Positions 1-64,000 of a stretch of 64,000 nucleotides of DNA are shown piece by piece (the first letter of the stretch is position 1; every line of letters begins with the position of its first letter). The position numbers and the translations under genes were made by a program. Source of the DNA: an uncultured Erysipelotrichaceae bacterium (GTDB lineage: Bacteria > Bacillota_I > Bacilli_A > RF39 > UBA660); assembly GCA_902798815.1 (NCBI GenBank), contig CADBYH010000002.1:23998-87997 (forward strand), in the 5' to 3' direction. The notes under the pieces were generated by a model, which did not search any database, was not told the origin of the DNA, and saw nothing but the letters and a program-made list of their open reading frames with translations.

Positions 1-116
1 CTAGCCAACATAGATGCCAAAGTAGAAACTATAAACACATCAATTAAGAAAGCAACAAATCTCTGTAAAAATAATGCTTTTTCAGACTTCGGATCATCAT
101 TTTTCTTTTTACTCAT
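1..116 (-). CDS. RDD-family membrane protein, N-terminal fragment (runs off left edge)
   Basis: Hand translation gives [38 protein letters not shown]. The RF.A.LID.. pattern is typical of RDD proteins. The ATG overlaps the dusB stop (ATGAGTAA). Confidence 0.4.
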
Positions 117-1086
117 AAAATTCCTCCCCAAACTCATTTAATAATGAAATTATATCATGAATATTTGTTGTTTGATAGACCTTATTTTTAAGTTCTTTTG
201 CTCCTTTTATTCCTTTAAAATACCATAGAATATGATTTCTAATTTCTAAACATGCAACTTTTTCATCTTTTATATTTTTTAATAATTTCAAATGCTTTAA
301 ACACATATCAACTCTATCCTTAACAGAGACATCAATTAATTCTTTTCCTTCTAAATAATTAATAATATTTTTTATTAACCATGGATTACCTAGTGATCCT
401 CGTCCTATCATAATAGCATCACAATGTGTTTCCTCTAACATTCTTTTAGCATCCTCTACACTTTTTATATCTCCATTTCCAATTACAGGAATTGAAACAG
501 CATCTTTTACATCTCTAATAATATTCCAATCTGCCTTACCAGAATACCCTTGACTTCTAGTTCTAGGATGGACACATATTGCACTTGCCCCAGCTTTTTC
601 TATAACCTTAGCAACTTCAACAGCATTAATAGAATTAAAATCCCAACCACTTCTAATTTTAACAGTTACCGGAATTGAAACAGCTTTAACAACATTTGAA
701 ACAATATCATATATTTTTTCTGGATTTTTCAATAAAGCAGAACCAGCTTGGGCACGTAAAGCAACTTTTGGTACAGGACACCCCATATTGATATCTATAA
801 TATCCGGTTTCATCTCTTTTTCAATATAAGTTGCAGCTTCAACAAAAGAATCTACATCACAACCAAAAATTTGTTGAACAATAGGTCTTTCATAATCAGT
901 CATATATAACATATCCAACGTCTTTTTATTGCTAAATGAAATTGCTTTATCACTAACCATTTCAGCATATATCAACCCACATCCCATATCTTTACAAATT
1001 GTTCTAAATGCAGAATTTGAGATACCTGCCATTGGTGCCAAAACAACCTGATTTTGAATTGTTACATTTCCAATTCTCCACTCCAT
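109..1086 (-). CDS. dusB: tRNA-dihydrouridine synthase
   Basis: Motifs [10 protein letters not shown] and DINMGCPV, typical Dus TIM-barrel length, GGAGGG RBS upstream. Confidence 0.93.
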
Positions 1087-1140
1087 TTATACCCTCCAAA
1101 ACAAGCATATTATAACCTATTAATTAAAAATTATCAACAA

Positions 1141-1171
1141 AAAAAGAATGCTTTATTTTGCATTCTTTTTT
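1141..1171 (-). terminator. Rho-independent terminator after mscL
   Basis: The minus strand reads AAGAATGC-AAAATAAA-GCATTCTT followed by a T run. The mscL stop codon lies inside the hairpin. Confidence 0.6.
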
Positions 1172-1593
1172 AATAAATCTCTTATCTCTTCTAATAAAAC
1201 TATATCCTCTGCCTTTTTTTCTTCTTCTTTTTCTTCAGCCTCTTTCTTTCCAATAGCTGAAATTTTATTAAATGATTTTAATAGAATAAAAAGTACAAAT
1301 GCCATTATCAAAAAATTAATAACAGATGTAATAAAGTCCCCATATCTTATAACCTGACCACCATATATTTTAAAAGTACCAGCAACTTCTGCTCCTCCAA
1401 TACCATTAATTAGTGGATTAATAAAATCTGTAGTTAATGCTGTAACTATGTTAGAAAATGCTCCACCTATAATAATACCAATAGCCATATCCATTACATT
1501 TCCACGCATTATAAATTCTTTGAATTCACCAAAAAATCCAGTTCCCTTTTCCTTTAATTCTTTTAAATTTTCCTTACTAATCTTTTTTGCCAT
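1153..1593 (-). CDS. mscL: Large-conductance mechanosensitive channel
   Basis: FKEFIMRGNVMDMAIGIIIGGAF is the canonical MscL N-terminus. Confidence 0.95.
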   Translation of the reverse strand: MAKKISKENLKELKEKGTGFFGEFKEFIMRGNVMDMAIGIIIGGAFSNIVTALTTDFINPLINGIGGAEVAGTFKIYGGQVIRYGDFITSVINFLIMAFVLFILLKSFNKISAIGKKEAEEKEEEKKAEDIVLLEEIRDLLKKNAK

Positions 1594-1657
1594 AATATCA
1601 CTCCTTTTTTCCTTATAATATATTATTTATTATTTTTTTTCAAGAAAAAAAGTTAGA

Positions 1658-3628
1658 TTAATTATCTAACTCTTTTAATAGTTCGGCTTTACTCATTTTA
1701 GAATAATTTTTTACTCCCTTTTCTTTTGCCATCTCTTTTAATCTTGTTATTGATAATGACTCAAGATTACTATCGTCTTCATCAGGCATCTTTTTATGCT
1801 CAACAAGATAATCAATTTGTTCCTTTGTTAATGTTTCATATTCTAATAAAGTTTCAGCAATTAAATTCAATAAATCTTTATTCTTATTAATAATATCTTT
1901 TGCCTTCTTGTGACATTCATTAATAATTTTTCTCATTTCCATATCAATTTCATTTGCTACTTCATTTGAAAAATGCTGAGGTTTATTATAATCTCTTCCT
2001 AAGAAAACACTTCCTGATTGTTGTTCAAATTGTAATGGTCCTAAATCACTCATACCATATTCAGTAACCATTGCTCTTGCAATCTTTGTAGCTTTTTCAA
2101 AATCATTATGTGCTCCTGTTGTTATTTCTCCAAAAACAATCTCTTCAGCACTTCTTCCACCTAATAAACCTGTTATCTCTTCTATTAAATCTGTCTTTGT
2201 TGAACACATTTTTTCCTCATTTGGAACCATCATATTATATCCACCAGCAGAACCTCTAGGAATAATTGTAACTTTTTGTACATCACTTGCACTTTTTAAT
2301 TTTAACCCTATAACCGCATGTCCTGCTTCATGGAAAGCAACTAATCTTCTATCATTTTCTGTATATTTGTGACTAACTTTAGCAGGTCCCATAAGAACTC
2401 TATCAGTGGCTTCATCTACTTCACTCATTGTAATTTCACTTTTATCCCTTCTTACAGCAAGTAATGCAGCTTCATTAAGTAAGTTCTCAAGATCAGCTCC
2501 ACTGAAACCTGGTGTTCTTTTTGCTAAATTAGGTAAAGTAACATCATCTGCAAGAATTTTATTTTTTGCATGTACTGCAAGTATCTCTTCACGACCTTTT
2601 ATATCAGGTAAATTAACAGTAACTTGTCTATCAAATCTTCCGGGTCTCAATAATGCTGGATCCAAAACATCAGGTCTATTAGTTGCAGCAATTATAATGA
2701 TTCCTTCATTTGCTCCAAAACCATCCATCTCAGTAAGTAATTGATTAAGAGTTTGTTCTCTTTCATCATGGCCTCCACCAATTCCAGATCCTCTTTGACG
2801 ACCAACTGCATCAATCTCATCAATAAATATTAAACATGGTGCATTTCTTTTTGCTTCTTTAAACATGTCTCTTACACGACTTGCACCTACTCCAACAAAT
2901 AATTCTACAAAATCAGAACCACTTATAAAATAAAACGGAACATCTGCTTCTCCAGCAACTGCCTTTGCAAGCAAAGTTTTACCTGTTCCCGGAGGACCAA
3001 AAAGTAATACTCCTTTAGGAATTCTAGCACCTAATTTTTGGAATTTTTTTGGATTCTTTAAGAAATCAATCAATTCCTTTACTTCTTCTTTTTCTTCTTT
3101 TAAACCTGCAACATCTTTAAATGTAACTTTATTACTATCATTATCAAGCCTAGCTCTACTTTTTCCAAAGTCAAGTGAACTTTTATTTCCTGCCATTTGT
3201 CTATTAAAAAACCAAAAAGCAAATACAATCAAAATAGTAATTGGCAAGAAATTAATAAGAACAGCTAACCATTCTGATGATTCAGGATCAGGTTTAACAG
3301 TTAACTCAAAATCTTGAGCATCACTAGCATCTACTATTCTTTTCATTACCTCATCACTTAAGGGAAGGATAACTTTAAAACTCTCTTCTTCTTTATAATT
3401 ACTTAATTTTCCTTCAGCAATATATACATATCCACTACCTCTAGTAGTTATTTCAATTTCAGATATTTTTTCATCATCTAATTTTTTCATGAATTCATCA
3501 TATGTAAAATCATGAACATCACCATTGGTCATATTATAATAGTAACCAATTCCTAATATTACTATTAATATTATTAACCATGGTAATAAACCTTTTTTTA
3601 TTGTCTTTTTATCTACAGAATTATTCAT
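1658..3628 (-). CDS. ftsH: ATP-dependent zinc metalloprotease FtsH with extra C-terminal Rho_N/SAP-like tail
   Basis: Walker [12 protein letters not shown] region, HEAGH zinc site, two N-terminal TM segments. Confidence 0.97.
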
Positions 3629-3638
3629 TTTTTCCTCC

Positions 3639-4952
3639 TTACTTATATTTCAATATTATATCATAATCTTCCGTGATTTTTTTATCAAATTTTGATTTTT
3701 TTATACCAGGAATCCAAACCACTCTATCTTCAGAATCTAACACAATAGGCCATGTTTCTCTATCTTCAACTGATATCTTACTATTAATAAAAATATCCTT
3801 TACCTTCTTTGTACCACCTAATCCTTTAACATTTATCTTATCACCAATTCTTCTACTTCTTATTATTAAAGGTAATTTAATCTCTTTACTATTCAATTTA
3901 CAAGTATTATTACTATTATCAGTAGGACGATTAACTCTTTCTATATAATGATTATTTGGAAGTAAAGCATAAGTATCAAATTCAATTTCATAACCAGAAA
4001 TAACATCAGTATCTCTCATAATAGTAAGTGTATTATATACCTTTCTAGCAATAACACTATTTGGTAAATTAACATAACAATTTGCTTTTTTACTCTTTAT
4101 CAAACTCAAAATAATATCAATATGTCTATCATTAATCAATATCAAATCATCTTGATAGTAATCACTCAAATATGAATACAATAATTCTTTTTGAATAAAC
4201 AAGTCTTCATCCAAAAATTTTTCAATATCTATATTATTATTAACAAAACACTTCTCTTTTGCTTTTTTTACAATACTATCAATAAATTTTGACGTATCAT
4301 TTATTAAATTACTATACTTCAAAAACTTTAAATGTACATTCTTATCTTCACTTTTCAAAAAAGGCAAAATATATTTTCTATATCTATTTCTTGTATATTT
4401 GTCCTTTTTATTTGAACTATCAATATAATATTTAACACTATTTTCCAAATCATAATCTTCTAATTCTTGCTTAGTATATCCAATTAAAGGTCTAACTATT
4501 TTATAGTCACCTTTATCAACAATTTTCCTAAAACCACCATAACCATTTAAATTAGAACCTCTAACAATTCTCATAAGAATTGTTTCTATCAAATCATCAC
4601 CATGATGAGCAGTCATTAAATAATCAGCATTATATTTTTTTATAATATTTTCAAAAAAATTATATCTTATATTTCTAGCTTCATTATGAAAATTATCATC
4701 CCCATATTTTTCAATTATCATTGACTCAAATATTAGATTATTATCATAGCAATATTTTTTTATAAAATCTGCCTCTTCATAACTTTCTTTTCTAACATTA
4801 TGATTAACATGTGCAATAATTATATATAAATTGTATTTCTCCCTAATTTTTAATAGCATATCAACTAATGCCATAGAATCAGGTCCTGTTGAACATCCAA
4901 CAACAATTTTATCATTCATTTTAAATTCAAAATCATTATCAATATTAATCAT
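3639..4952 (-). CDS. tilS: tRNA(Ile)-lysidine synthase
   Basis: PP-loop CSTGPDS, 437 aa, immediately upstream of ftsH as in other Firmicutes. Confidence 0.92.
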   Translation of the reverse strand: MINIDNDFEFKMNDKIVVGCSTGPDSMALVDMLLKIREKYNLYIIIAHVNHNVRKESYEEADFIKKYCYDNNLIFESMIIEKYGDDNFHNEARNIRYNFFENIIKKYNADYLMTAHHGDDLIETILMRIVRGSNLNGYGGFRKIVDKGDYKIVRPLIGYTKQELEDYDLENSVKYYIDSSNKKDKYTRNRYRKYILPFLKSEDKNVHLKFLKYSNLINDTSKFIDSIVKKAKEKCFVNNNIDIEKFLDEDLFIQKELLYSYLSDYYQDDLILINDRHIDIILSLIKSKKANCYVNLPNSVIARKVYNTLTIMRDTDVISGYEIEFDTYALLPNNHYIERVNRPTDNSNNTCKLNSKEIKLPLIIRSRRIGDKINVKGLGGTKKVKDIFINSKISVEDRETWPIVLDSEDRVVWIPGIKKSKFDKKITEDYDIILKYK

Positions 4953-5022
4953 TATGAATCAACCTCCAAGAAACCAATAATTATTATATCATAATTAAAT
5001 GAAAAAAAAGAAAAATATATTT

Positions 5023-5319
5023 TTATTCCTCAGGAATTTGTAAAATATATTCCCCATCCTTAGAATAAAGATATTTTTCTCTAGCATATCTTGCAATATA
5101 ATCTGGATTTTGTAATCTATCAGCATCTACTTTTAATTCTTCTTCTTTCTCCTTTAAACTTGTTAACTCTTTATCAAGATTCTTTTTTTCATTATACTTA
5201 TCAATTATTTCAATCCAATACTTACCTATGGTAAAAGTCATAACAACAATAATAATAACAGAACCAAAACCGCAAACAACAATTCTACGCATTCTTTTAG
5301 TACGTTTTTTCTTAGTCAT
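5023..5319 (-). CDS. divIC: Septum formation initiator (DivIC/FtsB family)
   Basis: Basic N-terminus, one TM segment, coiled coil, PDYIARYAREK tail. Follows yabP-yabQ as in B. subtilis. I prefer the ATG at 5319 (GGTGA RBS) over the GTG at 5328. Confidence 0.8.
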   Translation of the reverse strand: MTKKKRTKRMRRIVVCGFGSVIIIVVMTFTIGKYWIEIIDKYNEKKNLDKELTSLKEKEEELKVDADRLQNPDYIARYAREKYLYSKDGEYILQIPEE

Positions 5320-5407
5320 CACTTTCACCTACCTTTTCATACTATATTATATCTCTATAATAAATACATATTCAATAAACAAATAAACATTTTACATTAT
5401 ATTTACG

Positions 5408-5671
5408 TTATTTATTAGTATAATTATATGCAATTAAAAAACCACATATTATTAATAATAAAAAGTATAAATGCATAATACCATTATTTAAATACATTAA
5501 AGTAGAAAAATATAACAATGAAATCAAAAAAACAAATATAAAGCACAAAATATTTTTAACTTTCTTATTCTTGTTTATTAAAAACTTATAATTCAAATTA
5601 AACATTATATATAAAAATATTCCAAATAAAAAAGAAAAAAACAAACATAACAACTGAATTTTTAAATTCAA
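5408..5671 (-). CDS. yabQ: Spore cortex biosynthesis membrane protein YabQ
   Basis: Small polytopic membrane protein. Its start overlaps the yabP stop (ATGA), and it holds the syntenic position of yabQ. Confidence 0.6.
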   Translation of the reverse strand: MNLKIQLLCLFFSFLFGIFLYIMFNLNYKFLINKNKKVKNILCFIFVFLISLLYFSTLMYLNNGIMHLYFLLLIICGFLIAYNYTNK

Positions 5672-5961
5672 TACTTAAACAACCTACTTATAAAACCTTC
5701 ATCATTTGATTTCTTGTTATCAACAACATATTCAATAGAATTAATATTTCCTTTGATAGTCACATTACCAGATAAAGTATCAAGTTTTATTAGTTCTAAC
5801 TCTTCTCCTTTAATTACCATAATCCCCATTGTTGTATCAAGTATAAAATGTAATTTATCAAATGTATCTATTTTCTTTACACCCGTAATTACTAAAGTTT
5901 TTTTCTCTAGCAAACTAACACTATGATTATAACTATTTATTGTTGAATTATCTTTGTCCAT
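5668..5961 (-). CDS. yabP: Sporulation protein YabP
   Basis: ITGVKKIDTFDKLHFILDTTMGIMVIKGEELELIKLD resembles YabP/YqfC family repeats. Confidence 0.85.
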   Translation of the reverse strand: MDKDNSTINSYNHSVSLLEKKTLVITGVKKIDTFDKLHFILDTTMGIMVIKGEELELIKLDTLSGNVTIKGNINSIEYVVDNKKSNDEGFISRLFKY

Positions 5962-6005
5962 TTTTATCCTCCTACATAATCATATGTAAAAAAATAATTA
6001 TTAGA

Positions 6006-6030
6006 ACAAAAAAAGTGCCATACGGCACTT
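6006..6030 (-). terminator. Rho-independent terminator after spoVG
   Basis: The minus strand reads AAGTGCC-GTAT-GGCACTT followed by TTTTTTTG. Confidence 0.8.
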
Positions 6031-6032
6031 AA

Positions 6033-6311
6033 TTATTCTTCCTCTTCTTCTGCATCTTCTGCTTTGTCATAAGCTTCTAAAATAGCTTCTTCAAACATTG
6101 CACGAACTTCAGGGTTGATTGGATGAGCTATATCACGATATCCACCTGTAGCAGTTTTACGACTAGGCATTGCTATAAATAAACCATTATCTCCTTCAAT
6201 AATTCTAATATCATGTACAGCAAAACTATCATCTAATAATACAGAAGCAATTCCTTTCATACGAGATCCTTCTTTATTAATTTTACGTACATTTACTGAT
6301 GTAATTTTCAT
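6033..6311 (-). CDS. spoVG: Septation protein SpoVG
   Basis: [12 protein letters not shown]...[21 protein letters not shown] matches SpoVG. The ATG at 6311 has a GAGGGAGG RBS. The track ORF start at 6401 is an upstream extension. Confidence 0.95.
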
Positions 6312-6397
6312 ATGAATTTCCTCCCTCTTAAAGCGATTACACTTTATAAGTAAATTGTATAATAATATTTTAGAAAATGCAATATTTTTTAATAATA

Positions 6398-6607
6398 TCA
6401 ACTTATTTTTAAATTACCAATAGCATAATCACTATAAGAAAATGACTTAATAGATCCATCCTCACATAAAACAATAAAAATCCTAGGATATACATTAACT
6501 ACTTTACCTCTAAATAATACATCTTGTCCTCTACTTCCTTTATAAATAAATACAACAGATTTATTTAATATCTTTAAAACTTCTAATCTTACTTTATTTA
6601 AATTCAT
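6398..6607 (-). CDS. veg: Veg (DUF1021) biofilm/sporulation-associated small protein
   Basis: 69 aa. YPRIFIV....[14 protein letters not shown] resembles B. subtilis Veg, and the gene lies between yabG and spoVG. Confidence 0.8.
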
Positions 6608-7389
6608 CTTGGATACCCCACATACATGGTACCATTTGTAATTATTCCCCCTATACCATCACAACCATACTTAGTTTTTTCTATTAGTTTTAACAAATCA
6701 ATACTTTGATTTTTATCTGAAAAAGCTAGTGATGAAGCAATGATGGCTGGATCAAGCGCATGAATATTGACTCTTTTTGGACTAGAAGCAAAATTTGCTC
6801 CAGCTCGTATTAAACCTTCATAATTTGATTGACAAGCTCCAGCAACAATAATTAATTTATCCTGATTATGTTCATATTTCCTAACTTCTTTAATGGCAGA
6901 AATAAAATTATTTGAATTTTCATAATTATTTATATCATTTTTATTATTATTCTTTGAATAATACGCATCATGTCCAGTTATAACAACTATATCTGGTCTA
7001 TATTCTTTTAATAATTCAACAACTTTTATTTTAATTTGTTCTTCTTTTATAGCAATTCCATTTGCTTTTATCCCTAAACTTCTATAAAAATTCATGCATC
7101 TATCCAAATAATCTTTATCACCATCAATATGAAGAACCTTACCAGGCAAGTAAAAATAATTATCCCTATTAATATCTAATTCATTAATACTTCTTTCTAT
7201 AATTATATTATCATCAAACTCCTCTTTAGAACTTTTTAAATCCTCAATATATGCATCTGCATATAGTCTTAAATTAACTCCTTTAAGATATACAATATTA
7301 TTTGATATATCAATAATTTTAAACAAAATATCATTATTATAAGACTTTCGTGTAACAACATCACCTATTTTAAAAACCGTAATAATCAT
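6604..7389 (-). CDS. yabG: Sporulation-specific protease YabG
   Basis: FKIGDVVTRKSYNNDILFKI N-terminus, ITGHDA and GACQS motifs. Position next to rsmA matches B. subtilis. The start is uncertain (ATG 7389 versus TTG 7410). Confidence 0.85.
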   Translation of the reverse strand: MIITVFKIGDVVTRKSYNNDILFKIIDISNNIVYLKGVNLRLYADAYIEDLKSSKEEFDDNIIIERSINELDINRDNYFYLPGKVLHIDGDKDYLDRCMNFYRSLGIKANGIAIKEEQIKIKVVELLKEYRPDIVVITGHDAYYSKNNNKNDINNYENSNNFISAIKEVRKYEHNQDKLIIVAGACQSNYEGLIRAGANFASSPKRVNIHALDPAIIASSLAFSDKNQSIDLLKLIEKTKYGCDGIGGIITNGTMYVGYPR

Positions 7390-7431
7390 CTCCACAAAAA
7401 TAATATGCAAAAAAAAAAGAAAATAGACTAA

Positions 7432-8238
7432 CTATTTCCATAAAAGATTACTTAATTCAACAAAAACACATACATCTAATGATTCAGCTCTTATATTTAA
7501 ATCATAGCCATACTTATTTAATACCTTCTCAACAATATTTAAATCGTACTTTTTTAAATTATTTTTAATGTTTTTCCTTTTAAATTGAAAACTATCTCTT
7601 ACTATTGTTTCAAAAAAATCTTGGTTCTTAACCTTTAATTTATTCTCCTTTTCTTTAAAAGAAACAACAACACTATCAACTTTAGGTTCAGGAATAAATT
7701 CTTTTTTTGAAACAAAAAACTCTTTTTTAATATCATAATAATAATTCAATAAAACAGATATAGAACCATATTCTCTACTTCCAGGTAAACTACAAAATCT
7801 ATCTCCAACTTCTTTTTGAACCATCATAACTATATTATCAAAATGAATACCACTATCAATCAATTTAAGAATTATTGGAGTAGTAATATAATAAGGTACA
7901 TTACTAACAAAATATAAATTATCATATTTATAATTCTTAATATCTGAAGAAATATCTGCACTTAAAAAATCTTGAAATATAATATCAACATTTGTAAAAC
8001 CATCTAACTTTTTATATAATTCTTCTTCCAAATCATTATCAATTTCATATGCCAATACATTCTTACTAATTAAAGCCAATTCTCTTGTTAATATAGCTCC
8101 TCCAGGACCAACTTCAATAACCAAAGAATTTGCTGAAATATTAGTACAATCAACAATTCTTTTAACAACTCTTTTATCCTTCAAAAAATTCTGACCTAAT
8201 TTCTTTTTAAATTTAACATTATATTTCTCCATTTTCAT
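7432..8238 (-). CDS. rsmA: 16S rRNA (adenine1518/1519-N6)-dimethyltransferase
   Basis: KKLGQNFL and EVGPGGAILT motifs. The start is placed at MKMEKY, and the track extension to 8334 is rejected. Confidence 0.93.
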   Translation of the reverse strand: MKMEKYNVKFKKKLGQNFLKDKRVVKRIVDCTNISANSLVIEVGPGGAILTRELALISKNVLAYEIDNDLEEELYKKLDGFTNVDIIFQDFLSADISSDIKNYKYDNLYFVSNVPYYITTPIILKLIDSGIHFDNIVMMVQKEVGDRFCSLPGSREYGSISVLLNYYYDIKKEFFVSKKEFIPEPKVDSVVVSFKEKENKLKVKNQDFFETIVRDSFQFKRKNIKNNLKKYDLNIVEKVLNKYGYDLNIRAESLDVCVFVELSNLLWK

Positions 8239-8290
8239 CACCAAACGATTATTATTATAATCTAAACACAAAAAAAAAGAAAGAGAATTA

Positions 8291-8923
8291 TTAATTATAA
8301 TCCCAATCCTTATTCTTTTTAAATAATATACCAACCCTCATAAAATCATATACTATAACTATTAAAACAGGTAAAATGATAAAACATATCAAATTTATCG
8401 GTTTAACTAAAAAACTTTGAACATACCCTAACTTAGGTATAACAAATAAAACCTTTCCATAAATATCATCTGTGTAAACCCCTTGTTTATCAGGAATATT
8501 ATTATTATCTCCTTTTGTAGTATATAAAGATCTTATTGATGATCTATTGTTTTTTTCAATTATTCTATGAGTAATAACCATTCCATTTGCACTATATTCA
8601 GTAGAGAAAAAACTTATAATATCACCTATTGAATATTGATCATCTTTTTCTCTTTTAACAACAATAGCATCATTTATATTAATTGTTGGAACCATGCTTG
8701 GAGAGACAATTACATAACCATTGAATAAAGGACTATTTTTATTTCCGGATTTTACGTTAATGAATAAATCACCAAAGTAAACAAGCAAAAAAACCCCAAA
8801 CAAACATAATAAACTAATAATAGCAATTATAAATGCTCGAGCTATAAAATAAGATAAATATTTGAATTTTGAAAACAAACTATCTTGTTCTATAATCATA
8901 TTCTTTACCATCCTTACCTTCAT
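8291..8923 (-). CDS. sipW: Signal peptidase I, SipW (archaeal/ER) type
   Basis: Motifs SPSMVPT (catalytic Ser), ITHRI (His) and TKGDNNNIPD, with N- and C-terminal TM segments. The exact start is uncertain. Confidence 0.85.
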   Translation of the reverse strand: MKVRMVKNMIIEQDSLFSKFKYLSYFIARAFIIAIISLLCLFGVFLLVYFGDLFINVKSGNKNSPLFNGYVIVSPSMVPTININDAIVVKREKDDQYSIGDIISFFSTEYSANGMVITHRIIEKNNRSSIRSLYTTKGDNNNIPDKQGVYTDDIYGKVLFVIPKLGYVQSFLVKPINLICFIILPVLIVIVYDFMRVGILFKKNKDWDYN

Positions 8924-8990
8924 TATAATCTGTTATAGATTAAAAAACTATATTTACAAAATAAAAAAGAGTAAACTTTACACTTCTTTT

Positions 8991-9587
8991 TTATTTAGCA
9001 ACAGCTTTTATATTTACTTCTACTGAATAGTTTCCAATAACCATCATGCTAGTATTAGATAACCACATTCTAAGTCTATAATTTTTCTTACCAGTGCTAG
9101 AAACGTTATCTTTTACAATAATCATATTTCCTTTTTTAGTTCCTAATTTAGAATCTTGCTTTAAAGGAATAAATTTAGTTGGTTTCAAAACACTATTATA
9201 TGATCCACTAGATTCTTTTTCCAAATATATTCTGATATCATCATCTGAAATAGTACTTAATTTAGAATCCTTTTTTAAATATATTTCATATTCAAATTTA
9301 GATGCATCTTTAATATTATAGGATACAGAAAAATCATAATATTTACCTTCTTCAAATAATTTGATACCAGCATCATCAGTTATAGGATTAATATCTGTTA
9401 ATGTGAATACATTCTTTGAAGAAGAATAATTAAGTTGAATATCTCCACCATTCTTTGTTTTTTCAACAACATCTGGTTTTATTCTTGAATTCATTATAAA
9501 TGCAAATATAACAAAACCAACAAGTAATATAAAAATGAATATTACTAATAACCAAAAATATTTAGACAAACCCTTTTTTTCTTCCAT
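8991..9587 (-). CDS. Hypothetical N-terminally anchored protein (paralog A, YRLRMW motif)
   Basis: AGGAGG RBS, one N-terminal TM segment, and a C-terminal part that looks beta-rich. Paralogous to the upstream ORF. Confidence 0.75.
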   Translation of the reverse strand: MEEKKGLSKYFWLLVIFIFILLVGFVIFAFIMNSRIKPDVVEKTKNGGDIQLNYSSSKNVFTLTDINPITDDAGIKLFEEGKYYDFSVSYNIKDASKFEYEIYLKKDSKLSTISDDDIRIYLEKESSGSYNSVLKPTKFIPLKQDSKLGTKKGNMIIVKDNVSSTGKKNYRLRMWLSNTSMMVIGNYSVEVNIKAVAK

Positions 9588-9596
9588 AATTTCCTC

Positions 9597-10163
9597 CTAT
9601 ACTTCTCTTACACCAATTTTAAATGAAAAGGAACTATCACCTGTAGATATATCATAAGTATCATCAATCCAAACTCTAAGTCTATACTTTGTACTAGTAC
9701 GATGTTTTAAACTTCCTTCATATATTAATTTACTTGCTGAATCATCATTTAAATATTTTAATTCATCATAATTAGGAAGTTTATTACCATTATATTGATC
9801 AAGAGGACTATCTTTTAAATCTGTTAAATAAAACTTTATATATGCACCTGGAATTTGCTCTGATTTATCATCTTTTCTCGTTATAAATATTTGGTAATTC
9901 TTTTTATGTTCTGACTTATTTTTTACTTCAAATTCAACGAAAACATTACTATCTAATGAGTCATCAACAATAGTCCTTCCATATTTATCAGTAACAGCTA
10001 AACTACCAATTATATCAAAAGTATCTTTCTTTATGTTAAGTACAACACCTTTACTATTTTTATCCTTTTTATGTGGATTATATACTCCAAGCATTATAAA
10101 AGACAATATAAATAAACCAATTATTATTAAAAAAAGAATAAGAATATCTTTCCATTTTTTCAT
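9597..10163 (-). CDS. Hypothetical N-terminally anchored protein (paralog B, YRLRVW motif)
   Basis: Same architecture as 8991..9587. Its stop lies 9 nt from the next ATG, so an operon is likely. Confidence 0.75.
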   Translation of the reverse strand: MKKWKDILILFLIIIGLFILSFIMLGVYNPHKKDKNSKGVVLNIKKDTFDIIGSLAVTDKYGRTIVDDSLDSNVFVEFEVKNKSEHKKNYQIFITRKDDKSEQIPGAYIKFYLTDLKDSPLDQYNGNKLPNYDELKYLNDDSASKLIYEGSLKHRTSTKYRLRVWIDDTYDISTGDSSFSFKIGVREV

Positions 10164-10217
10164 TATAATATCACTTGCCTAACATCACACTATTCTACAA
10201 TAAAGATACCATAAAAA

Positions 10218-10973
10218 CTAATTCAAGTCAAACAAACGATAAGTATTTTCAAGGACTATTTTTCTTATTTCTTCTTCATCTTTTTGTAAAATTTCAGCAA
10301 CTTTTTTAGAAATATAAGGTATATATTTTGAACTATTTTTTTTACCCCTAAATGGTTCCGGAGTAAGATAAGGACTATCTGTTTCAAAAATAATATTATC
10401 TACACCTATTTGTTCTATTACTTTATACAAATTACTATTTTTAAATGTTACAACTCCTCCTATACCCAACATATAATTCATTTTCAAATATTCTTTAGCG
10501 GTTTCTAAACTACCACTAAAACAATGAATATCTCCATGAACATTTGGAAATTCTTTTAAAATAGATACCGTATCATTTACTGCATCTCTACTATGAATAA
10601 CAACGGGCAAATTATATTCATCAGCAATCAACATTTGTTTTCTAAATAACTCCTTTTGTTTATCAATATCATCTTTTCCATAATGATAATCAAGACCAAT
10701 TTCTCCAATTCCTACAACTTTAGTATCATTAATATGATCTTTCAAAAAAATCAAATCAGATTCACTAGTTATATTTACCTCACTAGGATGAAAACCAATC
10801 GTAACATAAACACAATCATATTTTGTTGCTAAATCCAATGATTCAATAATAGAATATTTTGTACATCCAGAAATAATTATCTTTTCCACGCCAGCAGCAA
10901 GATTTTCTTTTATAACTAAATCAATATCATCATAATCCTCTATAGATAAATGACAATGTGTATCAATATACAT
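10218..10973 (-). CDS. tatD: TatD-family metal-dependent DNase/hydrolase
   Basis: MYIDTHCHL start with GGAGGG RBS. IGEIGLDY and VIHSRDA motifs. Located downstream of metG as yabD is in B. subtilis. Confidence 0.93.
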   Translation of the reverse strand: MYIDTHCHLSIEDYDDIDLVIKENLAAGVEKIIISGCTKYSIIESLDLATKYDCVYVTIGFHPSEVNITSESDLIFLKDHINDTKVVGIGEIGLDYHYGKDDIDKQKELFRKQMLIADEYNLPVVIHSRDAVNDTVSILKEFPNVHGDIHCFSGSLETAKEYLKMNYMLGIGGVVTFKNSNLYKVIEQIGVDNIIFETDSPYLTPEPFRGKKNSSKYIPYISKKVAEILQKDEEEIRKIVLENTYRLFDLN

Positions 10974-11022
10974 ATTATCCCTCCACAATTATTATATAAC
11001 AAAAAAAATAAGAAAACACTTC

Positions 11023-12561
11023 TTATTTTTTTGAATCAATTCTCATAAATAAAGCTTTAGGCGTACTTAATTCATATTTATTATCAGGATTATAACTAAA
11101 TGATTTATCATTAATATTCAATTGTTTAAATATCTCATCACTTGTTAAAGTTAAAAATGGATTTAAAAACACTGAACATACTCTTATAGATTCAAGAAGA
11201 TTATATAAAACAGTCTCTAATCTATCAGATAAAGATTCATCTTTTGCCAATATCCAAGGAGTTGTTTCATCAATGTACTTATTACTTGCACGTAATACAT
11301 TAAATATTTCAGTTAATGCATCACTTATTTGTAATTTATCCATTTTATCACTGATACTTTTCTCCAAACCATTTATTTCACTGATAAATGCCTCATCTAT
11401 CTTTTCATTAATGCCTTTATTTATTATTTTTCCATCAAAATATTTATTTCCCATTGAAATGGTTCTTTGTACCAAATTACCAAGTATATTAGCAAGATCT
11501 CCATTTATTCTTTCAATTAATAAATCTCTAGTAAATATACCGTCACTTGCAAAAGGAATTTCATGTAAGAAATAATATCTGACTGCATCAACTCCAAATT
11601 CTTCTACTAAATCATCAGCATAAATAACATTACCACGAGATTTACTCATCTTCCCATCACTCATTATTAACCAAGGATGTCCAAAAACCTGTTTTGGTAA
11701 AGGAATGTCTAAACTCATTAAAAAACAAGGCCAATATATTGTATGAAATCTAATTATATCTTTTCCTATCAAATGTAAATCTGCTGGCCATTTATAATTA
11801 AATTCAGCATTATCAACACCAACATCATAACCTATATTTGTAATATAATTTGTTAAAGCATCAAGCCATACATATACAACATGTTTAGGATCAAAATCAA
11901 CAGGTATTCCCCATTTAAAAGATGTTCTTGATACACATAAATCTTGCAAACCTGGTTTAATAAAATTATTAACCATTTCATTTTTACGTGATACCGGTTG
12001 AATAAAATCTGGATGCTCTTCAATATATTTTTCAAGTTGTTTTTGGTATTTACTTAATTTAAAGAAATAAGCCTCTTCAGATTTCTTTTCAACAACTCTA
12101 CCACAATCAGGACAAACATACTCACCATTTTCATTTTTATCTAATTGAGATTCTGTCCAGAATGCTTCATCAGGAGTACAATACCATCCCTCATATTTAC
12201 CTAAGTAAATATCACCTTTATCATACATATATTTAAAAATATGTTGTACAACCTTTTCATGATTAGGATCTGTTGTTCTAACAAAATTATCATAACTAGT
12301 ATTCATAATATCCCAAATTTGTTTTATAACTTCTGATTTTTCATCAACAAATTGTTTTGGAGATATACCTGCCTCTTTTGCCTTCAACTCGATTTTTTCT
12401 CCATGTTCATCAGTACCAGTTTGAAAATAAACATCATAACCTTGTAATCTTTTAAATCTTGCTATAGCATCAGCCAAAACAATCTCATATGTATTACCAA
12501 TATGAGGTTTTCCAGATGTATATGCAATTGCTGTAGAAATATAATACTTTTCTTTTTTCAT
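11023..12561 (-). CDS. metG: Methionine--tRNA ligase (short form, no C-terminal tRNA-binding domain)
   Basis: HIGN (HIGH) and KMSKS motifs, CPDC zinc knuckle. Confidence 0.97.
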   Translation of the reverse strand: MKKEKYYISTAIAYTSGKPHIGNTYEIVLADAIARFKRLQGYDVYFQTGTDEHGEKIELKAKEAGISPKQFVDEKSEVIKQIWDIMNTSYDNFVRTTDPNHEKVVQHIFKYMYDKGDIYLGKYEGWYCTPDEAFWTESQLDKNENGEYVCPDCGRVVEKKSEEAYFFKLSKYQKQLEKYIEEHPDFIQPVSRKNEMVNNFIKPGLQDLCVSRTSFKWGIPVDFDPKHVVYVWLDALTNYITNIGYDVGVDNAEFNYKWPADLHLIGKDIIRFHTIYWPCFLMSLDIPLPKQVFGHPWLIMSDGKMSKSRGNVIYADDLVEEFGVDAVRYYFLHEIPFASDGIFTRDLLIERINGDLANILGNLVQRTISMGNKYFDGKIINKGINEKIDEAFISEINGLEKSISDKMDKLQISDALTEIFNVLRASNKYIDETTPWILAKDESLSDRLETVLYNLLESIRVCSVFLNPFLTLTSDEIFKQLNINDKSFSYNPDNKYELSTPKALFMRIDSKK

Positions 12562-12574
12562 AATTATCCCTCCA

Positions 12575-12800
12575 AAAAAAAATTATTATAAATATAAGGA
12601 CGAAATATCGCGGTACCACCTTACTTTATAATAATTAATATTATACACTTAACATAGTTAACGCCTATATACGTCTATATCTACATATCGATATAAAAGT
12701 TCAGAAGCCATACAACTATATAATCTTATACTCATTTTCACCATCAGAGTTCTCTAAAATAAAACATAATATAGTGCTCTTCATCACAACATTTAAATAT
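12575..12800 (-). promoter_or_regulatory. T-box leader (Met specifier) upstream of metG
   Basis: The minus strand carries the T-box core AAGGTGGTACCGCG (12609-12622). There is an upstream AGAGA element, and a GGTGAAAATGAG loop places AUG (12735-12733) as the specifier. A possible terminator precedes the T9 run before the RBS. Confidence 0.75.
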
Positions 12801-12844
12801 GTTCATATATTAACATAAATAATATTTTTAATCAAGAATAATAA

Positions 12845-13492
12845 TTAAATTTTAAACAATCTAGAATTATTAATAGTAAATAAATACCTTTCTGTTTGTT
12901 CCTTTACTCCATTAATTAAAGTAGTATCTTTAACAAGTATTTTTATATCCATACTCTCTAATATTTGTTTTTGATATATTCCTTTCAAATACTTTGTAAT
13001 ACCAGATATAACTTTATCTTTTGCTTCTTCTGTATCAATTTTCTTAAATAAACTATCTATTTCCCTTATAATAGTCTTCTCATAAGAATTTTGTAACTCT
13101 TTTTTAATAATTGTTCTTATTTTCTTATTTATATCTGTAAAATCTTTTTTATTAATTTTAATAATATCTTTTTGATTTATAATTTTTGTGTCTTCTACTA
13201 TTTTTATAAGTGTTACTTTTCTTATTTTACCTATTTCATCACAACAATCAGATAACATTTTTCTATAATTATCTAGAATTGTTGATAATTTATCAATATC
13301 AATAATACATTTATTACTTTTGGATAAATCTAATATTTTTGATTTTATTAAATCCATAGAATCCAATGGAGGTTTTTTAAATAAAGGTTTTATATCACCA
13401 TCAATTAATATTTCCGTATTATTATTAATAATATCTATAATTGATTTTTTATATCCTTCAATATGTTGTTGTAATATTTCATTGTTATCCAT
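12845..13492 (-). CDS. Hypothetical protein (215 aa, probably helical, K/I/D-rich)
   Basis: AGGAGG RBS and a clean ORF between mfd and the metG leader. I recognise no motif. Confidence 0.65.
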   Translation of the reverse strand: MDNNEILQQHIEGYKKSIIDIINNNTEILIDGDIKPLFKKPPLDSMDLIKSKILDLSKSNKCIIDIDKLSTILDNYRKMLSDCCDEIGKIRKVTLIKIVEDTKIINQKDIIKINKKDFTDINKKIRTIIKKELQNSYEKTIIREIDSLFKKIDTEEAKDKVISGITKYLKGIYQKQILESMDIKILVKDTTLINGVKEQTERYLFTINNSRLFKI

Positions 13493-13534
13493 TTAACTCC
13501 TCCTAGCATTAACAATTTAACAACTAATACATTT

Positions 13535-16500
13535 TTAGTCAAGAGAATTATTATCATTTTTATCAATTTTAGTCAACAAATCTACTAAATAGAATATTGG
13601 ATGTTTCTCTAATTTAATAGTATCAAGAACTATCACAAGCTTATTTCCCATACTTTTAAACCTAAACATAGGAGTAATATTAAATGCTTCAACAAATAAA
13701 TCATCAATACTCATATTCATTTTATCTACTATATCTTGACAGAAAACTATTTCAATCGAATTTTTATTTTGATGAACATTAAATATATTAACATTTTTAG
13801 CTAATTTTTCAAACCATTCCTCGTACATATATATAATAACATCTTCATTTAATTTACCAAATCGGTCTTCTAATTCATTTTTAACATTATTAAAACTATC
13901 ATAATTATAAATAGAATTAATTTTTTTATGAATTTCAATTTTTAAATCATCTTCTGAAACATAATCATCCGAAATATGTGTTGTTACATTTATTAATGGA
14001 CGAACATCATCCTGTTCTAATTCATCCTCTACATCAACATTATTTCTTCTATTTATTTCATCATTTAATAATTTTAAATACAAATCAATACCTACACTAT
14101 CAATAAAACCTGCCTGTTCACTTCCTAAAATATCTCCAGCACCTCTAATAGATAAATCTCTAGTAGCAATAGAAAACCCACTACCTAATTCAGTAAATTC
14201 CTTTATAACATTAAGTCTTTTCACCGCTGTCTCAGATAAAGATTTAAAAGGTTGATATGTTAAGTAGGCATATGCAAATTTATCACTTCTTCCTACTCTA
14301 CCTCTAATTTGATACAACTGACTCAAACCAAATTTATCTGCATCAATAATAATTAAAGTATTAACATTAGGAATATCAATTCCTGTCTCAATAATAGTCG
14401 TACATATCAAAATATCATACTTATAATTAACAAAATCATAAATTGTATTTTCTAATTGTGTTTTCGTCATCTGCCCATGAGCTATAGCGATACGAGCATC
14501 TCCAACTAAATTCTTAATTTTTAGACTGAACTCATCAATTGATTGTACTCTATTATATAAGATAAAAACCTGTCCATTACGAGATAATTCTTTATATATT
14601 GCATCTCTTAAAATTTGTTTATTTTCTTCAACTACATACGTTTGAACAGGATACCTATTAATTGGTGGAGTAGTTAATAATGATAAACTTCTAATACCAA
14701 CTAAAGACATTTGCAACGTTCTAGGTATTGGTGTCGCAGTCAAAGTAAGAACATCAACATTTGTTTTATACTGCTTTATTTTTTCTTTATGAGCAACTCC
14801 AAATCTCTGCTCCTCATCTATTATAAGTAATCCTAAATCCTTTAAAATAATATCATCACTTAATAATCTATGGGTTCCAATAACCATATCAATTGTTCCG
14901 TCTTTTAAACCAGAAAGTGTTCTATTAACCTCTTTTTGAGAAGTAAATCTATTTAAAATAGCAATATTCACAGGAAATTTTCTAAATCTTTCAAGAGCAT
15001 TCTCATAATGTTGATTTGAAAGAATAGTAGTTGGACATAAAAACAAAACCTGTTTTGAATCAAGAATTGCTTTAAACGCCGCTACAAAAGCAACCTCAGT
15101 TTTACCAAAACCAACATCTCCACATAATAACCTATCCATTGGGACTGGTTTTTCCATATCTTCCTTAATCTGATTGATTGCATTTATCTGATCATTAGTC
15201 AAATCAAATTGAAATTCTTTTTCAAAATCTTCTGATAAATCACAATCCTTTGAAAAAGCAAAACCTTTCCTAGATTCTCTTTCCGCATATAACCTGATTA
15301 ATTGATCAGCCATATCATTAACTTTTTCTTTTACTCTATTTTTTGTTTTTCTCCATTCAGTACCACCTAATTTATTTATCTTAGGTCTAACACCTTCTCT
15401 TCCAGAGTATTTACTAATCAATTCAATTTTTTCAACAGGAATGTACATCTTATCAGTACCTTGATATAAAATTTCTAAATAATCTTTTGTAATATCACTC
15501 AAAGTTAAAGATTTTATTCCATTATATATTCCAATACCATGAATATTATGAACTATATAATCACCAGGAGATATTTTATTTATATCAGTTATAGATGTTG
15601 AATATTTATATTTAGTATTATATCTTTTATGTTTTACTTTAATATTAAACAACTCACTAGATGACAAAACAATTAAATTATTATAAATAAAACCATTACT
15701 TATTTCTAAATCAACTAAATTTACACAATTATTATTTATTTCTTCCATTGTTGTTTCAACAATTTTCATATTTAGATATTTGTATAAATTTTTAAATTGG
15801 TATTTTTTTACACATATAATAACTGTTTTACCATTTCTAATATTATTATTAATAAAATCATTTATTTTATCACAATCCTCATTAAAAGAATTGATTGTTT
15901 TAATATCAAAATTCAAACTACTTTCTACATATTTACTGGTATTTACATTTTTTAAAGATGCATAATATAAAATAAACTTTGGATTAATATCATTTAAATC
16001 AAACATATAATTATAATCAAAACCACTATCTTTATCTTTTTTATAAGTAATAACTTCTTTCATAATATTTTTATAAGATACCTCTAATTGATCATAATCT
16101 TTATATACAGTAATGACATTATCTAAATAATCATTTATATTTGAAACTTTCTCATATAACTGCAAATATTTCTGTTTTCCAAAATGCAATTCATCAACTT
16201 TTGTATTTGTAATAAATTCAGAAAAGGGATATATAGATATACAATCTAGTTCTTTAAGAGATTTTTGAGTTTCAACATCAAATGCCCTAATAGATTCAAT
16301 CTCATCATCAAAAAATTCAACTCTAATAGGATTATTTTCATCAATTGGAAAAACATCAATAATAAATCCTCTAACAGCAAATTCACCAGTTTTATTAACA
16401 ATAGTATCCCTTGAATAACCAATTGAAACTAATTTATCAACCAAAACAGATGGAGATATAACATCCCCTTTATTAACATTTATAAAACTTTTAATATATT

Positions 16501-16861
16501 TATCTTTACTAGGTAAAAATCTAAGATATCCCATTAAATTAGTAATAACAATTTTTTTATCATCATTATTACAAATTAAATTTAATGATTCCATTCTCTT
16601 TATCATCAAATCTGGAGAAATAGCAAGAGCTTCACTAGTTAAGAAATCATCCATAGGAAATAACAACACTTTATCAGTATAAACAACTAAACTATTATAT
16701 AATTTATTTGCTTCATATAAACTATCAACAACTAATAAAACGTTTCTATTTTCTTTAATACGAACAGAATTTAAAAAGCAACAAAAAAATTCATCGGTCA
16801 TATTATATAGACCCATGTTATTTCTTAAATCATAAGTAATAAAATCATTAAAAGACTTCAT
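13535..16861 (-). CDS. mfd: Transcription-repair coupling factor
   Basis: 1108 aa, helicase motifs GDVGFGKTEVA and DEEQRFG, TRG region. Downstream of pth as usual. Confidence 0.97.
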   Translation of the reverse strand: MKSFNDFITYDLRNNMGLYNMTDEFFCCFLNSVRIKENRNVLLVVDSLYEANKLYNSLVVYTDKVLLFPMDDFLTSEALAISPDLMIKRMESLNLICNNDDKKIVITNLMGYLRFLPSKDKYIKSFINVNKGDVISPSVLVDKLVSIGYSRDTIVNKTGEFAVRGFIIDVFPIDENNPIRVEFFDDEIESIRAFDVETQKSLKELDCISIYPFSEFITNTKVDELHFGKQKYLQLYEKVSNINDYLDNVITVYKDYDQLEVSYKNIMKEVITYKKDKDSGFDYNYMFDLNDINPKFILYYASLKNVNTSKYVESSLNFDIKTINSFNEDCDKINDFINNNIRNGKTVIICVKKYQFKNLYKYLNMKIVETTMEEINNNCVNLVDLEISNGFIYNNLIVLSSSELFNIKVKHKRYNTKYKYSTSITDINKISPGDYIVHNIHGIGIYNGIKSLTLSDITKDYLEILYQGTDKMYIPVEKIELISKYSGREGVRPKINKLGGTEWRKTKNRVKEKVNDMADQLIRLYAERESRKGFAFSKDCDLSEDFEKEFQFDLTNDQINAINQIKEDMEKPVPMDRLLCGDVGFGKTEVAFVAAFKAILDSKQVLFLCPTTILSNQHYENALERFRKFPVNIAILNRFTSQKEVNRTLSGLKDGTIDMVIGTHRLLSDDIILKDLGLLIIDEEQRFGVAHKEKIKQYKTNVDVLTLTATPIPRTLQMSLVGIRSLSLLTTPPINRYPVQTYVVEENKQILRDAIYKELSRNGQVFILYNRVQSIDEFSLKIKNLVGDARIAIAHGQMTKTQLENTIYDFVNYKYDILICTTIIETGIDIPNVNTLIIIDADKFGLSQLYQIRGRVGRSDKFAYAYLTYQPFKSLSETAVKRLNVIKEFTELGSGFSIATRDLSIRGAGDILGSEQAGFIDSVGIDLYLKLLNDEINRRNNVDVEDELEQDDVRPLINVTTHISDDYVSEDDLKIEIHKKINSIYNYDSFNNVKNELEDRFGKLNEDVIIYMYEEWFEKLAKNVNIFNVHQNKNSIEIVFCQDIVDKMNMSIDDLFVEAFNITPMFRFKSMGNKLVIVLDTIKLEKHPIFYLVDLLTKIDKNDNNSLD

Positions 16862-16869
16862 ATTATCAC

Positions 16870-17439
16870 CTATTTATTCTTTCGATTATATTTATTCATT
16901 AATTCAAAAAAATCATATTTAAAAAAATCATCAATCACTTTATCTATTTCATCAAATAAAGTATTAATTATATTTTTTTCCTCAACAGATATTTTTCCTA
17001 ATACATAATCTTTAGTATCACTTTCTTTATTGTTTGATATTCCAATTTTGATTCTTTTATATTCATTAGTATTAAGCTTATTTTCAATATCTCTTAAACC
17101 ATTATGACCTCCACATGAACCTTTTGATTTAAGTTTATAATTCCCAGTATTTAAATCTAAATCATCTGAAATAATTAAAATATCATCAATTTCAATATTA
17201 TAATAATCGACAATTTTTCTTACTGAATTACCAGAAAGATTCATAAAAGTTAATGGTTTTAAAAACAATACTTTTTCACCACTTATAGAAGTTAATAAAT
17301 ATTCTCCATCAAATTTTTTACTCCATTTTTCTGTAATATTTTTATAAGAAATATAGTGATCAATACACATAAAACCAATATTATGTCTAGTATCAACATA
17401 TTCTTTTCCAGGATTACCCAAACCAACAATAAGTTTCAT
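16870..17439 (-). CDS. pth: Peptidyl-tRNA hydrolase
   Basis: MKLIVGLGNPG...TRHNIGF and GGHNGL motifs. Confidence 0.97.
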   Translation of the reverse strand: MKLIVGLGNPGKEYVDTRHNIGFMCIDHYISYKNITEKWSKKFDGEYLLTSISGEKVLFLKPLTFMNLSGNSVRKIVDYYNIEIDDILIISDDLDLNTGNYKLKSKGSCGGHNGLRDIENKLNTNEYKRIKIGISNNKESDTKDYVLGKISVEEKNIINTLFDEIDKVIDDFFKYDFFELMNKYNRKNK

Positions 17440-17443
17440 TTAA

Positions 17444-18280
17444 TCACTTCCTTTTATGATACTCATTATAAATAATAGATTTTGCAACTCTACGCTCTTT
17501 AGCCACTTGTTTTATTGCTTTCATTTCACTCATCTCATCTAAATACATTTTTACATGATCAACAATATCTAGATTACTATAATCTATAACTTCTTTATTT
17601 CCCTCAACTACTATAACAAATTCTCCTTTTAAATCATCAACAATTGGTATTATTTCGCTTATTCTTCCCCTTATATACTCCTCGTAAATTTTTGTCAATT
17701 CTCTACAAAGACAAATATTACGATCTCCAAATACATCTAAAATATTAGATAAAGTTTTTTTTAAACGATGAACAGCCTCATAAAAAATAATAGTAAACTT
17801 TATATCTTTTAAACTAGTTAATTCTTGAATTTGCTTACTAGATTTAGAATTTAAGAAACCATAATAAAGAAAAGGAGATGGTTCAATACCAGAAGAAGTC
17901 AAAGCAGGAACAAAAGCTGTAGCTCCTGGTAAACTTATAACATTATATCCCTTTTCAATAACTTGTTTTGAAACAATATAACCAGGATCACTAATTATAG
18001 GAGTTCCCTGATCTGTAACAAGTCCTAAATTTTTACCATTATCTAATTTTTTTATAACATAGTCAATAATATCCTTTTCATTATATTCATGACAACTTGT
18101 TAACTTTTTCTTAATATTATATTTATGTAATAATAAACCCGTATCTCTAGTATCCTCGCATAATATTTCATCAACCATTTTCAAAGTATTTAAAGAACGT
18201 ACCGTAATGTCATCTATATTACCAATTGGTGTTGGAATTAAATATAGACTCGGACTATTATCAAAGCTACGTTGAATCAT
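17444..18280 (-). CDS. rsmI: 16S rRNA (cytidine1402-2'-O)-methyltransferase
   Basis: LYLIPTPIGN and CEDTR motifs of the tetrapyrrole-methylase-like fold. Confidence 0.92.
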   Translation of the reverse strand: MIQRSFDNSPSLYLIPTPIGNIDDITVRSLNTLKMVDEILCEDTRDTGLLLHKYNIKKKLTSCHEYNEKDIIDYVIKKLDNGKNLGLVTDQGTPIISDPGYIVSKQVIEKGYNVISLPGATAFVPALTSSGIEPSPFLYYGFLNSKSSKQIQELTSLKDIKFTIIFYEAVHRLKKTLSNILDVFGDRNICLCRELTKIYEEYIRGRISEIIPIVDDLKGEFVIVVEGNKEVIDYSNLDIVDHVKMYLDEMSEMKAIKQVAKERRVAKSIIYNEYHKRK

Positions 18281-19011
18281 CTAATCACTTCCTCTTGCAT
18301 TCTTTTATACTCATCACTAATAGAACCATCTGAGTTATACATAACCAAAGGTCTATCAATAAATAACCCCGGATTACCGCATTTTTGACCTTCAATTAAA
18401 ACTATACTACTCTGTTTATCAATTGATTCATAAATAAATTTAACCCTTTTTGGTTCAATATTATACTTTCTAAAACTATCAAAAATATCTAATAATCTCT
18501 CTGTTCTATGAACAATACAAAAATTTCCTTTTTCTTTTAAAACTTTATTTGCACAATAACAAACTTGATCTAAATTAATCAGTATCTCGTGTCTTGCAAC
18601 AGCCTTTTCATAACTTATATTCTTTATACTACTTTCAATATTTTTAAAAAATGGTGGATTACATAAAACCAAATCATATTTATTAATATTATCATTAACA
18701 TTTGAAAAATCAATAACATTCATATTATACAAGTTAATTCTATTACCCAAATTATTATACTCAACAGATTTTTTAGCTAAAGCAAACACATTATTTTGAA
18801 TCTCAACAGCATCAATTATTCTATTACATCTTTTACTTAGAATTAAAGGAATAACTGCATTACCTGTACAAAAATCAACTATATTTTTATCCTTTAATCT
18901 AATCGTTGAATAATTTGCTAAAAAAACACTATCCAAAGAAAAAGAAAAATATTGAGAGTCTTGATAGATTTTTAAATTTTTATATCCAAGGATATCATTA
19001 ATTTTTTCCAT
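18277..19011 (-). CDS. tRNA (adenine-N6)-methyltransferase, YabB/TrmN6-like
   Basis: NPPF motif (LCNPPFF). The start is placed at MEKINDILGYK, which overlaps the ricT stop by 14 nt. Confidence 0.85.
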   Translation of the reverse strand: MEKINDILGYKNLKIYQDSQYFSFSLDSVFLANYSTIRLKDKNIVDFCTGNAVIPLILSKRCNRIIDAVEIQNNVFALAKKSVEYNNLGNRINLYNMNVIDFSNVNDNINKYDLVLCNPPFFKNIESSIKNISYEKAVARHEILINLDQVCYCANKVLKEKGNFCIVHRTERLLDIFDSFRKYNIEPKRVKFIYESIDKQSSIVLIEGQKCGNPGLFIDRPLVMYNSDGSISDEYKRMQEEVIR

Positions 19012-19798
19012 CTCTTGATTCCCCAGGAAATTTGCTAATTCCTTTATCTCCCAAATCAACAGAGTAAGTATTATTAAATACATCAATATCAACAACTTTT
19101 CCCATTCCTTCAGGAGTATCAGTTATTAAACCAATCTTAGGTAATGATTTTTTTAATTCGGTATATGTTTCATTTTCATATCCCAAACAACATAATAATC
19201 TTCCACAAATACCATTTATTTTAGAAGGGTTTAATGCAAGTAGTTGATTCTTTGCCATATTTATTGAAACACTATTAAAATCAGTTAAAAACGTATTACA
19301 ACATAAAAATAATCCACAAGGCCCTAACCCACCTATTTTTTTAGATTTATCCCTAACACCAATTTGTCTTAATTCAATTCTTGTTTTGTATTTTTGTGCT
19401 ATTTTTTTTACTAAATCCCTAAAATCGATTCGATCATCTGAAATAAAAAACAAAGACAATTGTAATCCATCAATACTCATATATGAATCAATAAAATTCA
19501 TATCAAGATTTAATTCCTTACTATACTTTTTAGCATCTTTTAATGCATTAACTTGTATTTTATTATTCTTTTTAATTTTTAATTCATCATCCTTAGAAAG
19601 TATTCTTATAACACTATTTAATGGTAAATCCAAATTTTTCTTTTTTTCTTTATAAGTTTCTTTAATAACTTTACCACTATATAAAATTCCATCAACTTCA
19701 AACACCACTAAATCACCTTTCTTTAAATCTAAAAAACCAGGTGATAAATAATAAATACTTTTCATTTCTGGAATACTAACAACAACAACATTCATCAT
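18998..19798 (-). CDS. ricT: PSP1-domain protein RicT/YaaT
   Basis: Cys-rich PSP1 signature GLGPCGLFLCC...CGRLLCC. Downstream of holB as in B. subtilis. Confidence 0.93.
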   Translation of the reverse strand: MMNVVVVSIPEMKSIYYLSPGFLDLKKGDLVVFEVDGILYSGKVIKETYKEKKKNLDLPLNSVIRILSKDDELKIKKNNKIQVNALKDAKKYSKELNLDMNFIDSYMSIDGLQLSLFFISDDRIDFRDLVKKIAQKYKTRIELRQIGVRDKSKKIGGLGPCGLFLCCNTFLTDFNSVSINMAKNQLLALNPSKINGICGRLLCCLGYENETYTELKKSLPKIGLITDTPEGMGKVVDIDVFNNTYSVDLGDKGISKFPGESRDGKN

Positions 19799-19801
19799 AA
19801 C

Positions 19802-20635
19802 CTATCCTCCTATTAAAATAGAAAACAAAGAATTTAACCATAATTTAATATTTACATTGAAATCTAATTTTGGTAATTCTGTTTCTATAATAGTCATTAT
19901 ATTTATTAAGTCATTTTTATCATTTTTATCTAACATTATCTTTATCTCACCATTATCAAGTGTTTTATCTAAATAACTTAATATTATTCTTTCTACTTCA
20001 TATATTTTTTCCTTAATCTTTTTTTTATCAGAAAAAACATCGTTTATATAGATATTATAATTTATAAAAAATTTCTTAGGATTTAAAATACATTCTAAAA
20101 CATCAACAACACTATTATCATTAAAACTAATATTATCATTTTCTTTTAATGATAATATTTGACACCTTGAAAGAATAGTATCAATAATCAAATAACGATT
20201 ATAAGTAACTAGAAACGCAATAATATCATTTTCTGGTTCCTCTAGAAATTTTAATATAGTATTTGCAGAATAATCATTCAATTTTTCTGCTTCTTTGATA
20301 ATATATATTTTCTTATTATTTAAAAGTGACTTATTTTTAAATTCACTCATCAAATCTATAATCTCAGATTTTTTAATCATAGATAAATTTGTATCTATTG
20401 TATAAATATCCGGATAATTTCCTTCATCAATCGACTTAATAACACTAGAATCTATACTATCAATATTATCATAGGTAGTATTAAATAAAATCATCTTTAT
20501 GAAATCTAATAAAAAAACATAATCAGTATCATAATTATCAATTTCTAAAATATAAGCATGTGAAACACTATTTTTTTTTATAATATTGTTTATATAATCA
20601 ATATATTTTTTTTTAATATAAGATACTTCTTTCAT
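19802..20635 (-). CDS. holB: DNA polymerase III delta-prime subunit
   Basis: SHAYIL, ANTILKFLEEP and SRCQ motifs. ATG at 20635 is preferred over GTG at 20647. Confidence 0.88.
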   Translation of the reverse strand: MKEVSYIKKKYIDYINNIIKKNSVSHAYILEIDNYDTDYVFLLDFIKMILFNTTYDNIDSIDSSVIKSIDEGNYPDIYTIDTNLSMIKKSEIIDLMSEFKNKSLLNNKKIYIIKEAEKLNDYSANTILKFLEEPENDIIAFLVTYNRYLIIDTILSRCQILSLKENDNISFNDNSVVDVLECILNPKKFFINYNIYINDVFSDKKKIKEKIYEVERIILSYLDKTLDNGEIKIMLDKNDKNDLINIMTIIETELPKLDFNVNIKLWLNSLFSILIGG

Positions 20636-20643
20636 AAAAAACC

Positions 20644-20820
20644 TCACAAAACAAAAAACTTAAAGAAAACTAAACCACATAATCCAAAAGGTCCTAAAAA
20701 AGATAATATAATAACATTAAAATAATTAATAGGTAAAACCATGTTAAAATTAACAGCTATATAATTATATCCATATAATACAAAACAACCAACCATTATT
20801 TTTTTTATAATTTTTTTCAT
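20644..20820 (-). CDS. bofA: BofA-like small membrane protein (58 aa, below ORF-track cutoff)
   Basis: Hand translation gives MKKIIKKIMVGCFVLYGYNYIAVNFNMVLPINYFNVIILSFLGPFGLCGLVFFKFFVL. TGAGGT RBS. Position just after recR matches B. subtilis bofA, and the PIN...G..G motif resembles the BofA C-terminal half. Confidence 0.55.
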   Translation of the reverse strand: MKKIIKKIMVGCFVLYGYNYIAVNFNMVLPINYFNVIILSFLGPFGLCGLVFFKFFVL

Positions 20821-20858
20821 ATTAATACCTCAATAACTAATATGCTATCAAAAAACAA

Positions 20859-21455
20859 TTATGAAACTTCTTTTCTATCATTAATTGCTCTTTCTAAAGT
20901 TAAACTATCTACATACTCCATATCAGCACCTATTGGTAAACCACTAGCAAGTCTAGTAAATCTAATATTTAAACCATCAAGTACTCTTTTTATATAAAGA
21001 GAAGTTGTCTCACCCTCAATACTAGGTTTAAATGCAAAAATTATTTCCTCATAATTTTCGTCCTTGATTCTATCAACAAGTTTATTAATTCCAATATCCT
21101 CTGGATTAATACCATCCAATGGAGATATTAAACCATCAAGAACATGATATTTTCCATTAAACATACCAAGTTTTTCAAATAAAAAAACACTTTTAACATC
21201 TTCTACAACACACAGTATTTTATTATTTCTAAAGGAATCAGTACAAATTGAACATAAATCATTTTCTGTAAGTACATTACACCTTTTACATTTATGTATC
21301 TTACTTTTAACATCTTGTAAACTATCTTTAAATAATTCAACTTGATCATCATCTAAATCAAAAATAGAAAAAGCAAATCTTTCTGCAGTTTTTTCACCAA
21401 TTCCAGGCAAATATTTAAAAGTTTCAATTAATCTTTTTAAACTTTCAGGATACAT
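20859..21455 (-). CDS. recR: Recombination protein RecR
   Basis: HhH LPGIGEKTAER, C4 zinc finger CKRCN...CSIC, Toprim domain. Confidence 0.97.
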   Translation of the reverse strand: MYPESLKRLIETFKYLPGIGEKTAERFAFSIFDLDDDQVELFKDSLQDVKSKIHKCKRCNVLTENDLCSICTDSFRNNKILCVVEDVKSVFLFEKLGMFNGKYHVLDGLISPLDGINPEDIGINKLVDRIKDENYEEIIFAFKPSIEGETTSLYIKRVLDGLNIRFTRLASGLPIGADMEYVDSLTLERAINDRKEVS

Positions 21456-21460
21456 AATAA

Positions 21461-21757
21461 TTAAAATAACCCTGGTATATTACCAAATTTTCCCATTTTA
21501 GATTCTGTTGTTTTATCAATCTTCTTATTTGCCTCATTAATAGCAACAACAATCATGTCTTCTAACACTTCAATATCATCTTTATCTAGTCCATTTTCCG
21601 CATTAATTTCAACTTTAACAAGTTCCTTATCACCTTTCATAGTTACTTTAACTAAAGAACTTTCTCCAACAAATTCTGTTTTATCTATTTCTTCTTTTGC
21701 TTTTAGCATATCTTTTTGTAAAGCTTGAGCTTGCTTTAACATAGCTTGCATATTCAT
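21461..21757 (-). CDS. ybaB: Nucleoid-associated protein YbaB/EbfC
   Basis: MLKQAQALQKDM... GNIPGLF ending, between dnaX and recR. Confidence 0.95.
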   Translation of the reverse strand: MNMQAMLKQAQALQKDMLKAKEEIDKTEFVGESSLVKVTMKGDKELVKVEINAENGLDKDDIEVLEDMIVVAINEANKKIDKTTESKMGKFGNIPGLF

Positions 21758-21768
21758 AAAAAATCCTC

Positions 21769-23424
21769 CTATTCAAATTCAACGATATCTTCTCCAAACA
21801 AATCTATCGCACTACTAACTATTATATCATCATTCTTGACATCTTCAAATAAAACTTCTGGTTCTTCTAACACTTCATATGTCTTTTTATTCTTTAACAT
21901 ATCAATATATTCATTTTTAATACTATTCCACTTAGCATCAGAAACTATAACTATATTTTTATTAGATTTAGTTATTTTATTATATAATTCTGTTATTAAC
22001 ATTATGTTAATATTATTTTCTTCTACAATTGCATCAGAAGAATAACTTATAATAATATTATCAACACTACAAGCACGTAATTTAGAATCCAAAATATTAT
22101 TAACAATAGCCCCTACTTCTTGATCAAAAGAAAAATCTTTTAAAATCTCAAATAATTGCTTCTCATTTTGTAATATTTTTTTATCAGCTTTTGCCATAGT
22201 ATTATTTATTCTTACTTCATTTATTTCTTCTAAATTAATAATTCGTTTAAATTTATTTTCATTTTTTATTTCTTCTGAAAATTCACCACTATTTTTTTCA
22301 TGTAAGTCGTTTTTGTTTAAATTAGTATCTTTTTCAACAACAATATTATTTTCATCATATAAATTATCAACATCTTTTTTTATTATAAGATTATGATCAT
22401 TAATAAATTTTAATATTAATATTTCTAAGAAAATTTTTACATCTCCACTCTTCTTAATCTCATACATTTTTTCATTAATTAAATTAACAAACTCTTGTAA
22501 TAGATCAATAGAAATAGAAACAGATTTATCATTTAAATAATAATCCACAATAATATTTCTAGAAACATTTATCAATTGTATTAAAATTTGTACAAGGTTT
22601 TTACCAGAATTATTATAGTTATTTAATTCATTAATAATATATGTAACATTACCATTTATAATGTTTTTAATAAATAAAAATAAATCATCATCTGATACAA
22701 CCCCATTTATATCATTAAAATCATCAATAGTAACTTTATCATTACTATATGAAATTACTTTATCAAGCATTCCTAAAGCATCTCTTAATCCACCTTCAGA
22801 AAGAAGAGAAATTTTTTTCAACACATCATCATCAATATCTATATTTTCATTTTTACATATTTCAGACAATCTTAAAAAAATAACATCATCAGATATTCTC
22901 TTAAACGAAAAACATTGACACCTAGAAACAATCGTTTCAGGAACTTTTTGGGGATCAGTAGTTGCTAATATAAATATCACATGCTCAGGTGGCTCTTCTA
23001 ATGTTTTTAATAAAGCATTAAAAGCACCAGTAGATAACATATGAACTTCATCAATAATATAAACCTTATATTTCAATTCTGAAGGTACAAGATTAATATT
23101 ATTCTTTAATTCACGTATTTCATCAACACCATTGTTTGAAGCTGCATCAATTTCAATAATATCCATGCAATCATATGAAAAAGACACTTTACATGAAGAA
23201 CACTTTCCACAAGCAATACCATCATTATTATCTAAACAATTTACATTTCTCGCAAATATTTTAGATACAGTTGTCTTACCAGTTCCTCTCGGTCCATAAA
23301 ACAAATAAGCGTGAGAAAAAGTATTATTCTTAATTGAATTTTGTAATGTTTTAATTATAGGATTTTGTCCAACAACAGAATCAAAATCTTTAGGTCTATA
23401 TTTACGATATAATGCTTGATACAT
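21769..23424 (-). CDS. dnaX: DNA polymerase III subunit tau/gamma
   Basis: MYQALYRKYRP start (GGAGGTG RBS), GPRGTGKTT, zinc module CGKCSSC, SRCQ motif. Confidence 0.97.
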   Translation of the reverse strand: MYQALYRKYRPKDFDSVVGQNPIIKTLQNSIKNNTFSHAYLFYGPRGTGKTTVSKIFARNVNCLDNNDGIACGKCSSCKVSFSYDCMDIIEIDAASNNGVDEIRELKNNINLVPSELKYKVYIIDEVHMLSTGAFNALLKTLEEPPEHVIFILATTDPQKVPETIVSRCQCFSFKRISDDVIFLRLSEICKNENIDIDDDVLKKISLLSEGGLRDALGMLDKVISYSNDKVTIDDFNDINGVVSDDDLFLFIKNIINGNVTYIINELNNYNNSGKNLVQILIQLINVSRNIIVDYYLNDKSVSISIDLLQEFVNLINEKMYEIKKSGDVKIFLEILILKFINDHNLIIKKDVDNLYDENNIVVEKDTNLNKNDLHEKNSGEFSEEIKNENKFKRIINLEEINEVRINNTMAKADKKILQNEKQLFEILKDFSFDQEVGAIVNNILDSKLRACSVDNIIISYSSDAIVEENNINIMLITELYNKITKSNKNIVIVSDAKWNSIKNEYIDMLKNKKTYEVLEEPEVLFEDVKNDDIIVSSAIDLFGEDIVEFE

Positions 23425-23462
23425 AATACACCTCCACAATTAAATATATTATAACATATATA

Positions 23463-23915
23463 TTATTTATTGTTCCTTTGTTTATCAAAAAAACTATTCA
23501 AAATACTTTTAGATTTATTCACATATAAATTAGATAAAAATTCAACACCAGGATTTGAATTATCTTTTAAAAAAATCATTTCAATAATTTTTAAATTATT
23601 AGGATCAGTATTATTTAATGCAGAATAAACATTTTTAATTCTTGCTTGTTTAATAGCACTTGCACACATAGGACAAGGATCCAAAGTTAAATACATATCA
23701 CAATCTTCTAATCTCCAGTTATTTAAATAACTAGAAGCTTCTTTTATTGCTATTATTTCCGCATGATATATACAACAATTATTAGTTTCTTTTAAATTAT
23801 GCCCAGTTGCTATAACTTTATCATTTTTTACAATAACACAACCAATTGGAACTTCATTATTATCATACGCTTTTTTTGCTTCAGTAAAAGCTAACTCAAA
23901 ATATTTATTATCCAT
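23463..23915 (-). CDS. tadA: tRNA-specific adenosine deaminase
   Basis: HAEIIAI and PCPMC zinc motifs. The true start MDNKYFELAF at 23915 has a GGAGGA RBS. The upstream ORF extension covers the SRP RNA. Confidence 0.93.
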   Translation of the reverse strand: MDNKYFELAFTEAKKAYDNNEVPIGCVIVKNDKVIATGHNLKETNNCCIYHAEIIAIKEASSYLNNWRLEDCDMYLTLDPCPMCASAIKQARIKNVYSALNNTDPNNLKIIEMIFLKDNSNPGVEFLSNLYVNKSKSILNSFFDKQRNNK

Positions 23916-23934
23916 ATGTATCCTCCAAAATAAA

Positions 23935-24010
23935 AAGTGCACATGAAAGGAGGATTTTAAGGCTGCTATCTTCCGATCCTGACCTGTTTCAATCACTTTC
24001 ATTGCACGTG
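23935..24010 (-). ncRNA. ffs: Signal recognition particle RNA, minimal (4.5S-like) form
   Basis: The minus strand reads GTGCAATGAAAGTGATTGAAACAGGTCAGGATCGGAAGATAGCAGCCTTAAAATCCTCCTTTCATGTGCAC. It contains the conserved domain IV GGUCAGG-AUC-GGAA-GAU-AGCAGCC. The termini pair (GUGCA/AUGAAAG with CUUUCAU/UGCAC), and the helix is followed by TTTTTATTTT. Confidence 0.85.
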
Positions 24011-24013
24011 ATT

Positions 24014-24042
24014 ATTGTAATATATAATAATAGAATTGTAAA
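24014..24042 (-). promoter_or_regulatory. Sigma-A-type promoter for SRP RNA (and probably tadA-dnaX)
   Basis: The minus strand reads TTTACA, a 17-bp spacer, then TACAAT. The RNA 5' helix starts about 6-8 nt downstream. Confidence 0.6.
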
Positions 24043-24074
24043 TATTTATTTTTATTTTATAATAATTTATTCTA

Positions 24075-24090
24075 TGTTTCACGTGAAACA
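24075..24090. promoter_or_regulatory. parS: parS site (ParB/Spo0J loading site), perfect palindrome
   Basis: TGTTTCACGTGAAACA matches the Firmicute parS consensus TGTTNCACGTGAAACA at 16/16 positions. Confidence 0.85.
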
Positions 24091-24097
24091 TTAATAA

Positions 24098-24113
24098 TAT
24101 TTATTGGGAAATA
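24098..24113. promoter_or_regulatory. Degenerate Noc-binding-site-like element
   Basis: TATTTATTGGGAAATA matches the adjacent perfect NBS palindrome at 13/16 positions. The right half-site GGGAAATA is intact. Confidence 0.4.
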
Positions 24114-24123
24114 ATTTTAAAAA

Positions 24124-24139
24124 TATTTCCCGGGAAATA
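24124..24139. promoter_or_regulatory. Noc-binding site (NBS), perfect palindrome
   Basis: TATTTCCCGGGAAATA contains the 14-bp B. subtilis NBS consensus ATTTCCCGGGAAAT. Confidence 0.8.
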
Positions 24140-24150
24140 AAATAAGTGAA

Positions 24151-24166
24151 TGTTTCACGTGAAACA
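24151..24166. promoter_or_regulatory. parS: parS site, second perfect copy
   Basis: TGTTTCACGTGAAACA lies inside a 24-bp direct repeat that is identical to the sequence around the first site. Confidence 0.85.
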
Positions 24167-24171
24167 TTAAT

Positions 24172-24208
24172 AACAAAAAAAGATCTTATTCTTCAATAAG
24201 ATCTTTTT
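24172..24208 (-). terminator. Rho-independent terminator of gyrA
   Basis: The minus strand reads AGATCTTATT-GAAG-AATAAGATCT followed by TTTTTTTG. The gyrA stop codon lies inside the hairpin. Confidence 0.75.
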
Positions 24209-26636
24209 CTTCATCATTACTATCATCTTTTTCCACAAGAGCAACAGTAGAAACTTTTTGATCATTTTTTAAATTCATAAGTCTTATACCTTGAGTTGCC
24301 CTTTTTAAAGTAGAGACCTGTTCTAACGGAAGTTTAATAATAGTACCAGTATCAGTCATAATAATTAAATCCAAATCATCAGAAGGATTAAAACATTTCA
24401 AAGAAACCATAATACCATTCTTTTCGGTTAAATTATATGCCTTAACACCTTTACTACCTCTATGAGTTAATCTATACTCATCAATCAAAGATTTCTTTCC
24501 ATAACCATTTTCAGTAGTAATTAAAACCATATGATTTGATTCAACTGCATCTGCACCAACAACGATAGCACCATCTAATTCAATTCCTTTTACACCAGAA
24601 CTACTTCTACCCATAGATCTAATTTCATTTTCATCAAACCTGACCATTCTACCATTGCTTGCACCAATAACAATTTCATTTTTTCCACAAGTCTTTTTTA
24701 CCGCAATCAATTCGTCATTATCACGTAATACGATAGCTATTTTTCCACCTTTTCTAATATTATCAAACTCATCAATAGGTGTACGTTTTACTATTCCGTT
24801 TTTAGTGCAGAACATCAAATATTTAGTTGTATCATCATTTGGATTAACACTTAATATCGAACTAATGTTCTCATTCTTCTCCAAAGGTAATAAATTAATA
24901 ATTGGTATACCTTTTGACTGTCTTGAAAATTCAGGAACTTCATATCCTTTCATTCTATACACTCTACCTCTATTAGAGAAGAATAATAAATAATCATGTG
25001 TACTCATAGATAAAATTCTTTCCACAAAGTCATCTTCGTTAGTTGTCATACCTTTGATACCTACTCCTCCTCTATTTTGAGTTTTATATGTATCAATTCT
25101 AAGTCTTTTAATATATCCTTTTTTAGTTAAATTGATAATAATATTTTCTTCAGGAATTAAAGATTCATCTTCAATATATTCAATTGCTGTCATATCAATA
25201 TTTGTTCTTCTTTCATCACCATATTTTTGTTTAATTTCTAACAATTCATTTTTAATTACTTCTAGAACACGTGCATCACTTGCTAAAATACTCTTTAATT
25301 CTTCAATTAATTTTAATAAATCCACAAGTTCATTTTCAATTTTTTCTCTTTCTAATCCAGTTAAACGACGTAACCTCATCTCTAAAATTGCATTTGCTTG
25401 AATCTCAGTTAATTTAAAACCATTCATCAAACCTTGTCTAGCTTCTTCATCAGATTTTGAACCTCTAATAACTTTAATAACAGCATCAATATTATCCAAC
25501 GCAATCTTTAAACCTTCTAATATATGAACTCTTTTCTCGGCAACATCCAAATCAAATTTAGTTCTTCTTATAATTACTTCTTTTTGATAATCAATATATT
25601 TAGAAATAATATCCTTTAACCCAAGCGTTTTTGGAACTCCTTGATCTAGCATCAAGAAAATTATTCCATAAGAAGTTTGAAATTGAGTATGTTTATATAA
25701 TTTATTTAATACTACTTGAGCATTTGCATCTTTTTTTAATGTTATAGTAATTTTTATTCCATTTTTTAAATCAGAATGATAATCAGCAATACCATCAATA
25801 ACTTTATTATGAACAAGTTCAGCAACTTTATTTTTTAACTCTAATGTATTAACTCCATAAGGAACCTCATCAATAATAATATACTGTTTACCATTTGATT
25901 CTTCTATTGTTGCTTTACTTCTAATTGTAATAGTTCCTCTTCCTGTTTCATATGCCTTTCTTATACCACTATTTCCAAGTATAGAAGCTCCAGTAGGAAA
26001 ATCAGGTCCTTTTATATATTTCATCAATTCATCTAGTTCAATATCATGATTATCAATATAGGCAACACATCCATCAATTACCTCACTCAAATTATGTGGA
26101 GGAATATTAGTAGCCATTCCAACAGCAATTCCTGTTGTACCATTTACTAATATATTTGGAAATCTTGATGGTAAAACCTCAGGTTCTCTTTCACTTTCAT
26201 CAAAGTTAGGAATAAAATTAACAGTATCTTTATTAATATTTCTTAATAATTCTAAAGAAATCTTTGATAAACGAGACTCTGTATAACGCATTGCTGCTGC
26301 TCCATATCCTTCTATATTACCAAAGTTACCATGACCATCAACTAACATATATCTATATGAAAAATCTTGTGCCATACGAACCATAGCCTCATAAATTGAA
26401 GAATCACCATGAGGATGATATTTTCCCATTACATCTCCAACAATTCTAGCACTTTTTTTATGTGGTTTATCTGGAGTATAACCAGATTCAAACATTGAAT
26501 ATAAAATACGTCTATGAACAGGTTTTAAACCGTCTCTCAAATCAGGTAAAGCACGAGCAACAATAACACTCATAGAGTATTCAAGAAATGAATCTTCTAC
26601 TTCTTTAACTATATTATTTTTTTCTAATCTATCCAT
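24186..26636 (-). CDS. gyrA: DNA gyrase subunit A
   Basis: 816 aa, [14 protein letters not shown] motif, active-site AAMRYTE, C-terminal beta-pinwheel repeats. Confidence 0.98.
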
Positions 26637-26645
26637 AAAACCCTC

Positions 26646-28577
26646 CTAAACATCAAGATTTTCTACATAAGTAGCATTTGTCTCTATAAATTCTCTTCTA
26701 GGTTCTACTTCCTCACCCATAAGTTTAGAGAAAACCTCATCAGCAGAAATAGTATCTTCAACTGTAATTTGTCTTAATACTCTCTTATTAATATCCATTG
26801 TAGTCTCATTTAACTCTTCTGCATCCATTTCACCTAAACCTTTCATTCTAGAAATATCATACTTAGTATTAGGTGATAAAGTAGCTAAATATTCGTCTCT
26901 TTCTTCTTCATTTAAAACATATTTTATCGTTTTACCATGTTTTATACAAAATAAAGGCGGTTGAGCAGCATAAACATGTCCAGCTTCAACAATTGGTCTA
27001 AAAAATCTATAAAATAATGTTAACAATAAAACTCTAATATGACTACCATCAACATCAGCATCAGTCATAATAATAATTTTATGATATCTAAGTTTTGATA
27101 AATCAAAATCTTCTCCTATGCCAGTTCCAAAAGCAGTTATAATAGTTCTTATTTCCTCATTTCCTAATGCTCTATCTAATCTTGCTTTTTCAACATTTAA
27201 AATCTTTCCACGTAAAGGTAAAATTGCTTGAGTCATAGAATCTCTACCTTTTATTGCAGATCCACCAGCTGAATCACCCTCGACTAAAAAGATTTCAGAT
27301 ATTGTTGCATCTTTACTTTTACAATCAGATAACTTACCATAAAAATTAGTTACATCTAAATCTCCTTTTCTACGAGTTAATTCTCTTGCCTTCTTTGCAG
27401 CAACACGTGCCCTACTAGCTGTCATTGATTTATCCACAATAACTCTTGCTTGATCAGGATTTTCCATTAAAAATCTTTCGAATGACTCAGAAAAAATTTT
27501 ATCCGCAACACCTCTAACTTCACTATTTCCAAGTTTTGTCTTTGTTTGTCCTTCAAATTGTGGATTAGGATGTTTAATAGATATTATCATAGTAATACCT
27601 TCTCTTACATCATCTCCAGTAAGCGGATCATCTTTTTCCTTTAAAATTCCATTACTTTGAGCATATCTATTAAGAATTCTTGTAAGAGCTCTTCTAACAC
27701 CATCTTCATGTGTTCCACCTTCAGGAGTAGTAATGTTATTAACAAAAGAATAAATACTTGAATTATAGGTTTCATTATATTGTAAAGCAACCTCTACTTT
27801 TATATCTTTATCTTCTCCTTCAACATCAACAATTGTTTCATGAATAGGATTTTTATTTTTATTTAACATTTGGACATACTCAACAAGTCCACCTTCATAA
27901 CAAAAAGAATCTTTTTTATCAGCTTCCCTATCATCATATAAAGTTATTCTTAAACCTTTATTTAAAAAAGCTAATTCTTTAAGACGAGTTTTTAAAATAT
28001 CATAATCATAAATTGTTGTCTCAGTAAAAATATCATCATCCGGTAAAAAGTGAACAGTTGTTCCAGTTCTATCCTTATCACATTTATCTACAATTTTTAA
28101 TTCTTCTTCTGGATGACCACCATTACTATAACGTTGATAATAAACATTTCCATCACGATAAACTTTTACCTCTAACCAATCAGAAAGAGCATTTACTACA
28201 CTTGCTCCAACACCATGAAGACCACCAGACACCTTGTATCCTCCGCCTCCAAATTTTCCTCCAGCATGTAACACAGTATATACAGTTTCTACAGTACTTT
28301 TTCCTGTTTTTGGATGAATATCAACAGGTATTCCACGTCCATCATCTTTTACAATAATACTATTATCCTTACATATTGTAACTTCTATATGAGAACAATA
28401 ACCAGCAAGAGCCTCATCAATAGCATTATCAACAATTTCCCATACTAAATGATGTAATCCCCTAGAACTAGTTGTACCTATATACATACCAGGTCTTTTT
28501 CTTACTGCTTCTAATCCCTCTAATACTTGTATTGCCGAAGAATCATACTCTTTTAATTCATTTTCTTGCATTTTCAT
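26646..28577 (-). CDS. gyrB: DNA gyrase subunit B
   Basis: [23 protein letters not shown] and PLRGKILNV motifs. Confidence 0.98.
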
Positions 28578-28580
28578 TAC

Positions 28581-29693
28581 CTACTTTCTCTCAACACTGC
28601 CATTTTTAACATTAAAAATAGTAGCATTTTCAATATGTTTTTTATTAATATTTCTTAAATCTGTTGTAGTAATAATACTTTGAACACCATCAATACTAAT
28701 TATTTTTAACAATTTATTTCTCTTTTTTATATCTAATTCACTAAAAATATCATCAAGTAATAAAACAGGATAATTACCAGTAATATCATAAAAAATAGGA
28801 ATTTCTGATAATTTAAATGAAAAAACTGCTAATCTTTGTTGCCCTTGAGATCCAAAATATTTTAAATCATTATTTTTAAATTCAAAATTAAAATCATCTC
28901 TATGAGGACCATATATAGTCATTCCATAATTAAGTTCTTTTTTCAGATTTTTTTTCAATAAATGTTTTAATTTTTTTCTTATCTCTTCAGAATCATAATT
29001 TTCAATACCAATATTATTTATATATTTAACAAAAATATCATCATCATTAGAAATCATCTTAAAATATTTATTAATATTAATATTAATTAAATCCAAGTAT
29101 TCTTTTCTTTTCTGATAAATAAAAATCGCTTTTTCAATTAATTTATCAGTCAAAATATCTAAATAATTCATATCAGCAATATTATTATTATAAAGAATTT
29201 TTAAGTATTCATTTCTTGTTTTAAGTATTTTATTATATTCATTATAAATTTTTAAGTATTCACCAGATAATTGAGATAATTGAATATTTAATAAATTTCT
29301 TCTAATACTAGGAGATCCTTTAACAATATCTAAATCATCTGGAGTAAAAACAATAACATTTAAATTAGAAATATAATCTGCATTCTTTTTTATAATTGTG
29401 TTATTAACAATTAATTTTTTTCCAACATCATCAATATGAACTTTTAATTTAGTGATAATTCCATCTTTTTTTATACTTCCTTCAATCTTACAAATTTTTT
29501 TATTAAACATAATAATATTAGGACTAACACCAACTCTATGAGATTTTGTTAAAGCTAATATCGTGATTGCTTCAAGAATATTAGTTTTACCTTGAGCATT
29601 ATCTCCAATAAAAACATTCATACCTTTTTCTAAAAAAATTGAAATTTTTGAATAATTTCTAAAATTAAATAAATTTATTTTTGTAATATTCAT
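28581..29693 (-). CDS. recF: DNA replication and repair protein RecF
   Basis: Walker A GDNAQGKTN, signature SQGQQR, LLLDDIFSELD. Confidence 0.96.
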   Translation of the reverse strand: MNITKINLFNFRNYSKISIFLEKGMNVFIGDNAQGKTNILEAITILALTKSHRVGVSPNIIMFNKKICKIEGSIKKDGIITKLKVHIDDVGKKLIVNNTIIKKNADYISNLNVIVFTPDDLDIVKGSPSIRRNLLNIQLSQLSGEYLKIYNEYNKILKTRNEYLKILYNNNIADMNYLDILTDKLIEKAIFIYQKRKEYLDLINININKYFKMISNDDDIFVKYINNIGIENYDSEEIRKKLKHLLKKNLKKELNYGMTIYGPHRDDFNFEFKNNDLKYFGSQGQQRLAVFSFKLSEIPIFYDITGNYPVLLLDDIFSELDIKKRNKLLKIISIDGVQSIITTTDLRNINKKHIENATIFNVKNGSVERK

Positions 29694-29805
29694 TTAAAAC
29701 TATCAAAAAGACTCATATAATCACCTACACCCTATTATGGTATTCCTATACATACATTAATATTATACCATAATTCAGTCTTAAAAGCATAAAAAAATAG
29801 TTAAT

Positions 29806-30252
29806 TTAACTATTTTTTCTATTTCTAAGTATTAAATCTAATCTAGAAGCTCTAGCTAATTGATTTTCCAAACTTCTAAATGAACAAGGAACTATTATTT
29901 CCTTATTATTATCAAATACAATTTTACTATTACATGCATCAATTTTATAAATATTACTAATTCTTTTAAGTGATATCCATACACAATCATCAGCATATGG
30001 AGAAGTAGTAGGAAAAACAATTAAATTTTCTGTATCTTCTACAACAATAGGAACTTTGTATTCTGCTCCTAAAATACTCTTAGATCCCTCTTTTCTTCCC
30101 TCATAAGAACTACCAAAATATTTACAACTCTCATCCATAATATTAAATGGTTTTTCATTAATAATATACCTTTCATCATCCTCATAAATTAAACTACTAC
30201 TTTCATCATTTGGAACAATAGCCAATGTTCCTTTACTAAATTCATATTTCAT
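29806..30252 (-). CDS. comK: ComK-family competence transcription factor
   Basis: KPFNIMDESCKYFGSSYEGRKEGSK...VFPTTSP...CVWIS...PCSFRSLENQLARASRL aligns with B. subtilis ComK as I recall it. The start MKYEFSK at 30252 has an AGGGGGA RBS. Confidence 0.85.
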   Translation of the reverse strand: MKYEFSKGTLAIVPNDESSSLIYEDDERYIINEKPFNIMDESCKYFGSSYEGRKEGSKSILGAEYKVPIVVEDTENLIVFPTTSPYADDCVWISLKRISNIYKIDACNSKIVFDNNKEIIVPCSFRSLENQLARASRLDLILRNRKNS

Positions 30253-30415
30253 TATCAAATAATTCCCCCTTACATGAAAACAATTACATGTTTTCAAATT
30301 AGTTTTATCATAAAATTTTGTTGATTTTTGTCGTAAAATGTCAAAAAAATTTTATTCAATATTATTATTAGAAAAAAGAAGAAAAAATACAAAAAAAAAA
30401 GAGAAAATTCTCTTT

Positions 30416-31543
30416 TTAATATGTTCTTATTGGTAAAACTAATTGTGTTAAACTCTCATCTTCATCAGACTTTATTAATATAGGTTTAATTTCTCCTACA
30501 AAATGTAAATCCACTTTTTCTGTGGAAAAACTCTTCAAAGCCTCCATCATATACTTTGCACTAAAAGATATCTTAATATCTTCATCATTATTCTTATCTA
30601 TAATCATTTTTTCCTCTACTCTACCAATTTCAACAGAACTACTCTTTAAAATTAAAGTATTTCCTTGAGTTTCTAAAGTAACAATATTCTTTTCTTTATC
30701 ACTAGTTAAAATACTTACTCTATCAATAACGCTATAAAAATCATTTAAATTAGTACTAACAATCATCATAGAATCATCAGGAAGCAAATTAGAAGTATTA
30801 GGATATGTACCATTAATTAATCTAGATTCAAATTTTAAATTATTATTTTTGAACAATATTTTATTATTAAAGATATGTAATTCAACAATATCTTCATCAT
30901 TTCCTAATATTTTAGTAAATTCCAATAAATTATGACTAGGTATTACAATATTATAGTTTTCTTCACTTGCTTTATTTAATTTAATAATTTTTCTTGCTAA
31001 ACGATAAGAATCTGTAGAATTACATTCTAGTATATCCCCTACTATATTAAAATTAATTCCTGTCAAAACAGGTTTACTTTCTTCATTTGAAGTAGCAAAA
31101 GCAGTTTGATTAACAATATTTTTTAATATTCCTGCATTTATATCAATTTTCTTTTTACTTTCTTCTAAACTTATATTAGGATATTCAGACTCACTGATTC
31201 CATTAAGATTAAATTCACTATTTTCAGTATAAATAAGTATTTTTAATTCATCAATTACTTCTATATTAATATATTTATCAGGTAATTTTCTTGTAATATC
31301 AAGAATATACTTTCCTTGAATAATAATACTACCCTCTTTTTCTATAGTAAAATCATCATCATTATTACATTCTATAACATCTTGAATAGTAATATCATTA
31401 TCACTAGCAGTTAAAATTAATTTTTTCTTTTTTAAATCAAATTTAATTCCTCCTAAAACAGGTATTAAATTTTTAGTTGATAAAGCTTTTGATACTTTAA
31501 TAAGTCCATCTAATAATAAATCTTTTTTAATAGTAAATTTCAT
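30416..31543 (-). CDS. dnaN: DNA polymerase III beta sliding clamp
   Basis: 375 aa, MKFTIKKDLLLDGL start, three-domain clamp length, LPIRTY end, directly downstream of dnaA. Confidence 0.97.
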   Translation of the reverse strand: MKFTIKKDLLLDGLIKVSKALSTKNLIPVLGGIKFDLKKKKLILTASDNDITIQDVIECNNDDDFTIEKEGSIIIQGKYILDITRKLPDKYINIEVIDELKILIYTENSEFNLNGISESEYPNISLEESKKKIDINAGILKNIVNQTAFATSNEESKPVLTGINFNIVGDILECNSTDSYRLARKIIKLNKASEENYNIVIPSHNLLEFTKILGNDEDIVELHIFNNKILFKNNNLKFESRLINGTYPNTSNLLPDDSMMIVSTNLNDFYSVIDRVSILTSDKEKNIVTLETQGNTLILKSSSVEIGRVEEKMIIDKNNDEDIKISFSAKYMMEALKSFSTEKVDLHFVGEIKPILIKSDEDESLTQLVLPIRTY

Positions 31544-31582
31544 AATAATTCCTTCTTTCTTTTAATATATTCATATTATTAC

Positions 31583-31653
31583 TGTGGAAAATGTTAATAA
31601 TATGTATTTTTCTTTATATTTGACAAAAAATCATAACAATTTAATGTGGAAAA
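31583..31653. promoter_or_regulatory. oriC part 2: DnaA boxes in the dnaA-dnaN spacer
   Basis: TGTGGAAAA occurs at 31583-31591 and 31645-31653 (8/9 to TGTGGATAA), each followed by (A)TGTTAA, in a 130-bp AT-rich spacer. Confidence 0.7.
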
Positions 31654-31673
31654 AATGTTAACAAATATATTTT

Positions 31674-33053
31674 TTAAACAATACCAATATCATTTTTTAA
31701 TTTTTCAATAATATTAGCAAGGTCTTTATTTTCTCTAATCTCTTTTTCAATCTTCTCAACAGAATGCATAACTGTAGAATGATCTTTTCCTCCAAATTCT
31801 ATACCTATTTTAGGAAAAGATTCACTTGTTAATGTTCTACATAAATACATAGCAATCTGTCTTGGAAAAGAAATATTAGAACTTCTTTTCTTACTCCTTA
31901 TATCTTCAACAGAAATTTGAAAGTACTCGGAAACAATTTTTTGAATACGATGGACATCATTTTTTTCAACAATACCCATTGTATTAAAATCTTTTAATGC
32001 TTCCATTGCAAGATCAAGGTTAATACTTTCTCCTCCCATTATTGTTGAATAAGCAATTAATCTTGTTATAGCACCTTCCAAATGTCTAACATCTGGACCT
32101 ATATTAGTTGCAATAAATTCAATAACATCTTCCGGTATATCTTTTTCAAAATTACCAGCTATAATCTTTTTATTTAATATATCTTTTCTTAAATTATAAT
32201 CAGGTGGTGATATATTAACTCTTAATCCCCAACTAAACCTGGTTCTAAGTCTATCTTCAAGTTGTTTTAAATCATCAGGACTTCTATCAGATGAAACAAT
32301 AATTTGCTTACTATCATTAAATAAATTATTGAAAGTATGAAAAAATTCTTGCTGAGATTGTTGTGCTCCTCCTAAATATTGTATATCATCAATAATCAAA
32401 ACATCAATATTTCTATATTTATCTTTAAAAAATTCAACATAATTAAAGTTTGTCCCAGAATCATCTTTTCTATTTGTTTTAACAAATTCATCAACAAATT
32501 GTTCACTGGTAACATATAAAACTCTTTTATCCGAATTATCTTGAATAAAATTACCAATAGCATGCATTAAATGCGTTTTACCTACCCCACTATTACCATA
32601 TAAAAACAAAGGATTGTATATTCTACCAGGATTTTCAGCAACAGATAAAGCAGCAGCATGTGCGAATTTATTTGAATTTCCTACAATAAAATTATCAAAA
32701 GTGTAATTACGATTTAAATTAGAATTAATTTTACTATTTATTGAAACTCTATTATTATCTTTTAAATCAGATAAAATATCATCAACTTCATCTTTTTCAT
32801 CTTCTATTTCTTCCCTGAGTAAAAATACTAAATCATAATTATTATTAGTTAAAGCATATAAATTAGATGATATTAAATCATAATAATTATCTAACAAATG
32901 TTTTTTATGAATAGGCATAGGAACAATTATATATGCCTTATCACTATTTAATTTATAAAGTTCCGTTTCATCAAACCAAGTATTATAAGAAAGAGAGGTT
33001 AGTTTGTCTTTAATATTATCAAGTAAATTAGACCATATAATATCTACATTCAA
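31674..33053 (-). CDS. dnaA: Chromosomal replication initiator DnaA
   Basis: Walker A GNSGVGKTHL, DDIQ, and a C-terminal DNA-binding domain (DHSTVMH). The likely TTG start at 33053 lies 8 nt after GGGGAG. The track start at 33071 is also TTG. Confidence 0.96.
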   Translation of the reverse strand: MNVDIIWSNLLDNIKDKLTSLSYNTWFDETELYKLNSDKAYIIVPMPIHKKHLLDNYYDLISSNLYALTNNNYDLVFLLREEIEDEKDEVDDILSDLKDNNRVSINSKINSNLNRNYTFDNFIVGNSNKFAHAAALSVAENPGRIYNPLFLYGNSGVGKTHLMHAIGNFIQDNSDKRVLYVTSEQFVDEFVKTNRKDDSGTNFNYVEFFKDKYRNIDVLIIDDIQYLGGAQQSQQEFFHTFNNLFNDSKQIIVSSDRSPDDLKQLEDRLRTRFSWGLRVNISPPDYNLRKDILNKKIIAGNFEKDIPEDVIEFIATNIGPDVRHLEGAITRLIAYSTIMGGESINLDLAMEALKDFNTMGIVEKNDVHRIQKIVSEYFQISVEDIRSKKRSSNISFPRQIAMYLCRTLTSESFPKIGIEFGGKDHSTVMHSVEKIEKEIRENKDLANIIEKLKNDIGIV

Positions 33054-33139
33054 ACTACCATCTCCCCACAAGAATAATTAATTAAATTTTATTCTACATT
33101 AAATTAAAAAAAAAATAAACGTTTTTTTAATAAAAATAT

Positions 33140-33297
33140 TAATCCACAAAGAGTTCACAGAATTATCAACAACTTAAAATACCATAAAATAACAATAAAT
33201 GACATTTTTCCACATTTTCCACAAATTTTTAATTAACATAGTTATTAAAGTATTCCACATATCTGTGGAAATTGTTAAAAATAAAAAAAAAAAAAAA
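33140..33297. promoter_or_regulatory. oriC part 1: DnaA-box cluster and A15 tract between dnaA and rpmH
   Basis: Boxes are TAATCCACA 33140-48, tandem TTTTCCACA 33206-14 and 33215-23, and TATTCCACA 33251-59 facing TGTGGAAAT 33264-72. An A15 run spans 33283-97. Gene orientation switches here. Confidence 0.85.
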
Positions 33298-33316
33298 CAA
33301 ATATATAAGTTTTTAT

Positions 33317-33346
33317 TTGACAAAATGACTATATTATTATTATAAT
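33317..33346 (+). promoter_or_regulatory. Sigma-A-type promoter for rpmH-rnpA
   Basis: TTGACA, an 18-bp spacer, then TATAAT. Confidence 0.6.
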
Positions 33347-33376
33347 AATGTAGATTTATGTCGGGAGGTGGAAGCA

Positions 33377-33499
33377 ATGAAAAGAACATATCAACCAAAC
33401 AATCGTAAGAAATCAAAAAAATTAGGATTTTTTGCACGTAAAAAAACAAATATTTTGAATCGTCGTCGTCGTAAAGGACGTAAAAGGCTTTGTAAATAA
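33377..33499 (+). CDS. rpmH: 50S ribosomal protein L34 (short, 40 aa; absent from ORF track)
   Basis: Hand translation gives MKRTYQPNNRKKSKKLGFFARKKTNILNRRRRKGRKRLCK. GGGAGGTGG RBS. Confidence 0.93.
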   Translation: MKRTYQPNNRKKSKKLGFFARKKTNILNRRRRKGRKRLCK

Positions 33500-33502
33500 A
33501 GT

Positions 33503-33528
33503 ACCGCTGTTTAAATCAGTGGTTTTTT
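33503..33528 (+). terminator. Hairpin plus T-run between rpmH and rnpA (attenuator/terminator)
   Basis: ACCGCTG-TTTAAAT-CAGTGGT followed by TTTTT. Confidence 0.6.
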
Positions 33529-33542
33529 ACTTTTAGAGGAAA

Positions 33543-33866
33543 GTGATTTTTTTGAAAAAAAAATATATAGTTAAAGAAAATAAGGATTTTGAAAAAATAA
33601 TAAAAGAAGGAAAATTACGTAAAAATAGGAGTTTTTTAGTATATTCTCTAGATAATAATCTAACATATAATAAATATGGAATATCAGTAAGCAAAAAATT
33701 AGGAAATGCAGTATTTAGAAATAAATGTAAAAGAAAAATAAGATCAATAATAGATAATTTAAAAAAAGACTATAATATAGGAAAGAATTATATTATAATA
33801 ACAAGGAAAGGTGCATTAGATAAAAATTATCAAGAATTAAATAATGATTTATCTAATTTAATATAA
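33543..33866 (+). CDS. rnpA: Ribonuclease P protein component
   Basis: Basic 107-aa protein with the GNAVFRNKCKR (RNR-like) motif. GTG start, downstream of rpmH. Confidence 0.9.
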   Translation: MIFLKKKYIVKENKDFEKIIKEGKLRKNRSFLVYSLDNNLTYNKYGISVSKKLGNAVFRNKCKRKIRSIIDNLKKDYNIGKNYIIITRKGALDKNYQELNNDLSNLI

Positions 33867-33881
33867 TAGAAAGGAAAAAAT

Positions 33882-34811
33882 ATGAAAAAGAAGAAATTAT
33901 TTGTACTATTAGCATTATTATTAATTATTTTTACTTCAGGATGTACTAAAGTATTAACAGATAAAAATAATAAACCAGTAAAAAATGAAACAACTGGTCA
34001 AACATTAACAAAAAATATACTTTGTAGACCAACAAATAAAACAACACAAGAAATATACAAGAAAAATAAAGTAAATATAGATAAATTACCAGAATGTAAA
34101 GACTTTAAGATAACTTCAGGTAAATATGAAAGTATATGGACATCAATTTTTGTTAAACCATTAGCATATATCCTATTAAAAATAGGAGAATTAGTAAAAA
34201 ATTATGGTATTTCAGTTATTATTGTTAGTATTTTAATAAGGTTAGTAGCATATCCATTAACAAAAAAAGCAGCTATGCAATCTGAAATAATAAAAAAAGC
34301 ACAACCAGAATTAAATAGAATACAAAAGAAATACGAAAATAAAAAAGATCAAGAATCAATGATGAAACAAAATCAAGAAATGATGGCAGTATATCAAAAA
34401 TACAAAATAAATCCAATGGCAGGATGTTTATTTGCATTTATTCAATTACCAATATTTATTGCTTTCTTTGAAGCAGTACAAAGAACACCAGTAATATTTG
34501 AAGACAGATTTTTAGGATTACAACTTGGGACAACACCATCAGTTGGAATAAGAACAGCATACTTTTTTGCATATATTATATTAATGTTAATAATTGCCGG
34601 AACAACATATTATTCATTCAAAATCAACAGTGCTAATACAGTCCAAGATCCATCAATGAAAATGATGCCAGTAATGATGACAATAATGATAATAATAACT
34701 GCAGCATTTATGCCAACAGGATTAGGTATTTACTGGGTGACATCTAATATATTTACAATATTCCAAAATATATTAGTTAAAAGGAGTAGTGAGAAAAATG
34801 GAAAAGCATAA
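33882..34811 (+). CDS. yidC: Membrane protein insertase YidC/SpoIIIJ (lipoprotein type)
   Basis: Lipobox FTSGC, then the YidC core (PLTKKAAMQS..., GCLFAFIQLPIF, GLGIYWVTSN). Confidence 0.93.
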   Translation: MKKKKLFVLLALLLIIFTSGCTKVLTDKNNKPVKNETTGQTLTKNILCRPTNKTTQEIYKKNKVNIDKLPECKDFKITSGKYESIWTSIFVKPLAYILLKIGELVKNYGISVIIVSILIRLVAYPLTKKAAMQSEIIKKAQPELNRIQKKYENKKDQESMMKQNQEMMAVYQKYKINPMAGCLFAFIQLPIFIAFFEAVQRTPVIFEDRFLGLQLGTTPSVGIRTAYFFAYIILMLIIAGTTYYSFKINSANTVQDPSMKMMPVMMTIMIIITAAFMPTGLGIYWVTSNIFTIFQNILVKRSSEKNGKA

Positions 34812-35415
34812 TTATGTAGGAAAAACAAAAGAAGAAGCAATTCAAAAAGCAAAAGAAGAATTACAAGAAATAGAAGAAAACTTATTTATAAAAGAATTAA
34901 GTGAATCAAAAGGTGGTTTATTTAAAAGTAAAAAAGTAGAAATAGAAGTAATAGAAAAAAGAGAAGTTTTAAAATATATTAAAGATTATTTAATTAAAAT
35001 ATTAAAATGTATGGGATTTAATGTAAATGTAGAAATAAAGAATAAAGAATCAATTCCAAAATATATTATTTTTTCAGATAATGATGCATTATTAATAGGA
35101 AAAAATGGAAAAAATTTAAAGGCTCTATCTACTTTAGTAAGTCAACATTTAAATAATGAACTTGGAAAAAACTATAAATTCACAATAGATATAAATGAAT
35201 ATAAAGAAAAAAGAGAAAAATCAATAGAAAGATTAGCAAAAAATATCGCAAGAGAAGTTAGAAATACAAAAGTAGAAGCAAAGATGGATTCTATGAATTC
35301 TTATGAAAGAAGAATAGTACATAACATTTTAACAAACTTCAAAGGAGTTTATACAGAAAGTGAAGGAGAAGAACCAAATCGTTATGTAGTAATAAAACCA
35401 AAAGAAGAAAAATAA
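34798..35415 (+). CDS. jag: RNA-binding protein Jag/KhpB (KH + R3H)
   Basis: R3H motif SYERRIVH and a KH-like segment. ATG at 34798 is preferred over GTG at 34789 because of the RBS spacing. Confidence 0.9.
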   Translation: MEKHNYVGKTKEEAIQKAKEELQEIEENLFIKELSESKGGLFKSKKVEIEVIEKREVLKYIKDYLIKILKCMGFNVNVEIKNKESIPKYIIFSDNDALLIGKNGKNLKALSTLVSQHLNNELGKNYKFTIDINEYKEKREKSIERLAKNIAREVRNTKVEAKMDSMNSYERRIVHNILTNFKGVYTESEGEEPNRYVVIKPKEEK

Positions 35416-35451
35416 TCTTCTTTTTTTGTTATAATAATTATAGGTGATTAT

Positions 35452-35814
35452 ATGAATAAAGAACAATTAAAATATTATTTAGAAGGAATAATGAATATGT
35501 CTTCTTCATTATCAGATTATATAGGACCATCCTACATTAACGTTGAATGCTATGATAAAAAAGAATTTAAAAGGGATATCTCCCCTACTTCTTTATCTCT
35601 AGAAGAAAAATTAAGAGAATGGTTTTGTAATGAAGAAAAGATGATAGAAAGTATTATATATTGGATCAATTTAAAAATAGGAGGAAAGAAAAAAATATTA
35701 AATTTAGAAGAAAAAATTAATATTAATACTACCCTATTTTCTTTTATTGAAGACTCATTTATATTAGCTACTGAAAAATATATAATTCTATTTATACTAG
35801 GAAATAATGAATAA
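35452..35814 (+). CDS. Hypothetical protein (120 aa)
   Basis: AGGTGA RBS and its own terminator. I recognise no motif. It is inserted between jag and mnmE. Confidence 0.6.
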   Translation: MNKEQLKYYLEGIMNMSSSLSDYIGPSYINVECYDKKEFKRDISPTSLSLEEKLREWFCNEEKMIESIIYWINLKIGGKKKILNLEEKININTTLFSFIEDSFILATEKYIILFILGNNE

Positions 35815-35836
35815 ACATCTATTAAGATGTTTTTTT
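35813..35836 (+). terminator. Rho-independent terminator
   Basis: AAACATCT-ATTA-AGATGTTT followed by TTTT. Confidence 0.75.
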
Positions 35837-35981
35837 ACATTCTTTACATAATAAAACATTGAAATTTCAATAATAATAATAAATTAATGATAAAATTATA
35901 ATAACATGGGAGATTATAAACATTTATATTTATATATTAAATTAAATATGTTATAATATATCAGAAAAAAGGAGGGATACC

Positions 35982-37343
35982 ATGAATGATACAATATGTG
36001 CTATTTCAACAAGTAACGGAATTGGAGCCATATCAATTGTAAGAGTAAGTGGAGAAGAATCTATAAATATTGTAAATCAAATATTTAAAGGTAAAGATTT
36101 AAATAAAGTAGAATCACATACAATAAATTATGGTCATATAGTAGAAAATGGTAAAACTATTGACGAAGTATTAGTATCTATAATGAAAGCACCAAAAACT
36201 TTTACTATGGAAGATATTGTTGAAATAAATACACATGGAGGTATTGCTCCTACAAATAAAGTATTAGAATTACTATTAGAAAAAGGATGTAGATTAGCTG
36301 AACCAGGAGAATTTACTAAAAGAGCATTTCTAAATGGTAGAATAGATTTACTAGAAGCAGAAGCAGTAATGGATATGATTGATTCAAAAACAGATACACA
36401 AAGACAGATGGCAATGAATCAAATTAATGGAAAAACATCAGATTTAATTAATCAATTAAGAGATGATATGGTTCAAATAATATCAAATATAAATGTTAAT
36501 ATAGATTATCCAGAATATGATGATGTAGAAATAATGACAAATGAGATATTAATTCCAAAAATTGAAAAATTAAAAATAAAAATAGAAGAAATATTAAAAG
36601 AATCGCAAAATGGTAAAATCATAAAAGAAGGAATAAATACATCAATAATAGGAAAACCAAATGTAGGAAAGAGTTCATTACTAAATACATTACTAGAAGA
36701 AGACAAAGCAATAGTAACAGATATAGCAGGAACAACAAGAGATATTGTAGAAGGACAAATAAAAATAAATGGAATAGTTTTAAATATGATAGATACGGCA
36801 GGAATAAGAGAAACAACAGATAAAATAGAAGCAATAGGAGTCGAAAAAAGTAAAAAAATAATGGAATCATCAGATTTAGTCTTATTAATGCTTAATAATA
36901 ATGAAAAAATTTCAAGAGATACAAAAGAATTAATAGAAATGGCTAAAAGAAAAAAATATTTACTATTAATAAATAAAATAGATTTAGAAAAAAGGATAAA
37001 TATAGAAGAATTAAATATTGAGTCAGATAAAATAATTGAATTAAGTGTAATAAACAATAAAGGAATAGAAGAATTAAAAAATAAGATAATAGAAATGTTT
37101 AACATTAATGAATTAGAAGTAAAAGATCCAACATATTTAAGTAATACAAGAAGTATTAGTATACTTAAGAAATGTTTAGAATCAATAATAGATGTAGAAC
37201 AAGGAATAAGAAATAATATGCCAATTGATATGGTTGAACTAGATATAAAAAATATATGGGAACAATTAGGAACAATCAATGGAACAACGTATGAAGAAGA
37301 ATTATTAGATGAAATGTTTTCAAGATTCTGTCTAGGAAAATAA
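35982..37343 (+). CDS. mnmE: tRNA modification GTPase MnmE
   Basis: GKPNVGKSSLLN and DTAGIR motifs, C-terminal CLGK. Confidence 0.97.
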   Translation: MNDTICAISTSNGIGAISIVRVSGEESINIVNQIFKGKDLNKVESHTINYGHIVENGKTIDEVLVSIMKAPKTFTMEDIVEINTHGGIAPTNKVLELLLEKGCRLAEPGEFTKRAFLNGRIDLLEAEAVMDMIDSKTDTQRQMAMNQINGKTSDLINQLRDDMVQIISNINVNIDYPEYDDVEIMTNEILIPKIEKLKIKIEEILKESQNGKIIKEGINTSIIGKPNVGKSSLLNTLLEEDKAIVTDIAGTTRDIVEGQIKINGIVLNMIDTAGIRETTDKIEAIGVEKSKKIMESSDLVLLMLNNNEKISRDTKELIEMAKRKKYLLLINKIDLEKRINIEELNIESDKIIELSVINNKGIEELKNKIIEMFNINELEVKDPTYLSNTRSISILKKCLESIIDVEQGIRNNMPIDMVELDIKNIWEQLGTINGTTYEEELLDEMFSRFCLGK

Positions 37344-37356
37344 AGAAGGTGAAAAA

Positions 37357-39225
37357 ATGTATGAAATAATAGTAGTAGGAGGGGGACACGCCGGATGTGA
37401 AGCAGCATATGCATCCGCAAAAAAAGGACATAAAACGCTACTAATAACAAGTAATATAAATAATATAGCAGATATGCCATGTAATCCACATATAGGTGGT
37501 AGTGCCAAAGGAATAGTAGTTAGAGAAATAGATGCTTTAGGTGGCATTATGGGAAAAATAGCAGATAAAACACACCTTCAAATTAAAATGCTAAATAGTG
37601 CCAAAGGACCAGCAGTTCAATCCTTAAGAGCCCAAGGAGATAAAGTTGAATATCCTAAAGAAATGTTAAAACAACTAAAATCGTTACAAAATTTAGAAAT
37701 AAAAGAAGCAATGGTAGAAGATTTATTAGTAAATAATAAAAAAGTAGAAGGAATAATCTTAGAAAATGGAGAAAAAATAAAATCACAAATAGTTATCTTA
37801 ACAACAGGAACATATTTAAAAGCAGATATATTAGTAGGTAACACAAGAACAAGACAAGGACCTCACGGAGAAAAACCATCAAATCATTTAAGTGATAAAT
37901 TAAAAGAATATGGTTTTAAAATAATAAGATTAAAAACAGGAACACCACAAAGAATAGATAGAAAAACAATAGATTTTACAAAATTAAAAGAAGAACCAGG
38001 TGATAATAAATATTTGACATTTAGTTTTGATTTAAAACCACAATATAAAATAGAAGAACAATTACCATGTCATTTAACATATACAACGCAAGAAACTCAT
38101 CAAATTATTATTGATAATTTAAAAAAATCAAGTATGTATGGAGCGTTAGATGATATAGAAGGTATAGGTCCTAGATATTGTCCATCAATAGAAGATAAAG
38201 TAGTAAGGTTTAAAGATAAAGAAAGACATCAATTGTTTGTAGAACCAGAAAGTAGATATTATGATGATATGTATCTACAAGGATTTTCTACATCAATGCC
38301 GAGGGAAATCCAAGAAAAAATGGTACATAGCCTACCAGGTTTTGAAAAAGCAAAAATATTAAAATATGGATATGCTATAGAATATGATGCAATATATCCA
38401 ACACAATTAAATAAATCTTTAGAAACAAAAGAATTAGAAAATCTATTTACAGCAGGACAAATAAATGGAACAAGTGGATATGAAGAAGCAGCATGTCAAG
38501 GATTAATGGCCGGAATAAATGCAAGTCTAAAATTAGAAAACAAAGAACCATTAATATTAAAAAGAAATGAAGCATATATAGGTGTATTAATAGATGATTT
38601 AATTACCAAAGGGATAAGAGATCCATACAGACTATTAACAAGTAGGGCAGAATTTAGACTTTTATTAAGAAGTGATAATGCAGATCAAAGACTAAGAAAA
38701 TATGGATATGAAATAGGACTAATAAATGAAGATCAAATTAGCAATCTAAAAAGAAAAGAAACAGAAATAAAAGAACTACTAAAAGAATTAGAAATAAGAA
38801 AACTAAAAATCACAGATTCTGTGGAAAAAAAGTTTAATGAATATAGTATTCAAATCCCCACTTCAACAATGACATATTATCAATTATTGAAAAGACCAGA
38901 AATAACAATGGATTTTTTGGAAAACTTTGAATCCATTCCATACTCAGATGAAGTAAAAGAACAAGTAGAAATATACTTAAAATATGAAGGATATATAAAA
39001 AAGGCCTATAAAGAAGCAGGAAAGTTAATTAAGTTGGAAAAAAAACAAATTCCAACAGATATTGATTATGACAAAATAAAAAATATTGCTAGTGAAGCAC
39101 GACAAAAATTAAAAGAGGTAAGACCAACAACAATAGCTCAAGCAATAAGAATAAGTGGTGTAAATCCTTCAGATATATCAATACTTTCAGTATATCTAAA
39201 AAAGGAGTATCCAAAATATGAATAA
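37357..39225 (+). CDS. mnmG: tRNA uridine 5-carboxymethylaminomethyl modification enzyme MnmG
   Basis: VVGGGHAGCEAA FAD motif, 622 aa. Confidence 0.97.
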   Translation: MYEIIVVGGGHAGCEAAYASAKKGHKTLLITSNINNIADMPCNPHIGGSAKGIVVREIDALGGIMGKIADKTHLQIKMLNSAKGPAVQSLRAQGDKVEYPKEMLKQLKSLQNLEIKEAMVEDLLVNNKKVEGIILENGEKIKSQIVILTTGTYLKADILVGNTRTRQGPHGEKPSNHLSDKLKEYGFKIIRLKTGTPQRIDRKTIDFTKLKEEPGDNKYLTFSFDLKPQYKIEEQLPCHLTYTTQETHQIIIDNLKKSSMYGALDDIEGIGPRYCPSIEDKVVRFKDKERHQLFVEPESRYYDDMYLQGFSTSMPREIQEKMVHSLPGFEKAKILKYGYAIEYDAIYPTQLNKSLETKELENLFTAGQINGTSGYEEAACQGLMAGINASLKLENKEPLILKRNEAYIGVLIDDLITKGIRDPYRLLTSRAEFRLLLRSDNADQRLRKYGYEIGLINEDQISNLKRKETEIKELLKELEIRKLKITDSVEKKFNEYSIQIPTSTMTYYQLLKRPEITMDFLENFESIPYSDEVKEQVEIYLKYEGYIKKAYKEAGKLIKLEKKQIPTDIDYDKIKNIASEARQKLKEVRPTTIAQAIRISGVNPSDISILSVYLKKEYPKYE

Positions 39226-39853
39226 AGAAGAGTTTATAGAAGAACTAAAAAAGATTAATATAAATCCAACAGAAAAACAACTAAATCAATTAGATAGTTA
39301 TTATAAACTATTAGTTGAATGGAATAAAAAAATCAATCTAACAAGAATAATAGAAGAAGAAGAAGTATATTTAAAACATTTTTATGATAGTTTAACAATT
39401 AATAAAGTTATAGACTTAAATAAAGTAAAAACAATGTGTGATGTAGGTACAGGAGCAGGATTTCCAGGAATAGTAATAAAAATAATATTTCCTAATATAA
39501 AAACAACTCTAGTAGATTCACTTCAAAAAAGAGTAAATTATTTAAATGAAGTAATAAAAGAATTAAAATTAAATGATATAAAAGCAATACATGTAAGAGG
39601 AGAAGATTATAAAGAAACATTTGATTTAGTAACATCGAGAGCAGTAGCAAACATAGAAAAATTAGTGAAATACACAATGCATTTGGTAAAGAAAGATGGA
39701 ACATTCATAGGAATGAAAGGAAATATAGACGAAGAATTAACACAAAATGTTAGAAAAGAAATAGAAAAAAAATATATTATAGAAAAAATAGAATATTTTG
39801 AATTACCAAAAGAACAGAGTAAAAGAAGTCTAATAATAATTAAAAACAAATAG
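39218..39853 (+). CDS. rsmG: 16S rRNA (guanine527-N7)-methyltransferase
   Basis: WNKKINLT and DVGTGAGFPG motifs. Confidence 0.95.
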   Translation: MNKEEFIEELKKININPTEKQLNQLDSYYKLLVEWNKKINLTRIIEEEEVYLKHFYDSLTINKVIDLNKVKTMCDVGTGAGFPGIVIKIIFPNIKTTLVDSLQKRVNYLNEVIKELKLNDIKAIHVRGEDYKETFDLVTSRAVANIEKLVKYTMHLVKKDGTFIGMKGNIDEELTQNVRKEIEKKYIIEKIEYFELPKEQSKRSLIIIKNK

Positions 39854-39879
39854 AATATGGAGAAACATATTCTTTTTTT
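39853..39879 (+). terminator. Rho-independent terminator after rsmG
   Basis: GAATATG-GAGAAA-CATATTC followed by TTTTTTT. Confidence 0.75.
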
Positions 39880-39964
39880 ATATAAAATTAGTTGAAAGAA
39901 ATAAAAAAATCAATTATAATGATAATATAGGGAAAGTAAGAAAGAGTAAAGAGAGGGATATATC

Positions 39965-41434
39965 ATGTACGGAGAAGAAAAAGATGAAGTAGTTCAACTA
40001 TACTTAGACGATATTATACCTAATAGATTTCAGCCGAGAGAAGTATTTGATGAGAGAGCACTAAAAGAATTAGCTGTTTCTATTAAAGCTCACGGAGTAA
40101 TCCAACCAATAATAGTTAGAAATGTAAATGGTAAATACGAAATAATTGCAGGAGAAAGAAGATATAAAGCTTCAGCGTTGGCTGGATTAACAAAAATTCC
40201 CGCAATAATAAGAAACTTAGATGATAAAGAAAGTTCAAAGGTTGCATTATTAGAGAATCTTCAAAGAAAAAATTTAAATGCAATAGAAGAAGCAAGAACT
40301 TATCAAAAAATCTTAGAAATAGATCAAATGACTCAAGAAGAATTGGCAAAAACAATGGGAAAGAGTCAATCAGCGGTAGCAAACAAAATAAGATTATTAT
40401 CTTTATCAGAAGAAGTACAAGAAGCATTATTAAAAGAGCAAATATCAGAAAGACATGCTAGAGCCTTATTAAATTTAAAGGATCCAAAAAAGCAAAAAGA
40501 ATATTTAAAAAATGTCATAGATACAAAAATGAGTGTTAGAAAATTAGAAGCAGAGATAGAAAAAGAGTTTCCAAAAGCAAAAAAAGCTGATGATATACCA
40601 GTAAATACAACCCAGGAGGCAAGTACAACAGGATTTTTAAATAATAGTCCACTAATGCCAACATCTGTAGATGTTAATGAAGATAACTCAAATTATGGAA
40701 AAGTTGTAATTGCTCCGCCAAAAGAGGATAATGAGGAAGATATGCCAGAATCAGGAAAATTTATAAATTATGGAGAAATAGAAAAAGAGAAAAAAGAACC
40801 AGAAAGACCTCCGGTATCATCAGATATCGATATGGATAAAGTAAGAGCAACATCACAAGATATTTCAAAAAACACAACAGGTTCAGACTTAGATGGGCTA
40901 TTAAATATAGGAGATCCTATTAATCCAGCAAAACAAATTATCAATGATAATCTAATAGATATAAATCCATCTGAAGATTATTTTAATAAACCAGATTTAT
41001 CAGTTGTACAAATACCATCAGTTAATAACGTTGTTTCAGAACCAACATCAATACCAACAGTTAATAATGAACCATTAAAAATAGATGATGAAGAAGATGA
41101 TGATGACGATGAAGAACCAACAGATAATGATGAAGGGGAAGAAAAAATAGAAATACCAAATATACCTGAAGATATCTTAATGGCTACTCAAGATTCTGCT
41201 CCTAAACCAAAGGAACCAGAAAAAGAACCAGCACCAGAGCCAAAAGAAGAAAAATCAACATTGGCACCAATCCCAACAGGAAACGATGATACATCAGGAT
41301 ATACAGTAGAAGAAGCTAAGGAAAAAATATCAGCATTAATAGAAGATTTCAAAAAGAATAATGTAAAAGTAAACGCTGATGAAATGGACTTCCCAAAAGC
41401 ATACCAAGTAATTATAAAGATAGAGAAAAATTAA
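39965..41434 (+). CDS. noc: Noc-type ParB-family protein with long acidic/Pro-rich linker
   Basis: ParB box IIAGERRYKAS. The HTH GKSQSAVANKIRLL...ISERHARAL is of the Noc type (Q, K, ER). The C-terminal YQVIIKIEKN region resembles the Noc C-terminus. Located before soj-spo0J. Confidence 0.85.
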   Translation: MYGEEKDEVVQLYLDDIIPNRFQPREVFDERALKELAVSIKAHGVIQPIIVRNVNGKYEIIAGERRYKASALAGLTKIPAIIRNLDDKESSKVALLENLQRKNLNAIEEARTYQKILEIDQMTQEELAKTMGKSQSAVANKIRLLSLSEEVQEALLKEQISERHARALLNLKDPKKQKEYLKNVIDTKMSVRKLEAEIEKEFPKAKKADDIPVNTTQEASTTGFLNNSPLMPTSVDVNEDNSNYGKVVIAPPKEDNEEDMPESGKFINYGEIEKEKKEPERPPVSSDIDMDKVRATSQDISKNTTGSDLDGLLNIGDPINPAKQIINDNLIDINPSEDYFNKPDLSVVQIPSVNNVVSEPTSIPTVNNEPLKIDDEEDDDDDEEPTDNDEGEEKIEIPNIPEDILMATQDSAPKPKEPEKEPAPEPKEEKSTLAPIPTGNDDTSGYTVEEAKEKISALIEDFKKNNVKVNADEMDFPKAYQVIIKIEKN

Positions 41435-41438
41435 ACCT

Positions 41439-41467
41439 AAAAAGTAGATATAAAATCTACTTTTTTT
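41439..41467 (+). terminator. Rho-independent terminator after noc
   Basis: AAAAAGTAGAT-ATAAA-ATCTACTTTTT followed by more T residues. Confidence 0.8.
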
Positions 41468-41538
41468 AACAAAAAGATTTAAAAAATCTATAATATTTGA
41501 TACAATAAATAAGTAAAAAGTTAGACGGGTGATTTAAG

Positions 41539-42324
41539 ATGGGAAAGGTTATAGCATTAGTTAATCAAAAAGGTGGAGTAGGAAAGACAACAACAAGTAT
41601 TAATCTTTCTGCATCTCTTGCAAAACTAGGAAAAAAAGTATTATTAATTGATTTAGATCCACAAGGAAATACTACAACAGGAGTAGGAATAAACAAAGGA
41701 GAAATAGAAAAAAGCATCTATGATGCATTAATAGATAACTGTAGCATATTAGAAACTATAGTAAAAACAAAATATAAAAACTTTTATGTTATCCCTTCAA
41801 CAATAAATCTTGCTGGATTAGGAAACGAATTATATGATAAAGCAAGAACAGAAAAAGGGTTTAAAAAAGGTGAACAATTAAAAAATAAAATACAAGATTT
41901 AAAAGATAATTTTGACTATATAATCTTAGATTGTCCACCATCACTTGATATAATAACAACAAATGCTTTAACAGCAGCAAATTCAGTAATAATACCAGTT
42001 CAATGTGAATTCTTCGCATTAGAGGGAATAACTCAACTTTTAAAAACAATAATGATAGCACAAAAAACATTAAATCCATCACTTGATATAGAAGGAGTTC
42101 TATTAACAATGTTGGATTCAAGAACAAATTTAGGATTTGAGGTTGTAGAAGATATAAGGAGTTTCTTTAAAGAAAAAGTATATAATACAATTATTCCAAG
42201 ATTAGTAAAATTAACAGAAGCTCCATCACATGGAGAACCAATAATAGAATATGAACCAAACAGTAGAGGATCAGAAGCATATATTAATTTGGCAAAGGAA
42301 GTGATTGAAAGAAATGGAAAATAA
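41539..42324 (+). CDS. soj: Chromosome partitioning ATPase ParA/Soj
   Basis: Deviant Walker A NQKGGVGKTTT, DCPPS motif. Confidence 0.96.
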   Translation: MGKVIALVNQKGGVGKTTTSINLSASLAKLGKKVLLIDLDPQGNTTTGVGINKGEIEKSIYDALIDNCSILETIVKTKYKNFYVIPSTINLAGLGNELYDKARTEKGFKKGEQLKNKIQDLKDNFDYIILDCPPSLDIITTNALTAANSVIIPVQCEFFALEGITQLLKTIMIAQKTLNPSLDIEGVLLTMLDSRTNLGFEVVEDIRSFFKEKVYNTIIPRLVKLTEAPSHGEPIIEYEPNSRGSEAYINLAKEVIERNGK

Positions 42325-43219
42325 TTTACCAGAAACAGGAATTCCTAAAAGAAAAGCATTAGGAAAAGGATTAGAAGAACTTTTTAATAACGAAGTCTTA
42401 GATTATAGTTCTGTAGAAGAGAAAATTGTAACAGAGACACCTAAAGAAAACATAGAAAACATAAAAATTGCAGAATTAAGAAGTAATCCATATCAGCCAA
42501 GAAAAGTATTTGATGAAGAAGCACTAAAAGAACTAGCTATTTCAATAAAAGAACATGGAGTATTTCAGCCAATAATTGTAAAAAAATCAATAAAGGGATA
42601 TGAAATAATTGCAGGAGAAAGAAGAGTAAAAGCTTCAATGATGGCGGGATTAACAGAAATACCAGCTATAGTAAGAGATTTTAATGATACACAAATGATG
42701 GAAATTGCATTATTAGAAAACTTACAAAGAGAAAATTTATCTGCAATAGAAGAAGCAGAAGCATATAAAAAACTTCAAGAAACATTATCTTTAACACAAG
42801 AAGAATTAGCAAGAAGACTTGGAAAAAGTAGAAGTCACATAACTAATATGTTAGGGCTATTATTATTACCAGAAGAAATCCAAAAAGATATTAATGAAAA
42901 GAAAATATCAATGGGACATGCCAGAGTACTAAGTAAACTTGAAAATAAAGAACAACAAAAAGAATTAGAACAAAAAGTAATTAATGAGGGAATGAGTGTC
43001 AGAGACCTAGAAATAATAACTCAAGAACCAAGAATTATCAAAACAAACCCTCAGAAACATCAACAACAACCAAATGAATATGAATATTTACAAGAAGAAT
43101 TAAAAGAAAAGTTAGGAACAAAAGTAGTAGTCAAAAAAAATAAAATTGAAATTTCATTTGTAAATAGTAGTGATTTGAATAGAATACTAGAAGTAATGAA
43201 TATTGAGGTAGGTAGATAA
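42314..43219 (+). CDS. spo0J: Chromosome partitioning protein ParB/Spo0J
   Basis: IIAGERRVKAS ParB box. The HTH GKSRSHITN...ISMGHARVL is of the ParB type (R, G). The start is ATG 42314 or TTG 42305. Confidence 0.95.
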   Translation: MENNLPETGIPKRKALGKGLEELFNNEVLDYSSVEEKIVTETPKENIENIKIAELRSNPYQPRKVFDEEALKELAISIKEHGVFQPIIVKKSIKGYEIIAGERRVKASMMAGLTEIPAIVRDFNDTQMMEIALLENLQRENLSAIEEAEAYKKLQETLSLTQEELARRLGKSRSHITNMLGLLLLPEEIQKDINEKKISMGHARVLSKLENKEQQKELEQKVINEGMSVRDLEIITQEPRIIKTNPQKHQQQPNEYEYLQEELKEKLGTKVVVKKNKIEISFVNSSDLNRILEVMNIEVGR

Positions 43220-43220
43220 A

Positions 43221-44036
43221 ATGAATATAGAAATTGGAAATATATCAATGAATATATTCAACATAATAAATCCTATAATATACATAGTAATTGGATTAAT
43301 TATATTTAGAATTATAAAAAAAATAATACTAAAAAGCACACCAAAGCAATTAAAACTAAGACAAGAACAATTACAAAAGGTAAAAACAATAAAATATCTT
43401 ATAGTAAATATAATTAAATATATAATAATAACATGTGTAATCCTTGCAATTCTATCCCAACTTGGAGTAAATGTTAAATCTATAGTAGCAGGATTAGGAA
43501 TAGGAACAGCATTAATAGGATTAGCGTTCCAAGATTTAGCAAAAGACTTAATTGCGGGTTTTTCTATAATTACAGAAGGAGAATATGAGGTAGGAGATAC
43601 AATAGAAGTATCAGGATTTATGGGAGAAGTTGTTGCAATAGGTTTAAGAACAACAAGAATTAGAAATTTTAAAGGAGCAACAAAAATTATCGCTAATCAT
43701 TATATGGACAACATAATAAACTATAGTAATAATAATTCTTTAGCAGTTGTAGATGTATCAATATCATATGAAAATAAAGAAGAAGACATAGATAATGCAT
43801 TTAAAAGTTTATTTGAGAGAATAAAAGGAAAAATACCTAATGCAAAAAAAGAACCAGAAGTATGGGGAGTAAATGAATTATCAGATTCATCAGTAGTATA
43901 TAGAGTGGTAGTTGAAACAGAATCAATGAAACATTTTGCAACAGAAAGATATTTAAAAAAAGAAATCAAAAAAGAATTTGATAAAAAAGGAATAAAAATC
44001 CCATATACACAAATAGAGGTACACAATGGAAAATAA
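43221..44036 (+). CDS. Small-conductance mechanosensitive channel (MscS family)
   Basis: Three TM segments followed by a beta domain (GDTIEVSGFMGEVVAIGLRTTRIRNFKG). Confidence 0.88.
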   Translation: MNIEIGNISMNIFNIINPIIYIVIGLIIFRIIKKIILKSTPKQLKLRQEQLQKVKTIKYLIVNIIKYIIITCVILAILSQLGVNVKSIVAGLGIGTALIGLAFQDLAKDLIAGFSIITEGEYEVGDTIEVSGFMGEVVAIGLRTTRIRNFKGATKIIANHYMDNIINYSNNNSLAVVDVSISYENKEEDIDNAFKSLFERIKGKIPNAKKEPEVWGVNELSDSSVVYRVVVETESMKHFATERYLKKEIKKEFDKKGIKIPYTQIEVHNGK

Positions 44037-44211
44037 AGATTATAAACTTGGATCAATAGTTATTATGAAAAAACAACATCCTTGTGGAACAAACGAGTGG
44101 GAAATAGTAAGAGTAGGTGCAGATATAAAAATAAAATGCATCAATTGTGGAAGAACAGTATTGATTCCAAGAATAGAATTTAATAAAAAATTAAAACAAG
44201 TAAAAAAATAA
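44026..44211 (+). CDS. DUF951-family small protein
   Basis: 61 aa with the HPCG...C.NCGR zinc-ribbon-like pattern. It sits near ychF, as yyzM does in Bacillus. Confidence 0.75.
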   Translation: MENKDYKLGSIVIMKKQHPCGTNEWEIVRVGADIKIKCINCGRTVLIPRIEFNKKLKQVKK

Positions 44212-44220
44212 GGAGGAAAT

Positions 44221-45816
44221 ATGTACGAGAAAGGAAGATTAAAATTAAAAAAGTTCTATTTTCATCCTATAACAATGTTTATTGTATTAACATTTTTTGT
44301 AATAATTTTAAGTGGATTCTTATCATTATTACAAATGCAAGCAACATACAATACGATAAATGTTAATACAAATGAATTAGAACCAATTCTTTTAACAGTA
44401 GAAAACTTATTAACATTTGATGGTCTAAAATTTATAATTAGTAATTCAGCAAAAAATTTCTTAAGTTTTGCACCATTAGGAACATTACTAATATCATTAA
44501 TAGGTTTATCTATTGCAGAAGGAACAGGATTTATCGAAATGTTAACTAGAAGACATTTAAGTAAGATTCCAAGATATTTATTTACATTTTTAATAATACT
44601 TATATCAATAATATCATCATTAATTAATGAAATAGGATATGCCATATTAATTCCTTTAGTTGCATTAATATACTTTATTAATGAGAGAAACCCAATATTG
44701 GGTATTGTAACAGCATTTTGTGGAGTATCATTTGGATATGGAGTATCTATATTTGTTGGTTCTACAGAAGTTGCATTAATAAACTATACAAAAGTAGCAT
44801 CAAATTTAATAGATGAAAATATGCATATATCATTAACATCAAATTTATTCTTTATAATAGTTGTTACGTTTATTTTATCAATAGTAGGAACACTGATTAT
44901 TGAAAAAATAATAGCACCTAGAATTGGTAAATACAAAAAAGAAGAAGAATTGGCAACAACAGAACAATATAAATCAGTAAATATTGAGGAAGAAGAACAA
45001 AAACAAATAGAGAAAGATAAATATGAGAATAGAGGATTAAGATATGCACTTATTGTGTCTATATTATTCTTATTGTTCTTTGTGTATGCATTAATTCCAA
45101 ATTTACCAAAATCAGGAATGTTATTAGATTTAAAAGAAAAAACATATTTAAATCAGCTATTTGGGGATAATTCATATTTCCAAGATGGATTTACATATAT
45201 AGTATCAATGTTATTTGCTGTAGCAGGAATTGCTTACGGAATAGGAAGCAAAACAGTAAAGAATGATAAAGAAATAATAGAAAAATCAAGTAAAAGAATG
45301 ACAGAAATAGGAAGTATAATAATATTGATGTTTTTTGCAGCTCAATTTATTGCAGTATTTAGAAAAACAAATATTGGTCCAGTAATAACAGCATGGTTAG
45401 CAACAGCACTTGAAAGAATGCCGTTAAGTGGAATTCCACTAATTATTGTTTCTTTATTATTTATTGCATTAGCTAACCTATTTTTAACATCTCCAGCAAA
45501 CAAATGGATGATATTTTCTCCTGTAGTTGTACCAATGTTTATGCAATCAAATATATCACCACAATTTGCTCAAATAGTAATGAGAGCAGCAGATTCAATG
45601 ACAAAAGGATTTACTCCTTTGTTAGCATCATTTGTAATATATATAGGTTATTTAAATGTTTATAATTTAAAGAAAAATAGACCATATACAATAAGAAAAT
45701 CATTACAATTAATTGCCCCATACTTTTCATTAATAATGATAGCATGGATATTAATAGTTGTGTTATGGTATATTATTGGTCTACCAATAGGACCATCTGT
45801 TTATCCAACAATATAA
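44221..45816 (+). CDS. AbgT-family transporter
   Basis: Similar to AbgT end to end as I recall it (FAPLGTLL, VPMFM...FAQI..R.ADS, C-terminal GLPIGPSVYP). Confidence 0.85.
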   Translation: MYEKGRLKLKKFYFHPITMFIVLTFFVIILSGFLSLLQMQATYNTINVNTNELEPILLTVENLLTFDGLKFIISNSAKNFLSFAPLGTLLISLIGLSIAEGTGFIEMLTRRHLSKIPRYLFTFLIILISIISSLINEIGYAILIPLVALIYFINERNPILGIVTAFCGVSFGYGVSIFVGSTEVALINYTKVASNLIDENMHISLTSNLFFIIVVTFILSIVGTLIIEKIIAPRIGKYKKEEELATTEQYKSVNIEEEEQKQIEKDKYENRGLRYALIVSILFLLFFVYALIPNLPKSGMLLDLKEKTYLNQLFGDNSYFQDGFTYIVSMLFAVAGIAYGIGSKTVKNDKEIIEKSSKRMTEIGSIIILMFFAAQFIAVFRKTNIGPVITAWLATALERMPLSGIPLIIVSLLFIALANLFLTSPANKWMIFSPVVVPMFMQSNISPQFAQIVMRAADSMTKGFTPLLASFVIYIGYLNVYNLKKNRPYTIRKSLQLIAPYFSLIMIAWILIVVLWYIIGLPIGPSVYPTI

Positions 45817-45836
45817 AACACGTAAGTGTTTTTTTC
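45816..45836 (+). terminator. Rho-independent terminator
   Basis: AACAC-GTAA-GTGTT followed by TTTTT. Confidence 0.6.
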
Positions 45837-45900
45837 TTGAATAAAACTAAAAAATTATATATAATAAAGCAAGAAATAAAGCGAAGAAAGAAGGAATAAA

Positions 45901-47001
45901 ATGAGTTTAACTGCAGGAATAGTAGGATTACCAAATGTAGGAAAATCAACACTTTTCAATGCTATTACAAATCAAAAAATATTAGCAGAAAATTATCCGT
46001 TTGCGACAATAGAACCTAATGTAGGAGTAGTAACAGTACCTGATAAAAGAATGGATAAATTAAAGGAAATGTATGAACCAAATAGATTTATTCCAACAGC
46101 ATATGAATTTACAGATATAGCAGGATTAGTAAAAGGAGCCTCACAAGGAGAAGGATTAGGTAATAAATTTTTATCTCATATAAGAGAAACAGATGCAATC
46201 GTAGAGGTTGTAAGATGTTTTGATGATGGAAAGATAATTCATGTAGATGGAGTAATAGATCCAATAAGAGACATTGAAACAATTAACTTAGAACTTGCAA
46301 TAGCAGATTTAGATGTTATTAATAATAGGTTAGAAAAAGTATCAAAAAAGGCAAGAACAACAAAGAATAAAGACGATTTACTAGAAGTAGAAATTTTAGA
46401 AAAATGCAAAAAAGCATTAGAAGAAAATAAACCAATAAGACAAGTAAATCTAACAGAAGAAGAAAAGAAAGTAATAAGATCATACAGTTTCTTAACTCAA
46501 AAACCTATAATCTATCTAGCAAATATAAAAGAAGAAGAATTAGGAAATCCTGATAATGAATATGTAAAAAAAGTAAAAGAATATGCAAGTAAAGAAAATG
46601 CTAAAGTAGTAAGTTTATGTGCTAAAGTTGAAGAAGAATTAAGTGAAATGACTGATGAAGAAAAACAAGAAATGTTTGAGGCATTAGGAATAGATGAATC
46701 AGGATTAAATAAACTTATAACTGCTACATATGACATATTAGGATTAGCAACATATTTCACAGTAGGAAAAGATGAAGTAAGAGCGTGGACATTTAAGAAA
46801 GGAATGAATGCTAAACAATGTGCTGGAATAATTCATACAGATTTTGAAAAAGGATTTATAAGAGCAGAAGTAATGTCATATGATGATTTAATTGAATGTG
46901 GCAGTGAATTAAAAGTAAAAGAAGCAGGAAAGGCAAGATTAGAAGGAAAAGAATACCTAATGCAAGATGGAGATATTTGTCATTTTAGATTTAATGTATA
47001 A
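45901..47001 (+). CDS. ychF: Ribosome-binding ATPase YchF
   Basis: GIVGLPNVGKSTLFNA, TGS-domain end, 366 aa. Confidence 0.97.
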   Translation: MSLTAGIVGLPNVGKSTLFNAITNQKILAENYPFATIEPNVGVVTVPDKRMDKLKEMYEPNRFIPTAYEFTDIAGLVKGASQGEGLGNKFLSHIRETDAIVEVVRCFDDGKIIHVDGVIDPIRDIETINLELAIADLDVINNRLEKVSKKARTTKNKDDLLEVEILEKCKKALEENKPIRQVNLTEEEKKVIRSYSFLTQKPIIYLANIKEEELGNPDNEYVKKVKEYASKENAKVVSLCAKVEEELSEMTDEEKQEMFEALGIDESGLNKLITATYDILGLATYFTVGKDEVRAWTFKKGMNAKQCAGIIHTDFEKGFIRAEVMSYDDLIECGSELKVKEAGKARLEGKEYLMQDGDICHFRFNV

Positions 47002-47051
47002 AAACAATAATAAAACTAGACTTTTAAATAGATATTTGTTATAATACCATC

Positions 47052-47086
47052 GAGTATTTTAAATACTCCTTGCTGTTTATAACAGC
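47052..47086 (+). promoter_or_regulatory. Structured 5' leader of the rpsF-ssb-rpsR operon (candidate S6:S18 autoregulatory leader)
   Basis: Two hairpins, GAGTAT-TTTAA-ATACTC and GCTGTT-TAT-AACAGC, are followed by CGAAAG and the RBS. A TGTTATAAT extended -10 lies at 47037-45. Confidence 0.4.
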
Positions 47087-47113
47087 CGAAAGTCCAAAAG
47101 GAGGTGTAATGAA

Positions 47114-47401
47114 ATGAAAAAATATGAAATAATGTTCGTTGTAAGACCAGATATGGAAGAAGCAGAAATTAAAAAAACTGCAGAAGATATGAAAAAGGTT
47201 TTAAAAGACTCTAAAGCAAAAATCATTGAAGAAAAAATGATTGGACAAAAAGAGTTAGCATACGAAATTAAAAAGTTCAATACAGGATACTATTATTTAT
47301 ACGTAGTTGAAGCAAATCCTGCAGCAGAACAAGAATTTAATCGTGTAGCAAGAATTAACGAAAGCATTTTACGTTCTATTGTTGTAAGAGTTGAAGAATA
47401 A
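47114..47401 (+). CDS. rpsF: 30S ribosomal protein S6
   Basis: MKKYEIMFVVRPD... canonical S6. Confidence 0.97.
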   Translation: MKKYEIMFVVRPDMEEAEIKKTAEDMKKVLKDSKAKIIEEKMIGQKELAYEIKKFNTGYYYLYVVEANPAAEQEFNRVARINESILRSIVVRVEE

Positions 47402-47419
47402 TAAATAAGAGGTAAAAAT

Positions 47420-47899
47420 ATGAATAAAGTTTTTTTAATTGGTAGATTAACAAGAGATCCTGAATTAAGATACACAGGAAACAATACTGCAGTTGCATCA
47501 TTTACATTAGCAGTAAACAGAACATACTCAAATCAACAAGGAGATAGGGATGCTGATTTTATAAATATTGTAGTATGGAGAAAACAAGCAGAAAGTGTTA
47601 AAAATTACTTATTACAAGGAAGTCAAGTTGCTGTAGATGGAAGAATACAAACAAGAAATTATGAAGATAATAATGGACAAAAAAGATATGTAACAGAGGT
47701 TGTAGCCGATAACGTAGAGTTTTTAGGATCAAAAAATTCATCAAATAATTCAACAAATACAAATAAAAACAATAATACTGAACCAACTCCATATGATTTT
47801 GGAGATACTCCAGAACCAAAAGGAACAGATGTTGACAGCAATCCATTTGCTGACTTTGGATCAAGTATTGAAATAAGTGATGATGAATTACCATTCTAA
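47420..47899 (+). CDS. ssb: Single-stranded DNA-binding protein
   Basis: OB fold MNKVFLIGRLTRDPELRYT and acidic tip DDELPF. Confidence 0.97.
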   Translation: MNKVFLIGRLTRDPELRYTGNNTAVASFTLAVNRTYSNQQGDRDADFINIVVWRKQAESVKNYLLQGSQVAVDGRIQTRNYEDNNGQKRYVTEVVADNVEFLGSKNSSNNSTNTNKNNNTEPTPYDFGDTPEPKGTDVDSNPFADFGSSIEISDDELPF

Positions 47900-47920
47900 T
47901 AATAAAGAGGAGGAAGAAAC

Positions 47921-48136
47921 ATGGCAGAGTTTAATCGTAGAAAGAAAAAAGTATGTGCTATGTGTACTGGAAAAACAGTAGACTGGAAAGATCCAGAAAC
48001 ACTTAGAAAATATATAAATGAAAAAGGTAAAATTTTACCAAGACGTGTAACAGGAAATTGTGCAGAACATCAAAGATTTATATCAAAACAAATTAAGAGA
48101 GCGCGCGCTGTTGCTTTGTTACCATATACAAAATAA
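47921..48136 (+). CDS. rpsR: 30S ribosomal protein S18
   Basis: [15 protein letters not shown]...[12 protein letters not shown]. Confidence 0.97.
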
Positions 48137-48161
48137 AAATGTAGATTTCTACATTTTTTTT
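48136..48161 (+). terminator. Rho-independent terminator after rpsR
   Basis: ATGTAG-ATTT-CTACAT followed by TTTTTTT. Confidence 0.75.
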
Positions 48162-48249
48162 ATTACATTAATGATTAGACAAACACTTATATTTATTATA
48201 TAATAATAATGGGAATTTATAGGAAGGAAAGAACTATAATGGAGGAAAT

Positions 48250-49236
48250 ATGAGAATAATAAAAGAAAGAAAAAAGTTAAATAAAGCACTTTATGGTTCA
48301 AAAAACATATTCTTAATGGCACATAAAGATCTAGACTTAGATGCTTTAGGAAGTCAAGTAGGAATATCAATGATCTTAAAAAGAAAAAAGAAAAAATGTT
48401 ATATAATAATAGATGACAAAAAGCATGAAATGGGCGTTGAAAAAGTATTAAGAGAACTAGAAGGATGTATTGAAGTAATTAATAGTGAAGACATTGATAG
48501 ATATTTAAATCCTAGAAAAAACAAAAATCTTTTAATAATACTTGATACTAATAAATCAGATCTTGTTCAATCTAAAACAGTATTAAGTAAAATAGAAAAG
48601 AAATTAATAATAGATCATCATGATATAGGAAAATCTACAATTAAGAACGCAGAGAAAATAATTGATGAAAAAGCATCAAGTACCTGCGAAATGATAACTA
48701 ACTTGATTGAATATTATGATGTTGATATAGAATCTTATTATGCAACAATCCTATTATCAGGAATAGTTTTGGATACAAACAATTATACTCTAAACACAAC
48801 AGCAGATACTTATTATGCATCATATTATTTAGCAAGCTTAGGAGCAAGTGCAAAAAAAGTACAATATTTGTTAAAACAAGATATTGAAGAATACACAGAA
48901 AGACAAAAATTACTATCTGCAATAGAAACAATAGATGGAAAAATAGCTTTAACAAAAGCATCATCAAATACCCAATATCGAAGAGAAGACTTAGCAAAAG
49001 TGGCAGACACCTTATTATTTTTCAATAACATAGAAGTATCATTTGTAATTGGAAAAATAGGAAAAGATAAAATTGGTATAAGTGCTAGAAGTTTAGGGAA
49101 TTATGACATTAACAAAATTATGTCTAAAATAGGTGGAGGCGGAGACATGAATAGTGGAGCCGCAGTTTTTGAAGACTCAACAATCAGCAAAGTAGAACAA
49201 GAATTGAAAAAGTTACTAAAAGAAGAAGGAGAGTAA
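48250..49236 (+). CDS. Stand-alone DHH/DHHA1 phosphoesterase (GdpP catalytic-domain-like)
   Basis: MAHKDLDLDALGS, IIDHHD, ISARS and GGGGD motifs. It occupies the gdpP slot between rpsR and rplI. Confidence 0.88.
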   Translation: MRIIKERKKLNKALYGSKNIFLMAHKDLDLDALGSQVGISMILKRKKKKCYIIIDDKKHEMGVEKVLRELEGCIEVINSEDIDRYLNPRKNKNLLIILDTNKSDLVQSKTVLSKIEKKLIIDHHDIGKSTIKNAEKIIDEKASSTCEMITNLIEYYDVDIESYYATILLSGIVLDTNNYTLNTTADTYYASYYLASLGASAKKVQYLLKQDIEEYTERQKLLSAIETIDGKIALTKASSNTQYRREDLAKVADTLLFFNNIEVSFVIGKIGKDKIGISARSLGNYDINKIMSKIGGGGDMNSGAAVFEDSTISKVEQELKKLLKEEGE

Positions 49237-49237
49237 T

Positions 49238-49678
49238 ATGGAAGTTATTTTTATCAAAGATTTAAAAAATCAAGGTAAAAAGGGACAAATAAAAAAAGTA
49301 AAAGACGGCTATGCTGAGAATTATTTAATAAAAAACGGTTATGCAGTTAAAAAAACATCAGCAAATTTAGCAAAATTAAATCATGAACAAAAGAAAAAAG
49401 AACAAGAAGATCAGGCAAATAAGGCAAAAGCAGAAAAGCTAAAAAAAGAATTAACAAAAGTAATTTTAGAATTCAAAGTAAAAACCGGAGAAGGAGATAA
49501 AGTTTTTGGAAGTATAAGTATAAAACAAATCAAAGACGAACTTCAAAAAAAAGGATATAAAATAGAAAAAAGTAAAATAGAATTAAATAACACAATCCAA
49601 TCTTTAGGATTTCACAATGTAACAATTAATTTATATCCAGGAATAGATACAACAATCAAAGTACATGTAGTAAAATAG
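49238..49678 (+). CDS. rplI: 50S ribosomal protein L9
   Basis: MEVIFIKDLKNQGKKGQIKKVKDGYAENYL. Confidence 0.97.
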   Translation: MEVIFIKDLKNQGKKGQIKKVKDGYAENYLIKNGYAVKKTSANLAKLNHEQKKKEQEDQANKAKAEKLKKELTKVILEFKVKTGEGDKVFGSISIKQIKDELQKKGYKIEKSKIELNNTIQSLGFHNVTINLYPGIDTTIKVHVVK

Positions 49679-49688
49679 AGGTGATATT

Positions 49689-51047
49689 ATGTCAATAAGG
49701 ACATTACCTAACAATTTAGAAGCAGAAGAATCTGTATTAGGAGCATGTTTTTTATCAAAATATGCCTTACAAAAGGCATCAGAATCATTAACTCCAGAAT
49801 CATTTTATAGTGATAAAAATGAAAAAATTTTTTCTGCTATGATTAAATTACAAGAAGAAAATACACCAATTGATATAACAACAGTAACAAGTTATTTAAA
49901 AAAACAAAACAAATTAACAGAAATTGGTGGAGTAGAATACTTAACAGAAGTATTAAACTTTGTTCCAACAGCATCTAATGTTGATTATTATATAAAAACA
50001 GTAGAAGAAGCAGCAATTTTAAGAAGTTTAATTCAAACAGCAGAAGATATAGCACAAGAAGGATATTCAAACGAAGAAGAAATAAATGAAATATTAGATA
50101 ATTCAGAAAAGAAAATACTAAACATAGTTAAGAAAAGATCAGCAAATGAATTTAGAACAATCAAAGAAGTTTTAGTTAAAACACAATCAGATTTAGAAAA
50201 ACTATCAGAAAATAAAGGAGAAATAACTGGTTTAGAAACAGGATGGTATGATTTTGATAGATTAACAACAGGATTACATCCAAACGAATTTATAATAATA
50301 GCAGCAAGACCGGCAATGGGAAAAACAGCATTTGCTCTTAATTTGGCAACTCATGTTGCTATGACACAAGATAAAGCAGTTGCACTTTTTAACTTAGAAA
50401 TGCCAGCAGAACAGTTAGCAATGAGAATTTTATCATCACAAGGACAAATTGATGGTTTCAAATTAAGAACAGGTAATTTAATGAATCAAGACTGGAAAAG
50501 AATAAACGAAGCCTCATCAAGATTAGCAACAACTAATTTAGTAATAGACGATACAGCAGCTGGAATGACAATAGGTGAAATAAGAGCAAAATGTCGCCGA
50601 TTAGCAAGTAGTGAAAAAGGACTTGCTCTAGTAGTAATTGACTACCTTCAACTAATATCAGGAGGTAAAAGTTACGGAGCAAATAGACAACAAGAAGTAT
50701 CAGATATATCAAGAAGTCTTAAAATACTAGCAATGGAATTGGAAGTACCAGTAATTGCTTTATCTCAATTATCTCGTGGAGTTGAATCAAGAGATGATAA
50801 AAGACCTATGATGAGCGATTTGCGTGAATCAGGATCTATAGAACAAGATGCAGACTTAGTTGCATTCTTATATAGAGAAGATTATTATAATAAAGAATTA
50901 CGTACAGATGATAATAATAGTATAAGTGAATTAATAATAGGAAAACATCGTAATGGACCAACCGCAACAATAGAACTATTATTTAAGAAAAACACGTCAA
51001 CATTCTTAAATTTAAGAAAAGATAAAAAGGAAGGAGAGATATCATAA
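49689..51047 (+). CDS. dnaB: Replicative DNA helicase (DnaB family; dnaC in B. subtilis nomenclature)
   Basis: PNNLEAEESVLGA N-terminus, Walker A ARPAMGKTAF, IGKHRNGP. Confidence 0.97.
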   Translation: MSIRTLPNNLEAEESVLGACFLSKYALQKASESLTPESFYSDKNEKIFSAMIKLQEENTPIDITTVTSYLKKQNKLTEIGGVEYLTEVLNFVPTASNVDYYIKTVEEAAILRSLIQTAEDIAQEGYSNEEEINEILDNSEKKILNIVKKRSANEFRTIKEVLVKTQSDLEKLSENKGEITGLETGWYDFDRLTTGLHPNEFIIIAARPAMGKTAFALNLATHVAMTQDKAVALFNLEMPAEQLAMRILSSQGQIDGFKLRTGNLMNQDWKRINEASSRLATTNLVIDDTAAGMTIGEIRAKCRRLASSEKGLALVVIDYLQLISGGKSYGANRQQEVSDISRSLKILAMELEVPVIALSQLSRGVESRDDKRPMMSDLRESGSIEQDADLVAFLYREDYYNKELRTDDNNSISELIIGKHRNGPTATIELLFKKNTSTFLNLRKDKKEGEIS

Positions 51048-52559
51048 ATGTATAAAAAAAGTAGCATATTATCAATATTATTAATAGTGATAATAATTCT
51101 TTCAACAGGATTTACAAATATATCAACACATCCTCAAACACTATATAGAGTATATCTAAAAGGACATTCTTTAGGTTTAATAAAATCAAAGAAAGAATTA
51201 GAGGAATATATAGATAAAAAACAAGAAGAAATAAAAAGAAAATATAATGTAAAGAAAGTATATGTTCCATCAGAACTAGATATAACAAAAGAAATTACAT
51301 TTGACAAAAATATAAAATCTGTTGATGAAATTTATCAAGATATAAAAGATATTTCTCCATTTACAATAAATGGATATACAATAAAAATAAAAGGATTAGA
51401 TTCAACAACAGCAGAAGGAAAAAAGGTAAAAGGAGAAACAAACAGATTATATGTAATAGAAAAAAATACATTTAAAGATGCAATAAAATCTACTGTAAAA
51501 TCCTTTATACCAGAAGAAGATTTCAATAATTACGCAAATAAAACTCAAACTCCAATTGAAGATGAAGGAAAAATAATTGAAAATATATATATCAAAAATA
51601 AGATAACAATAAAAAAAGATTTAATTCCAGTAGATAAAAAAATCTATGTTGAAGAAGATGAACTAAGCAAATATTTGTTATTTGGAACAACAAAGGATCA
51701 AGCAAAATACACAGTACAAGCAGGAGATACAATAGAAGATGTTGCATTTAATAATAAAATATCAACACAAGAATTTTTAATAGCAAATCCTTCTCTACCA
51801 GATGAAAAAAGTCTTTTATCTGAAGGACAAGAAGTAACATTAGGAATTTTAAAACCACAATTTTCTGTTGTAGAACAAGATCAAGTTGTTTTTAGAGAAG
51901 AGAAAAATTATACAACAGAAACAAGATATGATAATGATAAATATGTTGGATATGAACAAGTTATTCAAGCAGGAGCAAAAGGAGAAAATAAGGTTACTCA
52001 AGTAATTCTAAAAGTTAATGGTGAGATAACAGATAGAACAACAATTAATACAGAAGTAATAAGGGAACCTGTAAATGAAGTAATTGTAAAAGGTGGAAAA
52101 CAATCTGCATATGCCGGAGGATATGGAGCGGCAATGGCAACAAGAGGATGGTGGGGATGGCCAGCAACATGTGGAACAGTCTCATCACCATTTGGATATA
52201 GATGGGGATATTTACATGATGGAACAGATATTTCAGGATGTGGATATGGATCAAATATCTTTGCTGCACAAGCAGGAACAGTAGAAGTATCTGCAAAAAA
52301 ACCAGGTTATTATGCCGGAGGATATGGAGATAATGGAGAATATATAGTAATAAACCATCATAACGGTTTCTATACATTATATGCACACCTTTGTCCAGGA
52401 TGTAGGGCAGTAAAAGCAGGAGATTATGTTGAAAAAGGACAAGTAATAGGAGGAATGGGAATGACCGGAGCAGCAACAGGAGTACACTTACACTTCGCAA
52501 TATGGAGTGGATTCCCATATCGAGGAGGAACAGCGTTAAACGCAATGGCGTTCTATTAA
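51048..52559 (+). CDS. Secreted/anchored peptidoglycan hydrolase: LysM + G5 + M23 peptidase
   Basis: Signal anchor, LysM (YTVQAGDTIEDVA), G5-like repeat, M23 motifs HDGTDISG and GVHLHFAI. Confidence 0.88.
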   Translation: MYKKSSILSILLIVIIILSTGFTNISTHPQTLYRVYLKGHSLGLIKSKKELEEYIDKKQEEIKRKYNVKKVYVPSELDITKEITFDKNIKSVDEIYQDIKDISPFTINGYTIKIKGLDSTTAEGKKVKGETNRLYVIEKNTFKDAIKSTVKSFIPEEDFNNYANKTQTPIEDEGKIIENIYIKNKITIKKDLIPVDKKIYVEEDELSKYLLFGTTKDQAKYTVQAGDTIEDVAFNNKISTQEFLIANPSLPDEKSLLSEGQEVTLGILKPQFSVVEQDQVVFREEKNYTTETRYDNDKYVGYEQVIQAGAKGENKVTQVILKVNGEITDRTTINTEVIREPVNEVIVKGGKQSAYAGGYGAAMATRGWWGWPATCGTVSSPFGYRWGYLHDGTDISGCGYGSNIFAAQAGTVEVSAKKPGYYAGGYGDNGEYIVINHHNGFYTLYAHLCPGCRAVKAGDYVEKGQVIGGMGMTGAATGVHLHFAIWSGFPYRGGTALNAMAFY

Positions 52560-52560
52560 T

Positions 52561-53316
52561 ATGAAAATACAAACAATCGCAAGCGGTTCCAAAGGAAATT
52601 GTTCAATTATATTATGTGAAGAAACTAAGATTATTATAGATATGGGAATTTCCTTCTTAACTCTAAAAAGATGTTTAGAAGAAAATTCCCTTTCTTTTTC
52701 AGATTTTGATGCAATCTTAATTACACATAATCATAAAGACCATACAAAAGGACTTTCAACATTAATAAATAAAACAAATCTCCAATTATATATCCCAGAA
52801 GCAATGTATGATGGTTTAAAAGAATTAGTACCTTATCCAAAATGTAATTTTATAGAAGATGAATTTTTAATAAATGATGTTGAGATAGAATTAATTCATA
52901 CATCACATGATGCACCATATTCAGTAGGATATATTATCAAGCATAATAATAAAAAAATGGTATATGTAACAGATACAGGGTACATTAATAGAAAATATCT
53001 TAAAAAAATGGAAAACTGTGATTTATATCTAATAGAAAGTAATCATGATGAAGTAATGCTTATGGAAGGACCATATCCAAGATTCTTAAAAGAGAGAGTA
53101 ATAAGTGATAAAGGGCATTTGTCAAATAAAACAACTACAAGGTATTTAGAATCAATAACAGGAACAAAAACAAAAAATATAATATTAGCTCATATAAGTG
53201 AAAAAAATAATACAAAAGAAAAAGTATTAGAAGAAATAGATAATTCAAATATAAATAAAAATATAAATATATATATAGCCGATCAATATGAACCAGGCCC
53301 AATAATAGAAGTATAA
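52561..53316 (+). CDS. walJ: MBL-fold metallo-hydrolase (YycJ/WalJ-like)
   Basis: HNHKDH motif. Located upstream of rlmH, as yycJ is in Bacillus. Confidence 0.85.
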   Translation: MKIQTIASGSKGNCSIILCEETKIIIDMGISFLTLKRCLEENSLSFSDFDAILITHNHKDHTKGLSTLINKTNLQLYIPEAMYDGLKELVPYPKCNFIEDEFLINDVEIELIHTSHDAPYSVGYIIKHNNKKMVYVTDTGYINRKYLKKMENCDLYLIESNHDEVMLMEGPYPRFLKERVISDKGHLSNKTTTRYLESITGTKTKNIILAHISEKNNTKEKVLEEIDNSNINKNINIYIADQYEPGPIIEV

Positions 53317-53326
53317 TAGGTGAAAA

Positions 53327-53782
53327 ATGATAAAAATAATAACAGTTGGAAGTATTAAAGAAAAATACTTAAAAGATGCAATAGAAGAATATTCAAAAAG
53401 AATAAGAAGATATACAAATTTAGAAATAATAGAAGTAAAAGATGAAGGACTAGTAGAAAAAGATAAAGCACTAAAATTAGAACAAGAAAAAATAGAAAAA
53501 CACATTAATAATAAAGATTACATAATAACATTAGAAATAGAAGGAAAAGAATATACATCAGAAGAACTAGCAAAACAATTAGATAATATTTTTATTAATA
53601 ATAGTACTATAACATTTATAATTGGTGGTAGTTATGGATTATCAGATGAAATAAAAAAACAAGCAAATATCCATCTATCATTTTCAAAAATGACATTTCC
53701 ACATCAGTTATTTAGAGTACTTTTATTAGAACAGATATATAGAGCATATAAAATTAATAATAACGAAAATTATCATAAGTAG
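53327..53782 (+). CDS. rlmH: 23S rRNA (pseudouridine1915-N3)-methyltransferase
   Basis: SPOUT fold with FIIGGSYGLSDE and the TFPHQL motif. Confidence 0.95.
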   Translation: MIKIITVGSIKEKYLKDAIEEYSKRIRRYTNLEIIEVKDEGLVEKDKALKLEQEKIEKHINNKDYIITLEIEGKEYTSEELAKQLDNIFINNSTITFIIGGSYGLSDEIKKQANIHLSFSKMTFPHQLFRVLLLEQIYRAYKINNNENYHK

Positions 53783-53790
53783 GTGAAAAT

Positions 53791-54453
53791 ATGATAGGAA
53801 ACAAATGGGATGTATTACTTTCAGAAGAATATAACAAAGATTATTTTAAATCTTTAATTGATTTTATAAAAAAGGAATATAAAGAAAAGAAAATATATCC
53901 ACCACAAAATGAAGTTTTTAATGCATTTAGATATACAGATTTTGATAATATAAAAGTAGTAATTTTAGGACAAGATCCATATCATGGACCTAATCAAGCA
54001 GAGGGATTATCATTTTCTGTAAGTAATGAAGTATTAAAACCACCATCATTAAAAAATATATTTAAAGAGCTTGAAAGTGACTTAGGAATACCATTTCCGG
54101 AACATAATTCACTTAAAAATTGGGCTAAACAAGGTGTTTTATTATTAAATGCAGTATTAACAGTAGAAGAACATAAACCAACTTCTCATAAAGATAAAGG
54201 ATGGGAAATTTTTACAGATGATGTAATAAAAATAATAAATACTAAAGATCAACCGGTTGTTTTTATTTTATGGGGAGCATATGCAAGAAGCAAAAAATCA
54301 CTAATAACTAATCCTAAACATTTAATTATCGAATCAGCTCATCCTTCTCCATTTTCAGCAAGAAATGGATTCTTTGGAAGCAAACCATTTAGTAGAACAA
54401 ATGAGTTTTTAAAAAAGAATAATATAGAAGAAATTGACTGGAGAATAGAATAA
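53791..54453 (+). CDS. ung: Uracil-DNA glycosylase
   Basis: GQDPYHGPNQA and HPSPFSA motifs. Confidence 0.97.
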   Translation: MIGNKWDVLLSEEYNKDYFKSLIDFIKKEYKEKKIYPPQNEVFNAFRYTDFDNIKVVILGQDPYHGPNQAEGLSFSVSNEVLKPPSLKNIFKELESDLGIPFPEHNSLKNWAKQGVLLLNAVLTVEEHKPTSHKDKGWEIFTDDVIKIINTKDQPVVFILWGAYARSKKSLITNPKHLIIESAHPSPFSARNGFFGSKPFSRTNEFLKKNNIEEIDWRIE

Positions 54454-54455
54454 TA

Positions 54456-54478
54456 AAATCCACAATTATTGTGGATTA
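54456..54478. terminator. Hairpin between convergent ung and pta; arms are DnaA-box-like
   Basis: AATCCACA-ATTAT-TGTGGATT. A T-rich run is present only on the minus-strand side. Confidence 0.55.
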
Positions 54479-54494
54479 AATATATAAAAAAAAT

Positions 54495-54519
54495 AATATC
54501 CACAAAAACTGTGGATATT
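54495..54519. terminator. Bidirectional terminator hairpin; arms are near-consensus DnaA boxes
   Basis: AATATCCACA-AAAAC-TGTGGATATT is flanked by T runs on both strands. The pta stop codon lies in the 3' arm. Confidence 0.75.
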
Positions 54520-55501
54520 ATTTTTGTGCTTGTACTGCAGTGATAGCAACAACTCCAACAATATCATCTACCGAGCATCCTCTTGATAAATCATTAATAG
54601 GTGCTGCAATACCTTGAGTAATAGGACCATAAGCTTCTGCTTTTGCCAGTCTTTGTACTAATTTATATCCTATATTACCTGCATCTAAATCAGGAAATAT
54701 TAGTACATTAGCATAACCAGCAACATTACTATCCGGTGCTTTTAATGATGCAACCTCTGGAACAATTGCAGCATCTAATTGCAATTCGCCGTCAATTTTA
54801 TATTTTGAATATTTTTCCTTAGCAATTGTAACAGCATTTACTACTTTATCAACATCAGCATGTGATGCACTTCCTTTAGTTGAATGAGAAAGCATTGCAA
54901 CAATTGGCTCTTTTTCAACTAATAATTCAAAACTCTCAGCACTGCTAGCTGCTATTGCAGCAAGTTTTTCTGAATCAGGATTCTGTTCTAATCCAGCATC
55001 GGAGAATATAAATGTACCATTCTCTCCAAATTCACAATCCGGAACAACCATTAAGAAGAATGCAGAAACTAATAAAGAATCAGGTTTTGTTTTAATGATT
55101 TGAAGTGCAGGTCTTAACGTATTAGAAGTTGAATGACAAGCACCAGAAACAACACCATCACATCTATTAGTTTTAACTAACATACATGCAAAATACATGT
55201 AGTCGTTTAGTAACAAATCCTTAGCAGTTTCATAAGTCATACCTTTTGCTTTTCTTAATTCAACAAGTTTATTAATAAGTTCCTCAGTAATATCAGAATC
55301 ACTTGGATTAATAAACTCTAATTTACTAACATCAAATTTATCTGATACTTCGTTTTTATCTCCAATAACAATTATATTAGCGATTCCCTCATCAACAATT
55401 TTTAGTGCAGCCTCAATAACCCTCTCATCCATACTTTCAGGAAGAGCAATAGTTTTTAAATTCTTTTTGGCACGTTCTTTAATTCTATCAATAAAACTCA
55501 T
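54518..55501 (-). CDS. pta: Phosphate acetyltransferase
   Basis: MSFIDRIKERAKK start. The Pta C-terminal domain extends through INDLSRGCSVDDIV. Confidence 0.95.
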   Translation of the reverse strand: MSFIDRIKERAKKNLKTIALPESMDERVIEAALKIVDEGIANIIVIGDKNEVSDKFDVSKLEFINPSDSDITEELINKLVELRKAKGMTYETAKDLLLNDYMYFACMLVKTNRCDGVVSGACHSTSNTLRPALQIIKTKPDSLLVSAFFLMVVPDCEFGENGTFIFSDAGLEQNPDSEKLAAIAASSAESFELLVEKEPIVAMLSHSTKGSASHADVDKVVNAVTIAKEKYSKYKIDGELQLDAAIVPEVASLKAPDSNVAGYANVLIFPDLDAGNIGYKLVQRLAKAEAYGPITQGIAAPINDLSRGCSVDDIVGVVAITAVQAQK

Positions 55502-55511
55502 ATTAAAACCT

Positions 55512-56042
55512 CTATTTCTCATTAAGTATTTCAAAAATTTCACGCTTTTCATTATTATAAAAAGATTTTTTCTTATATCTCTTTATAAATGCAACCATAT
55601 TTGCTGGAAATGACATTACTAATTGATTGAAATCAACAACAGTATCATTATAGAACTTTATAGCTCCAACAATTTGTTCTTCATTATCATTTAAATTATC
55701 CAATATAGAAACTAATGCATCACTTTTAAACAATTTTTCATTCTCATCTAATATTTTAAATAAGTCATTATACATTTTTCTTAAAAAATCATTTACCTCA
55801 AAATTATTTTTTTCACTTAAATCATCATCAAGTTCTGTTAAAAAACTTTTAAGTTTTAATTCCTTTTTTATAATAGGTCTTGTTCTATCAAGTAAATCCT
55901 TTTTCTTTTGAAGATACATATCAATATCTTCCTCTGCTTTTTCTATCTTAATAATAGCAAAATGAAATTTATTACTATAAATTGAAAAAATAATTATAAA
56001 TATAATTAATATAACAACAATACCAATAATAATTCCTATCAT
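55512..56042 (-). CDS. lemA: LemA-family membrane protein
   Basis: N-terminal TM segment, FYNDTVVDFN..SFPANMVA LemA signature. The start at 56042 follows a GGAGG RBS. Confidence 0.88.
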   Translation of the reverse strand: MIGIIIGIVVILIIFIIIFSIYSNKFHFAIIKIEKAEEDIDMYLQKKKDLLDRTRPIIKKELKLKSFLTELDDDLSEKNNFEVNDFLRKMYNDLFKILDENEKLFKSDALVSILDNLNDNEEQIVGAIKFYNDTVVDFNQLVMSFPANMVAFIKRYKKKSFYNNEKREIFEILNEK

Positions 56043-56098
56043 AAAGTACCTCCATATCATCTAAATTATAACAAAATAAAATAGAATATACAATAAAA

Positions 56099-56126
56099 CA
56101 AAAAAAAGAGAAATTAATTTTTCTCT
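56099..56126 (-). terminator. Rho-independent terminator after PBP gene
   Basis: The minus strand reads AGAGAAA-AATTAA-TTTCTCT followed by TTTTTTT. Confidence 0.7.
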
Positions 56127-58063
56127 AATTCATCAAAAACAGGTTCATCACCTTTAGGTTCTGTTCCCTTTAAATAATACATTAATTTAGTGTTTTTAGT
56201 ATTATCACTATTATGTTTACCAGAAATAGGTTCAACAAGCATACCAACAACGTTTTTAGGTTTTTCGTACCAAACATCTTCATCAGTTAAGTTTTTTTCA
56301 TACTCTTCCACAGTTTTATACCATATATTTTGAGCATACTTATAATCACTTTTTATTATTTCTTTGTTATTATCATATCCCACCCATACAGCACATATAA
56401 CTTTTTTATTATAACCAATATTCCAATTATCCGTAGCAGTAGTCCCACTCTTTAAAGAATATGTATGAGTTAATTTACCATTTAAACTAATTGCAGTAGG
56501 ATAATTATAATCAATAAATAAAGGATCATAAGTTGCTGTTAATATATTATTTAAGATGAAGACTAAACTAGGATTTAAAACCAACTCTTTTTTGCTATTT
56601 CTTTTATATAAAACCTTCCCATTATTAGAAACAACCTTCTCAATTAAATGACCATCGACTTTATAACCTAAATTAGCAAAAGCAGAATAACCAGAAGTCA
56701 TAGAAATAATATTAATTTCATTAGTACCCAAAGGTAAAGAGGGTACTTCATCAAGTTTTTCACTAATACCAACACGTCTTGCAGTATTAATAAGATTATC
56801 TTTTCCTAAAAACAAATGAGTTTTTACAGCATATATGTTATCACTATAAGCAACAGCAGTAGCCATAGAAATAGGTTTATTAGCATAAACTTCATTATAA
56901 TTCTTTGGTGAATAAGTGTTCCCGTTATCTAGAGAGAAAGAAGTTTTTTCACTAATAAAGGAAGTACTAGACGTAAAACCGTTCTCTAAAGCTGAATAAT
57001 ATAGATATGGTTTCATTGTAGATCCAACTTGTCTTTTTGAACTAATAGCTCTATTGTAATTAGACTTGTTATAATCTCTTCCACCAACTAGAGCAATAAT
57101 TCCTCCATTCTCGGGATTCATAACAACACTGGCAACTTGTAAAGAAGAATCACTTGGAAAAGATTCTTTAACATTTTTATCTAAACTTTTTTGAGTATTA
57201 TAATCAAAATTTGTATATATTTTTAGTCCATTAAGTTCATTATAATTATTGGGAATACTATCTATTTTTTTTAATTCACTCATAACAGCATCAGTATAAT
57301 AATTAATATTAGATAAATCATCACTATTACTATTATCAACAATAGTAATCTCTTCATTATAGGCACTGTCCATCTCTTTTTTTGAAATAATGTTATTTTT
57401 AACCAAATTATTAAGAACAAAGTACTGTCTTTTCTTAGCTGTATTAATATCTATAATAGGAGAGTAATTACTAGGTGATTTAGGTATACCGGCAAGAATA
57501 GTTGCCTCAGCAAGACTTAAGTCTTTGCAATCTTTATTAAAATAAAATTTAGAAGCAGATTTTATACCATATTTACCATGTCCATAATTTATAGTATTTA
57601 AATATCCTTCTAAAATTTCTTTTTTACTATAATTTGCTTCTATTCTTAAAGTATACCAAGCTTCATCCCATTTTCTTTTCCATGTTCTATTAAAATCTAA
57701 AAACATATTTTTAGCATATTGTTGAGTAATAGTAGATGCTCCCTGAGAATTACTACGAGTGATAATATTGTTATAAAAAGCAGCAATAATCCTTTTAAAA
57801 TCAAATCCAAAATGCTTATAAAAATTTTTATCTTCAGTATAAATAGTAGCATCAATTAAAAAAGGAGAAATCTCATCAATATTAGCCCACTCAGTATTAT
57901 TATTACCAGTAAAAAAAGGGTTATTAGAAGAATCATAAAATGTAATTTTACTTGCACTATTAATAATAATCTTAGGCGATAATTTAATGTATAAATATGA
58001 AGAAAAAATAATAATACTAATAATAATTAGAATAAAAACAAAAAAACGTAGTAATTTTTTCAT
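56114..58063 (-). CDS. Bifunctional class A penicillin-binding protein (glycosyltransferase/transpeptidase)
   Basis: GT51 motifs EDKNFYKHFGFD and GASTITQQ. TPase motifs STMKP, SDN and KSGTT. Confidence 0.93.
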   Translation of the reverse strand: MKKLLRFFVFILIIISIIIFSSYLYIKLSPKIIINSASKITFYDSSNNPFFTGNNNTEWANIDEISPFLIDATIYTEDKNFYKHFGFDFKRIIAAFYNNIITRSNSQGASTITQQYAKNMFLDFNRTWKRKWDEAWYTLRIEANYSKKEILEGYLNTINYGHGKYGIKSASKFYFNKDCKDLSLAEATILAGIPKSPSNYSPIIDINTAKKRQYFVLNNLVKNNIISKKEMDSAYNEEITIVDNSNSDDLSNINYYTDAVMSELKKIDSIPNNYNELNGLKIYTNFDYNTQKSLDKNVKESFPSDSSLQVASVVMNPENGGIIALVGGRDYNKSNYNRAISSKRQVGSTMKPYLYYSALENGFTSSTSFISEKTSFSLDNGNTYSPKNYNEVYANKPISMATAVAYSDNIYAVKTHLFLGKDNLINTARRVGISEKLDEVPSLPLGTNEINIISMTSGYSAFANLGYKVDGHLIEKVVSNNGKVLYKRNSKKELVLNPSLVFILNNILTATYDPLFIDYNYPTAISLNGKLTHTYSLKSGTTATDNWNIGYNKKVICAVWVGYDNNKEIIKSDYKYAQNIWYKTVEEYEKNLTDEDVWYEKPKNVVGMLVEPISGKHNSDNTKNTKLMYYLKGTEPKGDEPVFDELEKN

Positions 58064-58183
58064 AATATCAACCTCTAGTATTATTATTAAAAATATATAA
58101 AAAAATATGTATTAAAATAAAAAAGTATATAAAATAAAGAAAATATGTTATAATCATAACTGAAATTTGAAGTAGGTGATATA

Positions 58184-58534
58184 ATGCCTAAAATTGATAT
58201 ATCTGTAAAAATAAAAAATTATACTGAAGATACAGAATATAAAACAACAGGAATAATTACAAACAAAGTATTAAAGTATAAGGAAAAAGACAATACAACA
58301 ACGACATATAACTATGTTGATAAATGCTTAATAAGAAATAATGAAGAACTTTATATGAAATATATATTTAATCCTAAAAAAGAAACAACAGGAATAATTA
58401 AAATAAAATCGCTAAAAAAAGATTTAAACATTTTAATAAAAACAAATAAATATAAAGAAGAAGATAATAATATATATATAGAATATGAAATAGAAAAAGA
58501 AAAGTTTATATTTGGAATTGAGGAGATAAGATGA
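58184..58534 (+). CDS. DUF1934-like small beta-barrel protein
   Basis: 116 aa. It overlaps the argS start by 4 nt, the same pairing as ywiB-argS in Bacillus. The assignment rests on synteny and general composition only. Confidence 0.5.
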   Translation: MPKIDISVKIKNYTEDTEYKTTGIITNKVLKYKEKDNTTTTYNYVDKCLIRNNEELYMKYIFNPKKETTGIIKIKSLKKDLNILIKTNKYKEEDNNIYIEYEIEKEKFIFGIEEIR

Positions 58535-60279
58535 GTATACTAAATAACTTAAAAGAAGATTTAAAAACAATAATAAAGAATGCAGGGTATGAAGAAGAAA
58601 ATCTTGCATTAGAACCATCAAATAGAAGAGATTTAGGAGAATATCAATTAAATGATTCAATGCAATTGGCAAAAAAATATCATGAGAATCCTAAAATAAT
58701 TGCTGAAAAAATAGTAGAAGAATTAAAAAAAGATAAAAGATTTACAAACATTAATATAGCAGGAGTAGGTTTTATAAATTTTTCACTAAGTAAAGAATAT
58801 AAAATAGATATTTTAAATAGTCTAAATGCTGATATATATGCAAATATTAATAAAAAAGAAAATAAAAAAATAATAATTGACTATGGTGGAGCAAATGTGG
58901 CAAAAGCATTACATGTTGGACATTTAAGAAGCGCAAACATAGGAGAAGCACTAAAAAGACTAGCAAGAGAATTAGGATATGAAGTATTAGGAGATGCTCA
59001 TTTAGGAGATTATGGAAGACCTTTAGGTTTTGTAGTCCTAGAAATTAAAAAAATGTATCCTGATTTACCATATTTTGATGAAAATTATGATGGTAATTAT
59101 GATGAAATCTCTTTACCAATAACAAATGAAGATTTAGAAAAAATATATCCATTGGCAAGCCAAAAGGCAAAAGAAGATGAATCATACTTAGAAGAAGGAA
59201 GAGATGTTACTACAAAAATTCAAAATCATGAAAAAGGATACTATGATTTATGGAAAAAAGTAGTGGAAATATCTAAGGCAGATATAAAACAAGTATATGA
59301 CATGTTAAATACTGAATTTGATTTATGGCTAGGTGAGAGTGATGCCGCAGCATACATGGATGAATTAGAAGAAATATTTGAAAGCAAAGGATTATTAGAA
59401 GATAGCCAGGGAGCAAAAATAGTAAATGTTGAAGAACCAGAAGATAAAGCACCAATGCCTCCATTGCTATTCATAAAGAGTAATGGAACGTTATCATATG
59501 AAACAACAGATTTAGCAACAATCCTTCAAAGAAAGAAAGAATATAATCCAGATGAAATATGGTATGTAGTAGATAATAGACAAGGACTACATTTTGAACA
59601 AACATTCAGAGCAACAAGAAAAGCAGAAATTGTGGGAGAAGAAGTAAATTTAGAGCATGTTGGTTTTGGAACTATGAATGGAAAAGATGGAAAACCATTT
59701 AAAACAAGAGATGGTGGAGTTATGTCTTTAAAAGGATTAATAGATTTAGTTAAAGAAGAAACCCTAAAAAGAATTAATCCAGAAACAGTATCAGAAGACG
59801 AAAAAGAAGAAGTAGCAACATTAGTAGCAATAGCAGCACTAAAATATGCTGATTTCTTACCATATAGAGAAACAGATTATATATTTGAGGTAGAAAAATT
59901 CTCAGATCTAGAAGGAAAAACAGGACCATATCTTTTATATTCAACAATACGTATGAAATCATTACTTAATAAGGCAAAAGACTTAAAAATGGAGAAGATA
60001 AAAGTATTAAAAGGTGAAACAGAAAATAATATTGCACTAAGTTTATTACAGTTACCAGAAGTACTAGATAAATCTCTAGAAACAAAATCATTAAATGATA
60101 TTGCAGAATATATATATACACTAACAGCTTTATATAATAAATTTTACTCTGAGAATAAAGTTCTAACAGAAGAAAATCAAGAATTACAAGAATCTTGGTT
60201 AGTTCTAACAAAAATAGTTTATAATGTAAATCTACTTTTGCTTAACATCTTAGGAATAAAAGTCCCAGAAAAAATGTAA
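58531..60279 (+). CDS. argS: Arginine--tRNA ligase
   Basis: HVGH (HIGH-type) motif, class I architecture, 582 aa, C-terminal anticodon-binding (DALR) region. Confidence 0.95.
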   Translation: MSILNNLKEDLKTIIKNAGYEEENLALEPSNRRDLGEYQLNDSMQLAKKYHENPKIIAEKIVEELKKDKRFTNINIAGVGFINFSLSKEYKIDILNSLNADIYANINKKENKKIIIDYGGANVAKALHVGHLRSANIGEALKRLARELGYEVLGDAHLGDYGRPLGFVVLEIKKMYPDLPYFDENYDGNYDEISLPITNEDLEKIYPLASQKAKEDESYLEEGRDVTTKIQNHEKGYYDLWKKVVEISKADIKQVYDMLNTEFDLWLGESDAAAYMDELEEIFESKGLLEDSQGAKIVNVEEPEDKAPMPPLLFIKSNGTLSYETTDLATILQRKKEYNPDEIWYVVDNRQGLHFEQTFRATRKAEIVGEEVNLEHVGFGTMNGKDGKPFKTRDGGVMSLKGLIDLVKEETLKRINPETVSEDEKEEVATLVAIAALKYADFLPYRETDYIFEVEKFSDLEGKTGPYLLYSTIRMKSLLNKAKDLKMEKIKVLKGETENNIALSLLQLPEVLDKSLETKSLNDIAEYIYTLTALYNKFYSENKVLTEENQELQESWLVLTKIVYNVNLLLLNILGIKVPEKM

Positions 60280-60391
60280 AAAATATTGCCAAGAACAAAT
60301 ATATATGGTATAAAATTACTTGTAATTTTAAAAGAGAGACACAAAAATGTTTAATTAACATATAATGTTGTGACAAAAGGGAGGACGAAGT

Positions 60392-60835
60392 ATGAGTCTT
60401 AAATTAAAAAAAGAAGAATTAGAATTACTATCAAATAAAGATATTGCAGAATTAATACTTGAAAATAGTAAAAAAACAATTAATACTGCAGATTTATTTA
60501 AAAAAATAATTAAATTATTAGAATTACCAGAATCTACATTTGAAGCAAAAATAGCTGATTTCTATACTTCTTTAGCAACAGATAAAAGATTTATATTGTT
60601 AAATAATGGAAAGTGGGATTTAAGAAGTAAACATACATCAGATAAAGTTGTAAAAGTAATATCAGAAGACGATGAAGACGATGAAGATGAAAACGAAGAA
60701 AACACATCATCTATAGAAGATATTGAAGAAGACAATTATGATGATAATGAAGATGAAGACTACAATGAAGATACAAATGAAGAATTAAAAGATTTAGTAG
60801 TGATAGATGAAGATGAATTAGAACTAGAAGAATAA
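60392..60835 (+). CDS. rpoE: DNA-directed RNA polymerase delta subunit
   Basis: HARE-HTH N-domain (FYTSLATDKRFILLNNGKWDLR) and a long D/E tail. Confidence 0.92.
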   Translation: MSLKLKKEELELLSNKDIAELILENSKKTINTADLFKKIIKLLELPESTFEAKIADFYTSLATDKRFILLNNGKWDLRSKHTSDKVVKVISEDDEDDEDENEENTSSIEDIEEDNYDDNEDEDYNEDTNEELKDLVVIDEDELELEE

Positions 60836-60918
60836 TCTAGTTTTTTTCATTACAAACAAAATAAAACTTTATTTTATTTACTAATATGATATAATACTGA
60901 AAGAAAGGAATGACCCTT

Positions 60919-61986
60919 ATGATAGAAAGATTAGAAGCAACACTACAAAAATATCAGGAATTAGAAGCAGAATTGACTAAACCAGAAGTACTTAGTGATA
61001 TAAAAAAAACAAGACAATATTCAAAAGAAATGTCTGATCTAGAAGATATTGTTAATTGCTATAAAAAATACAAAAAAATTCTTGAAGATATAGATGATAC
61101 AAAAGAAATGTCTAAAGATCCAGAACTTGGAGAAATGGCAAAAGAAGAACTAAAAGTTTTAGAACAAACAAAAGAAGAATTAGATAAAGAATTAGAAATT
61201 CTATTAATTCCAAAAGATCCTAATGATTCTAAAAACGTAATAATGGAAATAAGAGGAGCTGCTGGAGGAGATGAAGCAAATATTTTTGCAGGAGATCTAT
61301 TTAGAATGTATACAAGATATGCAGAAAAACAAGGATTTACATATCAAGTATATAATTCAGTAGAAGGAACAGCAGGAGGATTTAGTCAAATAGAATTGAT
61401 TATTAAAGGTAAAGGAGCATATTCTTTATTAAAATATGAAAGTGGATCTCATAGAGTTCAAAGAGTCCCAGTAACAGAATCAAACGGAAGATTACAAACA
61501 TCAACAGCAACAGTTTTAGTAATGCCAGAAGCCGATGAAGATGTTGAAATAGAAATCAATCCAAATGATTTAAGAATTGATATATATAGATCAAGTGGAT
61601 GTGGAGGACAAGGGGTAAATACAACAGACTCAGCAGTAAGAATAACTCATTTACCTACAGGATTAGTAGTTACTTGCCAAAATGAAAGAAGTCAAATTCA
61701 AAATAAAGAACAAGCAATGAAAGTATTAAAATCTCGACTATATGAACTTCAAGAACAGGAAAAAGCAGAAAAAGAAGGAAATGAAAGAAGAAGTAAAATA
61801 GGTACAGGAGATAGAGCAGAAAAAATAAGAACATATAATTATCCTCAAAATAGAGTTACAGATCATAGAATAGGATATACAACAAACAGTCTAGATAGAA
61901 TTATGGATGGAGCACTTGATAATTTAATTGATGCCTTAATCCAAGAAGATCAAAAAAGAAAACTACAAGGAGAAACAAGTGAATAA
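60919..61986 (+). CDS. prfA: Peptide chain release factor 1
   Basis: PVTE tripeptide-region variant of PxT and GGQ motif (SGCGGQGVN). ATG at 60919 is preferred over 60910 because of the RBS spacing. Confidence 0.96.
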   Translation: MIERLEATLQKYQELEAELTKPEVLSDIKKTRQYSKEMSDLEDIVNCYKKYKKILEDIDDTKEMSKDPELGEMAKEELKVLEQTKEELDKELEILLIPKDPNDSKNVIMEIRGAAGGDEANIFAGDLFRMYTRYAEKQGFTYQVYNSVEGTAGGFSQIELIIKGKGAYSLLKYESGSHRVQRVPVTESNGRLQTSTATVLVMPEADEDVEIEINPNDLRIDIYRSSGCGGQGVNTTDSAVRITHLPTGLVVTCQNERSQIQNKEQAMKVLKSRLYELQEQEKAEKEGNERRSKIGTGDRAEKIRTYNYPQNRVTDHRIGYTTNSLDRIMDGALDNLIDALIQEDQKRKLQGETSE

Positions 61987-62812
61987 TTATACTGTAGAAG
62001 AACTATTAGTATATGGAAAAAAACACATTCATTCTGAATATGCAAAAATTCTTTTAGCAGAACTAATTAATAAGAATCCATTGGAATTATTAAATTGTTT
62101 AGATGAAGAAGTAACAAAAGAAATATATGAAATATATCAAAAAGAAGTAAAAGCAGTAGAATCAGGAAAACCAATTCAATATGCAATAGGAAATGTTAAT
62201 TTTTATGGAAATAAATTTTATATAGATGAAAGAGTATTAATACCAAGATTTGAAACAGAAGAATTAGTTGAAAATACAATTAACTATGTAAAAAAGTATT
62301 TTTCAGAACCAATTGATATAGTTGATTTAGGTTGTGGAAGTGGAGTAATTGGTTTAACCTTAGAAAAAAAACTATCCACAAAAACTGTGGATTTAATTGA
62401 TATTAGTAAAGATGCTTTAGAAGTTACTCACAAAAATTGTGGATTATTTAATTCTAAAGCAAATATTATTGAAAATGATTTTTTAAATAATATAACAAAA
62501 CAGTATGATGTAATAATAAGTAATCCACCTTATATTATGAATAATGAGGAAATAGAACAAATTGTAAAAGATAACGAACCAGAAATTGCACTATATGCAG
62601 GAGAAGATGGATTGGATTGTTATAAAAAAATATTAAAAAATATAAAAAACAATATGAAAGATAGATGTCTAGTTGCATTTGAAATTGGTTATAAACAGGC
62701 ACAACCAATAATAGAAATAATAAATAAAGAACTAGAAAATGTAAGAATAGAAGTAAAAAAAGATCTTCAAGAAAAAGACAGAATGCTATTTATTTTTAAA
62801 AACATTGAATAA
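61979..62812 (+). CDS. prmC: Release factor glutamine methyltransferase
   Basis: DLGCGSG and NPPY motifs. GTG start 6 nt after AAGGAG, overlapping the prfA end. Confidence 0.93.
   Translation: MNNYTVEELLVYGKKHIHSEYAKILLAELINKNPLELLNCLDEEVTKEIYEIYQKEVKAVESGKPIQYAIGNVNFYGNKFYIDERVLIPRFETEELVENTINYVKKYFSEPIDIVDLGCGSGVIGLTLEKKLSTKTVDLIDISKDALEVTHKNCGLFNSKANIIENDFLNNITKQYDVIISNPPYIMNNEEIEQIVKDNEPEIALYAGEDGLDCYKKILKNIKNNMKDRCLVAFEIGYKQAQPIIEIINKELENVRIEVKKDLQEKDRMLFIFKNIE
62372..62446. promoter_or_regulatory. Two inverted DnaA-box-like pairs inside prmC
   Basis: CTATCCACA-AAAAC-TGTGGATTT (62372-94) and TTACTCACA-AAAAT-TGTGGATTA (62424-46). Positions 62373-92 are identical to 54497-54516. Confidence 0.35.
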
Positions 62813-62822
62813 AATATTAAAA

Positions 62823-62855
62823 AAAATCTCACTATTTAAATGAAGGTGAGATTTT
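62823..62855 (+). terminator. Hairpin after prmC overlapping the spoIIR RBS
   Basis: AAAATCTCAC, a 13-nt loop, then GTGAGATTTT. The 3' arm contains part of the AAGGTGAG RBS. Confidence 0.6.
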
Positions 62856-62858
62856 TAT

Positions 62859-63338
62859 ATGAAAAAAACAATAATAATAATTACAATAATAATATCAATA
62901 ATGTGCATCTACAAACATACAAAAAATGAAGAGGATATAATAAGATTTAGAATAATAGCCAATAGTAATTCTGAAACAGATCAAAAATTAAAAAAAGAAA
63001 TAGTAAAAGATTTATCTAAAACATTAATAAACAAAACTATTAAAAATGCAGCAGAAGAAAGAAAATATCTGAAAGAGCAACTCCCAACATTTGAAAGAAT
63101 AATAAATAACAAAACAAATAATTATAATATTAATTATGGATATAATTATTTTCCTAAAAAAACTTATAATGGAAAAACATATGAAGAAGGTAATTATGAG
63201 TCATTAGTAATAACTATTGGAAAAGGAGAGGGAGATAATTTCTGGTGTATATTATTTCCTCCGTTATGTATGATAGATGAAGATAATGATATAGAGTATG
63301 AATCATTTATTAAAAATGCACTAAAAAAACTCCGCTAA
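62859..63338 (+). CDS. spoIIR: Stage II sporulation protein R
   Basis: IRFRIIANSNS..DQ.LK and FWCILFPPLC motifs, with a signal anchor. Confidence 0.9.
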   Translation: MKKTIIIITIIISIMCIYKHTKNEEDIIRFRIIANSNSETDQKLKKEIVKDLSKTLINKTIKNAAEERKYLKEQLPTFERIINNKTNNYNINYGYNYFPKKTYNGKTYEEGNYESLVITIGKGEGDNFWCILFPPLCMIDEDNDIEYESFIKNALKKLR

Positions 63339-63477
63339 CATATAATATATAGACAAATATAATTACTAAGTTTACGACAATTTCTCTAATAAATTAACCA
63401 ATCAATTGACAAAAAAAGTTTTATTACTTATGATTAAGTTGAGAAACAAGAATTATAATTTGTTTGGAGGAATAAAA

Positions 63478-64000
63478 ATGAAAATTATGGAAATTGAAGG
63501 TGGCAAAGACCTTTCGGGAACAATTAGGATTAGTGGAGCAAAAAACGCAACAGTTGCCTTAATTCCAGCAGCTATTTTAACAGATGAAGAAGCAACAATT
63601 TGTAACATACCTGAAATAACAGATACAGAAGCATTATGCGATATTTTAAAAGAGTTAAAAGTTGATGTTAAAAGAGCAAGTGAAAGTATTATAGTTAATC
63701 CAAAAAATATGGAAAATATAGAAATTGCAGAAAAATTCTCAAAAAAATTGAGAGCATCGTATTATTTTATGGGAGCATTACTAGGAAAATACAAGAAGGC
63801 TGTAATGTATTTTCCAGGAGGATGCTCAATCGGTGCCAGACCAATAGATCTTCATTTAAAAGGATTTGAAGCGTTAGGAGCAACAGTTCAAAATGAAGGA
63901 AATAAATATATAGTTGAGGCAGAATCACTACATGGAGCAAACATATATTTAGATATTGCATCAGTAGGTGCAACAATCAATATAATGCTAGCAGCAGTAA
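63478..64000 (+). CDS. murA: UDP-N-acetylglucosamine 1-carboxyvinyltransferase (5' part, runs off right edge)
   Basis: Hand translation gives MKIMEIEGGKDLSGTIRISGAKNATVALIPAAIL...KLRASYYFMGALL...GGCSIGARPIDLH. GGAGG RBS. It was not listed in the ORF track because it has no stop codon within the window. Confidence 0.93.
   Translation, partial: MKIMEIEGGKDLSGTIRISGAKNATVALIPAAILTDEEATICNIPEITDTEALCDILKELKVDVKRASESIIVNPKNMENIEIAEKFSKKLRASYYFMGALLGKYKKAVMYFPGGCSIGARPIDLHLKGFEALGATVQNEGNKYIVEAESLHGANIYLDIASVGATINIMLAAV

Follow-up and report, generated by a model that had tools for sequence, protein, structure and literature searches.

The window, by which we mean the whole 64-kb stretch of DNA that we analysed, carries a 92-bp array of four 16-bp sites between the terminator-like hairpin of gyrA and the promoter-like site of the SRP RNA gene (ffs), 7.5-9 kb from oriC (Table 1). 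Two parS sites form the ends of the array, and between them lie a perfect Noc-binding site (NBS) and a degenerate copy of it. The preliminary description of this DNA had reported two perfect parS sites in 24-bp direct repeats, a perfect NBS and a 13/16 copy. These elements and their spacings (23, 26 and 27 bp from start to start) are confirmed to the base, and the matches to the parS and NBS consensus sequences hold. The two direct repeats are 76 bp apart, and no head-to-tail tandem array is present in the window.

Table 1. Features of the array, its flanks and the origin region (positions in the window).
Feature	Position	Strand	Remarks
tadA	23463..23915	-	150 aa as called in public assemblies
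SRP RNA (ffs)	23928..24013	-	Rfam RF00169, 58.6 bits
Promoter-like site, ffs	24014..24042	-	-35 TTTACA (24042-24037), 17 nt spacer, -10 TACAAT (24019-24014); 10/12 consensus matches
Direct repeat, 24 bp, ATGTTTCACGTGAAACATTAATAA, copy 1	24074..24097	+	read from sequence
parS, ffs-proximal copy, TGTTTCACGTGAAACA	24075..24090		perfect parS match; predicted ParB loading site
NBS copy, most likely decayed, TATTTATTGGGAAATA	24098..24113		13/16; one half-site intact
NBS, TATTTCCCGGGAAATA	24124..24139		perfect 16-bp palindrome containing ATTTCCCGGGAAAT; predicted loading site of the Noc-type paralogue
Direct repeat, 24 bp, ATGTTTCACGTGAAACATTAATAA, copy 2	24150..24173	+	read from sequence
parS, gyrA-proximal copy, TGTTTCACGTGAAACA	24151..24166		perfect TGTTNCACGTGAAACA match; predicted ParB loading site
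Intrinsic-terminator-like hairpin of gyrA, then U7 tract	24169..24215	-	spans gyrA stop codon
gyrA	24186..26636	-	NCBIfam NF004043, 1148 bits
DnaA boxes in dnaA-dnaN spacer (oriC part)	31583..31653
DnaA-box cluster upstream of dnaA (oriC part)	33140..33223		with GC-skew flip
Noc-type ParB paralogue	39965..41434	+	489 aa; short N-terminus, Q-K-S-R, disordered linker, ParB/Noc-like C-terminal domain
parA (soj)	41539..42324	+
parB (spo0J)	42314..43219	+	301 aa; R..G specificity residues, N-terminal KRKALGKGLEELF motif

The hairpin at the end of gyrA was missed by a consensus terminator scan because its stem is A+T-rich, and is supported by direct folding (-17.7 kcal/mol, z = -6.0 relative to shuffled sequences). 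On the other side of the array, the best sigma-70-like match on the minus strand lies directly upstream of the SRP RNA and probably functions as the ffs promoter. The array is located 33-124 bp upstream of its -35 hexamer, in agreement with the 30-125 bp given before. The earlier estimate of about 9 kb to oriC is also correct, as judged from the two clusters of DnaA boxes and from the GC skew, which switches sign at about 33 kb of the window. The DnaA boxes cluster at oriC, and none is found within the array.

The sites are not expected to occur by chance. For the parS consensus, 0.05 matches with up to two mismatches are expected per 64 kb, and the observed count was reached in none of 100 shuffles. 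The claim that the 64 kb contain no further full parS or NBS is true even when three mismatches are allowed, since these four are then the only parS-like or NBS-like 16-mers in the entire window. There is no parS inside parB, either in the window or in relatives within +/-10 kb of dnaA. NBS-like sequences with up to three mismatches are expected about 0.37 times per 64 kb, and the chance of finding one within these 92 bp is about 6e-4; therefore, the degenerate copy most likely represents an NBS that has decayed, rather than noise. In a cross-species alignment it appears as an insertion relative to the parS-NBS-parS trio of other species. All sites are unchanged in four independent assemblies of the window species, two of which differ from the window at positions 24146 and 24148, which fall in the linker that joins the NBS to the gyrA-proximal parS, and at position 23986, within the SRP RNA gene. 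A site for a ParB/Noc heterodimer was considered and rejected, as the fetched loci and the window contain no hybrid palindromes (one parS half and one NBS half). Accordingly, two homodimers are expected rather than a heterodimer.

Both cognate proteins are encoded in the window, as the preliminary description had stated, and they carry the specificity residues that separate Noc (Q/K/S/R) from ParB (R/M/L/G), a code that was defined experimentally and in which one lysine, K179 or K184, suffices for NBS recognition (Jalal et al., 2020; PMC7383237). ParB has the residues R/M/L/G, with a helix-turn-helix that reads GKSRS...MGHAR, and its best match in the PDB is B. subtilis Spo0J (6SDK; 224 bits, against 168 bits for Noc). 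We predict that it binds to, and spreads from, the parS sites of the window. The second protein contains the Pfam domains ParB_N and HTH_ParB and the residues Q173/K179/S184/R201, and scores higher against Noc (7NFU, 214 bits) than against ParB (177 bits). Its gene is located immediately upstream of parA-parB, in the order rsmG-noc-parA-parB. The pattern QK(S/N/T/A)R is found in all 120 closest homologues of this paralogue, one of them with the fourth position unread. The CTP motifs are intact in both proteins, and GERR and ENLQR are invariant across the paralogue family.

The paralogue is nevertheless an atypical, non-canonical Noc. It scores below the curated threshold of the NCBIfam Noc family TIGR04285 (281.3 bits versus a cut-off of 315) and covers positions 1-201 of the 255 in the profile. 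In canonical Noc, an N-terminal amphipathic helix is required for membrane binding and occlusion (PMC8429893). No such membrane-targeting helix is present in the paralogue, which has only 18 residues before the PNRFQPR box. Its residue 4 aligns with residue 23 of G. thermoleovorans Noc, and stop codons lie directly upstream of its ATG. None of the 120 homologues has this helix, nor do the proteins of the metagenome loci. A disordered linker of about 230 residues with six conserved short motifs (NPLxPT, SNYGKVxIAPP, KFINYGEI, LDxLLNIG, TPAxxI and DYFxxPDL) separates the DNA-binding domain of the paralogue from its C-terminal domain. Every relative for which the noc region is available encodes a long Noc-type protein with a short N-terminus and the Q..K..R residues.

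To find related arrays we scanned species-representative genomes for parS and NBS sites separated by 6-36 bp, and obtained at least 119 loci, where about 0.1 would be expected by chance according to our own estimate (24 specified bases, 596 Gb, 31 gap lengths and two strands). Among the matches listed, about 110 represent the same spacer, with the sites between gyrA and ffs/tadA-dnaX (GyrA 52-89% identical), and all but two come from this clade of uncultured low-GC gut Bacilli, which suggests that parS-NBS adjacency is absent from canonical Noc-bearing bacteria. For this clade, the name 'Candidatus Scybalousia' is used ambiguously both in the NCBI taxonomy and in publications; we take the groups CAG-710 and CAG-1000 to be placed in the GTDB order RF39. 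The mixed cluster persists in this intergenic position in over 100 genomes at species level, contrary to the lack of conservation in relatives that the preliminary description had named as grounds for refutation. When the spacers of the window and nine other species are aligned, only the two parS sites and the NBS are invariant, and the linkers vary in sequence and length.

The architectures range from compact parS-NBS-parS trios, with 5-13 bp between sites and centre distances of 21-29 bp, up to strictly alternating tandem arrays of as many as 25 sites. Units of one parS and one NBS have been amplified at different periods (62-150 bp) in different lineages, with true tandem arrays in five relatives (L086, L085, L016, L013 and L049). 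The units within an array are nearly identical, and hence too similar to test for selection on sites versus linkers. Array size changes among close relatives: one with 89% identical GyrA (L012) has seven sites over about 900 bp, and the window has three or four. Arrays in relatives can exceed 1 kb, and their position relative to ffs varies among 16 relatives, with sites between ffs and tadA in three (L037, L075 and L113), after ffs in L086 and after tadA in L013. The spacings between a parS and an NBS peak at 26, 35-36 and 47-49 bp in this site-selected set. They allow no conclusion on helical phasing, as the range is set by the search pattern, the repeat units inflate the peaks and the peaks share no phase.

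A second sample consisted of loci picked by DnaA similarity and not by their sites; it covers +/-10 kb of dnaA and contains 21 spacers. All 67 parS-like sites and 36 of the 48 NBS-like sites in this sample lie within the gyrA-ffs spacer, which amounts to 3.5% of the DNA. The other 12 NBS are dispersed outside it; in the window, the sole NBS lies within the parS cluster. Both site types occur together in 14 of the 21 spacers, and neighbours of different type are closer to each other than neighbours of the same type (median 62 versus 96 bp, p = 0.002). The order of the types, however, does not alternate significantly beyond chance: 39 of 66 neighbour pairs are heterotypic, compared with 34.8 +/- 3.3 expected, a value reached in 662 of 5000 permutations. 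The alternation emphasized in the preliminary description is therefore a recurrent architecture, which includes strictly alternating arrays, but it is not the rule, and the conserved feature is tight co-clustering rather than strict alternation. In 12 of the 14 spacers with both types an NBS is nearest to gyrA. A fixed polarity with NBS always on the gyrA side is rejected, since in the larger, site-selected sample parS comes first in 53 loci and NBS in 23. The most distant relatives (DnaA 52-55% identical) have arrays of parS only, yet encode a Noc-type protein, and their NBS are found elsewhere, inside dnaX and next to mnmE. Co-location is thus not obligatory for the paralogue.

We hypothesize that the segment is the origin-proximal, composite centromere of a gut bacterium of the class Bacilli with about 25% G+C, on which two ParB-family clamps load side by side, and we consider this probable, although well short of certain. 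The locus looks like a two-protein centromere because the mixed cluster occupies the same spot in more than 100 species. As CTP-dependent clamps, ParB and Noc are loaded at parS and NBS, respectively, from where they spread (PMC7053999; PMC8429893). In our model, ParB dimers would nucleate on parS, and the NBS would serve the Noc-type paralogue encoded in the rsmG-parA-parB region, 16 kb away across oriC. Each protein would bind CTP, close as a clamp, quit its site and slide onto the flanking DNA. As the loading sites are merely 21-50 bp apart, both clamp species would be deposited on the same DNA segment; by our own reasoning, they would intermix if they are unable to pass each other on one DNA. 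The paralogue would then enter the origin-proximal partition complex of ParB or be directed to it. Because it lacks the membrane helix and has a long linker with six conserved motifs, we expect it to serve the origin complex as an accessory or adaptor, rather than to bring about nucleoid occlusion by membrane tethering. The binding, the clamp behaviour, the mixing and the purpose of co-loading are all predicted from sequence.

The same arrangement could arise if both site types are functional and unrelated, and share one of the few extended non-coding regions close to oriC. Where the genome is compact and A+T-rich, such a spacer might collect G+C-rich palindromes of either type, and a duplication selected for its parS copies might drag an NBS along, with alternation as a by-product. 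The order of sites in the unselected sample, the fast turnover of array size and period among close relatives, the near-identical units that suggest recent duplication, and the parS-only arrays of distant relatives all agree with this explanation, and tandem duplication of a two-site unit indeed gives alternation without functional coupling. Scarcity of permissive DNA does not force NBS into the spacer, however, because conserved solitary NBS occur in coding DNA, inside dnaX, and beside mnmE. Nor does this explanation sit well with the concentration of three quarters of the NBS in so small a part of the sequence or with the shorter distances between unlike neighbours, and hitch-hiking does not explain why the unamplified parS-NBS-parS trio is kept across lineages while its linkers diverge. 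We regard unrelated co-residence as a serious possibility, but a fairly unlikely one. It can practically be dismissed that the sites are a dispersed repeat of a generic kind, or resemble parS and NBS by chance, and bind no ParB-family protein: they are exact matches to two experimentally defined 16-bp consensus sequences, the specificity residues of the proteins fit, the sites are unique in the 64 kb, and their origin-proximal clustering and a cross-species conservation confined to the site columns contradict it.

The array might also work by regulation. ParB-family clamps such as KorB, a distant structural relative of the paralogue, are able to silence promoters, and the array directly follows the gyrA terminator and approaches the ffs -35 hexamer. 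The palindromes could then be operators at which ParB-family proteins repress the ffs-tadA-dnaX promoter or affect gyrA termination. We consider this very unlikely, as relatives have their sites at various positions with respect to ffs and in arrays that may be longer than 1 kb, and no array site overlaps the -35 or -10 hexamer in the window. Somewhat less remote, but still improbable, is antagonism, in which the NBS-bound paralogue affects the loading and spreading of ParB as a roadblock or competitor, or the roles are swapped; it might, for instance, keep ParB clamps off gyrA or the ffs promoter or limit clamp number. Proteins on DNA can block ParB sliding unidirectionally (PMC7053999), the sites nearly abut in compact trios, and the NBS is nearest to gyrA in most of the unselected spacers that have both types. 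In the site-selected sample, on the other hand, the preference is reversed, so that there is no consistent boundary position, and in the window and the trios the NBS is flanked by parS on both sides instead of marking an edge. Moreover, a CTP clamp that quits its loading site would make a poor static roadblock (PMC8429893).

Returning to the composite centromere, we speculate, with considerably less confidence than for the segment itself, that a two-clamp centromere is used throughout the lineage and that the helix-less paralogue, mixed with ParB, is a subunit or adaptor of the partition complex through its linker motifs. The linker might tie the origin to ParA, to the division machinery, to the replication machinery or to an anchor. 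If this is true, Noc-type proteins would have a new function, and two paralogous CTP switches would make up a new class of bacterial centromere. The preliminary description knew of no locus with such alternation, and we likewise found no description of natural parS/NBS interleaving, or of a helix-less Noc with a long linker, in the searchable literature.

ParB and Noc are a textbook case of divergence after duplication of a DNA-binding protein, in site specificity, in the genomic distribution of the sites and in function (segregation versus division control). Here the two site types are not separated but packed at one conserved locus in a large uncultured gut lineage of medical and agricultural relevance, and the defining feature of the known Noc mechanism is missing from the Noc copy. 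If both proteins load, the locus would be a natural system for studying how one DNA track is shared by two sliding clamps that depend on CTP; it would point to an origin-related function of Noc-type proteins that has yet to be described, and bear on how Noc function evolved after duplication. The 92 bp could then serve as a compact dual-loading cassette for in vitro and imaging work, and a parS/NBS cluster downstream of gyrA as a signature of the origin region in metagenome-assembled genomes of the clade.

The ParB side of the system resembles Spo0J/parS of B. subtilis in the 16-bp parS consensus, its origin-proximal location, the ParA-ParB operon by rsmG, the R173/G201-type residues and the N-terminal ParA-interaction motif. 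In B. subtilis, parS sites are scattered across the origin region, whereas here all 67 found within +/-10 kb of dnaA lie in one spacer downstream of gyrA, interleaved with predicted sites for a second ParB-family protein. The paralogue and its sites share with Noc/NBS of B. subtilis and S. aureus the identical ATTTCCCGGGAAAT core, the residues Q173/K179/R201, the CTP motifs and the gene position upstream of parA-parB. Canonical NBS occur throughout the origin-proximal half to two-thirds of the chromosome (PMC7383237, PMC5540599), whereas most of those in the stretches analysed here pile up within tens of base pairs of parS, and the protein differs in its missing helix, its disordered insert and its score below the NCBIfam Noc cut-off. 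The specificity of the pairs ParB/parS and Noc/NBS is sufficient for them to act together as separate labels in mParSpot (PMC11109969), an artificial system with the two site types at separate loci.

The head-to-tail units of 62-150 bp with inverted-repeat sites in relatives are reminiscent of iterated plasmid centromeres, such as the 43-bp tandem repeats of F sopC, P1 parS with its two box types, and R1 parC. They differ in being chromosomal and in having two different palindromes per unit, predicted for two paralogous proteins; the window itself is a minimal, non-tandem version. The KorB-KorA system of RK2 also has two DNA-binding proteins at neighbouring sites, at least one of them a ParB-family CTP clamp, but KorA is not a ParB paralogue.

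The spacer between gyrA and the SRP RNA gene, ffs, contains four palindromic or near-palindromic 16-mers packed into 92 bp: two parS sites, predicted to load ParB, one Noc-binding site (NBS) and one degenerate NBS. The preliminary description is correct for the array at 24074-24173, in its sites and positions as well as in the identical 24-bp direct repeats that embed both parS copies. For the parS consensus with up to two mismatches, 64 kb should contain 0.05 matches, and the observed count was reached in none of the shuffles. NBS-like sites with three mismatches are expected about 0.37 times in 64 kb; the probability that one falls inside the 92-bp array by chance is ~6e-4, and we therefore read 24098-24113 as a decayed NBS. 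No further full parS or NBS had been noticed in the window, and indeed none of its other 16-mers resembles either site, even at ≤3 mismatches over the whole 64 kb. The same sites are present in four independent assemblies of the species, two of which vary from the window at 24146 and 24148, in the stretch that separates the NBS from the gyrA-proximal parS, and at 23986, within the SRP RNA gene.

Positions of the array and associated features in the window
Feature	Position	Strand	Remark
SRP RNA (ffs)	23928-24013		
Promoter-like site	-35 at 24042-24037; -10 at 24019-24014		
parS, two copies	24075-24090; 24151-24166		TGTTTCACGTGAAACA; exact read
Degenerate NBS	24098-24113		TATTTATTGGGAAATA; 13/16, right half-site intact; exact read
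NBS	24124-24139		TATTTCCCGGGAAATA; exact read
gyrA	24186-26636	-	
DnaA-box clusters	33140-33223; 31583-31653		flank dnaA
Noc-type ParB paralogue	39965-41434	+	489 aa
parA	41539-42324		
parB	42314-43219		

The window has a G+C content of about 25%, and the sign of its GC skew switches near 33 kb. The leftward replichore carries dnaA, dnaN, recF, gyrB and gyrA in this order. At the end of gyrA, a strong hairpin rich in A+T precedes U7 (folding, -17.7 kcal/mol, z = -6.0); directly after this come the array, the promoter-like site, the SRP RNA, tadA and dnaX. The array lies 7.5-9 kb from oriC, in line with the earlier estimate of ~9 kb. Because only about 12 nt separate the ffs 3' end from the tadA start, the two genes are probably co-transcribed. 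A mechanically called tadA ORF (23463-24002, minus strand) has an upstream extension of 87 nt (23916-24002) that reaches into the SRP RNA gene; public gene calls place the start at 23915 (150 aa), with GGAGGA just before it.

Across oriC from the array lie, in order, rsmG, a 489-aa ParB-family protein (the paralogue), parA and parB. The ParB and Noc specificities are set by four positions, R173/T179/A184/G201 and Q173/K179/K184/R201, respectively; Q173 reads A at NBS position 1, R201 reads C at position 6, and one lysine, at 179 or 184, suffices for Noc specificity (Jalal et al., 2020; PMC7383237). The paralogue has Q/K/S/R at these positions (GKSQSAVANKIRLLSL...SERHAR) and the window's ParB R/M/L/G (GKSRSHITNMLGLLLL...MGHAR), so that both cognate proteins are encoded with the distinguishing helix-turn-helix residues that had been pointed out. 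Among solved structures, the paralogue matches Noc best (7NFU, 214 bits; 7OL9, 195 bits; top ParB, 177 bits) and ParB matches B. subtilis Spo0J best (6SDK, 224 bits; top Noc, 168 bits). Across the paralogue's family, neither of the CTP motifs, GERR and ENLQR, varies. Together, these features make the predicted assignment of parS to ParB and of NBS to the paralogue well founded by sequence. The site and protein types themselves are those already known from the parS/ParB system of Firmicutes and from the Noc/NBS recognition code.

The paralogue departs from canonical Noc, in which an N-terminal amphipathic helix is required for membrane binding and nucleoid occlusion (PMC8429893). Stop codons directly before the ATG block upstream extension of the ORF, only 18 residues precede the PNRFQPR box, and residue 4 aligns to residue 23 of G. 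thermoleovorans Noc, which indicates that the paralogue lacks this helix. It scores 281 bits against the NCBIfam Noc model, under the 315-bit cut-off. The 120 closest homologues in the database all measure 405-515 aa, with 16-20 residues ahead of the box, and carry QK(S/N/T/A)R as specificity residues (fourth position unread in one). AlphaFold2 predicts a confident ParB-like N-terminal and helix-turn-helix body (1-205) and a confident C-terminal domain (445-487), with nearly all of residues 210-443 at pLDDT below 50. This linker holds six conserved islands (35-56 homologues): NPLxPT, SNYGKVxIAPP, KFINYGEI, LDxLLNIG, TPAxxI and DYFxxPDL. The island GAxLDxLLNIG (TGSDLDGLLNIG in the window) of the ~230-residue linker loosely resembles the N-terminal ParA-interaction motif of the adjacent ParB, KALGKGLEELF, without its basic residues. 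Given the missing membrane helix and the motif-bearing disordered linker, the paralogue most likely serves the partition complex as an accessory or adaptor.

We scanned GTDB representative genomes, one for each species, on both strands for TTTCCCGGGAAA followed after 6-36 bp by GTTNCACGTGNAAC. By our own estimate, about 0.1 matches are expected by chance in 596 Gb, versus at least 119 loci found. Among the matches listed, all but two are contigs of 22-32% G+C from uncultured MAGs of gut or rumen origin (under the labels Bacilli, Tenericutes, Mycoplasmatota, Erysipelotrichaceae or 'Clostridium sp. CAG:710/CAG:1000/CAG:417'), the others being one Streptomyces and one high-G+C Oscillospiraceae MAG; this suggests that the mixed pattern is absent from cultured Noc-bearing bacteria. 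Several contigs (L017, L009, L010, L034 and others), which by gene order and similarity of GyrA clearly fall within this low-G+C Bacilli clade, carry public record titles like 'Bacteroides helcogenes' and 'uncultured Muribaculaceae', probably through errors of binning or labelling. About 110 of the at least 119 loci share one place, gyrB-gyrA-[sites]-tadA-dnaX-ybaB-recR (tblastn with the window's proteins; GyrA identity 52-89%), so the mixed cluster is kept in the same spacer of related genomes among the matches listed. Spacers holding gyrA and tadA there have a median of 6 sites, and up to 16. The gyrA-tadA interval is 1.6-3.5 kb long, and includes 1-2 kb of sequence in addition to the array, in L061 (2613-6108), L105 (5185-7379), L073 (4231-6443) and L119 (1767-3382). 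In L118 (CP091739.1, 1,000,001-1,008,000, from a 1.53-Mb complete MAG chromosome), eight sites form a parS/NBS cluster at 1320-2379, with neither gyrA nor tadA detectable on the fetched block.

A compact parS-NBS-parS trio right after gyrA, as in the window, occurs in 13 loci among the matches listed, with start-to-start distances of 21-29 bp and 24-45 bp. When the spacers of the window and nine trio species were aligned, as had been proposed, only ATGTTyCACGTGrAACAT (twice) and TATTTCCCGGGAAATA were invariant; the linkers vary in sequence and length, and the window's decayed NBS shows up as an insertion. Several lineages have strictly alternating tandem arrays with a unit of one parS and one NBS, for example L086 (13 NBS and 12 parS, roughly 80-bp period), L085 (9 pairs, 75 bp), L016 (64 bp), L013 (82 bp), L049 (84 bp), L061 (76 bp) and L003 (62 bp). 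Hybrid palindromes combining a parS half with an NBS half were found nowhere in the loci searched, which argues for two homodimers and against a site for a ParB/paralogue heterodimer.

To obtain a sample chosen without regard to sites, we selected metagenome loci on the similarity of their DnaA (80 loci, 52-85% identity, ±10 kb) and counted sites in those that reach the 3' flank of gyrA, 21 after removal of redundancy. The gyrA-tadA spacer makes up 3.5% of these 408 kb and holds all 67 parS-like sites, with none elsewhere, parB included, and 36 of the 48 NBS-like sites; 14 of the 21 spacers have both types. Wherever a contig covers the noc region, the paralogue, of 338-514 aa with 14-24 residues ahead of the box, adjoins rsmG. 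In the most distant relatives (DnaA 52-55%), the arrays consist of parS only and perfect NBS sit at conserved positions inside dnaX and beside mnmE; a Noc-type protein with a short N-terminus and Q..K..R is nonetheless encoded. From this distribution, two features are robust: one centromere lies downstream of gyrA, and, in that part of the clade to which the window belongs, NBS are packed into it.

After nucleating at parS and NBS, ParB and Noc bind CTP and close as clamps, then move off the site to spread across several kb, and their sliding can be blocked by DNA-bound proteins (PMC7053999; PMC8429893); Noc of S. aureus and B. subtilis spreads over 8-10 kb (PMC5540599). The two specificities suffice for use as separate labels (PMC11109969). 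We hypothesize, with moderate confidence, that the array is a composite dual-loading centromere. Loading sites 21-50 bp apart would place both clamp types on the same DNA and, assuming that clamps cannot pass one another on a single DNA, interdigitated sites would create a zone around the origin-proximal centromere in which ParB and the paralogue are intermixed.

That both site types reside there independently, one hitch-hiking with the other during tandem duplication, is unlikely, and is the alternative we take most seriously. In the site-independent sample, alternation does not exceed that of shuffled labels (39 of 66 neighbour pairs heterotypic vs 34.8 ± 3.3), and heterotypic neighbours lie closer than homotypic ones (median 62 vs 96 bp; Mann-Whitney p = 0.002). 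Mutual roadblocking or insulation between ParB and the paralogue would draw on the blocking of sliding by DNA-bound proteins, and we consider it improbable. Control of the ffs promoter by the adjacent sites is more doubtful still: in 16 relatives the arrays lie mostly between gyrA and ffs, with sites also in the ffs-tadA interval, after ffs or beyond tadA, which argues against a fixed operator role. Chance resemblance is hardly credible beside the number of loci recovered by the scan.

In the canonical picture, parS is confined near oriC and NBS are widely spread (PMC7383237), the opposite of the packing into a dual-loading centromere proposed here. The preliminary description knew of no locus with such site mixing, and the literature searched likewise yielded no description of natural parS/NBS interleaving, of such interleaving being kept at a single locus throughout a deep clade, of mixed units amplified into sopC-like arrays, as in the tandem arrays of relatives, or of a Noc subfamily that has a long linker and no membrane helix.

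Perfect 16-bp NBS lie inside dnaX, ~1.0-1.1 kb from its start, in L180 (20800), L184 (20742), L186 (20789), L189 (20568), L200 (20565), L201 (20693) and L129 (20918), and beside mnmE in L162 (6124 and 7526), L163 (6132), L189 (6542) and L201 (7565); the carriers include relatives with only parS in the gyrA spacer. The window's dnaX has no NBS (best match, 5 mismatches). In the distant relative L181 (DnaA 55% identical), whose fetched stretch shows no noc gene, a parS-only tandem array downstream of gyrA (18984-19472) has seven sites, six at an exact 61-bp period. Elsewhere in the window, three minus-strand ORFs with inverted GC skew (54518-58063) interrupt the otherwise plus-strand right replichore, and a T-box leader (Rfam RF00230, 107.8 bits; 12593-12796, minus strand), an ordinary Firmicute feature, precedes a 512-aa ORF (11023-12561).
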